NCBI GenBank assembly: GCA_037447605.1
Contig: CM074806.1
Span: forward strand, 3,162,001-3,226,000
DNA: 64,000 bases
From: Zygnema circumcarinatum SAG 698-1b
Taxonomy: Eukaryota > Plantae > Zygnematophyceae
Reading direction: 5' to 3'
Shown here: positions 1 to 64,000 of the stretch, one piece after another
How the letters are laid out: each line of letters begins with the position of its first letter
Numbering within the stretch: the first letter of the stretch is position 1
Program-made: the position numbers and the translations under genes
The notes under the pieces: generated by a model
Databases searched by the model: none
What the model was told of the DNA's origin: nothing
What the model saw: the letters and a program-made list of their open reading frames with translations, nothing else

Positions 1-238
1 TGTTCCTCTACTATGATGCTCTCTTCCATCTTTAGATACCTTACCATTCATACAAACGAAGGGTGAATAACAATATATATAGGAGTTGTGACAAGTCTTT
101 TGTCCCTCGTTTCTTGTTCCTAAATAATTATTCCACCGTTAAGAAACGGGGATTAGATGAATGGTAACGGGGACTCCTAGGGACTTCTGATGGTTCCTAC
201 CTGACTGAACGTTCCTTTGCTTCTGAACTGTCCTTCAG

Positions 239-755
239 GAAAACTCTATCGAAGGGGGGCAGCGAGTGATGTGTGTTGAACTCGTCGGTGATCGATTCTT
301 GCGAAGGGTTCGTTCCATTTCTCGTCACCTATGAAAACCTACCTATGACCTACCTACCTATGACCGACCTACCTACCTATGAAAAGACGTCATTGATGCA
401 TTCATCCTGCAAGAGGAGAGCATAGATTTTTTAAAGAAATATTCGTCTCAGTTGGTGTATACATTGCTGCAGCATGCATGAAGTGACATATAAACATGCT
501 GTGCCGTTACCCTTCCATGGCTTCCAGATGGTACGCATTCTGGTGGCCACGGCTGTGCGGGAAGCCGCTGCAGGAGGGGGAGCAGACGCCCTGAGGGACC
601 TGATGGCGACAGGGGACAGGAGGGCCACCGCTCCGCCTGCGCCTCCCCAGGGCCTCTGCTTGGCAAGAGTTGGCTATTCTCCCACGCTTCCAGAAGCATT
701 TTCAGGACAAAGATCCAACAAGTTTGGCAAGTTTGATTTAGCAAACGAAATCTAA
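239..755 (+). CDS. truA: TruA-family tRNA pseudouridine synthase, last two exons (5' part lies upstream of the window)
   Basis: Exons 239-307 (ENSIEGGQRVMCVELVGDRFLRR) and 528-755 (MVRILVATAVREAA...APPAPPQGLCLARVGY...stop) join in phase 0 with AG/GT boundaries. They give the TruA C-terminal motifs FLRRMVR and APPQGL.L..V.Y. Confidence 0.85.
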
Positions 756-1599
756 AATAGGTATTTTTTTTTTTTTTTTTTTACCAGCAACCCACCTTGT
801 GCTGTAATCAGGCATTTTACCCGCTAAGGAGATAACTTGGCGCACAGTGCACCGAGCAGCCAAGGCAGTTGCTTGCTCACTGTTCTGTTCGTAACATTAT
901 GAAATGTAATTGTGATGCTGCAAGCTTTTGGGGAAATAGTTTGACCTCCAAACGGCTCGTTGCATGGAGTTCTGATAGCCAGAGAGAGGCAGTTGCATGT
1001 CATCTGATGTGGAAGTCTCTGCCTCGTTAATTGCTAAAGATGTTTACAGCGTCATAAAGAAGAAAGTTTCCTTGCTTGATAAGGTCGACTATACACGTGA
1101 TTTCAGAGCAAATAACAAAGTCTCGCGGCGCGGGCCGCAAGTTAGAAGAAGCCATAGCAATACCACAAATTCCATATACTTAAATTCATACAGTGCACAG
1201 ACTTGAGTTTCCCTATACAACCAGAGGAACAGCTGTGCGCTTGAGAAACTGGGGTTCCTGCTGCTGCTGCTGCTCTAAGGCCTGAGAACAAAGCTCCTCA
1301 CAAAAGCTCTCCCCTCTCCTACAAGGGAGATGGAGCCTACCGTTTGCATGTGTACTATTATCTACCCTCGCTATAGCTAATACCTTGGGGGATCGACTGA
1401 CCAACCGCATGCTGTCACCTTTCAAAAAATCAAGTACAACGAAGCTACGAAGAGCTACGAAGTTCCCTTGAAAAGCCTATCCCTAAACTATCTCCTACCG
1501 GTCATCTGGGCACTTTCAGCATCAAGTAATTTTTCTCTGTACATTGCTCGAAGGTGAGGTCGTCCATGGGAGCCATGGACGGTGGCAGGTGGCAGTCCG

Positions 1600-2572
1600 T
1601 CAGAGCGTGGTCGAGCAGGAGACGTAGAGGTCGTTGCCCTCCGGCATGTCGGGGGTGTAGCCCGTGAGGACGCTGACCATCTGGCACTTGGCGTCGTCTG
1701 AGATGGGGGCCACCTTGCCGTCCTCCCAGAGCGTGGCCACGCAGCGGTCCGAGTTGGCGGTGCAGGCGGCCACGCAGCTCTCCGCGCTGTCCGCGAAGTA
1801 CGCGTCCCACACTCCCACAGGGAACGTCGCCAAGTGCAACTCGTAGCCCGCGATCACCGCGCCGCACCCGGCTGCACTCACACACGGGGGAAGGGGGGGG
1901 TCAGGCAGGAGCTGGAAGCATGCCGTGGGGTAAATACAGCTGCTAACATCAAGGCCAATTGCATTCATTCAACTCGAGTGGCCAGGGCTATGGAAGTGGA
2001 AGGGGTGGAGGGGTAAAGGCGCACTGTTGCAGGGCGTGTAGAGGTCGACGCCGTCCGGCATGCCGGGGACGAAGCCGGTGAGCTCGCTGACGAACTGGCA
2101 CTTGGCGTCGTCGGAGTACGGCAGCACCTTGGCGTCCTCCCAAAGAGTGGCCACGCAGCGCGCGGAGTTGGCGGCGCAGGCGGCGGCACACGCGGCCGCG
2201 CTGTCGGCGAAGTACGACTCCCACTTGCCCTTGGGGAACGTGTTGCTGTGCTTCTCCCACCCGGCGATGCTCGCTCCGCAGGCAGCTGGCAGAGGAGACA
2301 GCCCAGACCGCGCGCCGTCAGTACCCCATCCGCCATTCTGGTCACGCAGGAGCCATGGCCCCGCTGAGCTGGCAATGCAGGGATGGCAAAGGGCAGGGCA
2401 AGAGAGGGCACGCACTCAAGTTGGTGACAAAGCTGGAGGCGGGAGCTGCGTCGGGGTTGACGTCCACGGAGGCGGCCGAGAGGGTGCCTGTCGACAGCTT
2501 GCGGGGGGCGGCCATGGCCACACCGGCGCAGGCGAAGGCCAGAACGGCCAGAAGCACGAGTGAGCGAGCCAT
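1600..2572 (-). CDS. Secreted protein with two tandem six-Cys PAN/apple-like domains, left copy (229 aa)
   Basis: Exons 2416-2572, 2025-2285 and 1600-1871, GT-AG introns, both phase 1. Signal peptide MARSLVLLAVLAFACAGVAMA. Each repeat has Cys spacing C-x29-C-x3-C-x6-C-x18-C-x22-C. Confidence 0.9.
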
Positions 2573-3190
2573 GGCGGCCTGGCGGGGGCTGGCTGCGGAG
2601 GAGGAAAGGATGCGAGGGGAGGCGGAGGCGGAGGGAGGCGCTGAGGGCTTGGCCGAGAGGGGTCGCGGCGCGGCCCTTATGGCCGCGGGGGGAGGCGCGG
2701 AGGCTGCCACGTGGCGCGCAGTCCGGCGGTCCGCGGTCTGCGGGGCGGGCTGCCACGTGGCGCCTCCGATTGGCGCGCTCATCTCTCGGCGGCGCCGTCT
2801 CGACCGTCCGATGAGCGCACGAGGGCGAACGGGGAAGGGTGACGTCAGCGTTAAAATACGGCACCAATCAGTTGAAGCGGTTCGAGATTGACGTCAGACC
2901 ACTCGTGACGAAAGGCATTCAGATCGACGGTCAGGATGCAGCGGCGGTGTACGGACGTGGACGGTGTACGGCGGCGGTGGACGGTCGACCGTTGCCACGT
3001 TGCCGCGCGGCGGCGGTCATATAAAGACAGCGCTGCGGCACCCTCAAACGTCATCCCCGCCTCGCTCCTTCTCCCTCTCCCTCTCACTCCCCCTCTCTCC
3101 TGCCGCATCCGCTGCCCGTCTGCTCTTTCTCGCTCGTCGCAGCCTTCAGAGCTTCACTCAACTCAGCGTGACATTCACCGACAGGCTTCC
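2573..3190. promoter_or_regulatory. Putative bidirectional promoter between the palindromic gene pair
   Basis: GCCACGTGGC at 2706-2715 and 2752-2761; TGACGTCA at 2840-2847 and 2889-2896; CCAAT near 2864 and ATTGG near 2769; TATAAA at 3020-3025 oriented towards the right gene. Confidence 0.6.
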
Positions 3191-4163
3191 ATGGCTCGCT
3201 CACTCGTGCTTCTGGCCGTTCTGGCCTTCGCCTGCGCCGGTGTGGCCATGGCCGCCCCCCGCAAGCTGTCGACAGGCACCCTCTCGGCCGCCTCCGTGGA
3301 CGTCAACCCCGACGCAGCTCCCGCCTCCAGCTTTGTCACCAACTTGAGTGCGTGCTCTCTCTTGACCTGCGCTTTGCCATCCCTGCATTGCCAGCTCAGC
3401 GGGGCCATGGCTCCTGCGTGATCAGAATGGCGGATGGGGTACTGACGGCGCGCGGTCTGGGCTGTCTCCTCTGCCAGCTGCCTGCGGAGCGAGCATCGCC
3501 GGGTGGGAGAAGCACAGCAACACGTTCCCCAAGGGCAAGTGGGAGTCGTACTTCGCCGACAGCGCGGCCGCGTGTGCCGCCGCCTGCGCCGCCAACTCCG
3601 CGCGCTGCGTGGCCACTCTTTGGGAGGACGCCAAGGTGCTGCCGTACTCCGACGACGCCAAGTGCCAGTTCGTCAGCGAGCTCACCGGCTTCGTCCCCGG
3701 CATGCCGGACGGCGTCGACCTCTACACGCCCTGCAACAGTGCGCCTTTACCCCTCCACCCCTTCCACTTCCATAGCCCTGGCCACTCGAGTTGAATGAAT
3801 GCAATTGGCCTTGATGTTAGCAGCTGTATTTACCCCACGGCATTCTTCCAGCTCCTGCCTGACCCCCCCCTTCCCCCGTGCGTGAGTGCAGCCGGGTGCG
3901 GCGCGGTGATCGCGGGCTACGAGTTGCACTTGGCGACGTTCCCTGTGGGAGTGTGGGAGGCGTACTTCGCGGACAGCGCGGAGAGCTGCGTGGCCGCCTG
4001 CACCGCCAACTCGGACCGCTGCGTGGCCACGCTCTGGGAGGACGGCAAGGTGGCCCCCATCTCAGACGACGCCAAGTGCCAGATGGTCAGCGTCCTCACG
4101 GGCTACACCCCCGACATGCCGGAGGGCAACGACCTCTACGTCTCCTGCTCGACCACGCTCTGA
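3191..4163 (+). CDS. Secreted protein with two tandem six-Cys PAN/apple-like domains, right copy (229 aa)
   Basis: Exons 3191-3347, 3478-3738 and 3892-4163 (690 nt, open frame, stop TGA). Differs from the left copy by one residue (WEAYF vs WDAYF). Confidence 0.9.
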
Positions 4164-7100
4164 CGGACTGCCACCTGCCACCGTCCATGGCCCCCATGGA
4201 CGACCTCACCTTCGAGCAATGTACAGAGAAAAATTACTTGTTGCTGAAAGTGCCCAGGTGGCCGGTAGGAGATAGTTTAGGGATAGGCTTTTCAAGGGAA
4301 CTTTGTAGCTCTTCGTAGCTTCGTTGCGCTCGATTTTTTGAAAGGTGACAGCATGCGGTTGGTCACTCGATCCCCTAATACATTAGCTTCAGTGAGGGTA
4401 GATGAAGGGCACATGCAAGCGGTAGGCTTGAGAGATGATTTAGTCCACAATATGGCCCTTGGCTTGTATAGCATATCAGGACCTAGTCGTCCGATGCCGT
4501 AGACATTCAGGAACATCTAATGTAATCATCCTGTATGAAAGGTTTTTTTCAAGGTTTTTTTATTTTCAAGATTTACATTCTGTCCCAGAATTTTCAAGAT
4601 CAAGTTGGGAAAAGGTAAGAAAAAGGAAAGGAGAAAAAGTAGTTGATATTTTGTTTCTGGTACACCGGGTTTGGCTGGTTGTTTTGACAGTAAAAGCTCC
4701 CTCTTCATGGTAATGCAGTACATTGATATGCGCTATAGGAAGTGTTTGTCAGCGGGGCCGAAGCGGCACGGCTCGACTTGGACAAAGCATCGCGCACAGC
4801 TGTTGACAACCAGCGAGGAAACGTACCCAGGATGCGAATTTAGTCAAAAGAAACAAAAGCATTGATAAGCGGTCATGGAAGTTTGGAGTACATTGTAGTG
4901 GTGATACCGAAACCAAGGCGTTTCAGACATGCTGACGTCGACATGTTGACTTAAGAAAGTGACGAAGAGGAGGCCCACTTTTATTGTTCACCCTGAGCTT
5001 CCCTACCAAGTCTATCGTAGTCTCTTTAGCGAAGTTGTCTCTATCGAGACATGCAGAGAGCATAGATATAGCCATTGCACGTCGACTGGACAGGCGTGTC
5101 GACTAAAGGACATCGTTGGGAATGAAGTTTGTGTTGCCTTTATATCTATGCTAGAGGATAGAAGCTCCTCGCCTTGCCATTCAGAATAGGCATTTGGGAG
5201 TGTGTTCCCTCCTGGCCGTAGAGCAGAGTGCACAGCTGCATCAGGCTTGAAGAGAAAATTGAAGCCGCAGGCAGCAATGCGCGAGACAGGCAAGAGTGTT
5301 CAGCAACGAAGTATATGCAGTTGGCCCTTTTACTTGTTGGTCTGTCTGCATGGGAGGATGCAGCATCTCCCACTACGAGCAGTCACATCACGAGCAGGTT
5401 GTTGAACAAGCAGCTGTCGAGGCAAACTGTGGGCGAGCTGGCTATGCGCAGAGACAAGTTGCACCAGAAGACTCAGGCTAACTCACGCAGACGCCTGAAG
5501 TGCATGCGAGAGAGGGGAGTGGAAAACGGGGAATAGGAGAGAGAGAGAGAGAGAGAGGCAGAATAAATGTTTGGGTGGGACGAGAGAGGTCAAAGACGAG
5601 CGAGAGTCACAGGCGTAGGGAGCAAGAGAGAGTTCATCTCTTCCCCCCCACAGTAAGAAGGGAAATCGAGAGCTCGCCCAATCCGTATTGCAAATCACAA
5701 GAAGTGAAGCTTCCCATGAAGTCAGCTCATCAGCTCACAGAGCTTCCACTTATGGTTTGCCAATTGAACAAGAGCAGCGGCCTATCGATGGCTGTGGTTG
5801 ACAGAGACGGGCGGTAAACCACATGGAACATCACTGACTCCTTATGGCAGCAATATCCAACAGATACACTTCTCATTCGGAAAGCCCTCATACCTATTTC
5901 CCCAATGCTCCAACAAAGTAGCCTCAGTCCATTCACAGCATCACTACATTTCTCTCTATCTCACGTGAGCATCAACCGCATCCACCAGCCATTTTTTATG
6001 GCACCGGCATCACCTCCCCCCTGAAATAAACAATCACACAATGTGGTCTCTATAGCAATCTATGACAACCTAGTCAGCATACCATCCCAGCCAAACCTAC
6101 CTACGATATCCTTACTCCCCAGTACCTTTCCATGCATGAACAAGGAAGTTTCAGTTAGAGAAACCCTAACTGAGACTAAGAAGAACCCCTCACTGCATCC
6201 CTGTCACACGCCTGCCAGCGCTGGTCCTACATGCATCCAGGAACTCGTTAGCCAGGGGAGCAGGAATTGAAGCCTTGCCCGGAATGGACCTGAAAAGGCA
6301 CCAATGACTTCTATTATGGAAAGCAATAAGACTTATGCAGTTCAAAAGGGTACAGCTTCCTCCGCCTACTAGACTCCTCAAACGAAATCATCAATGCCCA
6401 GCGCCCTAATGAGTTAGAATTTCCTTGCCTGACAAATGGCAACTAGCCGTAAACAAACAAAAATTGGAATATAGAACTGGAGTGGTCACTAACGGACGGC
6501 AGTTCAACGCATCTGAACCGCAGCACCGGTTTTCACATAGAGACTACGAGTAAGTCTACTGAAGGTGCAAATATTTAAGGTCAGTGCAGGCGCAAAGAAC
6601 CGGAGGTAAAAGTGGTGTGCATATTTCTGGAACACTAAAAAGCCACATGTACTGGGGCAGGGCAGCAAGGCGGCAACCAGCTTGCCTCGTGCAAAAACAG
6701 CTTAAAACTCAACTCAACTTGGCCCTGACTATGCTCAGGATGGCAGTTTTTCCCCTCCAAGAACCAAACACCATATAATTCAGTACCAAGCCGCACGTTC
6801 TCCTCCTAGAACATAAGCAGTGAGTAAAGTTGACGACTAAAGTTTTCTGATTAGCTCAAGACTTGAAGATATCAGAAAAGCGTTAATTTTAGTACAGTAG
6901 CGTAATTTTCCCAAGCCACAGTAGTCTGTGGTTCATGGCGATAGTTAGTCGCAAGTAAATTCACATTCTTGTCCAAATGACAAGGAGTAAATAGCATCTA
7001 CAGTGCAAAAATTAACGCCCCCACAGCCCTATATAATTAAAAAAACCAAATAACCCACAACAGCTCCACAGAAACGGTGCATAACAATTCAACTGTGGAG

Positions 7101-8166
7101 TTTGGGGATTGGTGATTGTTGTACCATACGCCTTTCCTAACAGACCAAATCTTCGTCTAACAAAACCCTGCCGCTAGGTTTCCCTTGGAAAAGGAAACGT
7201 CAGCGACTGCAGTGTGACCGTTGACCACCATCAAAACTCCCACCTTTACCTTATCTACCTAATGCAAGGTTACACCCTTCACTCTTCTAATAAAAAATCT
7301 CGGCAAAAGAGTCAATCCCATCCTCTTGGCAGACCCTCTGTTTGCAGCCCCAATAAGAAACGTCATCATATTCGCAGCCAGATACTTGCCATGTATCTGA
7401 ACTCACACTTCAAAGGCCATTCATTTCAAAGACTTTTAAATACACACAAACCTAACATGGACGAATGGCAAATGCAAATCTTAAAGGGAAAGCAAAAGGT
7501 AAAAAAACAGAAGAGAGCACAAGAATGTTATCCCTAAACTTTCAGTGATGCACATTTTGACTGCCAGTACCGCATTCAAGAATCAGCTCCCTATGGAACA
7601 CCTTCCGAGGAATCAGCTACCCTGTATACATACAAGCGGACGACCTTTGACTTGACCGCCAATGTCAGTTCAAATCGAAGTTGAAGGAGTCTCATTTGCA
7701 CTTTGACAGCCCAACAACATGGTCAACAAGAATCGATTAAAAGTCTGGCTCGCCATCACTTGTAGCGGTCTTCTCAAACTTACCACGAAATTTTGTTGGA
7801 TTCTGACCTTCATCATCATCACTACACTCACTGCATGCATATTGCACTCCATACCATAGCATAACTGCGCCCAGTATGACTGCCCTGAGCTGCCTGTCAA
7901 AACTAGGCTTGGAGCCCCCATAATCTCAATAATAGGGTATACTTTTCTGATTATTGCTTGCGCCAACATCTGTCTGCATTGTCATAACTCACATTTAGGA
8001 ACCCATTCTACAGGTTAAATCTGCTGAAACTTGAGAGACTTCAACCAATCGTATCCCATACCTAACCTTTCACCTGACTACGCTCTACAGATGACGAATA
8101 ACTATCACATTTTGAGCCATCAACTCGAAACACCAAGAGCCCCTCACCTGGTGAAAGGTTCTACCT

Positions 8167-8895
8167 TTAAACTGGCACGATCTCTCCATTTGTATTACCC
8201 TCCAGCCCGAGACTCTTCATCGCCTCTGCTGCTTTGTCCACGTCTCCTACCACACCCAGCACTACCTCCTCCTCGTCTTGCACTCGGCCCAGTTCTTCTA
8301 CTGCCAGCTCATAGCCTTGGTCAGCAGCCTTCTGCAACAATCCTTGCCCTTTGTCGCGGTCCTGCGTAATGCCTCTCCCGTACTTGTACATGAGACCGAG
8401 ATTGTACTGCCCTCCTGCGTCACCTTGCCCAGCAGACTTCTCAAACCATTCATGTGCTATCAAAAATTCTTGTGCCAAATGATACATCACGCCCAGATTG
8501 CACTGAGCTTCTGGGTGCCCATTCTCGGCTGCGATTCTGAACCACTTCACGGAAAGAGTCAAGTCCTTTGAAACTCCCTCGCCTGACTCGTAGGCAAGCC
8601 CTAAAGCATTTTGAGCCTCCGAGTTTCCCTGTGTCGCTGCCTTCAAGAACCACTCTGCCGCTTTCTCTAGGTCCTTCTCAACGCCGTCTCCATCTCTGTA
8701 GCACATGCCGAGCTCCATTTGGCCCGCAGCATCGCCCTGGTCAGCTGACATCCGCAGGTATTTGATACCGAGCTCCAGATTCTCCTCTACACCCTCCCCC
8801 GCCAAGTAGTACCCGCCAAGTCGCAACTGCGCATGTGCATCTCCACCATTTGCTGCCTCCGTCAGCTTTGCGATGGTTTTTGCTGAGGGAGCCAT
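8167..8895 (-). CDS. Sel1-like repeat (SLR/TPR) protein, 242 aa, single coding exon
   Basis: Five repeats of the type A/GQxxLGxxYxxGxGVxxDxxxAxxWxxxAAxQG; the fourth is shortened. A splice acceptor (ttttag) lies 3 nt before the ATG, so an upstream exon is likely. Confidence 0.9.
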   Translation of the reverse strand: MAPSAKTIAKLTEAANGGDAHAQLRLGGYYLAGEGVEENLELGIKYLRMSADQGDAAGQMELGMCYRDGDGVEKDLEKAAEWFLKAATQGNSEAQNALGLAYESGEGVSKDLTLSVKWFRIAAENGHPEAQCNLGVMYHLAQEFLIAHEWFEKSAGQGDAGGQYNLGLMYKYGRGITQDRDKGQGLLQKAADQGYELAVEELGRVQDEEEVVLGVVGDVDKAAEAMKSLGLEGNTNGEIVPV

Positions 8896-9739
8896 GACCT
8901 AAAATCGCCTAGACGATGGGCACAGTCTTCAAGACCCGTCGGTAAACTAACAAAATTATACACAGAAAGTTATGAGTATGTAATCCGCCGAAAGTTCAGG
9001 CCCACGCTGAAGGGCGATGCCTCAGCGACCTGCACAGCCCTGTGTTGACGCGTCAAACATCTTCAGCCCGCAATCCGAGTGATCCTTTCAGAACCCTCTT
9101 CCTTATCTCGGATTCTAGGCTTCCAAGTCCACCTCCGTCTCCTGCCACACGCGGAACACGAGCAGGAGCAGCAGCTGCGCGAGAGGGAGTAGCAGCTGCG
9201 CGAGAGGGAACAGCGGCCCCAACCCTAATCTCCCGAGGCCCCTCCCCCCTGCCAAGCCACTGCCCTGCCCTGCCCTGCCCTGCTCTGCTCTGCCCTCCCC
9301 TGCTCTGGCGGTGTAAGGAGCCGGGCGGAGGACCGTCCCTCTGCCCGCCCGCCCGCCTGCCAGATCCAGAGAGCGGGGGCACCGTGGCAGGCAGAGCGCA
9401 ATCTTTTGTGCCCGGGCAGGCGCCTGCCCTTGGCACGTGGCCCGCTTTAATTGGGTGCAGGGCCGGAGGATCGGCTCACATTGGCGCGGCAGCGCCTGCC
9501 CGCGGCCGTCGCCAGACTTCAAAATGTGCGGCGGCGAATGAGAGACAGATATCGCACGTGTCGAGGTGTAGGTTGATTTCTTAACTATGAAGCATGAGGT
9601 TGATTCAAGATCAACGCGGGCTGGTGGATCCAGCCCAGTATGAACAGGTTCAGCCGGGGTGCCAGCGACAATTAAGAGGCCCAAAACGACAAACGGATCG
9701 CAGGCACGTGGGAGGGGTCCAGCAAGGCCTGCCCAGCGG

Positions 9740-10400
9740 CGTTCCGTACAGGGTGCCGGCTGTACCGGTCGGCCTGCGCAGGGGTGTGGACCGTCGGATG
9801 ACGCATCGGACGGCCCGCGCGACTCTAAGCTCCCTCGCGCATGGAACGCGGCGTTCCGGAATTAATTGAAAGGCGGGATCCGTGCAGTCTGCCCCGTTTG
9901 TGTCCCGGCCTCCTCTCACTGCGGTCCCGGGCCGCAGCCAATGGTGCGCCGCTGCAGCACGTGCAGCCGAGCGCGGAGGGCCTCGATTCGTGCGGGCAGG
10001 CCCGGCCCCCGAGGGAGGGCACGAGGGAGGGACGCGGGAAAGAAGATTCCGGGACCTCAGGGGCGGCACTGTACGAACCTGTACGAAGCTGTACAAAGAG
10101 GTACGGCGGCTGAATTGCCCCGCGTCTACGTGTCGGTCGATGTCACAACTAAACATCAGGTCTCTGCAAACTCCAAAATAAGTACGATATTTAGAATTGA
10201 ATGTACGGGTTCTAGCGTCTTTCACAGCGGTCAGGGTTGGGAAGGGCTAAAACAACCCGTTGCACGGTTGTACATATAGGCCGTTGTGAGTAACTGTCAG
10301 TTCACTCAGCTGTGAACTGCAGCATGAATACCGTATTCTCGTCTGTACGGCTCTAGTACTGTACTGTCCTGTACTGTACAGTACCGTCCGGCACTGTACG
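9740..10400. promoter_or_regulatory. GTAC-rich intergenic region between the divergent Sel1 and TruA genes
   Basis: About 16 GTAC cores in ~650 bp, including four phased exactly 10 bp apart (10071, 10081, 10091, 10101) and seven in 10345-10399. Confidence 0.4.
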
Positions 10401-10550
10401 GTGTCGCGAGTGAAGGAGGAGAGTGAAGGGGCGCAGAGAGAGGGCGATGGCGGGTCGCCCCGGGCCGGCGGGCAGGCTCTCGCCGCAGCTATGGGGGCAG
10501 GGCTGTGGGTGGCTACCTCCCCATCTGCCTGCGATCATTTCAGCTCAAAT

Positions 10551-13228
10551 ATGCTGGATTTCTTCCTGAAAATGAATTCTGGTGACTGGCATAGGCGTAC
10601 TCGATGCTTTCTGAGTTCGGCTAAAGCCGGGGAAACTTTCGGTTTTGTAACGACCATACCACGCCATTCTCCTCAGCTGCATCGTCAAAGCCTTCTCAAA
10701 ATCAAAGTTAGAACCTATGTAAACATGGGTTCAAATCGCCAGAGGCGACAATTGGCTGAATCTGCTGCTGAATTCGATGTCAGTGATACAATATCAGATC
10801 AGATTGATAGACAGCGGCATGCCTCTGTGGAGGCAGAAGACCTAATCCGCCCTTGCTCAAAGCCCAAGTATCGAATGTTGATGGCTTATGATGGTACTGG
10901 CTATGCAGGTACCCTCAGCACTGTCATTAATCCTTGCCGTTGCACTGTTATCATTCTTTTAAGTGGACGGATGCTCTCTAGCATCGTGTATTGTGTATTG
11001 TGTATTGTATTGTGTATTGTGTATCGTGTATTGTATTGTACCATTGTGTACTTTTAATGTGGTTTCAAATCCGAAGACCATTTTCTGGGCAAACAAATTT
11101 TGTGCGCACTATCATTCTACCACCTTTTATAGGCGTAATATTGACCTAGGAGGCCTGACAAGAATCGCCGCAAGCACAGATATGGTTACGGCTGTAGTGT
11201 ACTAAATATAACCATGTTTCTTCTCCAAACAATTCATGATTTTGTCGGATGTTTGGTAGGGTCCCTTGTAAGGCGAATGACCCTTAGACCTTGAGGCATG
11301 CATAAATATTAAAACTTGAGTTCATCATCCTTATCACCCTGTACGGAAATTGGGCTGTTCGAAGCGTTTCACTGCAGTATTTTGTCTGTGATTCTATATT
11401 ATTCTTAAGGATTGCCTGAAAATTTCTTGCATCGTAGTGCAACTTGTTGGCGAAACTTGGTAGTTTCTGTCATAAATCACGACTCAGTAAGCTCCCGAAA
11501 GATCAATCTGTTGGCTGCTTTCGCTATAGCGAATGGCTCTGGCGTCACGTTGTAGGGTTTCCATTGTTTCGTGTAGATTGTCCCTGCAAAGGCGTTCGTC
11601 ATTAATGGAACTATGGCTTGATTACGTGGTACAAGGGCAAGGATGTAGATAGTTGTCGCTGGCTCTATTCTACAATGCTTCTCCGCTGTGTCTTCTTTAA
11701 CGCAGGCTGGCAGGTGCAAAAGTCTGACCTCACCATTCAACATCTCGTAGAGCAGGCACTCTGCAAAATTACTGGACAAAATAGGCAGGACTTGGGGTTG
11801 ATGGCTGCCGGCCGAACAGATGCAGGTGTTCATGCAGCAGGGCAGGTTAGTATTGCTGATGAAGGACTTGAATTTTGTTTTCCGTTTTTGTCAAAGATGT
11901 AGGTATCACTCTGGGCCGAGCGATATCCGTGAGTCGGATCTTCCATGTGGAAAGCTCCTTCGGATTTAATCCCGCTGCTTCATTCATAGTCGTGTTCCTG
12001 GGGAGGTCCGAAATGCTGGGCAGGTGGTGCACTTCACAACGATCGACCCCTTTTCAAGCCTTGCTAAAGCACATGCTGCTTTGAATGGACTGTTGCCGGG
12101 CAGCATCAGAGTGTTACAACTCGCTGCTGCGTGTCCCGAATTCCATGCGCGCTACAGCCCCATATCGAAGACCTATTTCTACTCTGTACAAAACACCACC
12201 GTGCTAAATCCTCTAAAACGAGTGTATTCGCTTCATGTGAATTCCGCTCTTCAGTGGACAGCCATGGAAGAGGCTGCCCGGTTTTTAACCGGAGAACACA
12301 ATTTCGCAGCTTTTGCAAACTCTTCGATACTGAAGGAGAGAAACCCTTGCAGGAAGATCTTGCGTTTTGACTTGGTTGAGGAGGTATGTCATACCAACGG
12401 TTGCGAACTGCCTGTCGATTTGTATGATGTAAATACCCTTTATAAGAAGGCTGTGCACTTAACTTTTACATTCCAAATTCCATTTGAGGTGCTTGAAGTG
12501 AGTCAAGCTACAGCTGGGTGCTTTCCAGATCGAGCCTATTGTTATTGCCTAGTGATCAGTCACTAGTTGTTTTTTCCGTGAAATGTATATCTGTAGTTTA
12601 TTATACGTGTTGAAGTTGAGGCTAGTTATGCAAACATAACGTTTACTTGGTTCTCGTGCGCTATACTTTCTGCTCGTTCAAATACGAATGGATTCTCGTG
12701 ACGAGGTTAGATCTCAGGGTTCGAGCTCTGAACAGGGTTTTGCTGCCACAGGAAGGCGGCTTCCGATTTGAGGTGGAGGGAACAGGCTTTCTGTACAAGC
12801 AGGTCCGCAACATGGTAAGTATGTTTCTGGGTTCATTGCGTTTCGTGTGCCCTTATTTCCCCGAGTTCGAAGGGCCGTATGCTACTGTTGATCCCTGCTT
12901 TCCCATTTTTGCCCCCCCCCACAAGTTTGAGATTCCTGCCAGGTTTCATGTGCAGGTTGGGCTACTTCTGGCTGTAGGGAAAGGCTCTCTCTCTCCCACA
13001 GCGGTGCCGCTGTTGCTGCAGTCGGCCGACCGCACCAAGGTGGCCAGAATAGCAGCGGCAGCCCCTCCCCAGGGCCTCTCTCTGCAGCACGTGAAGTATC
13101 CGGAGGAGCTTCTGAGGTCTCCTGAGGGGAGCCCTGGTCCAAGCTTGGGATGCCTTCAGGGGAAGGCCGAGCCTCGAAAAGTATTTGTTGTTACAAACGA
13201 TTTGGAAATAAAAGTTGAAGTATCATGA
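10551..13228 (+). CDS. truA: TruA-family tRNA pseudouridine synthase with N-terminal extension (start codon uncertain)
   Basis: Exons ~10551-10908, 11706-11845, 12024-12383, 12752-12814 and 12956-13228. Motifs YRMLMAYDGTGYAGWQ, catalytic GRTDAGVHA, FHARYS, HNFAAF, GFLYKQVRNMV and APPQGL. Confidence 0.92.
10986..11045. repeat. Degenerate (TGTAT/TGTATTG)n microsatellite in TruA intron 1
   Basis: Repeated gtgtatt/gtatt units read directly. Confidence 0.8.
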
Positions 13229-13490
13229 AGGCGCGTGCTGGGTTCAGATTGCAGGAAGCGTGACCACTGGCCCTGGCAAGATGTTGTTTCTGTTGGTTTT
13301 GCCTTTCATATTCTCTCTTTAGGGCCATGGCTTGTGGTATGTGCTCTGATGACTCTGTGCTTGTGGCCCCTCTGGATGAAGTTTTGCCGCGATCAAATAC
13401 TGAACGGTGACGTCATCGTTACCGTTCACCGTTTTCACCGTTCGAAAAGACGAGGATCGTGGGAACCCACGATTTTTTATTCAAACAAAA

Positions 13491-15658
13491 TCAAGCACAG
13501 GAGCTACAAACAATGAGTAAAGGCAGCAGCGTAGATTTAATGGAAAGGGAGAGGGCTTCAGCCAGAAAACTTTCTCGCTGCAGCAAATGCTCATAGGCAC
13601 AGTGGACCCAATGCTGTTCAGCATACATGATCAACCATTTTGATAATTTTGGTGCCACAAAAATGGAAGGAGCACATATGGGAGGCAGGAGATCTTCAAT
13701 CAACCCGTATGAAGTGTCTGAGTCCGCCGTAAACTTCCAATTCATCAACACAAGTTTCACCAGCAGAAGTGGTACAATAAATAAAATGGAACTTTCAGAA
13801 GTATATATTCTTCATGTCCCATTCATACGATTTCCATTCATTCTCATCATCCTCTACACATTCTCTTTTTTTCTACTTCCCTTCTGTCCTCTCCTCTCTT
13901 TCCTCTCTCCATTCCCTTGGGGAAGGGGAAGGGAAGTGGAGGGGAAGGGGAGGGGAGAAGGGGAGGAAAAGGGGAGGGGAAGGGGAGGGGGAAAGGGGAG
14001 GGGAAGGTGAGGGGAAGGGGAAGGGAGGGGAAGGGGAGGGTTAGGGTTAGGAAGCTGAAAGGCTTCTTCGTCTGCCTGGGGAGGGGAGGAGAGCAGAAAG
14101 GAAGAAATATGGGCAAATTATGGAACAAGGAGAGGACAAGATCTGGCTGCTTTGCAAAACCAGCATGAGCATGAACATACCAAGGAGGTGCTGCAAAAAC
14201 CGGCAGAGAGAGAGCCATCCAACAAGAAAAGAAAAACACTTTTGTTCTTATGAAAGAAGTACAATTGAGGACAACGCTCATAAACCAACGCGACGACTGC
14301 ACAACATTTCCTGCGAACGCTTTATTGCACTCTCATTGAAAAAAAATCAAATGAAAAATGAAAAATGAAAAATGAAAAATGAAAAATGCTGGTCAGCCAG
14401 TTCCATGTTTAGCTATACTCTTGAACTGCACTTTGAAATTGAGGAACGATGGAAACTGCAAACATAATGATGTTGCAGCAAAAAAATCGCACTCAATCTC
14501 CCAAAGTCTGAGCAAACTAAACTGAAACTGAACCTGAAGCTGGCGTAGACATCGACTAATGAAGGAATGCAAAAGTGCAAACACTGTACATCAAAATGCA
14601 AAATTGACGTGCAACTAAAACTAAAACTGAAGCTGAATCTTCCCATTCGCTTTGGAGCTTTCAAAAGGCGTCTCCTTTGCTCGCCACATATTGTAAGCCT
14701 CCAAACAATCTCTCTTGAATTCCTCCGCAGTCTTCAGCTTCGCTGACTCAACCATTGCTTTAAACTCTCAAGGACAGAGCGAACACTTGAGGTTGCGGCC
14801 ATCCTTAGATGGCAAAAAGACCCCTCTCGGGTCACTCCACATGGGATGAAGTGGTTTCACCGGAGTTTTCAGCGATTTCGGGGCAAGTCCAAATTCACGT
14901 GCCAGCCCGAGAAACGATTCCTCTCGCGATCCCAATCATTCAACCTTTCACGAATAGAAGCTAATTCAGCTATTTCTTGCCATTCTTTTTCCTGCTTCAT
15001 TCTCCAAGAGGAGAAGCTTTGCGGGATGGGACTTGGCAAATTTACTGCCATTCGCCTTTCCCCCTCCCGAGTACTACTGTGGCGGCGGCTGTATTGCGGC
15101 TCACGGAACGCCAGTTGGCTCGCACTGAACACTGATGAGTCACGGAAGCCGGACTGCCTGGCACTAAATGGCGGCTCAGGCTCAGGCTCATACAGCCTGG
15201 ACTGCCTGGTATTAAATGGCGGGTGAGGCTGATAGAGCGGCGAGTAATATGCGGGATCTGTCTTCACGGTCGGGGGAACCTGTATTGCCAACAAGAGACA
15301 ACAAGCGCCACATTAGTCCAGCATATGCATACCAACCCAAAAAACTCATCCATACAAAAGCAAGCACCAAGGCAATGAACTTTTTGATGCTAACAACCCT
15401 AAAAACAAAAGGCTTGAAAGCTTTATAAGGTGGAGCAGGTCATACCCGGCGAGGATTGGCTAACTCCCTTGCGAACTCCTTGTGCAGCCAATCCACAACG
15501 GAAAGGTATGTCTTTTCGACTTCTTTGGCACCCACACCCAGCCAGAACCAAGCCGTGTCCAGCAAGCTGTATCCAAGATTTTCCATGACGACCAGCCATG
15601 GGACACTGCAAAAATCGAAGGCAAGGTCTTCAAGCTGCGTGCGGGCCGCTACAGCAGC
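13491..15658 (-). other. Coding-like segments of an uncharacterised or decayed gene
   Basis: Candidate exon 15446-15658 (AG/GT bounded, 71 aa) splices in phase 0 to a candidate exon starting at 15279 (VPPTVKTDPAYY...KQEKEWQEIAELASIRERL). Further protein-like blocks occur near 14640-14770 (AEEFKRDCLEAYNMWRAKE) and 13491-13735. No family recognised; there is an in-frame stop between blocks. Confidence 0.3.
13920..14040. repeat. G/A-rich low-complexity tract (GGGGA/GGGAA units)
   Basis: Many G3-G5 runs separated by A; read directly. Confidence 0.8.
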
Positions 15659-15765
15659 CTTTCAAACCTGCTGCTGAGGCTGCTGGGTGAGCAGTTGCAT
15701 CCTGCAGCCATAAAGCGCACAAATAAAGCAGCTGCAGCCTTCTGCACGGTACATGGATGAGCAGG

Positions 15766-17999
<2,234 letters not shown>

Positions 18000-18100
18000 G
18001 AGGGAGAAATGATGGCCCGGGCCGGAGGGCGTAGCCTTGGGGTGGGCCCCGGGCAGCCCTGAAATGGTTTTGGCTGCCGTGTGCGCGACGTAAGCGTCCG

Positions 18101-18565
18101 CGATTGGGCGAGCGCCATCCGGGCAGCTCAAGGTTGGCCGCGAGCTGCCCGGAAAGGAAAGGTGTGGCCCAAAATGGTGGACCGCGCGTCTACCTCATCT
18201 CAAATCTTGGATAAGACTGTACGGACAGACAGGTGGCGCCACCGCCGTGGGGGAATGGTGCGTACGGTACGCGTGACGTGACGTGACGCGCCGAAGGGGG
18301 GCTGCACCTGCTCGTACTCGCGGCGAGGGAGGACCGGAAAGAATTTCAGCTGCCCGGCCGACGCTCGCCCAATCGCGGACGGACACGGCAGCCGAAGTCA
18401 TTTCGGGCCATGCGTTGGACGGGCCATGGGTTGGATCAACCATTGGATCCAATGGTTGCGATTGGGCGTGCGTCGTCCGCGAAGCTCAAGGTTGGCCGCG
18501 AGTTGCCCGGGGAGGAAAGGTGTGGCTGAAAACGGTGGGCCACGCGCGTACCTTATCTTCAAATC
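18101..18565. repeat. Two diverged ~106-bp direct repeats (18101-18206 and 18459-18565)
   Basis: Both read cgattgggcg...gctcaaggttggccgcgag(c/t)tgcccgg...ggaaaggtgtggc...aa(t/c)ggtgg...cgcgcgt...caaatc. Confidence 0.8.
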
Positions 18566-19582
18566 TGGTTTTTTCTGGCCGACTTCTCGCCAATGCCACG
18601 CGGCCACGTCAGACACAATTTACGAACGATTTCTTCTGTTGGGCTGGGATAATCGCTGGTCTGACAAATTAGTTTTGGCAGGCTGTCAACGTGGCGTCAT
18701 GTTTCGTACAGACGACGATCCCCTTACCGTACGGCATCGATGATTCATGTCACGTAACGTCACGTCACGACATGGGATGACGGCGTCGGTGAGCCTTCCG
18801 AGTACTTTCACAGCCTCGGGGGTCGCCGTAGGGCGGCGGGCAGCTCAAAACGGTTCAAGTAGGGATTCGGGCAGGCCATAAATTGAACCATGACTCTCTC
18901 TTTGCCTCCGATTGGGAGGCATTTGGGGACATTTATATTTCCTTCCTGGTCTTCTACGGGCGTTGCTCCGAAAAAAAAAAATTCCCCGTTTCCCTGCTGC
19001 TCGAGACACGAGCTCTCATGACCTCCTGTTCAGTATAAAGCCGAGTTTTCCTACTAAAAAAAAATGTTAATTTTTTGTTTGTAGTACGTTTTTGTTTATT
19101 TTTCCCAATTTCGGGGAGTTGAATATTTATAAACCATTGTCATTTTTCTATTATTTTTTTTTAGTTTTCTTTCGGTTCTTTGACTCCGAAGGCATACGTA
19201 TTTTTTTGAAACATTTTCCTTAGCTTCTTCTCCCTCTCAGACCTGTCAATTAATTCACTGCGTATGCAACTCAAATACTTGTAAGTAATTTTCTTTCGAA
19301 CTGCAAAAATTCTTTTGTTTTCATTTGAATTTCCCTGTATTGCTGCTTGACTTCTGCAACCGAGTCAAAAATTGTCACTTGCTCATCATTCAATACTTGA
19401 TTTTCTTTTTTTTCTTAATCAACACATGACTGCACGTTCAGAAGATGCCATCCATATTACTGCCATTCTCAGTTTTTATTTCTCTTCTGTTGTTTTGCAG
19501 ACTAAATTCTCCTTCTATTGAAGAAGGAAAGAAGGATACAGTAGAGGCTTCAATTTTAGGGTTCAAAGTTGCGAGATTAACT

Positions 19583-22216
19583 ATGGTGAACAAGACTGCT
19601 GAAGTGAAGAAAGTCAGCGAAACAAATTCTATCGACGGAACGTTGCCATCGTCACCCGCTGCAGATCCACATCAAGCTTCAGACGTTCATTCAAGTGCTG
19701 CCAAGTCGGCAAACAAAGGTGGCAGGCAAACCTTTTCGCCTTGCGGTTTCCTGGTCTTCTCAATCGTATGGCTTTTATAGAAAGTCCCTTTTTTTTTTTA
19801 AATTTCGTCTGAGCCTCTCTCATTTTCCACTCTCTACCTTTCTCACTCTCTCCCTTTCCCTCTCACTTCGCCTTCTCCACTCACTCTCTTAAAAAAAAAA
19901 GGGAAAGATAAAAAGAAGAATTCAGGGGGAAGGGGAAGGACATGGGGGTGCTGATTGATTGCTGTGAAGATGACTGATGTACAAACAACGCTTCGCTGTT
20001 TCGAATGCACTTAGCTTGATCTTCCAACTCTAGGCTTCCTTCCTAATTGTCGACACCTGCGACTTTCCATTTCTACAGTGTTCATTTCTACAGTGTTCTA
20101 CTAGCCGAGTAAATCTTGAGCTCTTCCAGCAGTATTGTGCGCTGCATTTTCGGGAATGGTTTCAATCAAGGATTGATGTTGGTCTTCCCATCGTAACCAA
20201 CACATGCGAATGAATCTGTCTTTACCCATTGTCTTGTTGGAAGTTGCACGTTTATGAACCCATAGCAATGAGTGCTGTGTGCATGCATTCGTAAAAGAGC
20301 ATAGGAGCTGTGAAACGAAGTGGACAAGAAGCGTATGAAGCTTAGATAAGAGGGAGTCATTTATGACGTGAGGTGAAGGTATTGGGATGTTGGAATTGAC
20401 CAACAATTTTTTTTTTTTTTTTGTTGAATTGATTGATGCATCATCATCCGCTTTTCATCATTCATGCAGACGATAGTGTAATTCCCTGGGAGGAAGAGCT
20501 TCGGCTTCGTCCGGGCGTGGATTACGCGCCGGACATCTTGCAGTGGCTGGTGGATCGTACGCCTCTCAACGGAGTCTGGAAATGGGATCATGTCACACTT
20601 GTACGGCTCGTTGACAATCTGACCACTAGCATTTTTGTTAAGGCTCTTTGTCCTGAGCAGGCATTGATTGGTCAATGCGTATTGGCTGATTTAGTCATGA
20701 AGGCCGCTCATACCTGTATAGACAAGATAGGCATCGGCTCGGTTCATTCTACTAGTGCAGTGTTTGCAGGCTTCCCTCTCTTGGTTAACGGGAGGTTTGA
20801 GACTTGGGGTCTTTTGCCAGAAAGAAGCTTTGGTTGGATGCGGTTTAATGAATGAAGTTCGTTTCTATATGGCACCGAGTCAGCAATCACTTTTTGCCGT
20901 GTGGACATTCGGAAAGTAAGTATGCCACTACTTAATCATCATAATGGCAATAGTTATCATATGCCAATAGCATGTCGCCTTTCATGTTCTGATGCTTGAA
21001 AAATGGAGCTGAAGATTTACTTGCTTTAGTTGTTGACTCATCTTTTTGTTTTGTCCGCTCATACGGTCTATGATTTCCTCTCCTTTCTATTACAGACAAA
21101 TGGTTGGGCATCCTTCAATTGTGCACGGAGGTGCGATTGCTTTCGCATTTGACGAAAGTTTTGGTATTTTATTTGGTGAGTAGATTCTTGCTCTGCTCAT
21201 TGGTGTCTGCAGTCATCCCCTTTCCTCTTTCCCTGCTCTTTCTTTTTCGTTTCCTCTTTCTCGGTTCCCCATTTCTTGCTCCTGTTTCTGCACTCTCCCC
21301 TCTGCGCTTTTCTAAGCCGGAGATGTCGAATGGATTGAAATTGATAACCGTTTGGCTTGCTTATTTCTGTTGATGAATTCCGAGCCCTTTGGACTTGGGG
21401 GTGAGGCAGCCTCGTTAAGCATGGGACCGGGGTATACGGCCCACTTGGGAGTCGATTACAGGAAGGTAGGAGAAACCTCACTGCACTCAGCCTAGAGCAT
21501 TGGGGAAACATTAAATTGACGAATTTACCTCGCACAAGACTTCACAATGTGTTTTTGCATTCTGGCGTACTACTTTTTGTAAGGTCAAATTTTGGAAAAG
21601 GGTGAAGCAAAAACTGAGGTGGCAATGTTAACTCCAAACCAAGCCGCTGCCCAGAGACTGTGCTTGTAGAAATGAATTAAGAGATAAATTTCTGTCTGTC
21701 GGAAAACCTGTTTCGGAAAGTTTCGCCTATTCACTTGATTTTTGTGGAAGTGTATGCGGCTTCTGCGTTGAGATCGCTGTTGCAGTTGTCCTAACTTCGG
21801 TTACTGTCTTGCTGCCTCTACGAGCAGCCGTTCCCCGCTACCACATCGGCATGCCTGGAGGCCACGGTTGACTATATCGAGAGGCGAAAGGTGAGCGCAC
21901 TTGAATCCCTAAAGCCCGAATTTCTACAGACCTATCTTTTGCCTTCACGGCCAAGGCATGACCCTGCTTTACGACGATCCTTTCTTCGCGGATGAGGTCT
22001 GTGGATTGCGCGAAGTTTGTGTGTGGGAGGCGGCGGGTTGAGCAAGCAGCACGATTGTTTGACCTATGATGTATGCATGGTTTGTGTGAGACATGATCGA
22101 GATGTTGAACGCTCTTTTACAGGTGTTTTTTCAAGGCTACTTTAAGAAGTGAGCCGGGGGGTGAGCTTTATGCGGAAGGGAATGCATTGTTTGTAGCCGC
22201 CAAGAAGGAGCAATGA
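19583..22216 (+). CDS. Hot-dog fold acyl-CoA thioesterase, THEM4/THEM5/PaaI-like (not present in the ORF track as one unit)
   Basis: Exons 19583-19718, 20470-20600, 20821-20915, 21096-21175, 21410-21465, 21828-21890 and last exon 22136 (or 22123)-22216; phases consistent. Active-site motif GHPSIVHGGAIAFAFDESFG, then YTAHLGVDYRKP and LYAEGNALFV. The start may lie further upstream. Confidence 0.85.
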
Positions 22217-22784
22217 ACGGAATACGACTAAAGCAGGCGGAAATAAATTCGTCAAAGGCACGGATGGCTGGAAGCTCAATTTCGCACAAAAACGAAGAGT
22301 CCGCAGATGGTCGGGTTGCTGCTTGCTCTGGTATTTTTCTCCCTCTGCTCCACGGAGCTGTGACGTGTGTTCCGGTTGCAAACCAGTTTAGAAACGGATT
22401 GTCCCCTTGTCTGTGAAAAGAATGAGGCCAAGCTTCGCCTCGCTTGTGCAAGCCATGCTATTGTGTTAAATCTCCAAGGAGGACATTCTACATTCACCTT
22501 TGAAGCAGAGGAAAGCGGATAAACGATTGCACAAAAGCATTGAACATTTCAGCTGTAGCTTACAGCCTCCTGTGTGCATACGTGGCCGGAGAGGACGCCA
22601 GGAACGAAAACCTCCGCACCCGCCTTGTCTCACGCCATACTCTGTTCACACCTGCCTCGCAAACGAGAAGACCCTCGAGTCGAGTACGGCAGTTTTGCTG
22701 AATGGTGGGGGCTGCCGCTCCAGCGCCCTTATTCCCAGGCTGAGCCATGGTGTATGTGGCCATGCCTCGGCCCTGTGCAGCGCG

Positions 22785-22875
22785 CATGCCCATCCCATCC
22801 CATCCCATGCATGCCCATCCCATCCCATCCCATCCCATCCCATGCATGCCCATCCCATCCCATCCCATGCATGCC
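22785..22875. repeat. (CCATC)n microsatellite with CATGCATGC interruptions
   Basis: Read directly. Confidence 0.85.
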
Positions 22876-23551
22876 CCATACACTCCACCATACCATACAT
22901 GCTGAGCCTCGCCGCCGCCTGCCATGGCCCAGTGCCCGTCCCCGGCCCGTCCCGGCCCGGGCCGCGCCGCCCCCCTGGAAAGCGACAGGACGCACATCCC
23001 CGTCGGATCGCTGCGATCCGACGGCCGTGCAGGCGGCGGGCTGCAGCGCCGACACTCCGTACCGCAATCCTGCACTAAAAGACAAAATAATACATGCAGC
23101 TCCTTCCAAAAGTCGTAAGTCGCGACAGCCTACAGGCTCAATCTGCGCCCGCCACGTGTTTTCCAGCAAGTTGTTGGGCCACGCGGCAGCCCCCAGTTCA
23201 TCGCGACCGAACACGCCAATCGGCGGCCGCGGATTGTGCGAGCCTCGTCGATCCGGAACTTGTCGGCGCGGGTCGGACCGTACGGCGCGGCGGTATGTGC
23301 ATGTACGGACACGGCCAGGTCGGACCGCCAGGGTTTGGGCTCCTTATTTGAGACGGACGCACGGAAGGGGAGGGCGGCGCTAGCGCCAGCGCTGGCTGTA
23401 GTGGAGGGGAGTCCTGAAGGAAGGCCGCCGGGCGGACGTCTGCAGCAGCAGCAGCAGGAGCAACAGCAGCAGATTGGAACAGGGATTCAGAACCTTTGGA
23501 ATGGCAAGGGAACATGAGGTTGGGACTCATGCAGGAAGTTCTAGACAATGA

Positions 23552-26500
23552 ATGGGGATTGCACATGTGCATGAGGCTGTGAGGAGAAGACGTGCCTTTG
23601 TCCCAGGGCCGGCTTGCAGGAATGAAATTATGGGCACAAGCAGCATCGGCGTGGTGGAGGCTCCAAACGCGCTCATGAGAATGTCAGAAGGCGCGCAAGT
23701 TTCCATCGACCGACTGGTTAGGCAGTCACTGAGCTTCTTGTTCATCGTGGAGGATGGCAAGGGCCGCTTTTCTGGGGTGAGTAGAGGAGCGGTCCAGGCT
23801 CTGGGTATGCCTGAAAGCGAGCTTCTGAAGCTCTCTTTCACAGACATCGCAGGGTCTAGCGCAACAGCCCGACGATGGCAGGACTCCGTGCGTCAATTGA
23901 AGAGCAAGGAAAAAGAGATGGTCTCATTCTGGGCGATCCTCAAGCATAGACGTCCGTGCTCCCCGCATGCTAAACTTGCATCATCTTGTACCTCAGTTTG
24001 TAGCCCTTGCAGCTGTCAGACGGGTAGTGGAGACCGCGGAGTGGATGCCAGCCCCACTGATCATGTGTCATCGGTAGGGTTGCAGCCGGATGACCTAACG
24101 GCTGAAGGTTCTTGTCCAGCTTGCGGCGCCATAGGGCAGAAGAAAGAGAAGGCAACAAGTACCATCAGGGCCCACATAGGTGCACAGGCTCGGACTCTTT
24201 CAACTAGTGATGGAGGAAAAGCTTGTGCTCGAATAGATTTGCAACTTTTTGACTTTGGGCGAGGGCCTTTGTACATGGCCACTGTTCATGGTTATGAAAC
24301 AGAGTGTGCTCATGAACTTGAGCTTCAGTCTTTGGAGGATTGGTTCCAGAAGACAATTGACATTCTACCGAATTTTGTATTTGCGAAAGACATCGACGGG
24401 CATTTTCTTTTCGTTAATCAGACTTTGGCTGACGCGTATGGAAAGACTATAGGGGAGATGACTAGAATTGATCACCGCAATCTTCACAAAATCGATGACG
24501 AGTTGGCTAACTACTTGCGGGATGATATGGAAGTAATGACGAATAATATATCAAAGGCAGGTCGTCAACAACCTTTGCACGACCATTCCTAACCTCGACC
24601 TGCTTCTTTCGATTCTGCTTTTCCTTTTAAAGTCAAATCAATATTATTTCCTTGGATTACTGGGTCCCATTCTCGCCCCGAAGTGCTGCTCTGGACTATT
24701 TCTGAGTGGTACCGACTGTTATGATTTGTGTGGCAGATGATTGTGGAGGAAGAATTCACAAATGGGCACGGTGAAGTTCGGAAATGCACAACCGTGAAAG
24801 TTCCCTACTTGAGAGAAGGGCAGAAGCCTGCTTTGATTGGAATTTCAACCGATGTGACAGAACAGTGCAGGCAGCGGGAGAAGCTACGACAGAGCGAAGC
24901 GAGATACCGCTCATTGTTTGATTCTGCGGGGGTAGGGACGGTCACCATAGATAGCGGCGATCTGATCACAAGCTGCAGCAAGGGGATGACTCACATTCTA
25001 AACCTGGCTCAAGAGGAGCTCATTGGCAGGCCATTACATGAATTCGTTCATGAGGGCGACAGATTTCTTTTCCAGGTGAGCAACAAGAAGCGTAGAGGAA
25101 GGATAGTAGACGGGTACATTTACTTTGGTAATTAATTGACCTTGAGCTCACGGGTTTGAATGAGTGGAGAACGTGAGGTTCCCTGCTTTGCGAAAACAAA
25201 AAGGTGATATTAATCAGGGCTGGCCGCTAATCAATATCACCAGGATACCAACTGTGCAGGAGGCGTATGCCCATTTTCGCAGCAAAGGGACGGAGCGCTA
25301 CCAGCAGGAGTGCCGCTATATGCGCAAAGAAGGTTCGGCGGTTTGGATTCGCCTAACGATGTCGCGCGTTCAGCAACACGGACAGGAGGGGGAGGCACTC
25401 ATCTGCATGCTTGAGGATATCAGCACCAGTAAACTGGCTCAGGTAAGCCTTTCAAGGTGCTGTTTGATATCCTTTTAAAACCAAGTGCCCCTGTCTGAGG
25501 GATTCACCCAGTTACCCACTCTGAATGATCCACTAGTCTCCACATCCGCCTGCCTCATAACCCTCCCCAAGATGCCGACAAACAAAACCCCATCAGACGA
25601 CTCTCCCTCCCCTCACAGCCCCCCCTTCCCCCTTCCCCTCCTTCCCTCCCTTCCCCCCCTTCCCTCCTCCCCTCCCCCTCTGCCTTCCCCCCCTTCCCTT
25701 CCCCTCCTTCCCTCCTCTTCCCCCCCCCCCTCCTCCCCTTCCCCTCTGCCCTCCTCCCTCCCTTCCCTTTCCCGTTCCCCCCCTTCCCTTTCCCCCCTTC
25801 CCCCTTTCCCCCCTTCCCCCTCTTCCCCCCCTTCCCCCCCTTCCCCCTTCCTTCCCCACCCCCCCCTTCCCTCCCTTCCCCACCTTCCCCCCCTTCCCTC
25901 CCTTCCCCTCCTTCTCCCTCCCAGGAAGCCATGTCCGCCGCGGTGGAGCGGTTCCGCCGCATGGTGGAGCACATCCCCGTGGGAGCCGTGTTCCTGAGCC
26001 CTGAGTCGGGCGAGGTCCTCCTGAACCGCCGCATGGAGGCCCTCACGGGGTACGCCCGCGAGGAGCTCACCTCCCTGGAGGCGTGGTTCGCGCTGTACGG
26101 CGAGGAGGCAAAGGGGCAGAGGGCGCTCTACCGGGCCACGCAGGCGAGGGGGCACACGTGGCGGACGAGCACGCAGGTGACCCGCAAGGATGGGCTCAAA
26201 CGATGGCTGGATGTGAGCGGGTACAACTACGAGGGGGGGGAGATATGGCTGGTCACGGACGTCACGGAGACCCTAGAGGCGCAGCACAAGTTCAAGGTTC
26301 TTTTTGACGTCTGCACTGTGAGTGGTTTGCCTTGGGCTGGGACGGGAGGGTGGTGGGGGGGGGGGTGTTCAAGTCTGCTCGGAATTCGAACATGGGAACT
26401 AGAATTTGGGCATGTTGTGTGTCTGGCCATGTGATGGCAGAAGGTTTGAAGATACCTCGCCTGCCTGTCCAGGACCCTATTCTATTGATGAACCAGAAGG

Positions 26501-29232
26501 GTTTGATTGATTGCAACGAGGCCGCTGTGAAGATTCTCCGATACAGCGACAAGGCGAAGCTCATTGCGAGTGCACAGAACACGCGGCTTTCGCCGCCGAG
26601 GCAGGCCTGCGGGAGCATATCCTCGGAGCTGCAGGACGAGATGCACAGCATCGCGAGGGAGAAGGGGCTGCACCGCTTTGAGTGGCTGCACCTGCGGGCG
26701 GACGGGGAGGAGCTGCCGGTCGAGGTCACAGGTGGGAGGGGACCTGCTCAAGTAGCGCAGAATAGCAAGCAGGGGACATTTTGCTCGGATGCAGAGTGCG
26801 AGTGGGCTACTGATTGGGGGGTTGGGAGGGAAATTGCAGTGAAGGCGCTAGATGTGAATGGGGAGCCGCTGCTGTTGGCAATATGGCACGACTTGACCAA
26901 GCATAAGAAGCACGAGGAGGAGCTGAGAATGGCGAAAGAGGCGGCCGAAAATGCCTCGCGGGCGAAGAGTCAGTTTTTGGCGAATATGAGTCATGAGATC
27001 CGCACACCCATGAATGGTGAGTTCCCTTGTACTGAGTAAGAGTAGCCAGCCGTGAACAGGATTAGCTTCGTAGAAATTGCACCGTGGTTTTTAGTAACAC
27101 CATTGACTTCACCCCTGGAGAGCACGACTTGGTCAACCTATGCAGGAGTCATCGGGGTGGCGGAGCTGCTGCTTGATTCTCCGCTGACTACGGAACAAAG
27201 AGGCTATTTGGAGATCATTCGAACTTCAGGGGACAATCTGCTGCGCATTATTTCCGACATCCTTGACCTTACCAAAATTGAGTCCCAGAACTTGATGCTG
27301 GAGACATTGGAATTCGACCTGCGTGCACAGGTCGGTGAGGTTTTGGCCTTGCTGGAAGTGTCGGCAAAGGAAAAGGGCCTGCATTTGGAATGTGAGGTGG
27401 ATAAAAGTGTGCCCATGACTGTGCTGGGGGACCCTGTACGTCTGCGGCAAGTGCTGCTAAACCTGGTTTCAAACTCCATAAAATTCACAGAGAAGGGGGG
27501 CATATCTGTTAGGGTTAAGCTGGCCTCGGTGGAAAGTGAGGTTGAAGGAAGGTCTAAAGAGGACGAGACTGCGGAACATGAAGAGAAGTGGGTAGGTGGC
27601 GGCATTGACAATGGATGCGGAGTCAAGAGAAAGCCTGAAGCATGTGCAAAGGAAGACAGGGGGACGAAGTGGAGGAGGAAGGGCGGAGGAGAGACTGAAC
27701 AAAGAAATGGGAGTACTCTCAAAGTAGGCGAGGAAGCGGAGGAGTGCTGTGAAAGGAAGGGGGGTGCAGGAAAAGACTATAGAGAAGGAGAGCTACTGCA
27801 AAAAGGTGCTGCAAATGCTGCTTCAGCCCAAGCAGGGTGTGGAAAGAGCATTTTGGTCAGGTTTGAAGTGCAGGACACAGGCATAGGAATCGACGTGAAT
27901 GTGCTTGGCCGGCTGTTTCAAGCCTTCATGCAGGTCAGCAAGCATGGGAATAGAGAGGGAAGGGGCTCTGCAGCATGTTCATCTGCCATCACATGCCTCT
28001 GTGGGCTCCTGCTGACTCTTATTACCCTGCGTATGCTACGCAGGCTGATAACTCCACATCTCGCCAATACGGCGGAACTGGTGCGTTGTATATTCAATTT
28101 CACCTTTTTATGTCCCTTTCTCTGCATCAGTCGCAGGACCCCAATCGACAAAATCCTGAGAAATGTTCTGAATGCTCCTGTTTTTTTTTTTTTTTTTTTT
28201 TTTTTTAACTCGTATTTTCCCTTTGTTTGCACCACTTGAAGGACCCAACTCACAAAGACTTAGTCTCCCTCTTCCCCCTCCCTCTCTTTCTTCCTTATTA
28301 AATTCATTGGTCTTGGGCTCAGGTCTTGGGCTCGCCATATGCAAATCGTTGGTGAATTTGATGGGAGGCACCATTGAGGTTGCATCAGAAGTCGGCAAGG
28401 TGCGTTGAAGTGACCAAAAGATGTGTAGCTGCTCGATTTCGGTGTGCGGTTAGTGCGTCGCGTTCCGTGGGGAAATGATTTGTGATCCTGCTGCGAATGA
28501 GCCTGTGCAGTGGTCCACCTTTACTTTCACCGTCTGCCTCGGCATTCGGCCCGCAGTGTTGAGGCAAGCTTCCTCCGTTGCTCTCACAGAGGTGGGCCCC
28601 AAAGAGGAGCTCTGCTCCGAGGCACAGGCCAAGAAGTTAGCGTCGATAAAAGTGCTGGTGGCGGAGGACAACAAGGTGAACCAGTTTGTGTGCACTCGCA
28701 TGCTGCGAAACTTGGGGGTATCGTACCACCTCGTCGACAATGGCGAGAAGGCTGTGCAAGCCAGTACGGAGAAGTACTATGATGTTATCCTCATGGTGAG
28801 TGTCTGCTTGCAGGCGTGAATAAGACGACAAGCCTGAAACTTGACCCCCCTTGTGCTCCTCCTACCTCTCTGGTGAACTGAGCTTATGAACATGCTATGT
28901 GAAAATGGAAGTATTTCATCCAATGCTGCAGATTGAGCATCCTTGGGTACAATGTAAGGTGCAAGGCTGAGTTCTCCTCCCTTTGAATCCGCCCCCTCTG
29001 TTTCCAGGACTGTCACATGCCTGTTATGGATGGCTTTGAAGCGACCCGGAGAATCCGCCAATTGGAGGGCTCCCAGCCCGGCAGGCAGCGCTCCTTCATA
29101 GTGGCGCTGACGGCGGGGGCGCTGAGCCACGAGAGGGAGAGCTGCGAACGGGCCGGGATGGACCACTTCCTGTCGAAACCGGTCCTGCCAAACGATCTGA
29201 AGATGGTGCTCTGCATTCCACACGGAACGTAG
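23552..29232 (+). CDS. Soluble hybrid histidine kinase: multiple PAS domains - HisKA - HATPase - receiver (~1255 aa)
   Basis: Eleven exons: 23552-24556, 24737-25075, 25260-25442, 25925-26317, 26473-26731, 26840-27016, 27146-27933, 28044-28080, 28323-28399, 28511-28795 and 29008-29232 (3768 nt, in frame). H box [16 protein letters not shown] box [13 protein letters not shown]1 DTGIGI, G2 YGGTGLGL, receiver [14 protein letters not shown]. No transmembrane helix seen. Confidence 0.93.
25595..25921. repeat. C/T-rich low-complexity tract in histidine kinase intron 3
   Basis: Runs of CCCT/CCCCTT; read directly. Confidence 0.85.
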
Positions 29233-30853
29233 AGTGGCGCACTCAGCGGCTTTTGTATAAAAAGAGGGAGGAAAGATTGAAGACCTAGAAAATCTTTTGA
29301 TGGACAGTGAAAAGGGACAGCTGTCTCTTCATTGTCTGGTGATTACGGTAGTCTCACGATTTCTTGTAGCACGAGTTAAACGCTAGGGGAGGGTGCAGTG
29401 AGTGAAAAGCAACAGCAGCAGTAGGCGGATGAAGGGAATCTTTCTTCTATGTGCGTTTTTTGGGGGACTTGCACGCAGTTAGATCATTAGGAGGAATGGC
29501 CCAGTCGGCTCCCCCATTTACCCAATGCATTTTGTTAGGACTACATGCCCTAATGAGGTTCCCCCTTACTATTGCCTGGTCGCTATTGCGCCCCCAACGG
29601 TTAGTCTAACAGTGAATCCCTTTTCAGACTAGTTTTTTTTTTTTCCAGAGACGTTCTTTCTGGAGTACAGCAGGCGCAGGGATGGAGCTCGCCTTTGGGC
29701 GGCAATTGTCGAGCAGGCGATGGGACAGGAGGGAGCGTCACTCCTTCCTGCTCTCGCGGTGGAGCCGCCGAGTTCTGATGGGGATGGGATGGGGCCATGG
29801 ATTGGAAGTATTACTGGGCAGCGCTGGGCGAGATTTGCACGGGGGAACGGCGGCTGCCTGCGCCTCCATGCGGTTGGCGGCAGAAGCGGCCGCGAGTATA
29901 GCACGCTGGGCTGGGAGTTGGAGGGGGTCCAAGTTCAGAGGCCGTGTTGCATCAGAATGGGAGGACTTGTTTGTAAGATACTGTAATCTTTTAGCATAGA
30001 AGCAGCGTAGGAGCTGGCTTGATCCATTTGCGACAATTTACTGAACTTTGCTCACTCAATTGTTTGGCCAATTTCATTTCGTGACCATTAGGGCATGTCA
30101 AACTTAACAGTCTTACGAAAATGCCACATCTCGAGTCTCTTACGAAAAGCATTTACTTAAAAAGAAAAGGGTACGGAAGTACTCCGGAATACTGTCGATT
30201 TTTAAGTCTGACCTGCCCTATAGTTGCGAGTTTTTGGTGCCTGGTATTTTGGCCTTAGGTGGCCTGTTGTAAAATGTTAAGGTCCTCGGCACTTTTGCCA
30301 AATGATTTAGGTGGAAGCACTTGTTATCTGGGCGGTGTCCCGTTGCTTAACCGGCTACAGTACATGAAACCATGAGTTTGAGAAAGCCTGCAAGCTTGAA
30401 CCAATGATCAATGCCACTTCCATTTCTCCTGCCAGCTTGAATCAAAGCATAGGTCTTTACAGAAGCACGGCATGAGAGACGGCCGTCTGCCACCCACCTC
30501 CATGGCGGGGTCGTCCTCGTTCCGACGGAAGGCCAGAAGGTCGAAAGGGGCCTCTCCCAAACTTAAACATTGTAAGCCAACAATAAATCGCCACGTGTAC
30601 CCATTTGTGCACGTGGCGAATCGCCATTGGACGATGCGCTTGCTTGGCCGTTGAACGGCTTGAAGGCGATGGCGGTCTCGGAGAGCGACGGAAGGGGAAG
30701 AGGGATTTCCCGAATGTGCTGGAGAGCTTGGCGGCCAACAGCAGGGCCTTCCAGAGGGAGAATTAGTTCCCGCAGAAGGAAGAAGAAAGAAATATTTATT
30801 TTTTTACTTGTTTTGGACTAATTGATCTCGCTCTTGCTTTGGGACTGACAGCC

Positions 30854-32947
30854 ATGAGCATAGTTGGTGGAGGCCTAAGTGCCACGAAGGGATACATATC
30901 CCGCCTTCCCCGGATAATCTATGGAGCGTCTTTTGCATGCAAAGCAGGAACATGCAGTCAGGGAGATTCCCACTTTCAGGGCTGCCCTTTTCCTTGGATG
31001 AACTCTAAAGCATGGCTTTTTAGTGCCGCCACGGACGGAGCGTCCATGCACCAAGCAAACAATGAAACAGTGTCGCCGCAAGAGAAAACTTCCAGACAGG
31101 TGCTGCTTTCACGGCTTTGGCAGTGTAAGGCTACTCTGTTGCGTGAAAGCAAAGGAATTTCAAAAAACAAAAGAGAAATGCTGCCCAAATAATTAAGAAA
31201 CCACTTAAACGGGCTTCTTGCATTAATGGTTAAAAAATGAGGCGCAAGCAGAGCTTGCTGAGGTTCCAAACTTTAACATCAGATTTGAGCCCTGCCTTTC
31301 ACCCCAAACGACAAATTGTCATGAGAATTGTCATGGCTTCTTTCTCCCATTGCGCATTTGCAGATTGTCGGCTTCATTGGCCTCGGTAATATGGGGTCCA
31401 ATATGGCAACGAATCTTCTTCAAGCAGGTCATTCTTTGGTGGTTTATGACAAGTGAGCAGCCTACTAGCTCTTTAACAGCCGTCCGAACCACAATGCAGA
31501 ATTTCCGCATTTTCAGAAGCAACAATTTGAAGCATCCATTTGTCGAGCCGACGCCAGGAGTTAAACCTGAAATAGATCTCGACGCAGGAGGGGTGTGCAA
31601 ACAGTTGCATGAAAATGTTGGAATGTTGGTAAGTTAGGCTAGTTTCTTATTTTTGGTATTTCACAAGTTGCTTGCCGTGAACACATGCACTCGAAGATGA
31701 AATAAGCTGTCTTGTTTCTCTTTTGCGTACAATTTCTCCGATGGAGAAATTATTCATTTTTGTCATGGCATTACAGTACTTCGGCAAAAACTACACGATT
31801 GTGCAGCTCATGACCGGCACTACTTACTATAATCAAACCATCTGAGATGTATCAGCTTGCCTACTTTACAGAAACAAATGAAAGAAGCACTATCTTCTTG
31901 CACTTAGTTTAGCAGAGATGTCGCCAGCCAGCTGAAGCTCAACCTCATCGATGAACTTCTCAAACAATTTTAGGAAATTGCTCTGCAGCTGCTCTGCTCC
32001 TTGCTGACCTTCTGTCATCACATGAACATCCAGCATTAGGTGACTTTCTTACAATTTCTTCCGAGTAGGTTTCTAGACAAGTTTGCCTAGAAACGCACAG
32101 AAGGTTTGTAACCCTAACAATAAACGTTGAAACCTCCGGACTCCCTTCGGCGTGTGACCAGAAATGACAACGCAATGCGGTTGCTGGAAGAGAGGGGTGC
32201 GCGTAAGGCCATGTCTCCTGCGGAGCTTGCGCGAGGGGTCGACGTGGTGGTGACCATGCTGCCGTCGTCTCATCATGTAACGCTTCAGCTTTATGAATGC
32301 CAAAATAATTGGAGATAACCTGTATTCGTAGTCCGTATAAAGTATACCTTCTTACGGCATTCAGCTATGCTCAGCACATCACCGTTGTGCTCAACCTACA
32401 GGACCCGGCATGGGCGGCTGCTGTAGGAAGGGGCTTTCAGACGAAGGGGTTTGCAGCCATTGCGATGCTTTCTGTTGACGTGTCGTTAACTCCATTTACT
32501 CCTGTTTAATTGCAGGTGATGGAGGTATATTTGGGGAAGGAAGGACTGCTGGAACATAAAAATGCTATCCGCCCGCATCTTTTCATCGACTCATCGACAA
32601 TCGACCCGGCCACATGTCGAAAACTTGCAGCGTTTGCAGCTCTTTGCAAGTTAGCTCCGAGCACAGGTTGTTGCACACCTTACCAGAATGATGGAACCCT
32701 TCTTTGATCACGCCATTGGAACAGAAAGAGGGAACACACGCAGTTGTCCGCCCTTGTTATGGGATTGTTTCCGATATTTATAGAATGAAGTCTGGCCTCT
32801 ATGAAGAGATGCAGCCTCATGAATTTAATTAAAGAAGGAAGTGCCGGTAGTGCAGGCTCGGATGCGCCTGCATCGCCAGCTGTTGTGGATGCACCGGTCT
32901 CTGGCGGAGTTCTCGGAGCCAAGGCTGCAACGCTCACGTTCATGGTA

Positions 32948-33004
<57 letters not shown>

Positions 33005-34575
33005 CGCTCTCTTATGTGCTATCGCTCCTTATTCGTTCGTGCTGCCTCAACCCAAACCTATATTTCTCCTCGAGGTCAGAAGAGCTCTGTTTGTACAAGA
33101 GAAACGTTTTCTTACTTTCTCCTAACCCTTCCAAACCCTAATTGTTTTATGGGGATCAGGAAGGGTTCAGGTAGGAGGTTCGCACGAGGCTGTGGAGCAA
33201 GCAAAGGGAGTGCTCGGAGCGATGGGAACGCGAGTGGTGCATTGCGGACCTTCGGGCAGTGGCGCAGTATGTGACCCCTCTGCCTCCCCTCGCGCTTTAA
33301 GTTACAAGTCCCTTAGGCTATCTAATTTGCTAAATGTTTGACCCCACATCGCATTCCTTTTCTTCAATTGTTCGTTTGATGAACCTTTCCTTCATCACCA
33401 CCAAACCAGCAACCAATCCCAAAAATGTCAGAGATTGTCTTCAGGGACGAACCTTTTGGCGCTGTGAAAAGGGAGTGCTCTATTTGAGATTTACGAACTT
33501 GGAAAAACTTGGCATTGCAGGCAGCCAAGCTGTGCAACAACTTAGCTCTCGCGGTTCAAATGGCGGGCACTGCGGAAGCGCTTGCGTTGGGGCAAAAGCT
33601 CGGGCTCGATTCTCGCACTCTATCGAACATTTTCAACACTTCAAGTGCACGTTGTTGGAGCAGGTCAGCACCTCGTTCTGCCATGATATTGTCAGGGCAA
33701 ACAGATGATGTCTTTCCCCCGCCCCCCTCCTCACTCTCTCTCTCTCTCTCTCTTTCCCTCTCACTCTCGGACATACACACGCACACACTGTATGCATATC
33801 TGAACTTTGAAAGAGGTTCAACCCGCACGAGGATTACCAAATGCCATTCGAAGACCTGCCTATTTCCAATTGTTTATGGCATTTCTTCTGCAGTGAAGTT
33901 TATAATCCCGTTCCAGGAGTGATGAATGATGTCCCTGCTGCGCGAGGATATGTCGGAGGCTTTTCTAACCTCCTTATGGTGAGCCTGCTGCTCACGAGCT
34001 TACCGCAGTTAGTCTTCTTACTTTGCTTCATGGAAAAAAAAAATGTGTGTGGGCTATTTTATTTGCTTAGATATATTTAATCCCACCCTACGAGCTAAAG
34101 CAGTGTGGATTGAGGTTCTGAGTCTTCCCCTTCTTGTGGGGTTGAAACTGCGTTGGAAAGGCCAAGGACTTGAAGCTTGCACTCGAATCTGCCATGGAGG
34201 ATGGCGTTGAGGCGAAGACGCCCATGGGGTCCGCCGTGCACAGCTTGTAAGCCTGTTCTCCCCCTTCCCTTGGGTAGTTAGTCCCTACTACTGATAACAT
34301 GTTGAACATGGCCGATATGATGGCGGGTCGCATGCCGTTCCCCATCAGATCCGGCAAACATTTTTAAAAGTAAAGAAATGATGCATGTTCAGTGATACCC
34401 ATGGCAGCCACGTGGACAATTCTGTCGCAGGTACTCCGAGATGTGCATGGATGATGCAGCAAAGGCAGACTTTTCAAGTATTTTCCATTTTGTCTATGGA
34501 GGTGTTTCGGCGGATAATGAGAGAAAGGATTCGTTTCCCACAAACTCATTGCCTGAAGGGACATCCTCCCGCTAG
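30854..34575 (+). CDS. HIBADH: 3-hydroxyisobutyrate dehydrogenase, probably mitochondrial (~414 aa)
   Basis: Exons 30854-31099, 31364-31452, 32162-32276, 32516-32666, 32856-32944, 33171-33266, 33521-33663, 33894-33978, 34161-34246 and 34431-34575. Motifs VGFIGLGNMG, IDSSTIDP, DAPVSGG, AAKLCNN, SARCWSS, YNPVPG and AKDL. Confidence 0.93.
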
Positions 34576-35480
34576 TACACACATTTTCATCGCGGCGTGC
34601 ATCGACCGTTCTTGTCTGCGCAACAGAATGATTTTGCCTCTAGTCATTTTCCTGGCGAGTCTGGCGACTCGCTGATGATTCCAGTGTTCAACGCTCCGTC
34701 AACTGGCTAAGGACGTGGCTTAAAGACGCGCGAATGTAGGGAAGCAGCGTTAAGTGTTTGTATGATTACCAGTTAAAGTCTGTTTACGCTCTCTTATGTT
34801 TCTTTTGTCTGCCAAGAAAGCCGATGTGATCTGCTTGCATTGGTTCACCCAGAGCACCATAGTGTAAAATATGCTGTTTCAGAAAGGCATGCCAAGAGTG
34901 CAAAGGGGAACAACAGAGGGTTGTGGGCCTTTTGAGACGGTAGTAATGCCAATCGCTTGTTTGATATTCGAAAAGTTAAAAGAGAAAGGATGTGGCATAT
35001 TTGAAAAGTTATTTTCCATGCCAGATTCCATCCTGTGTGGAGCATTTAGATGGTATGCGTCTTGGTTGCGCTCTCCTTTGTTTCCAACTGTGCGACCAAA
35101 TATGTGTTGAAGGCTTCCAATGCGTCCATTTACTGAGTTTGAGGGTCATAGCCTTCTGAATCATCTGATGCATCCTCGCCTTGTCTTGTTTCCTCTTCCT
35201 TGATTTGAACCAACCCCGCACTCGTCCTGAATAATAATTATATAAGCAGGGCATGTCAGACTGCAAAATCAGTCTGGAGCACTGGAGAAACACCTTTCGT
35301 GGATATAATTTCAAACGAGTATGGTCCTCTGGAAACACAACGATCCAACTGCAAATCTTTTTTCTATAAAAATAAAATAAAAAGGAAACCCTCTCCTTCG
35401 GCATTTGCAGCTTCTGACCCGCTCGCCGTCCACAGGGAGTGGCAGCAAATATCAAAATAAGAAAAGAGTTAGAATCTTAC

Positions 35481-35553
35481 CGCGCCAGACAGGGGTCGAA
35501 CCTGCGACCTTTTGCTTAGGAAGCAAACACTCTATCCACTGAGTTACAGGCGC
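35481..35553 (-). tRNA. trnR-CCT: tRNA-Arg(CCT), copy within the probable artefactual duplication
   Basis: GCGCCTGTAACTCAGTGGATAGAGTGTTTGCTTCCTAAGCAAAAGGTCGCAGGTTCGACCCCTGTCTGGCGCG: cloverleaf, anticodon CCT, TTCGA loop, T-run downstream. Confidence 0.9.
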
Positions 35554-37707
35554 ATCTTATTTAAAAATTACTGTAATAAAATATAATGTAAAAAAATAAA
35601 TATCTTCTCCCGTATCTTCGCAGCCGTCCTTTCCCCCTCGCTGGGCTGCGCTCCTCCGCGGAGAGGGAGAGGAAGGGCCGAGTGGTGGTATGCTGTAAGA
35701 GGGAGGAGGGAGAAGGTGATTGTTCCGCTCATCGCCATGGCGACCACTCGTGTGCAGGCGCTCTCCTCTGCTCTACTTGCCGCCCCCGAAGGCAGGCTCG
35801 CCGCTCTCCCTCCCTGCCGCCTCGGGTGTAACTCGTCCTCTCTCGCCTCCCTCACTCCATCTTCTCTCCGTCTGTGCTCGAAAGAAGTGTTGCTCTCGTC
35901 TCGCCACAGTTGTCTGGACCATGGCGCGCTTCATGTGGCTGCCTTCGCTTCCCCCGNNNNNNNNNNCTCTCTCTCTCTCTCTTTCCCTCTCACTCTCGGA
36001 CATACACACGCACACACTGTATGCATATCTGAACTTTGAAAGAGGTTCAACCCGCACGAGGATTACCAAATGCCATTCGAAGACCTGCCTATTTCCAATT
36101 GTTTATGGCATTTCTTCTGCAGTGAAGTTTATAATCCCGTTCCAGGAGTGATGAATGATGTCCCTGCTGCGCGAGGATATGTCGGAGGCTTTTCTAACCT
36201 CCTTATGGTGAGCCTGCTGCTCACGAGCTTACCGCAGTTAGTCTTCTTACTTTGCTTCATGGAAAAAAAAAATGTGTGTGGGCTATTTTATTTGCTTAGA
36301 TATATTTAATCCCACCCTACGAGCTAAAGCAGTGTGGATTGAGGTTCTGAGTCTTCCCCTTCTTGTGGGGTTGAAACTGCGTTGGAAAGGCCAAGGACTT
36401 GAAGCTTGCACTCGAATCTGCCATGGAGGATGGCGTTGAGGCGAAGACGCCCATGGGGTCCGCCGTGCACAGCTTGTAAGCCTGTTCTCCCCCTTCCCTT
36501 GGGTAGTTAGTCCCTACTACTGATAACATGTTGAACATGGCCGATATGATGGCGGGTCGCATGCCGTTCCCCATCAGATCCGGCAAACATTTTTAAAAGT
36601 AAAGATGATGCATGTTCAGTGATACCCATGGCAGCCACGTGGACAATTCTGTCGCAGGTACTCCGAGATGTGCATGGATGATGCAGCAAAGGCAGACTTT
36701 TCAAGTATTTTCCATTTTGTCTATGGAGGTGTTTCGGCGGATAATGAGAGAAAGGATTCGTTTCCCACAAACTCATTGCCTGAAGGGACATCCTCCCGCT
36801 AGTACACACATTTTCATCGCGGCGTGCATCGACCGTTCTTGTCTGCGCAACAGAATGATTTTGCCTCTAGTCATTTTCCTGGCGAGTCTGGCGACTCGCT
36901 GATGATTCCAGTGTTCAACGCTCCGTCAACTGGCTAAGGACGTGGCTTAAAGACGCGCGAATGTAGGGAAGCAGCGTTAAGTGTTTGTATGATTACCAGT
37001 TAAAGTCTGTTTACGCTCTCTTATGTTTCTTTTGTCTGCCAAGAAAGCCGATGTGATCTGCTTGCATTGGTTCACCCAGAGCACCATAGTGTAAAATATG
37101 CTGTTTCAGAAAGGCATGCCAAGAGTGCAAAGGGGAACAACAGAGGGTTGTGGGCCTTTTGAGACGGTAGTAATGCCAATCGCTTGTTTGATATTCGAAA
37201 AGTTAAAAGAGAAAGGATGTGGCATATTTGAAAAGTTATTTTCCATGCCAGATTCCATCCTGTGTGGAGCATTTAGATGGTATGCGTCTTGGTTGCGCTC
37301 TCCTTTGTTTCCAACTGTGCGACCAAATATGTGTTGAAGGCTTCCAATGCGTCCATTTACTGAGTTTGAGGGTCATAGCCTTCTGAATCATCTGATGCAT
37401 CCTCGCCTTGTCTTGTTTCCTCTTCCTTGATTTGAACCAACCCCGCACTCGTCCTGAATAATAATTATATAAGCAGGGCATGTCAGACTGCAAAATCAGT
37501 CTGGAGCACTGGAGAAACACCTTTCGTGGATATAATTTCAAACGAGTATGGTCCTCTGGAAACACAACGATCCAACTGCAAATCTTTTTTCTATAAAAAT
37601 AAAATAAAAAGGAAACCCTCTCCTTCGGCATTTGCAGCTTCTGACCCGCTCGCCGTCCACAGGGAGTGGCAGCAAATATCAAAATAAGAAAAGAGTTAGA
37701 ATCTTAC

Positions 37708-37780
37708 CGCGCCAGACAGGGGTCGAACCTGCGACCTTTTGCTTAGGAAGCAAACACTCTATCCACTGAGTTACAGGCGC
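37708..37780 (-). tRNA. trnR-CCT: tRNA-Arg(CCT)
   Basis: Identical 73-nt cloverleaf, 183 bp upstream of and divergent from the CBSX start codon. Confidence 0.93.
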
Positions 37781-37963
37781 ATCTTATTTAAAAATTACTG
37801 TAATAAAATATAATGTAAAAAAATAAATATCTTCTCCCGTATCTTCGCAGCCGTCCTTTCCCCCTCGCTGGGCTGCGCTCCTCCGCGGAGAGGGAGAGGA
37901 AGGGCCGAGTGGTGGTATGCTGTAAGAGGGAGGAGGGAGAAGGTGATTGTTCCGCTCATCGCC

Positions 37964-40900
37964 ATGGCGACCACTCGTGTGCAGGCGCTCTCCTCTGCTC
38001 TACTTGCCGCCCCCGAAGGCAGGCTCGCCGCTCTCCCTCCCTGCCGCCTCGGGTGTAACTCGTCCTCTCTCGCCTCCCTCACTCCATCTTCTCTCCGTCT
38101 GTGCTCGAAAGAAGTGTTGCTCTCGTCTCGCCACAGTTGTCTGGACCATGGCGCGCTTCATGTGGCTGCCTTCGCTTCCCCCGCTGGCAGCACGTTGCCC
38201 GATCAGGCATCTGAGGTAGAATTTATTCAATAGGTTCTACTGTTTGAATTATGCACTCAGAAAAGAACATAGCTTTGTACTTGCGTTTTTTGGTACCATA
38301 TTTTGATCTACCGTAGTTGTTTTTAATATTCCCTTCGGAGATGGAACTAATGAAAGGGACATGTCTACAAAAATTGAAGGTGTTTTTGTTATGGTGGTCA
38401 GCTTTTCTCAGTCTTCTCTGTACAATTGTCCTTACCTTACCCTTACCTTTACTGTAGCTCCATTTCTTCTGAACTTTTACGTTTTGGGATTCGTCGCTTT
38501 ATGTAACCTATCTTACTCTTATCTTTTTGTTTGAAATATGTGCACCAATTTGTTCCTGTAGCTCGTTGATCAGCAACGACCCATTTCTGTCGGTGACGTC
38601 ATGACGAGTAGTGTTCTCGTTACCGCGACGATTACTACAACAGTCGATGAAGGTGGTTCCTAAATCCAAAGGCCTTGAGGAATTCTATTGTGCTTTCTGC
38701 ATGTGTTTGTTCTCCGGGCACTTCATAACCCGAGCAGTTGCTAACTTTGAGCACTTCATGATCATTGTTTTTTGCTGAGATTTTCTCTGCCGCAAGTTGA
38801 GTTCGGAAGGTTGTTCGTTTCCATGGGTTGACTAAATAGAGTATTATTTAAATGTGGAGTTTTGAAGTATGGGACTTCAAAGCGCATTCTCCGTACGGGT
38901 TTTTTAGGTTTGGTTCTTGGTGTACATTTCTCTTCTTATTTTACAAGAAATAAACCTTTAGATAGATTAGGTCTCACGCATTCATCATATTGGGTCTTAA
39001 TGCATAAGGGCTGTCAGGATGGCCATACACACACCTTAAGGCTTTCAAGCTTTCAGTAACACCCTCGAATGTAAACTTGTTTTGCTCTTTTTTCATGCTT
39101 GCGTTAATTTTGCACTGCAAAGGGAGGCGTGTCTTTCATTCATTCATCGCCAGAATTCACAAAGAATTAGGTGTTGGGTGGAAACTCATTTGCTCCTCCC
39201 TTCGCTGAACTTGTTGCAGCATGATTGTTGATGGGATCTGTCATGTGCGGATGCAGCTTTGGAGTCACTCGTGGAGAACAGAATAACAGGAATGCCTGTT
39301 GTTGACGAAGCAAACCGGGTGGTAAGCGAAACGCACGCAATATCTTTGATGTACGCTGAGGCATTCGTTCATGTCGTGTGCTGTGAGAAGTTGATTTTTT
39401 CAGGCTTGAAACATGTGTATATTCTAGAAGTTGTGAAGAAATGCCTTTGCTCTTGCTCACCTGTTCTTTATCGCCCATTCGATCACAATGTTCACTTGCT
39501 TGCTTGTATTTGCATGTTGATGGAGACGCATGAGGGAGTTAGCTTAACATTTGCCAAGTGGTAAACCTGTTGCTGAAACATTTCACTTAAGAGTGGTGAG
39601 CACTCCCATGTGAGAAAAGATAAAAAAACAGGAACGTAACGCGGATGCATGACATACAGCGAATGTCTCGTCTGGCATGTATTTATTGAGAAGTGCCGGC
39701 ATTGCTCATTGTTTTCATGGACAAAGAATTTGCAGGTTGGAGTCGTATCGGATTACGATTTATTGGCGTTAGACGGCATTGCAGGTGATTTTAATTGATA
39801 GTAATGTGAGCTAGCAATGTGTGGAGTAACGACATTCCTAAGGTGGCTTGCTACTAGATCAGAACTGTTACCTTTCAGGGAGAAATGGCTTCGAGCGCAC
39901 CACTTCGGCAGTTCCTGTTTGCTCGTATTTCTCACTGATTACACGTGAGGAATGGGCAAATTAGAGAGAGTTTCTTAATCGTCAGGTGTTGTTCCAGCGC
40001 TTAAGCTTAGATACGCTTTGGAGTGTTGATTAGCTCTCTGTGACTCGGTATAATTGAGCCACTGGAAATTAGTTCCGTCTTTGAGGCTCGATTCGAACTT
40101 AACATCAAGCATTAACTTGTGATGGATTGACGCAGTTTCGCCTGTCAGCCATCCGCATGTTTGACCCAGTGGGCACTTGTCGTATTCAGCAAGCTGGTTA
40201 CAAATTCATTTCTGTACTTGGTGGTTAACCCAGTTCTGGCTAGCCTGACTTAGTTTGTTTTTTCGTGGCACTGCAGGGAAGATAAATCCTGAGAAAGGCC
40301 TGTTTCCAGAAGCTTCCAGCTCATGGAAGGTACATTCTTCCACATACTTTTCCATCGCTTGCCTTTTTCTGACAAGTTTGTACTTAGTGCAAGCTTCGTA
40401 TTTAAGGATAATGAACGGTGTTCAGGAAACAGGTCTGTGAGTGCTGAGTGTATTGGACAGTCTTTAAAGTTATCATAAGAATCACTTCAGTTCAGGGGGA
40501 AAGGGTAATTAAATCATCTCCCAGGCCGGCTTTTGTCCTTGGACATGCTGGACATTTGGAATACTTTCGAAAGAATAGCTTGTTTCTAAAGCAGACTTTA
40601 TGCCTGCAATCTAGCCTCATTATATTAGGACTTGTGTTTGAATATCACTCCCTTCTCCAGGAGGTCCAATTAGACAGATGTTCGATTGGTGCCGAGATTG
40701 CCTAGAAAAGCATTTTAAGGTAAACAGTGGCAATGCCCTGCTTTAGAATGGAATTTTTTGCCGCATGTGGCATTATGGCCTGTCCATGTTCGTCACAAGT
40801 GTTGAACTGGGCTTCTCATGTTGACCCATTTACCACAGGAAAAAGAAGTGGCAGGCTCGCATGAGCTGTAGAAGGCGGAGTCTCGTGCAATCGTTTGAAG

Positions 40901-42201
40901 TTCCAATACCTCCTTAAAACAGTCGTTTGTTGTCATTTGCTGATGAATTGCGGATGGAAGGGAAAGTGCTTATGTAGGCAGCAGCCTGAGCAAGGCAGTG
41001 TTGGGCTATTGCAGAAAGTCTTATGAAATGACGAAAACATGGGAGATGTTGAACAAGGTGATATAGCGGAGGCATATAGCTTTGCCTGATTATCATGCCA
41101 ATATATAGAGGTTTGCCTGTTGAAGCAAAAGTATGAAGGTTATGTCCTTATCTTGTGGAGGGTGTTTGCAGACTTTCAAAGAGATCCAGAAACTTTTGAT
41201 AAAGACTCAGGGCAAGACAGTCGGAGACGTGATGACCCCATCTCCCCTCGTCGTACGGCCCCTCACTAATCTTGAAGACGCTGCAAGGTGAGAATCTCAA
41301 CACTCAAGTCGTGGAAGGTCCCAATTGGACCGACAGATAAACTGATAAGATCAATCACTCAGCTGTAGGCGAGTCTTAATTTGGAGCAGACGCAGTGCAT
41401 GGTAATTCAAACGCTATTGCCAGCCAAAATGAGGAGATTTGCAACAGCAGCAGTGTGTCATAGGGAGGTTGTTGTCGGCCACAACGGGGATGCCTCAGTG
41501 CGCGCTTGAATAGGACGGGCTTTTCCTAAAGTGTGCTGTTGGATTTGGACAGGCTGTTACTTGACTCGAGGTTCAGACGATTGCCTGTTGTGGATGAAAC
41601 CGGGAAATTGGTGAGTGATCGTATCTTTTGCCAGACGTTCTAAGTGCAGGTATTAATGGTTTAAGAGCCGCACTTTCAGTCAATCAAGGGGTCAACCGGT
41701 GCATATGCATGCAAGAGTCTGCTTGTTTGTTCTCTGGTCCATCCTTGTTCTCTTCATAGCAAGCTTCACGAGTGTTTTTATTGATCATGTCTTCTCTTTG
41801 GCTGCGACTTCTGCCCCTCCTGCGCCTCTCTTTGGCTGCACTGTCTCTGGTTATATCGTATCTTTGATCGACTTCCTTCATCCTCTCGCCCTCGTCGTTG
41901 CATTGCCCTTACATTTCTTGTCTTTAGAACGCCTTCCTCTTTTGCGTTCTCTTCCTCGCAAATTTAAAGGCAGTTTCCTTCAGTATGGCCGCCTTGCCTC
42001 TTTAGTGTTTTATTGCCCGCGTTTTCCCCTCATGCAGTCTTGAAGAGAGCAGCAGTTTTCGTCCTGCCAATGAGCCTCTTGTAAAGTGGCCGTTCTGCCC
42101 TTCTGCCATTGCAGGTGGGCATTTTGACGCGAGGCAACGTTGTCCAGGCAGCGCTGCAGATGAAGAAGAAGCTCGAAGCAGCAGCAAAGCGGAGCGCTTG
42201 A
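37964..42201 (+). CDS. CBSX: Plastid-targeted CBS-domain protein, CBSX1/2-like (256 aa)
   Basis: Exons 37964-38215, 38562-38652, 39257-39321, 39736-39784, 40277-40329, 41172-41287, 41553-41610 and 42115-42201. Ser/Ala-rich transit peptide; motifs VGDVMT, ITGMPVVD, VGVVSDYDLLALD, GKTVGDVMTP, FRRLPVVD and VGILTRGNVV. Confidence 0.93.
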
Positions 42202-43549
42202 TTGTGGGGGCATCACAGGACGAGGGCATTTGCCGCCTGCTTTCCCGACGAGTTGCAGCACGGTCTCTCAGCATGGGGGGGTCTGCGCCCCTCCACAGAT
42301 CGTTGGGACATTTTTTTTGAGTTTTGTTTGCGGATGGTTGTGGTTTGATTGAGCTGGATACGTATATATTTTGTGATCTACTTCGCATCTGCTATTTGTG
42401 TTGGGAATTATACACACTGCGTAGGTCCAGAGAGACCGAGGGGGGGCAATAATGTTACGTTCTGGTTTTTAGAGGAGGATTGTGCAACCTCGCGCTTGCA
42501 CCCTCTTCGGCAGTCGAGATCCTATTCAATGTCTTCTCACCCCTTGTGTGCGTTTTTTTTTCTGTATCCAGTGTTGACAAAATTAATGAGCCTGTGTTTA
42601 TAGCCATTGAATAAAGACGGACCATTATTGTTTTTCATTATAGCAGCAATGTTATCAATGGTTTGAATTTAATAAAAGAATTCCATTTTCTAAACAGTCC
42701 TTGCGACCGGGATTGATGAGTGACTGATATTTTATTTACGATTTTCTGGAGAAATTGTGACGTAGGACCCCACGCATGGTCGGATCCTGTTGTTTGCCTC
42801 AAACTGTCAGACTGCAATTCTCTTCAGCACTTGCACATGCCCAACATCTGGACCGATCGTTGGAATGGTTCAAGCCGTTGTTCGCCAATGGTTGTCGCCG
42901 TGCCAACGGTTGAAGTTAGACATTCGCCGGAACGTCATTTGTACCGACAGGCAGCCTGACCCTAATCCTAAATCCACCATCGACATAGGATCAACTTCCA
43001 TAGTGGACCCTACCGGCCTAGCGATCCACTTGCCCGAGCCCTCCGATTTCCCCCCCTATGGACCCCCCTCGACAACGCCGTCCGATCGTCGCGACGCAAA
43101 ACGACGAGCGGATCAACGGCATCTTCCGATCCGCCACGCGCCTCCGGCCAATCAGCGGCCTGTAATTGATCTCCCGCTCCCGACCCCAAATCGGCCTCTG
43201 CGGCCCACAGCGCGGCGCGCCCGAAAGCCTTGACTTGGACCTGCAAGGGCGCACGGTTGCGACCTCGCGCGTGTATAGGTCGCTCCCCATTAGCCCTCAC
43301 AAAGATCTTGATGACGTGGACTCCTGAGAGACGTCCAATTTTGGCGAGAGTTGAACCTGTGGTTTCGCCCGGATTCCCGGAAGATTCAACCGCCGGCCGG
43401 GCGGAGTGGAGTACTAAGGCCCCCCCCCGGGGCGAGGTTTCACAGAAGAAGGTTCTTAGTTCCAGGATTTTTGGAGGCTGAGCTTGAAGCAGGCGGAAGG
43501 AGGAGACTAGGAAGGGTTGGAAGGGCTTGCAAGCATTCAGATCTCAGAC

Positions 43550-46500
43550 ATGGCGACGGCAATGCAGACCACGGCGAGCGGCCTGAGCCTCGGATCTGTA
43601 GCAGCTGCGGCTGCTGGAGAGGCGAAGTCCGTGCAAGTGCCAGCTGTGGCTGGGAAGTTTCAGAGCTTCAATGGCCTGAGGAAGGCGGAGAACGTGTTTG
43701 GATCTACGAAGGCGTCGACAAAGGCCTTCTCGGTCGCTGTGAGCAAGAAGGGGAAGAAGAGCCAGCGCGCAGCTGTTGTGTGCGAGCAGCACATTCCGGG
43801 GATGAAGCTTGTGTTTGTCTCGGCTGAAGTGGCACCGTGGAGCAAGACCGGCGGGCTGGGAGATGTGCTGGGCGGTCTTCCTCCTGCGCTCGCTGTAAGT
43901 TTGAAGCTCGCTTGGATCTGGTGAAGGCAAGGTTGTCCGTCACAGTGGGCCTATGATGCACACGGATGAATAAGGAGCTCGTGAGCGTGTCTTCTGGTCA
44001 CGATCTGGTCGATTCTTTCCTTCATCTGTCTGAACTTGGATTTCGATGCAGGCCCGGGGCCATCGTGTGATGACGGTCTCTCCCCGATACGATCAATATA
44101 AGGACGCTTGGGACACTGAGGCCACTGTGGATGTAAGTTAACCCCAAGGGCAGTCTCTATTGCAAGATTCCTTTCTTTTCCCAAATACAGTCGTATGATC
44201 TGTTTTTGTAGCAGTTTCGATGTTCCCATTATCAGGACTCTAAATTTAATGGAGGTCTTTAGCTTGTTAAGCTCTTCGTTTTAATGTATTGTGTTTTATT
44301 ACGCGCAGGTGAAGGTGGGAAACAAGATTGAAACCGTGAGGTTTTTCCACACCTACAAGAGGGGTGTGGACAGAGTTTTCATCGACCATCCCCTTTTCCT
44401 CGCCAAGGTAATGCCAATTTGTGCGTTAGTGTTCGTTTTAGGTAATCAGTCCTTAGTTGTCTCTCCTTATCTAGTTCTATGTTTTCACTATGTGTCTCTG
44501 TGCCAGGGACTTTGATTTTAATGATTTGCAGCCAGAATTGTGAAACTTGATGCTGATGTGGAAATGATTGTGGTATGCTGGTATTTTTGCTCAGTCCTTT
44601 CTGGCTAGGGCATGGCGGGCGGGTTAACTGGGATGTGCTTATGCTCTTTACTGGGTATCTGCAAAGCATATCTGCCGAGTCTGTTCTCTTTGAGGGGCAG
44701 TTCACAGAATTTGGATATTGCTTGTGCAGGTCTGGGGCAAAACCGGCAGCAAGATTTATGGACCAGTAACCGGAGTTGACTATGCGGACAATCAGCTCCG
44801 CTTCAGTCTGTTCTGCCAGGTAAACGGTCTCCTGCCAGACATCTAAAAATTGTCAATTGAAGTGGACATTGCAAGCTGTGCTGGTATTGGATATGATTCG
44901 TTCGGTGATTTACTGGATCTTCTTTCTGCATTTCTGCCGCAGGCAGCAATCGAGGCACCACGAGTGTTGAACTTGACCAGCAATGATTTCTTCACTGGAC
45001 CCTATGGTAAGTTTCCTCTGTAGAAAGTGATTTTGAGTTGGTTTTGTTCCATTCTACTTAAGCAGTTTTTTTTTGCTCTACAAGCTTTTTTGAATATCAT
45101 TTCTACCGGTTTACTGTCGTCTGCAGGTGAGGATGTCATTTTTGTCGCCAACGATTGGCACACTGCCCCTCTGTCTTCATACTTGAAGGCCTATCACAAA
45201 GCAAACGGCAGCTTCTTGAATGCAAAGGTGTGTTGGCCGTCGAGTTTGTATGCGTTGCTGTCTGAAGATGTAATAATTGTGGAAGTTCACATCTGACACA
45301 CTACTTGCAGGTTGTTTGGTGAGCCGTTGTTGATGACTCATCCCTATGTGTTTTGTCCCTTATGGAAGTTTAAAGTTCATGTCACATGGGATGTGCCGTG
45401 TAAACAGGGTTTTATTAATGCAGAGTATGTATGCTTATCTTGATTTCCAGGTGGTATACTGCACACACAACATTGCCTACCAAGGCCGATTTGCCCGGGC
45501 TGATTTCAGTTACCTCAACCTGCCTGACGAGTTTCTTCCTGCTTTCGAGTTCGATGATGGGTAAGTTTTAGTTCATTTGTGTAGACGTAAATTGATAGTT
45601 AATAAATTAGGCTGCTCTGGGATCTCTGCTCTGTGGGCTGCTCTGCTCTGCTCTGTTTTGGTTTTTCTGCTCCCCTGACCATAGTTTTTCTTTCCTGGAT
45701 TTGTTTGCAACGTTTGACCAAAGTCATTAATTTCCTCTGAAGCCAAATCTTGTCTGTTCTCATGTTTTGTGATAGTTCTGACCACCGTTCACTGTATCCT
45801 TGATGCAGATATGACAAGCCCGTGAAGGGTCCCAAGATCAACTGGATGAAGGCCGGTTTCTTGCAGGCAGACAAGGTGCTGACAGTGAGCCCCAACTACG
45901 CGGAGGAGCTTCAGGCTGGCCCTGACACTGGTGTGGAGTTGGACGACATTGCCCGCCAAGTTGGCGTGGAGGGTATTGTGAACGGAATGGATGTCCAGGA
46001 GTGGGATCCTTCAGAAGACAAGTACCTGGACACGAAGTATGACATCACCAATGTAAGTGAACATCATACAATGCAATCCAACCGTGTATCTACAAGATGC
46101 AATGGAGCAGAGCAAGCTACCTGAAAATGCTTGTTTCTTGTGCATTGGTTCATGTAGTAAATGAGAAGTATTGATCACTGGGTACAACACAGGCGGTCGT
46201 TGTTCATGCCGTTCTTTCCTGGCTGTGGTCATCATCTGGGTAGTCTGACAGGTATGTAAGTGCTCCGGAGGAATGCAGGTTTTGGAGGTGAAGCCCACGC
46301 TTAAGGAGACACTTCAGGCAGAGGTGGGACTGCCTGTGAACCCAGATGTTCCAGTGATTGCATTCATTGGCCGACTGGAGGAACAGAAAGGCTCCGACAT
46401 TTTGTCGGCAGCTGTGGAGGAGATTGTGGCTTCAAACGCACAGCTTGTTGTGCTGGTAAGTCAACCTGACTGATTTGGCCATGGCGGCAACTGCACGTTC

Positions 46501-47880
46501 ATGGGGTATGGGAAATATCAGTGTGACAGTAGTTGCCGGAAGTACTTCCTCGTATTCGTGACTCCTAGGATTTGCCAGGTCGCCACCATAGTATAGAAGA
46601 AGGTGAATAAAATGGTAGATATGCCTCAATTTCAACTAGTGTCTTAAAAATGATGTTGTCGGGTTTGCTCTATCGTAACATCCTTCTAAAAACCCTAAAA
46701 ACCCTGAAATCAAGTGTACACTTGCTGGGCTTACTCGTCGTTCTCTTTTCTCTCGACAGGGCACTGGAAAGAAGGCTTTGGAGCAACAACTTGAGGATCT
46801 TGAGGTCAAGTACCCGGGCAAGGCCGTGGGTGTCGTCAAATTCAACGTGCCTTTGGCCCACCTTATGACTGCTGGAGCTGATTTCATGCTCGTTCCCAGT
46901 CGTTTCGAGCCTTGCGGCCTCATTCAGCTTCACGCGATGAGATATGGCACTGTAAGTTGGCTTTCGGAAGCTCTGTCCCGGCTCTCAAACATTCTGCCCC
47001 AACTACACGTGATGACACAGAACGACAGTGGGTCTGACGTTGAATGAATCTTATCCTCTGCAGGTGCCAATTGTGGCATCCACCGGTGGATTGGTGGACA
47101 CAGTGGAGGAGGGTGTGACAGGTTTCCACATGGGAGCGTTTAACGTGGACGTAAGTCCCTCTTCATGCTACTTCTCTGTAATGAAAAAATTTGCTCTGGA
47201 AAGGGCATTTGAGCCAGAGGTTGGTTTTGTATGTGAATGTGTATGAGTGCGTTTTGCCACGCCTAGCCAGGTTGCAGTTTCTGTAACTATGGTGGGGTAA
47301 TCAACATAAGAATAAGAACATAAGAACATAAGAATTTCCTCGGGAGCTGCCGGCGTGTAATTACACAATGTATGGGGGTTATGTGACTTTTGTTCCAGGC
47401 AATGGCCGCCTTGGAATGTGTCCTGCACGTCTGCACGTCCTCGTAGTGCCCTCCTCGCTTGTTCTAAACAGGCGAAACGTGGTTGTGCAGTGCGAAGCGG
47501 TGGATCCTAAAGACGTGGCGGCGCTGGCTGCTGGTGTGAAGAAGGCCACCACGGTTTATGGTACTCCGGAATTCTCTGAGATCGTGAAGAACTGCATGAG
47601 CCAAGACCTGTCCTGGAAGGTGAGGCTTCTGCGTCCTCTTCCTTTGAGGTCTAGAGTACGAGTGCTGTAGAGAAGAAACTCTCAGACTACGGCGAGACTC
47701 AAACTTTGCTGCGGGGTTTCTCCGAATCTCACAATCAAGTTTGCGTGTTTATAAATGCAGAACCCGGCCAAGGTGTGGGAGGACGCCCTACTCTCACTGC
47801 AGGTGGAGGGCAGCGCTGCTGGGACAGCTGACGGAGAGGAGATCGCTCCTAAGGCCAAGGCCAACATTGCGGCCCCTTGA
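43550..47880 (+). CDS. GBSS: Granule-bound starch synthase (waxy-type GT5), 612 aa
   Basis: Thirteen exons: 43550-43894, 44052-44132, 44309-44407, 44730-44819, 44943-45006, 45127-45227, 45451-45560, 45809-46052, 46279-46455, 46760-46951, 47064-47150, 47491-47619 and 47761-47880. Motifs [41 protein letters not shown] and STGGLVD. Confidence 0.97.
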
Positions 47881-49743
47881 GCTGAGGGGCGTTTCCTATG
47901 ACCTTCCAGGCGGGAGGTGTTCAGAATGTGTATAATTGGATTTGGATTCTGCCATTTTGTTAACCTATTTGGAATTTTGCCAGCAGCATAGTTTACATAA
48001 GGGAGAGAAAGCGAAGCTGATCGTGCGGCGGCACGCTATGGATACTGTAGGAGGCATTAAACGCCATGCGCGAGGGATAAGGCGTGATTTTAAATCAGGC
48101 AGCGTAGGAGACAGCAGGCGCAAGCTGCTGCGGTGTTGCAGTCGTAGATGGAAATGGCGACGCTCGGTATAAAGTAGAAAAAGAGAAATTCAGCCGTATG
48201 ATGAGATGATGATGATTGCTTAATATGTATTTCAAATTTGGTCATACAAGGATGTATGCAGCTTTCTGAAGATGGCTGCAGGTTTGTGCGAATTTCGTTG
48301 TCGAAACTTTGTTTATGCAAGACGATGCAAGACAGTTAGTAAATGCCGAATATAATTTCCCATGTGAGAGAAGCTCAAGATTAGTCGGATAATTCAGTAA
48401 GTGTGAGCGGGGGAGAAAGCCAGTAAGCAGGTAGATACAGATGAGAGGAGGCAAATATCTAAATGTGTACGTCCGCGGGCGAGGGGGAAAAAGTTGGATA
48501 ATTTTTTGGGTATTTAGAACACGGCGAGAGAGGTGGAGAAGCCATTCATGCAGGCCTCCTCCGCCCCCTCTCCTCGAGGGAAAGATCGAACGACGCCGCC
48601 CTCTCTTAGAAATGCCGGCCCTAGTTGGCGGGAGAGTCGCAAACGACAAGCGACAACGCATCACACGCTGGTTTGTCGGCGTGCAGTTTCAGTGGTCGGT
48701 GGCGGTTGACCGTTGGCCTCGTCCGGCCGGGCCAGACCGGTCCTGTGCACGTCAGCGGCACAAGCCAGCATATGTCGGACCATTGGACCAGCAACTGTTG
48801 GTCAACGATTGCGTGCCAATGGTAACCAACCGCTGGCAGTGGTTGGCTAGGTTTCCCAACTGAGGGTGTTGTTCAAGGGCACTAAGTCAGCATCAGAATA
48901 ATTGACACCATCTTTCGCCTCAGCGGAGCCTGTGATTCCCAGCAAACCACCGTTGCAACTTCTCCACCTCCATCCTCGAAGACTCGACCTCCTTCGCCTG
49001 CACCTCTCTTCGTCCTCTCTAACGTAAAGGCCTCCCTCTCAGACCTAAGGGCCTCCCTCTGAGACCTGAACATCGCCATGAAAAAGTTCCGCTGGATTGG
49101 AACTCGCCCCCCCTCCAATGCATGCAACATCATCTCGTCAGAGAGCTTGAGGGTCTCAGGATTCTCTCCCACGAGCAAACCATTGCCAGTTTGTTAACCA
49201 TTGAGTTCGAGGTCCGCCAACCAATGGCTCTCAACTATTAGAAATGGCTGGCTAGCTCCATTACCCAATGGTCGCAAGCCATTAGCAATGGTTGACATTG
49301 CTATCAAATGGTCCGCCTAAGCACGCATGGGTGGCCATTCAGTAAATACCTCAGTACTTCAGATAAAGGCACGATGAAGGTGCAGTGCTCACAACGTCAG
49401 GCTTTCATAAGTTACAATACTGATGCAACATTCGTAAAGCAATGCTCAACAACATGTTAACCAAGTGGAGCATTGATGTTTTTGCATACGAGTTCACTCC
49501 GACTGAAGGCTCCACCACAAAGGCAAAACCTACGACCAGCCGATGGCTTCTGCTGACTTTGGAGGCAGGTCCAAGTGGCTCGAAAGGCGCAGTGGGCCGC
49601 CGTCCAGGGGACGTTAAGTGGGAGGACGGAGGAGGCAGAAGCCGTGCGAGCGGAAGTGTACTCTGTCAGACGGGTGGAGAGGGAGGTGGAACTCGCGGGG
49701 GTGAGGGTGGAGGGCCTCGAGGTGGAGGAGGAAGGCGCTGGGG

Positions 49744-49940
49744 GGGAGGAGGGAGACGCTGGGAGGGAGGAGGGAGACGCTGGGAGGGAGGAGGGAGACG
49801 CTGGGAGGGAGGAGGGAGACGCTGGGAGGGAGGAGGGAGACGCTGGGAGGGAGGAGGGAGACGCTGGGAGGGAGGTGGGAGACGCTGGGAGGGAGGTGGG
49901 AGACGCTGGGAGGGAGGTGGGAGACGCTGGGAGGGAGGTG
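49744..49940. repeat. Nine tandem 21-bp repeats (GGAGACGCTGGGAGGGAGG[A/T]G)
   Basis: gagacgct recurs every 21 bp from 49753 to 49921. The + frame reads (EEGDAGR)n then (EVGDAGR)n inside ORF 49575-50027. Confidence 0.95.
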
Positions 49941-50504
49941 GAAGGCGTGGTGGTGGCGATGGAGGAGGTGGAGGGGGTGGTGGACTCGATACTGCAATGG
50001 CCGACAGCCATTCAACGTGAGTCTTAAGAAAATGCACTCTTTCCTGCCTTTACACAACAAGACGCAAGCATGCCCGACAGTTCACTTGGAGCAATAGCTG
50101 GTAGCACTGATGGGCAAAATGGATTTCGCTTTAAGCGTAAGATTAGGTAGGATGGCAGCTAGAAGCGTCAACCTAAAGGTGGCTATATTTTGAGGCTCAC
50201 AATTTTTCGTCAAGAAGCGACTAACAAGTTCCATACAAAAGAAGTTTTATTTGGAAGGGTTTATATGCAGGTTAAGTCATGGCACGGAAACAGCAATGGA
50301 AACTGGGTGCAACCTCACTGAGTTTGATTTTGTCAGGAAAAACTCTAAACAAGGCTCAAAGAGTGCTGTGCTTTAGATCAAAGCATCACCTCCCACTCCA
50401 AGTAACACTTCAAGTGAGTGATCGCCGACTGTCAGCGTGCTCAACACACAACTTACAGTCTACACATGCATTAGTGCAAAACACATGAACTTTTGCAGAG
50501 TCGT

Positions 50505-53500
50505 TTAAGACTCATATGGCTTGACTGGTTGCGTCCCAAAAGAAGGCTCACCCGGGAGACAAGTCCAGTTCTGAGCTGTGTTCGAATATCCGACGTCGCA
50601 CGCACATCCGACCCCCATCATCATCATCTCACACGTGCCATGGCCGCCACATGCGCCACCCGGCTGAGTGGCGTTGCAGAAACCTGCACACTCCTGAATG
50701 CCTCTTTGGTTTTCAAAGCTGCAGCCGCCTTCGTCATTGCTTTCGGACAAGCAATTTCGATCAGCTGCTGGGCAAACAGTTTCCCAGGAATTGACTATTT
50801 CCACTGGGCCTGAGAGGTAATTTGACGATATGTCGATTGAAACATAGCATCCCCCATACGCGCTTGATATGTAAAACGACACAGACCCTGTGAGGTAATT
50901 GTCATTGAACGACCTGCACTCACAGTGACTTCGATTAAAGAGAGTTAGTACTGCAATACATCTCAACAAGAAAACATGCAAATATCAGGTGAGTTTAGCC
51001 ACCGAGTTTAGCTACGTGCGTCAGCAAACTTCCGTAAAAAAATCTCATATCTTTATTTGATACATTTCATAGCGAGGGAAATTACACGCATGTCGTATCA
51101 GGAGTGACATCCTCCCACTTACCAAGTTAATTGACCACTATACGAATACGGACTAAAACAGTAAGCATTACAGTACGGAAGTTCTCCAGTTAGCTTGTTT
51201 GAGCCAAGCTGCCTGCACACACCTCCAGCCATGCAATAAGTGATGCCCACGTTAGCAAAAGGGAGTGCATTACTTCGTACGTTAAGGTTTATCGTCTGCA
51301 TGTGCGAAAAAATATCATTTGGGCTTACGTTTCAAAAAATTGCTTAGGAAAGGCATAAGTTCCATTGGGAAAAACGAGGATAGCTTACACGAACTGAAGC
51401 TGGCATATAAAGTCTGGGATTGTTCCTGAAAGCTGATTTGCACTAAGAACTCTGCGAAGAAATGATAATCGAACAAAAATTTCAGTAGTAGGGACAGACC
51501 ATGGACCTAGATCTGTAATAACTCAAACATATTCACTTCAGCTTGCCAACTCTGGGAAGATTCGAAGGATGAATCCCAAGAAGTGTAGGCTAAGTATGAA
51601 AACGAACAAGTTTTGAAGCACAGTGTCACCGAGGCAGGACGGGATACTGCCGTTCAGTTGGTTGCCACTGAGATCCCTGCAATCATGCAGACATGCAGAT
51701 ATTAATGACGGGAGCAGAGAGGTTAGATTAAAACAAACGAGATTGAATGGAAATCCCAATTGTAGAGAATATAACGAATCAAATAAAATGGCAAAAGGTA
51801 AAGTTTAAAGTGCTAATGCATCCGCACGTTAACAGTTCTTTCTTTCCAACATGAAGTGGAAAGTATTCTCACAAAGTTTGCAGGGATCCCACACTGCAAA
51901 GCGATAACGGAATGGCTCCCGTAAAATAATTTGTCGACAAGTCGCTGCAATGCTCCTCCCTCTCTTAAACACGTGCCACAAAAAATCTAAAATTACCAGC
52001 GCATCCCATATTTTCTCCTAATGTTCCAGATTTTTTTTATTCATAATTTTCACACCGCACCGCATACCCCTCTCTCTCCCTCTCCCTCCTCCCTCTCTCT
52101 CTCCCTCCCTCTCTCTCTCCCTCCCTCTCTCTCTCCCTCCCTCCCTCTCTCTCTCCCTCCCTCTCACTCTCCCTCCCTCCCTCCCTCTCTCTCCCTCCCT
52201 CCCTCCCTCCCTCGGCAGAGTCGCGCGTGACAAGTTGCAGTGAAACGATTCCAGCGGCCGTACAACCGCGAACGGTCAAACGACCGGGTTCAGCCGTTGA
52301 ATCGCCTCGGTAGTGACCGTCCGTACGGAGCCGTCCCCTGTCGGCAGGGTCTTGTTTGCGAGGAACGGATGAAGGCCTCACATGACTTGAGCCTTGCCGA
52401 GGTTGCAGATGCAGGAGGGGATGCCGCCTTCCAAGTGGTTTCCAGACATATGTCTGCAGTTTGTTATGGATTTAAAGTAAATTCAAGTAGAAAATGACTC
52501 GCTGTAATCACAACTAGCGATATGAAAAAAGGGGGGACAGGCATACTGCGCAGGAACGATGCTGCAATAACTTCAGTCTGAACAAACAGCGATTGTAATT
52601 TGAAGTCATGCCAAATTGTACCAGACAGACGTAGTCTCTAGCAAAGGCAAGTCGCTTTGCTCAATGATAAGAAGGAAAGAATGGTTCCAACAGCGATGCT
52701 GCTCACATGGACGAGAGGGAAGTCATGTTGCAAAACGAGGGAGGAATTACTCCTGATAAGCCGTTTCCAGTAACGTCACTGCGAGGAGAAGGTTTGAAAA
52801 AGGAAACATGTCACTTGAGATCGTTTCTAACGTTCATGCCAAGTTTGAAGAATAGACTTGCGAAAATTGCAAAAGATAATCAAGCACGAGCACTTACAAG
52901 TAATCCAATTTGGTGAGTTTGCCGATGCACGATGGAATGCTGCCATTCAAGTGATCGAGTTGAAGATTTCTGCCAGACAAAAGAAATAAAGTGGTTTTCG
53001 TTAGGATGTCTCCACCGATTGAAAAAAGCACTGCAGGTCAAATGCTGCAGGGGCAGCAAACTGTTGGCTGGAAGGAATACTCAATGGGCCCAATTGGCAG
53101 AGCAGCAAACTATGACTTGAACGACTAAAGTGAGAGCTCACAGCAAGTTGAGGTACGGCAGGTTGCAAATAGAAGGCGGGATGCTTCCAACGAGGTCTTG
53201 ATAACTCATATCTCTGCAGAAGAGAGATTTGCTTATTCTCTGTCCATATATATTCACAAGTTGCGGGCCATAGAAACAGCAACCAGCCTCTCGCGAGATT
53301 GCAGGCTCTCCAAACATGACAAGTATAGGACAAAACTTGGACACAAAACTGACATTTCAGTAACACGCCCGTTGGAGTTGCACTTTATTCTGCTGAAGGC
53401 GGAGCAGGAGGTGCTCTTGCTCGACCATCCTGCAAAGGAATCGTACGGACCTCGCCACGCCGCCTTGAGGCTCAGAAGCACACTCCCTGCATTCACAAAC

Positions 53501-54030
53501 GATGGAACCAACAAGCGCTTAAATTCGACTAGAGCATAAAAACATCAAATGTCTGGAGAACCGCGCCAGTAACCAATTCGTAACATGCAAAAATGAAAGC
53601 TGATTGGCCCTTATTTTGGCTAAGAAATTTCCGTACAACCAACTTCTCCCGAACATTGACACGCCTCCTTACGTATCTGCCCGACCGGTAATGCTTTAGC
53701 CCTCTGGGACTGCTATTCTAGGTGGAACCCAAGCGTGACATCACGGCCCTAAATGGGCTCACTTCCCTCCTCAAAGAGTATGCGGCTCCACAGAAATCAA
53801 TGCATTCACCGTTCTGCCGCGAAGTCTTCAGTGTTCTGCATTTAGGGTTTCAGTTTTGTTGTTTCACGAAAGAGATTTAGTTTCAGCTTGCAGGAATTCG
53901 GCGTGTGCGCACGGTCTGCACTGTTGATGACGGCCTCGCCGCTTGGGAGGAAGTAGCACAGGAGGGAGAGCATGAGGAGCTCTGCCTGAAAGCCGCCATA
54001 GCCGCTCCTGAGAGCCTTCCCCGACGCCAT
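50505..54030 (-). CDS. Secreted LRR protein with C-terminal Cys-rich/EGF-like module (~320 aa); 3' end uncertain
   Basis: Exons 53913-54030 (signal peptide), 53354-53486 (plant LRRNT, LSLKAAW...W...C...IKCNSNGRVTE), 53142-53213, 52382-52453, 51608-51676 and 51123-51212 (one plant-type LRR per exon, phase 2), and 50505 (or donor at 50552)-50913 (two LRRs, then ACGGHGTC...CACDVGY...WTC). Confidence 0.85.
52070..52212. repeat. CT/CCCT microsatellite in an LRR gene intron
   Basis: Read directly. Confidence 0.85.
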
Positions 54031-54099
54031 GGCTGTGTCCTGAAGAAAAGGCACATGTTCAGTCACGGACAGATTAGGTCAAGCCTGCCATTCCCCTTC

Positions 54100-54995
54100 T
54101 CCCTCTCTCTCCCACTCCCTTCCTTCTCTTTCCTTGCTTTACCCTACCCACTAGCGTCATTCTCTTCAATCCCTCAGCATGCTTCTCTCTCAATTCCAGT
54201 GCCTCCGGTTTCCTATTCCTTTTTCTCCTCGCCACCATCGCCTTCTATTTTTCCTGCTCTTTCCTTTACCTCTGCGTTCCTTCACTCTCCCTCCCCGATT
54301 TCACCCGACTCTCCCATTTTTCTCTCCCTATCCCTCCGTACTCCTACCACCTTTTCCCTTCCCTAGCCCTATCTCTCCGCATCCGCCTCTCCCACCACCT
54401 TATTTCAAGAGTATTCGTCTATTTTTTCCCAACTGTACTGTCACTGCCTATCCTCACAGTCCTCTTCCATCTCCCTCCCTCCAACTCCCTCCCTTCCTCA
54501 GCTTCCCCTTTCTTGCTTCTAATTTCTCCCATCTTTACTCTCCCTCGTCACTCCGGCTCCTCTCTTACACCTATTCTTCCACTCCCTCCCCCTCCCTCTT
54601 GCCTCCCATTCCTCCTCTCCTCGCTCTCCCACCCCTCTCTGGCTCCACTCCCACCCCTCTCCTTCCACTCCTTCCCCCCCCCACTTGCTTCCCATTTCCC
54701 ACTCTCCCTCCTCCCCCCCTCTCCCTCCTCCCCCCTCTCTCCTTCCTCCCCCCTCTTTCCCTCCTCCACCCTCTCTCCCTCCTCTCCCCTCTCTCCCTCC
54801 TCCACCCTCTCTCCCTCCCCCCCTCTCTCCCTCCTCCACCCTCTCTCCCTCCTCTCCCCTCTCTCCCCCCNNNNNNNNNNCCCTCTCTCCCTCCTCCCCC
54901 CTCTCTCCCTCCTCCCCCCTCTCTCCCTCCTCTCCCTTCTCTCCCTCCTCCCCCCTCTCTCCCCAGCCCACCTCTCCTCCTCCGCGCGCCTCCCT
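54100..54995. repeat. Long C/T-rich low-complexity tract with a 10-N gap at 54871-54880
   Basis: Pyrimidine-rich sequence turning into ~20-bp CCTCTCTCCCTCCTC(C/T)CCCC-type units; gap in the middle. Confidence 0.85.
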
Positions 54996-55465
54996 CCCTC
55001 CGGCCGGCGGGCTTCCCCATCTCTCGCGCCGTCGTCCCTCGGCTGGCGGCTTAGACCGTACATCGCAGCCGATGCCGCCCTGCCGCGGGCACGTGGCTCT
55101 GACCCATTGGCTGATGGAATCATGATCAGTGCGGGTCAAGGTGCAGCAGGCGACCATTCGTCAGAGGTTATTTGTCGCTTCTGGAGGTCAGGATCTGTGT
55201 TTTGTCCGATCACACCTGTCCGTTGGCAATCCGACAGATTTGTTTTTGTGGTTTTCCGCGTCGCACTCTTGGCGGGCGGTCCTGCACTGGGCCCGCCCTC
55301 CCCGCTCCGCCCCAATGGATTGGTCTCAGGGCCATTCTCCATCAGTCACACACGCAAACTTTCATTGAACTCGCGATGGCGAGGCCATCAAATTTACATG
55401 GATAAAGGCAAAATGTGGAACCACGAAGGACTGGTCACAAAGGACCGAAACACAATAAAACGAAG

Positions 55466-55720
55466 CTAGGAGCGGAAAACTACGCCTAGGCACAACAACG
55501 CAGCCCTAGAAGCAGCCGCGAAGGTCACCGATGTGAGGCACGTCNNNNNNNNNNTATCCTCAACCAAAGCATCATCAACAAAACGATCAACATAAGATGC
55601 AACGCCGAAAGGGCAGCCTAAAACACGAATACCAATTCCATCAGCACAAGTCTGGATACCACAAGGGAGCGAAAGGGTAGAAGGGATACCAACCGGAGAC
55701 CAAGCAAAACACTTCGACAA
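55466..55720 (-). pseudogene. Degenerate non-LTR retrotransposon reverse-transcriptase fragment (C-terminal RT region, CRE-like by motif)
   Basis: SKCFAWSP.G...GIRVLGCPFG..SYVDRFVDDALVED followed, after the N gap at 55545-55554, by frameshifted PHIGD/AASR..LC, which resembles the KC..WSP / G..VLG.P.G / GD.Q.A..LL..C region of such RTs. Confidence 0.6.
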
Positions 55721-55741
55721 ATTTACCGTCAGCCCGTTTCT

Positions 55742-56659
55742 CCATCAGCCCGTTTCGTAACGAGCTCATTACGGTCCACGTAGGACGCCGTTTTGCAGAT
55801 AAAAAGACGAGTTCTGTGCACCGGCTGCAGCGAGGCTCCCCCCCTCCCCCCCTCCCCCCCTCCCCACCGTCGATCGCCACGATCGGAATTGCTGCAGCTC
55901 CCCGCCCCCCGGCCGCCCACCCGCCCTGCAGCGTCCTCCCAGGTACGGCGCAGCGCCCGAGCGGGCGACGCCGGCCGAGCGCGCGGTCACCGCGGTGCCG
56001 ATTGCCACGTAGATGCCACGGTGGCGCCACGTCTGCCACGTCGATTCCACGTCTACATGTCCATCCACGTCGGCGCCACGTCATTTAAAACCACTGAAAT
56101 TGAACTTCGGGTGTGCTCGCCGCCGCTTGCCCACCGCCCATTGAAATTGAACATAGTGTCCTGGTACCGGTAGGTCTAGAGTTCGATCTTTGCTGGAGGC
56201 GTGTTTGCTACACAGCCCGAGCGAGCGAGGGAGGCCCTGCTTGCTTGCGGAGAGCGGTGTGTGGCGGCCGCGCCCCCCCCCCCCTTACACATTACCACCG
56301 CATGTCCATCAAAACGTCGTTTTCCAATCAGCGATCGCCACGTGCACGATTTGCAGCGTCCGCCGTGGCCCACTGCCGTTACCGTACGCGCGTCGCTGCC
56401 GACAGTTTTTTAGGGTTTGCAAGAGGCTTCCAGCCAACGTGGCAGTCGCACGCTGGCGTATCTTTGGTAGCCACGTGGCGGCACGCGAATGGTCGTAATG
56501 GCGTTACACCCCCTTCTTCGGACCGTCCTGGGGAACGGTGCCTCGTTACCACGTGGCAGCCACGTCGGCGCCACGTTGGTGGAAACGGCCTGATGGAACC
56601 CATGGGTCGTCGTCCATTACGACGCCACGTCGGAATAACGGGCTGATGGAAACTGACCC
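55742..56659. mobile_element. MITE-like element A (PIF/Harbinger-like); right TIR intact, left end rearranged
   Basis: Starts with CCATCAGCCCGTTTCGTAACGAGC and ends AACGGGCTGATGGAAACTGACCC followed by TCA. It shares both terminal modules with element B. Confidence 0.65.
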
Positions 56660-56662
56660 TCA

Positions 56663-56986
56663 GGGTGGGTTTCCATCAGCCCGTTTCGTAACGAGCTTGT
56701 TACGGTCCACGTAGGATGCCGTTTTCAGATGGAACGACGAGTTCCATCAGAACGCCGTTGGCCAGCGTGGCAGTCGCACGCTGGCGGATCTTCGGTAGCC
56801 ACGTGGCGGCACGCGAATGGTCGTAATGGCGTTACACCACCTCCGGAGCAGCATCCTGTGGAACGGTGCCTCGTTACCACGTGGCGCCACGTCGGCGCCA
56901 CGTCGGCGGAAACGGCCTCATGGAACCCATGGGTCGTCGTCCATTACGACGCCACGTCGGAATAACGGGCTGATGGAACCCCACCC
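56663..56986. mobile_element. 324-bp Tourist-like MITE B with ~23-bp TIRs and TCA target-site duplication
   Basis: TCA(56660-56662)-GGGTGGGTTTCCATCAGCCCGTT ... AACGGGCTGATGGAACCCCACCC-TCA(56987-56989). It is an internal-deletion relative of element A. Confidence 0.8.
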
Positions 56987-57938
56987 TCAGTCCTTCTCGC
57001 AGTCACGTCAAGTCAAATCAAGTCAAGTCAAGTCAATTATGTCTTCCGCGAGCCCTCGTCCAATGGCATGAACCCCTCGCGAGTTGTTGTTGTACCGCTG
57101 CGACTGCGTCACGCGGGGCTCCTTTTTGGCCTTTCGTTGGTGCGGGAAAGACTTCATGCCCGCTTTATGGGAGACATCGGTTTGCTGCCCGACTCGCTGC
57201 AACCCCTGACTACCGAGGCTCACAAAGTGCGTGCTGGACATTCAGGACATGTGATGCTGAACATTGCGGTGAGGTGTAGTGGCAGGCGGGACGTGATGTG
57301 ACGAGTGCCTGCCAGCAGCTGGTCCAAAAAGGCACAGGCACATGACAACGAATTTGGCGTTGATCGCACGGTGGAGATTCCATCAAACGTACAACATCAT
57401 GTATTTCCAAAGGAATATTTCATAATGTATATTTCAGTTGGTCTGAAATGACCTATAAACGAAAGAAAAGCTCCTACAGGCACATGTGACCATCAATTCG
57501 ATTAGGATAAGTATCAATTATGAATCAACATGTGGGCAGAAGACGCCTACACGCAATTGAGCATGGCACCTTCCGTTGAGACGTGCAATGTGTGCTGGTT
57601 GTCAACGGTGGCAGGTGACGAATGAAAAGGTGACACCTCATGTTCTCAGAGTACTTATACCAAATGGAAGACTTATGAAGCACAATTTGTGGATATATTT
57701 CGCAAACCCTGCCATCCAAGACACTGATAAGAGAGGTTTTTGTACAGTGACTGCTCAAACTTGTAACCCAACTTGTTCCGCTAGTTAGGGAACGAAGTGG
57801 GATGTAAAAATATGACTTAACATGCGGACTTGATGAAGCCTGCAAATGCTCCACCTAACGCCCCTTTCTCCTCATCTCAATAATCAGTAGGGGGGTTCTG
57901 CTCTTATGGGCTCCCAATGTTCCAGGAGTTGAACTTCT

Positions 57939-58849
57939 TCATTCAGCCCCTTCCTCCGCTTCACTCCTTTCGACCGCCAGCTTCACTGCCTGCATCCCCA
58001 TCTCCAGGCCTTCAAGCTCCTCAGCTGCGCCAATCTTCCCTTCCTTCGCCCTCTCTACGGCTCCGCCCACCTCCTCCTTCATCAAGTGCAATGTTCTTCG
58101 AGCTCCGTTGGCAGAGGAAAGGTCAATGGGAACAGCTTCTTCAGACACATCTTCTGTACTGTGATGATCGTTAGGCTTTGGAACAGTGCTCTTTGATCCT
58201 GTTGAAGCACGACACAAGAGGATTGCTTGACGTTTACAAATGCAGAAAATGTACGTAGACTGCACCATGCAATACAAAATGCGACGAATATTTAACGAAA
58301 AATAGATGAGTATCACCAGAAATGAAAGTCGAAAATGAATGATAACCACTTGCGAATTGTGCCAACACTCGGACTTTGTCAATCAGACGTGATGCATACC
58401 TCCAAAGCAATTCTGCTAACTTCGGAGACTTAACTAGAAAGTTCAAAACGTTCAGACGGAACGGTATGTAGATTTACTTGATCCTCAGCCTGCCTTGTCG
58501 CTAGTGGTTAAAAAAAGAAAATATAAGGCTGCTCTTGAACCTGAATGACCTCTTTCCTTAAATTCTTTGGTAAAATTTTGCCCTAACCCTGAGGGACAGC
58601 ATGAGATCATAGTCTTTTATCCAGAGCCGAAACTACGGTAAACAAACCTTCAGTCGGCGACTGGCCCAATCCGCCTTCTTCATGCCGCGCGAATTCGTTC
58701 GACACAGAATATGAAATGGTTTTCATCGCTGCCCCACTAATAGTGCTCCCTTCCGTGATGGGGGTACTTGTAAAAAGGGAATATTTCCAATTTTTCATCA
58801 AAGCATGCGAGCACCAGTGGGGAGTGATTGCAGTGCTCATCCGAGACAT
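57939..58849 (-). other. Possible small uncharacterised gene
   Basis: Protein-like blocks at 58650-58849 and 57939-58160 (TEDVSEEAVPIDL...EEVGGAVERAKEGKIGAAEELEGLEMGMQAVKLAVERSEAEEGAE*). A GC-rich promoter-like region lies at 59200-59400. Splicing not resolved. Confidence 0.3.
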
Positions 58850-60523
58850 GTTGAAACACACTGAAGGCCTCTCAGCAGTTCAAGCAGCGAGAATCTGTTT
58901 TTTTTAGGAGTAGCTATTAAGGACAAGAATTATATTGCATGTACTCTACTGAAGAGCTAAGGCCTTGCATAAAACCTCACCCCGCCCTTCTTTGCTGTTC
59001 CGCGTGAATTAATGCCCGTTCTTTATTCTTTTTCCCCTCCTATCTCCCTGTTCCTGCTGTCTCCTTCCCATCCGCCCTCCACTCTTTCTCCCTCTACATG
59101 TACATCTCTCCCCCTCCCTTCCGCTCTTCCCTTCTAATGTTCTACACACCTTAAACCTGTGAAATTACGAAGCCCCTCCCTCTCCTTTCCTCCCTTCCCT
59201 CCCTTCCCTCCCAAAAAAGTGCAGGAGGCGCCACTTGGCGCAGCGCGCCGTTGAGTGTTGGCCCACAGCCCACGCGGCGAGCGCGTGCCTCGCCAGGGTC
59301 GGTTCCAGGCCGCGGTCACACTGACAGCTCGGCGTTGGCCCTTTGCTGGGAGCTTTGCCATGGCGGCATGCGCCATGCATGCGGGGATGCTCTTGGTATG
59401 CACAAAAGCATTTATTTACGAGCTTTGCTCAAATTGGTGTAGAACGCTTGCCACACATTTCTCTTTTTGTTCAGACTGCAGTAAGAACTTGGAAGCATTT
59501 TCAGCATAGTTTGCATCAGACAGCGTTGGATTTTAATTGGTCGAGAAGTTACATTTCAAACTAAAGCGTGCAGCGAATGCTTCCTAACTGTTGGGTTTCA
59601 ACAGCGGTGTTCATCCCCCACGACGCCAAAACACATTGGCCTGCCACTTAAAGTCTGTAAAAAAGTCAGCATTGGGGTGACTGAAGGATGGTGTGACAAG
59701 TCATCCATCTGCACAACAAGCTCTTTATTGATTTTCACATAGAGAATAATAGCACATTTCAGTCACGTAGCCTGACCGCAATTTGGATAAGTGCCTTCCT
59801 CGAATGCATGAGCATGACCTGCATGGGTCATCTTATTGAAGGTTAGAAACGTCGTTTGCTCACAAATTTCCTATTGAGAACCGGCACAAGCCGTTTTGGT
59901 GCTTATTACAAAAATAGGTACCAGCACATTCTGAGTGTGCGGGAGCTCTCCAGATTATGCAAGACAATTAACTATACCACATACTTTACAACTCAAGGCT
60001 ATAGTCAAGTATAGCACTTGATCGTCAACTGATCTGGCAAGCATAGAATACCAGAAGCCGCATATGTACACTGAAGCCACTCAACAGGAGTGTAATCATC
60101 AAACTTGTAGTCGCATTCAGAACTCAATGAGGGTCAGTCTGGGATTCATTCTCCCTTAGCACGGGAGCGTATGAAATCGGAAGACCCCCAACAGACTGAT
60201 TGCTCTCCCGCAGCGATTCCAAAAATTTGTCGAAAACTTGCCATTCGCCTTCCTCCACGACAAAATCTCCGGCCTGCCATTGAAAAACGATTGCAGACAT
60301 GTGAGCCAGCGTCTACATTTAGCTCTTACAGAGTCACAGTATCAACGACTAGCAGAAGTTCAATAACTTCAATGCCATTTTCCCTCTACTAACAGAAAAC
60401 TAGTCGTTCTGGTTAATGGTTGTTCCAACAGGAACTAGTAGTCCACATTCCAATTCTTTCAAAGGCTCTATAAGGGTGCGGAGAAAAGTCAACCACGTGG
60501 CAGGCTGTCAACCCCTTCCCTCG

Positions 60524-60661
60524 ACGCTGAGTGAAGTGAACGCTGAGTGAACGCTGAGTGAACGCTGAGTGAACGCTGAGTGAACGCTGAGTGAACGCTG
60601 AGTGAACGCTGAGTGAACGCTGAGTGAACGCTGAGTGAACGCTGAGTGAACGCTGAGTGAA
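60524..60661. repeat. Minisatellite of ~11.5 perfect copies of GTGAACGCTGA
   Basis: Perfect 11-bp period from 60536 to 60661, preceded by a partial unit; no spacers. Confidence 0.95.
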
Positions 60662-61110
60662 GCTGCTTCCCTCGTTACCCATGTGTCTCCAACATCCATG
60701 AACGGAGCACACACATGGTTGGGAAGCACCAAGCGCATGAAACACACGAATGGAATAATGACTAAAACATGAGTTCTATGAGCATGTCTCAAGCCATTCC
60801 TGCAGTCAAAACGAGTGACTAACTTGACCAAGTCAAGTTGAGCAGCTTAACGACCCCCTCGCTCGGGCGCCTCCAATCAGCCGTCGGATGCGTTCACACG
60901 AACGAGCCATGCCTTAACGTATCGTTGCTGTTAGGTCCAGTGACTAATGACTATGACTAAGGACTAACGAAACAAACAAAATATACGAGAATTACTGATT
61001 TCGTGGAATGTCACGAGAAATACCTTAACGAGAAAGTATAGAGTGATAGTGAGTATAGAGTGTAGGTGATTATATGATGTTTGGTAATGAGTTTTCAGCC
61101 TTTTTGCTAG

Positions 61111-62586
61111 CTATCCCATGTTCCTGAAGGACAGTATCACTATATTAGGATGCAAACGTGGAAAACAAGCATAAGGAATAATGCCAAAGCATCTGCATAA
61201 TATACGATAAAACCTGCAGCAGAAAACACAGTTGCTTGGTTTGTAAAGGACGCGTTCTCACACACCCGAGAAGCATCCAGATACCCTGCGAGATCCGAAG
61301 GTCCACCGTTCGATCCTGGCCCTCCGATTACGCGAAGCCAACGAGAACCGTTCACTGGAACGCCCTTCTTCATGAACTCCGATGGACTCATCACAGAACT
61401 CTACAAATGCACAAGAAAGATGAAGGAGCAGACCATCCGTTAGAAAAGCAAGGAAAACGTAACAGCCGCAAAGCGGCTATCTTCTTGATTTCTTCGTCGA
61501 GGAAACGACGACGTCTTGGATAAACCATGGGCTTGCACGCCAAACAATCAAAGCTCAATCCCTCTAAAGCAAGCCACGAAACTGCAACATCAAAACTCCT
61601 TCAGCAGCAGTAATGCGTCGAACCTTTCTGACCTTAATCACCGACCCAACTGCAATCCCTGCCAGAGCTGCTTGGCTCAAATAGTTGCAAGCTGCCCCCG
61701 CAGAGACGAGAGCGGGCGCCCACACGGGCACAGTGCAGAGCGTGCTCGCCCACAAACTGACTGAGCCCGTGAGTACAGCTGTGACCAAGAAGGTCACTCC
61801 CGCGACCACTGCGCCCCCTGACATGAGGAGATCGTCCTCCTTATATTCCTTATGTTCGAAGGAAAGTCTGACCCCATCCATCGCCAGAAGTGAATACTAG
61901 AAGAGATTTCAGCAGAGATTGCTCTCATTATAAGTCTGGAAGCTGGGAAAAAGTGTTGTCCGCAAGGAAAGAGCAAAGGGGAGAGAGGAGAAAGGAGGGT
62001 AATGAGAGAGCGGGGAGAGAGAGATCTGGGAAAGAGGCAGTGAACGATCCCAGAATGGAGAGGATGGGTGAGAGAGAGGACAGAAGAGGGATTCAAAGGA
62101 GGGGAGGGGAAGGAGTAGAAAAGGAGAAAGGACGGCCGAGCTGCAGGATTTTGCAAATTGAGAGGGAGGAGATGAAAAGAGATTGAGCGAGCACATAGTT
62201 GTGGTACAATGTTGCAATAAACAGCACCGGGAGAGTCGTTTCAAGCTAAATCACTTGGTGATGTTCAATCAATGACCTTGGGGCATAAAAGAAGGTCGTA
62301 TGAACCTCCATGAAATCTTCTGAAGAGTGAAACCTGTGCGTACTTACCTTCCCTCCAGCTTGAAGTTAGAATTGAGTTGCTTTTGGGGTATGTCGTACAA
62401 GAACCACTCTCCAGGTGCCAAGTCATTCCGGCATGCGACCGTCGTGAATCCTCTCCGCAGACACAGATTTAAATTCACAAGCGTGTTGTTCAACACTGCC
62501 ACCCTCCCTCCCTCCGAGTCCGGCTGCACTGCAGCTCCTCTCGCAGCACTCGTGTCGGCACTTGAAGCTTCGCTCCCATCCGCCAT
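61111..62586 (-). CDS. Uncharacterised protein with a central Ala/Gly/Val-rich hydrophobic hairpin; 3' end uncertain
   Basis: Exons 62348-62586 (MADGSE...VAVLNNTLVNLNLCL...NDLAPGEWFLYD...; donor gtaagt), inferred 22-nt microexon 62255-62276, 61633-61896 (GGAVVAGVTFLVTAVLTGSVSLW...ALVSAGAA...AALAGIAVGSVIK) and 61285-61400 (KGVPVNGSRWLRVIGGP). Phases are consistent only if the microexon is used. Confidence 0.5.
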
Positions 62587-63363
62587 CCTCCTTAAAAACA
62601 GTCTTTTGTTAAACTCCAAGTCCTTTCGTGGCGCATTCAGGCCCCTCTGCTGCAATCAGAAGCGAAGCGATCTGCCTTCGTTCCAAAGAGAAGGTGAATG
62701 AATCTCCTCAGGCAGCTCTGTTCAAAGCTACTCGATAAATTTCACTAAGGAAACCTGGATTCTTTTATTTATTTTTGGTACTTTTACCAAAATACTAGTT
62801 TCGAGTGACGCATACCCCCCACTTCCTCCCCAAATAAAAACTTTCTTCGTCGGCAGTTTTTCTTAGAGTAGTGATCTATGTTCAGGGGACTGTGACCTCG
62901 TCAAACAGAGACTGGAGTCACAGAGAGACTACAAGTCCATCCTTATTGCGAAAAAACACTGAAAAAAAGTCTATCGCTTGTTCAAAAGGGCCCAAGCAGC
63001 AGCCCCCACAGATCTACTAGAAAGCAGTGCAACCAAAAAAATCCTTTGGAGCTGTGCCCCAAACCAATCTTTGGTATGGGTTGGAAAAATGCGAAGGAAA
63101 CAGAGATAGGAAATTGCAGCTGCAAACCACAAACCACAAACCACAAACCTGGAGTTTTTCGCTTTCGGTACTTCCACTCTCAGTTTGGGCCTCAAGCGCG
63201 CGCAGGGGCAGAGGGCGGAGGAGGCGGCGCCACGTGGGAGGCTGGGCGGCACCGCACGGGCAGACCGTACATGTCAGCTGTCATCCGCATCCGATCCGTA
63301 CATGCGAGTGCTCAATACTGTACGACAACCAATCCGGTCCGGTTGGCCTGTACGAATTTTGCG

Positions 63364-63843
63364 TCACGTGTCAACTGATGGGCGCGACTGCGTGGCAGCC
63401 AAGCAGTGTGTGCGGCAGCAACGGGTCCACGTGGCGGCGCCAGAGTTCTGGCGCGAACCGTTCGCACGAGTGGCAGTGTGCACGGTCGCTGACATGTTCA
63501 GACGGGCCGAGGCCGAACTCGAAAGGGGAGGGCAGGGGTATGCGGTGGATCGAAACTGGAAACTAATTTCGGCCCATGGAAGCGAGCCTTCAGCAGTACT
63601 GGCCAGGCGCCACATCTCACCTACGACAGTCGTGAGCTCCATACCACGGCATATCGAAATTAGTATACATTTCAGTGGTAAATTCCCCGTAGACGTCTGC
63701 AAAAGATCTTGTTGTTCCTTTGCTAACTCTTCAATATTTGCCTTCGTTTCTTTTGTAGAAGCTTCAATTCCCTCCTTCATGGGAGGATTATAGGCACCAA
63801 TCGCGGTGCTGAGTCTTTCATCAAATTCTTTCCTTGGCAACAT
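63364..63843 (-). other. Open reading frame with a charged coiled-coil-like start; possibly an exon of a gene or element beyond the window
   Basis: MLPRKEFDERLSTAIGAYNPPMKEGIEASTKETKANIEELAKEQQDLLQ has coding-like composition; no family recognised. Confidence 0.25.
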
Positions 63844-64000
63844 TCCTGACTGGGCATTTTCTCCAGCATTAAGCACCCACTTTCATACGAAACTTGATCT
63901 AAGAGCTTATCCTTTTTTTTTTGAATCAATTGGACGATAGAATCAAGTAAAGCGTTGCAAAAAAATGAAAAAGCATCCGGCTCGTCGAGTTTTGCAATTG

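Follow-up and report, generated by a model that had tools for sequence, protein, structure and literature searches.

Two nearly identical genes lie head to head in the window, by which we mean the whole stretch of 64,000 nucleotides of Zygnema circumcarinatum SAG 698-1b that was analyzed. A repeat search located two arms at 1360-2585 and 3178-4403 (1,226 nt, 98% complementary, 592 nt apart), and gapped blastn extended them to 1334-2585 and 3178-4428, with 97.5% identity over 1,252 nt. A match of 98% over 1.2 kb is far beyond chance. An earlier, sequence-only reading of this DNA had described a gene-bearing palindrome whose arms mirror each other by x + y = 5763. The mirror relation holds base by base, and the palindrome is a genuine inverted duplication, with two near-identical genes around a unique 592-nt spacer. 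The features of the locus are collected in table 1.

Table 1. Features of the inverted gene pair and its spacer (positions are those of the window)
Feature	Position	Strand	Description
Left arm	1334-2585	-	Left gene copy; begins near -13 of the ATG and ends some 265 nt beyond the stop
Outermost arm stretch, 66 nt	1333-1398 (mirror 4365-4428)	-	Identity 78-81%
Left copy exon 3	1600-1871	-	Residue 162 is D (nt 1804)
Left copy exon 2	2025-2285	-	Within the 421-nt perfect-identity tract 1920-2340
Left copy exon 1	2416-2572	-	Identical to right-copy exon 1
Left-type 5' region	2573-2692	-	CT-rich in the sense direction, without TATA box
Spacer	2586-3177	.	Unique, asymmetric, 67% GC; two unrelated upstream regions and 5' UTRs
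Two perfect 16-nt repeats GGCTGCCACGTGGCGC	2702-2763	.	A palindromic G-box/ABRE-like core in each, 46 nt apart
Two TGACGTCA palindromes (C-box/CRE-like)	2840-2896	.	Spacer center, with a CCAAT box in between
Right core promoter and 5' UTR	3020-3190	+	TATAAA at 3020, then CT-rich leader; transcribed from 3101 or earlier
Right arm	3178-4428	+	Right gene copy; the left arm is 97.5-98% identical to its reverse complement
Right copy exon 1	3191-3347	+	ATG at 3191; signal peptide MARSLVLLAVLAFACAGVAMA and linker
Right copy exon 2	3478-3738	+	First PAN/Apple-like six-Cys module; phase 1-1 exon
Right copy exon 3	3892-4163	+	Second PAN/Apple-like module, TGA stop; residue 162 is E (nt 3959)

Each copy has three exons, and all four introns run from GT to AG and lie in phase 1. 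The splice joints 3347/3478 and 3738/3892 were seen in spliced RNA contigs, and the splicing was also confirmed by a 230-aa transcript-derived homologue (P0001, 85% identical). As had been claimed, the open reading frames and splice sites of both genes are intact, and their 229-aa products differ at residue 162 alone (D in the left copy and E in the right). Because homologues have E or R at this position, the D of the left copy is the derived state. A clear signal peptide predicts that the product is secreted, in agreement with the earlier description; the protein is acidic (about 21.6 kDa) and consists of the signal peptide followed by two PAN/Apple modules, each encoded by a phase-1 exon of its own. 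The gene is codon-biased, with a GC3 of 92%. An Rfam scan returned two tRNAs only.

The assignment of the modules draws on profiles, cysteine spacing, and predicted structure. PAN_4 (PF14295) matched all 10 of the 10 family modules (best E 2.2e-5), and PAN_1 (PF00024) matched 9 of the 10. By profile, membership of the PAN/Apple superfamily is predicted through full-length homologues, which passed the Pfam gathering scores (P0001 with 26.3 on PAN_1, cut-off 21.4; P0003 with 28.7 on PAN_4, cut-off 27), whereas the window's single modules reached 17-18 bits on Pfam, under the cut-off of 27. The cysteine spacing, C-x29-C-x3-C-x6-C-x18-C-x22-C, is that of the PAN/Apple framework; C2, C32, C36, C43, and C62 are invariant, and C85 is kept in 8 of the 9 modules reaching that position. 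A structure model of a single module, taken as a weak lead at a pLDDT of only 50, has the topology E-E-H-E-E-E (the prediction for the full-length protein was poor, with a pLDDT of 42). When this module model was compared with the PDB by Foldseek, nearly all of the top ~29 matches were PAN/Apple structures (query-normalised TM-score 0.53-0.62, E 0.6-3). A module profile searched against the PDB sequences gave no match at E up to 10.

Relatives of the protein were few. A phmmer search of 1.84 billion representative proteins found only four, from algal or metagenomic sources, and a word-index search found two; exact-protein look-ups with the two 122-aa exon-3 ORFs gave no match. Two further phmmer candidates (P0006 and P0007) were rejected as spurious, one being a translated tandem repeat and the other a bacterial repeat protein. 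Judged from these searches, the protein family is apparently very narrow and lineage-restricted. The relatives' contigs L001, L007, and L008, which are too short for arrangement to be read, showed neither an inverted partner nor synteny with the window. A suggested link to Closterium and its sexual signalling found no support: neither the exhaustive phmmer search, with its four relatives, nor the word-index search gave similarity to the Closterium pheromones PR-IP and PR-IP Inducer, presuming that those sequences are in the libraries searched. Going by its domain type alone, the most likely role of the protein is that of an extracellular matrix component with a binding or adhesive function, as for other PAN/Apple proteins. 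These include the N-domains of plasminogen and HGF, the apple domains of factor XI and prekallikrein, the PAN domain of plant S-receptor kinases, and the CBEL-type cellulose-interacting proteins of oomycetes (PMC3532174). The window's protein shares with them tandem, extracellular six-Cys modules of about 87 residues and a predicted beta-beta-alpha-beta-beta-beta topology. Unlike them, it stands alone with its two modules, without a catalytic, lectin, CBM1, or kinase partner domain.

Upstream of the genes the resemblance ends abruptly. The inner edge of strong identity had been placed at the start codon, and strong identity indeed ceases about 15-17 nt upstream of the ATG. Beyond this point, where the 5' UTRs had been called almost unrelated, the upstream regions have no significant alignment, with a local alignment score of 30 against 21 ± 2.8 for shuffles (maximum 32). 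A pairing of CATAAGG with CATATAAAG, together with the CT-rich leaders, was no better than shuffles and was rejected. The window contains 4 copies of the motif GCCACGTGGC, compared with an expectation of 0.03. In the right 5' UTR, RNA contigs begin upstream of 3101, with 3059-3100 masked.

Could the arrangement have arisen during assembly, as a fold-back, a chimeric join, or a misplaced inverted copy of a dispersed family member? The sequence-only reading had itself named a fold-back as something to be checked, and we consider an artefact of any of these kinds very improbable. Contigs at 2545-2692, 2663-3058, and 3101-3218 tile the left gene start, the spacer, and the right gene start, with 0 differences in X1 and X5, two DNA samples from different studies. 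The left-junction contig overlaps the spacer contig by 30 nt, which joins the left gene start to the spacer in both independent samples; the right-start contig is also an exact match, although 42 nt (3059-3100) are masked between this contig and that of the spacer. Moreover, a unique and asymmetric spacer lies between the arms at single-copy depth (70.8 for its contig in X1), and the arms themselves are distinguished by at least 15 sites and by their 5' and 3' ends. A fold-back would be expected to leave identical arms and no such spacer, so both the arm differences and the spacer speak against it. What favors misassembly is that 793-1397 is without any short-read contig, which leaves the left outer junction without independent support, and that a multi-copy family invites such errors. 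Loose contig ends at 1274 and 2699 were considered as structural variants and dismissed, since the common part is only a short low-complexity (GCT)n and G-box repeat; the continuations of these contigs are not in the window.

The pair does not make up the whole family. Arm contigs had a depth of 369 in X1, compared with 54-71 for the flanks and spacer, and of 122-190 in X5, compared with 22-25. Arm sequence stands at 5-7 times the k-mer depth of the flanks in these two independent DNA samples, where contig k-mer depth is not equal to copy number and further copies are deduced from reads rather than seen as sequence. DNA contigs of the left-type 5' region reached about 2-3 times the single-copy depth (156.5 in X1, 40.6 in X5), and a loose contig end at 2638 may mark another copy that shares this region. 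Third-state variants (1562A, 1585C, 1897T, and +G after 1892) occurred in both DNA runs. Two site pairs, 1435/1436 and 1502/1505, read TA/TT in the left arm, CG/CC in the right arm, and TG/CT in the majority of reads; since the sites in each pair are 1-3 nt apart, they are read together as three haplotypes. The reads also contained three versions of the right 3' flank (4348-4462), and 5' and 3' flank types occurred in mixed combinations. Based on the depth, the third haplotype, and the three 3'-flank versions, the pair belongs to a larger near-identical family outside the window, which appears to have roughly five to seven copies per genome. The dosage doubling that had been claimed rested on a misread copy number, given this depth and the read haplotypes that match neither arm. 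Since the depth is more than the two copies here can account for, the assembly probably under-represents the family or resolves it with difficulty.

The divergence between the two copies was uneven. It amounted to 0.14% in the CDS (1/690, with 0 synonymous differences in 166 synonymous sites), 2% in the introns (6/283), 4% in the 3' UTR core (8/202), and about 20% in the outermost 66 nt, while the promoters were unalignable. Those outermost 66 nt are 78-81% identical, compared with 96% in the remaining 3' UTR (Fisher p = 0.001). A perfect tract of 421 nt (1920-2340) takes in 160 intronic nt; the statistics are marginal and partly post hoc (p ~0.006 post hoc for the tract, p 0.02-0.055 in a gap test). 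Such uneven divergence fits concerted evolution by gene conversion together with selection on a codon-biased gene, although selection alone can explain the low divergence of the CDS. An unlikely alternative history is a young inverted duplication without conversion, in which a 1.25-kb segment, from before the ATG to the end of the 3' UTR, was copied once, about 0.6 kb upstream of its parent and behind a foreign promoter; the arms would then be similar because the event was recent. The sharp inner boundary about 15 nt before the ATG and the unalignable upstream regions agree with this, the changes private to each copy relative to the majority haplotype (7 in the left and 8 in the right) are as similar as simple divergence predicts, and inverted pairs account for 20-50% of young linked duplicates in animals (PMC3194840). 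However, the divergence is heterogeneous along the arm (p = 0.001; 0-4% in the core, rising to about 20% over the outermost 66 nt), the perfect tract spans intron sequence, and the read-inferred copy number is above 2, with mixed 5' and 3' flank types.

Less probable still is the interpretation originally offered, a maintained two-copy palindrome, here read as one in which arm-to-arm gene conversion preserves a doubled dose of a secreted, abundant protein and a single bidirectional spacer drives both genes. Arm-to-arm maintenance was not borne out: the two copies differ from each other at 15 sites, whereas the majority read haplotype, an unphased consensus, differs from them at only 11 and 12, and the depth points to 5-7 copies rather than 2. 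The palindromic geometry, the short spacer with its wealth of paired palindromes (G-box and C-box), and the two intact ORFs do suit such a device, as does the high RNA contig depth. Transcription was in fact high in at least one RNA sample, which upholds the claim of abundance (contig depth of about 357-373 in X9, compared with 5-27 for neighbouring sequence). Spliced transcripts with the right-type 5' UTR were found in both X9 and X19 (RNA contig 3101-3347 joined to 3478), and this 5' UTR contig was nearly as deep as the contig of exon 3 (in X9, 357 vs. 373; in X19, 9.2 vs. 10.3). In contrast, the left-type 5' UTR was in no RNA contig of X9 or X19, and RNA depth was 0 in the bin 2464-2610. 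The drive from a shared spacer therefore stands for the right side and finds no RNA contig on the left. Essentially all transcripts in the two RNA samples carry the right-type 5' UTR, which approaches the one-copy expression that had been named beforehand as telling against the palindrome; both states of residue 162 nevertheless occur in RNA contigs, the left state (at 1804) in X19 and the right state in X9, a point in the palindrome's favor. Because these Logan contigs are unphased beyond 31 nt and rare variants are dropped, the absence of the left 5' UTR is weak evidence of silence. We infer that the right promoter is active in the samples examined, and that the left one is silent or condition-specific.

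Taken together, we favor, with a probability of about 0.6, a divergent head-to-head pair of paralogues within a small, concertedly evolving family of some 5-7 near-identical copies, encoding a secreted two-PAN/Apple protein. The homogeneous unit begins some 15 nt ahead of the ATG and reaches some 200 nt beyond the stop; over a further ~66 nt the identity decays and then ends. Gene conversion among the family generally, beyond these two arms, would keep the gene bodies nearly identical, and purifying selection, including selection on codon use (GC3 92%), would also contribute. Flanks, 5' UTRs, and promoters would diverge freely, so that the two copies here would have different promoters, the right one with a TATA box and the left one without, nearer the two G-box elements. 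Against the concerted family, a recent duplication whose breakpoint fell near the ATG would also account for the sharp inner edge there. It is possible, though we put it forward only tentatively, that a clade-restricted secreted two-PAN gene was recently amplified to about 5-7 copies, with family-wide conversion and each copy behind a different promoter, this pair at its bZIP-site-rich spacer included. If the copies do sit behind different promoters, one protein would come under several regulatory programmes (e.g., stress, light, or mating), and the left copy would be expressed under particular conditions instead of being silent.

For annotation, the locus should be treated as a real inverted duplicate and not as an assembly error. 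It would be a small, clear-cut case in which concerted evolution is limited to the transcribed unit and leaves the promoters to diverge. It further marks out secreted two-PAN/Apple proteins as a narrow, highly expressed family and as candidates for extracellular matrix, adhesion, or recognition components.

Sex-chromosome palindromes measure from 10 kb to Mb and are located in non-recombining DNA, and conversion between their arms has been documented across species (PMC6790999, PMC3403216). Like the human Y palindromes P1-P8 and VCY (PMC6790999, PMC3403216), the present locus has inverted arms more than 97% identical, a unique spacer, and intact genes in both arms. Unlike them, it covers 3 kb and lies more than 2.5 Mb inside a large contig, and its arms resemble each other no more than they resemble other copies, as represented by the unphased majority haplotype.

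Among concertedly evolving inverted duplicates, the divergent pair Hsp70Aa/Ab of Drosophila is an example. Young inverted gene duplicates of animals have been called "duplogs," and inverted duplicates that lie close together are known to undergo homogenisation (PMC3194840). The pair described here departs from these cases in that its promoters and 5' UTRs are unrelated up to the ATG, the near-identical family is larger, and only one promoter type was seen in use. It shares with duplogs and Hsp70Aa/Ab the divergent, intron-containing copies less than 1 kb apart, the near-identical bodies, and the diverged flanks. The locus is an ordinary inverted gene duplicate, rather than a special two-copy dosage device or a new class of mechanism.

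The locus was confirmed as a real head-to-head pair of near-identical genes for a secreted PAN/Apple protein. A repeat search of the window gave two arms of 1226 nt (1360-2585 and 3178-4403) that were 98% complementary and lay 592 nt apart. When the arms were compared base by base around the mirror x+y=5763, they were near-perfectly identical from about 1398 to 2574 and decayed at both ends. Gapped blastn lengthened both arms and found no third copy within the 64-kb window. The arrangement proposed by the sequence-only reading was thus recovered.

Coordinates of the inverted pair and of other features in the window
Feature	Position	Strand	Remark
(GCT)6 microsatellite	1255-1274		just outside left arm
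Left arm and gene copy	1334-2585	-	extent by gapped blastn, 97.5% of 1252 nt
Left-copy exons	mirror coordinates of right copy	-	mirror x+y=5763
Spacer	2586-3177		592 nt
CT-rich low-complexity leader	3059-3100		in right 5'UTR
Right arm and gene copy	3178-4428	+	extent by gapped blastn
Right-copy exons	3191-3347, 3478-3738, 3892-4163	+	only GT..AG combination yielding a protein that matches relatives
Sel1-repeat ORF	8167-8895	-	single exon, 242 aa (Pfam Sel1, E 8e-44); nearest clear gene right of the palindrome
(GA)n/(CT)n microsatellite	15630-18130		about 2.3-2.5 kb; long poly-LS / poly-RE ORFs in every frame
tRNA-Arg(CCT), two genes	35480-35554, 37707-37781	-	equal Rfam scores, 2.2 kb apart
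10-N gap	35957-35966		between the two tRNA genes
Repeated block of ~328 nt	56300-57000		dense in CCACGT / GCCACGTGGC / CCACGTCGGCG motifs
GCCACGTGGC sites	56470, 56798		the only ones in the window besides those of the spacer

Logan contigs of two DNA runs, X1 and X5, which come from separate samples and separate studies, were placed on the window. In both runs, contigs matched the left gene start with the left 5' region (2545-2692), the spacer (2663-3058), and the right 5'UTR with its gene start (3101-3218) without a single difference. The first two were joined by a 30-nt (k-1) overlap, and 3059-3100 was masked as low complexity during placement. The spacer contig was single-copy, with a depth of 70.8 in X1 versus 54-57 for the right flank. 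A fold-back assembly artefact was ruled out, because at least 15 sites distinguish the arms, their 5' regions are unlike, and the spacer is unique and asymmetric. The right flank was completely covered. The outer junction of the left arm was not corroborated by these contigs: none from X1, X5 or the RNA run X9 fell on 793-1397 (left flank and outermost left arm), and a contig of the second RNA run, X19 (1388-1871), covers just the last 10 nt; such holes prove nothing, and this one may be due to repeated sequence, filtering or a difference between strains.

Both copies have intact ORFs and splice sites, as had been read from the sequence. The introns (130 and 153 nt) are both phase 1 and start with GTGCG in either copy, and the exact joints 3347/3478 and 3738/3892 were present in RNA contigs of two runs. 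P0001, a 230-aa transcript-derived homologue from a related organism, was 85% identical and had the same junction residues. The two 229-aa products showed the one-residue difference noted earlier, D162 in the left copy and E162 in the right (nt 1804/3959). E occupies this position in the homologues and in the sister module, which makes D162 the derived state.

The classical signal peptide (MARSLVLLAVLAFACAGVAMA) is followed by AP. The mature protein (208 residues, 21.6 kDa, pI 4.3, 12 Cys, one NLT sequon) consists of a linker and two modules of 86-89 residues that are mutually 69% identical; their DNA is the 260-nt internal repeat (75%) that the repeat search found inside each arm. Individual modules scored weakly on PAN_4 and PAN_1. 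Family-wide, 10/10 modules matched PAN_4 and 9/10 matched PAN_1, and the full-length homologues P0001 and P0003 passed the Pfam gathering scores. The modules share the framework C-x29-C-x3-C-x6-C-x18-C-x22-C, and the protein-language-model neighbours were PAN/Apple clusters (score 0.87, a lead only). The module model had the topology beta-beta-alpha-beta-beta-beta at low confidence (pLDDT 50); its best Foldseek PDB matches were almost all PAN/Apple (TMq 0.53-0.62, E 0.6-3), including plasminogen, the HGF N domain, FXI A4, kallikrein and the SRK PAN domain. On this evidence, the protein is classed among the PAN/Apple proteins. The family proved very narrow, with four true sources returned when 1.84 billion representatives were searched exhaustively with phmmer: P0001; P0003/P0008, from four RNA assemblies; P0002 and P0004, on one JGI metagenome contig; and P0005 and P0009, on two ENA metagenome contigs. 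Two further matches were spurious. These relatives gave no support to a suggested link with Closterium pheromones.

The palindrome had been taken for a maintained doubling of gene dosage, and this claim was not supported. The collapsed arm contig (1398-2574) had a depth of 369 in X1, versus 54-71 in single-copy neighbours, and the arm contigs in X5 reached 122-190 versus 22-25, a five- to sevenfold difference rather than a twofold one. Because contig depth is no copy number, sequence evidence was sought. The majority path of both DNA runs had 1562A, 1585C, 1897T and one additional G after 1892, none of which occurs in either arm. Two site pairs, whose members are 1-3 nt apart and hence read together, revealed a third haplotype: TG at 1435/1436 (left TA, right CG) and CT at 1502/1505 (left TT, right CC). 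Three versions of the right outer flank (4348-4462) occurred in both runs. The version of the window had roughly single-copy depth (about 58 in X1, 22 in X5), while the two variants (105 and 70 in X1, 105 and 51 in X5) both ran beyond the end of left-arm homology. Upstream contigs resembling the left 5' region had about 2-3 times the single-copy depth, and those resembling the right about 1.5-2 times. No variants were found in the flanks among the DNA-run contigs, so the differences reflect paralogy rather than allelic variation, and more than two copies exist.

The 15 arm differences inside 1398-2574 were unevenly spread. Only 1 fell in 690 nt of CDS (0.14%), and it was non-synonymous; there were none at 166 synonymous sites (0%), 6 in 283 nt of introns (2.1%) and 8 in 202 nt of 3'UTR core (4.0%). 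Identity in the outermost 66 nt was 78-81% (divergence about 20%; Fisher p = 0.001 against the 3'UTR core), and no arm similarity was found past them. The inner limit of identity was about 15-17 nt upstream of the ATG, and the two CT-rich leaders aligned no better than shuffles. A perfect tract of 421 nt (1920-2340), chosen post hoc, comprised exon 2 together with 160 nt of intron sequence (Fisher p = 0.006); a spacing test gave p 0.02-0.055. Selection on codons can account for the clean exons, given a GC3 of 92%, but it cannot explain the clean intron parts and the edge gradient, which are the pattern expected where gene-conversion tracts of varying length have acted on an older duplicate. 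Polarised by the majority read haplotype, an unphased consensus, private changes numbered 7 in the left arm and 8 in the right, and both arms differed from the majority at 4 further sites. By this consensus the arms would be no closer mutually than to the other family members, which would argue against purely arm-to-arm maintenance.

The proposal that a shared spacer drives both copies was borne out for the right side only. In X9, a spliced contig with the right-type 5'UTR and exons 1 and 2 had a depth of 357, and that of exon 3 with the 3'UTR had 373; the corresponding depths in X19 were 9.2 and 10.3. No RNA contigs of either run covered the left-type 5' region (2575-2692). From this absence and the matching depths, nearly all family transcripts in the two runs begin at a right-type leader. 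Expression of the window's right copy itself was seen in X9, where the contig exactly matching its distal 3' end (4348-4459) had a depth of 84 and the variant of another copy one of 105. TATAAA lies at 3020 in the right promoter, ~170 nt upstream of the ATG, and a motif scan found no TATA box in the left promoter. The spacer contains GGCTGCCACGTGGCGC twice as perfect repeats, as well as two TGACGTCA palindromes. The window has 4 sites of GCCACGTGGC versus 0.03 expected, and the two outside the spacer belong to an unrelated repeat near 56.5 kb. Judged by motif identity, the spacer motifs may correspond to plant bZIP G-box/ABRE and C-box sites. The block at 56300-57000, which has the G-box core in common with the spacer, may represent the end of a transposon or an array of regulatory sites. 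Elsewhere in the window, the tRNA-Arg(CCT) pair is likely a local tandem duplication.

The best reading is therefore an ordinary inverted duplicate in a small, highly expressed and concertedly evolving family, in which the promoters of the pair have diverged and use was seen for one type only. Among the young linked duplicates of animals, 20-50% are inverted pairs (PMC3194840), and it is well established that close inverted duplicates become homogenised (PMC3194840; PMC6790999; PMC3403216). The novelty is modest, as the arrangement and the protein both belong to known kinds.
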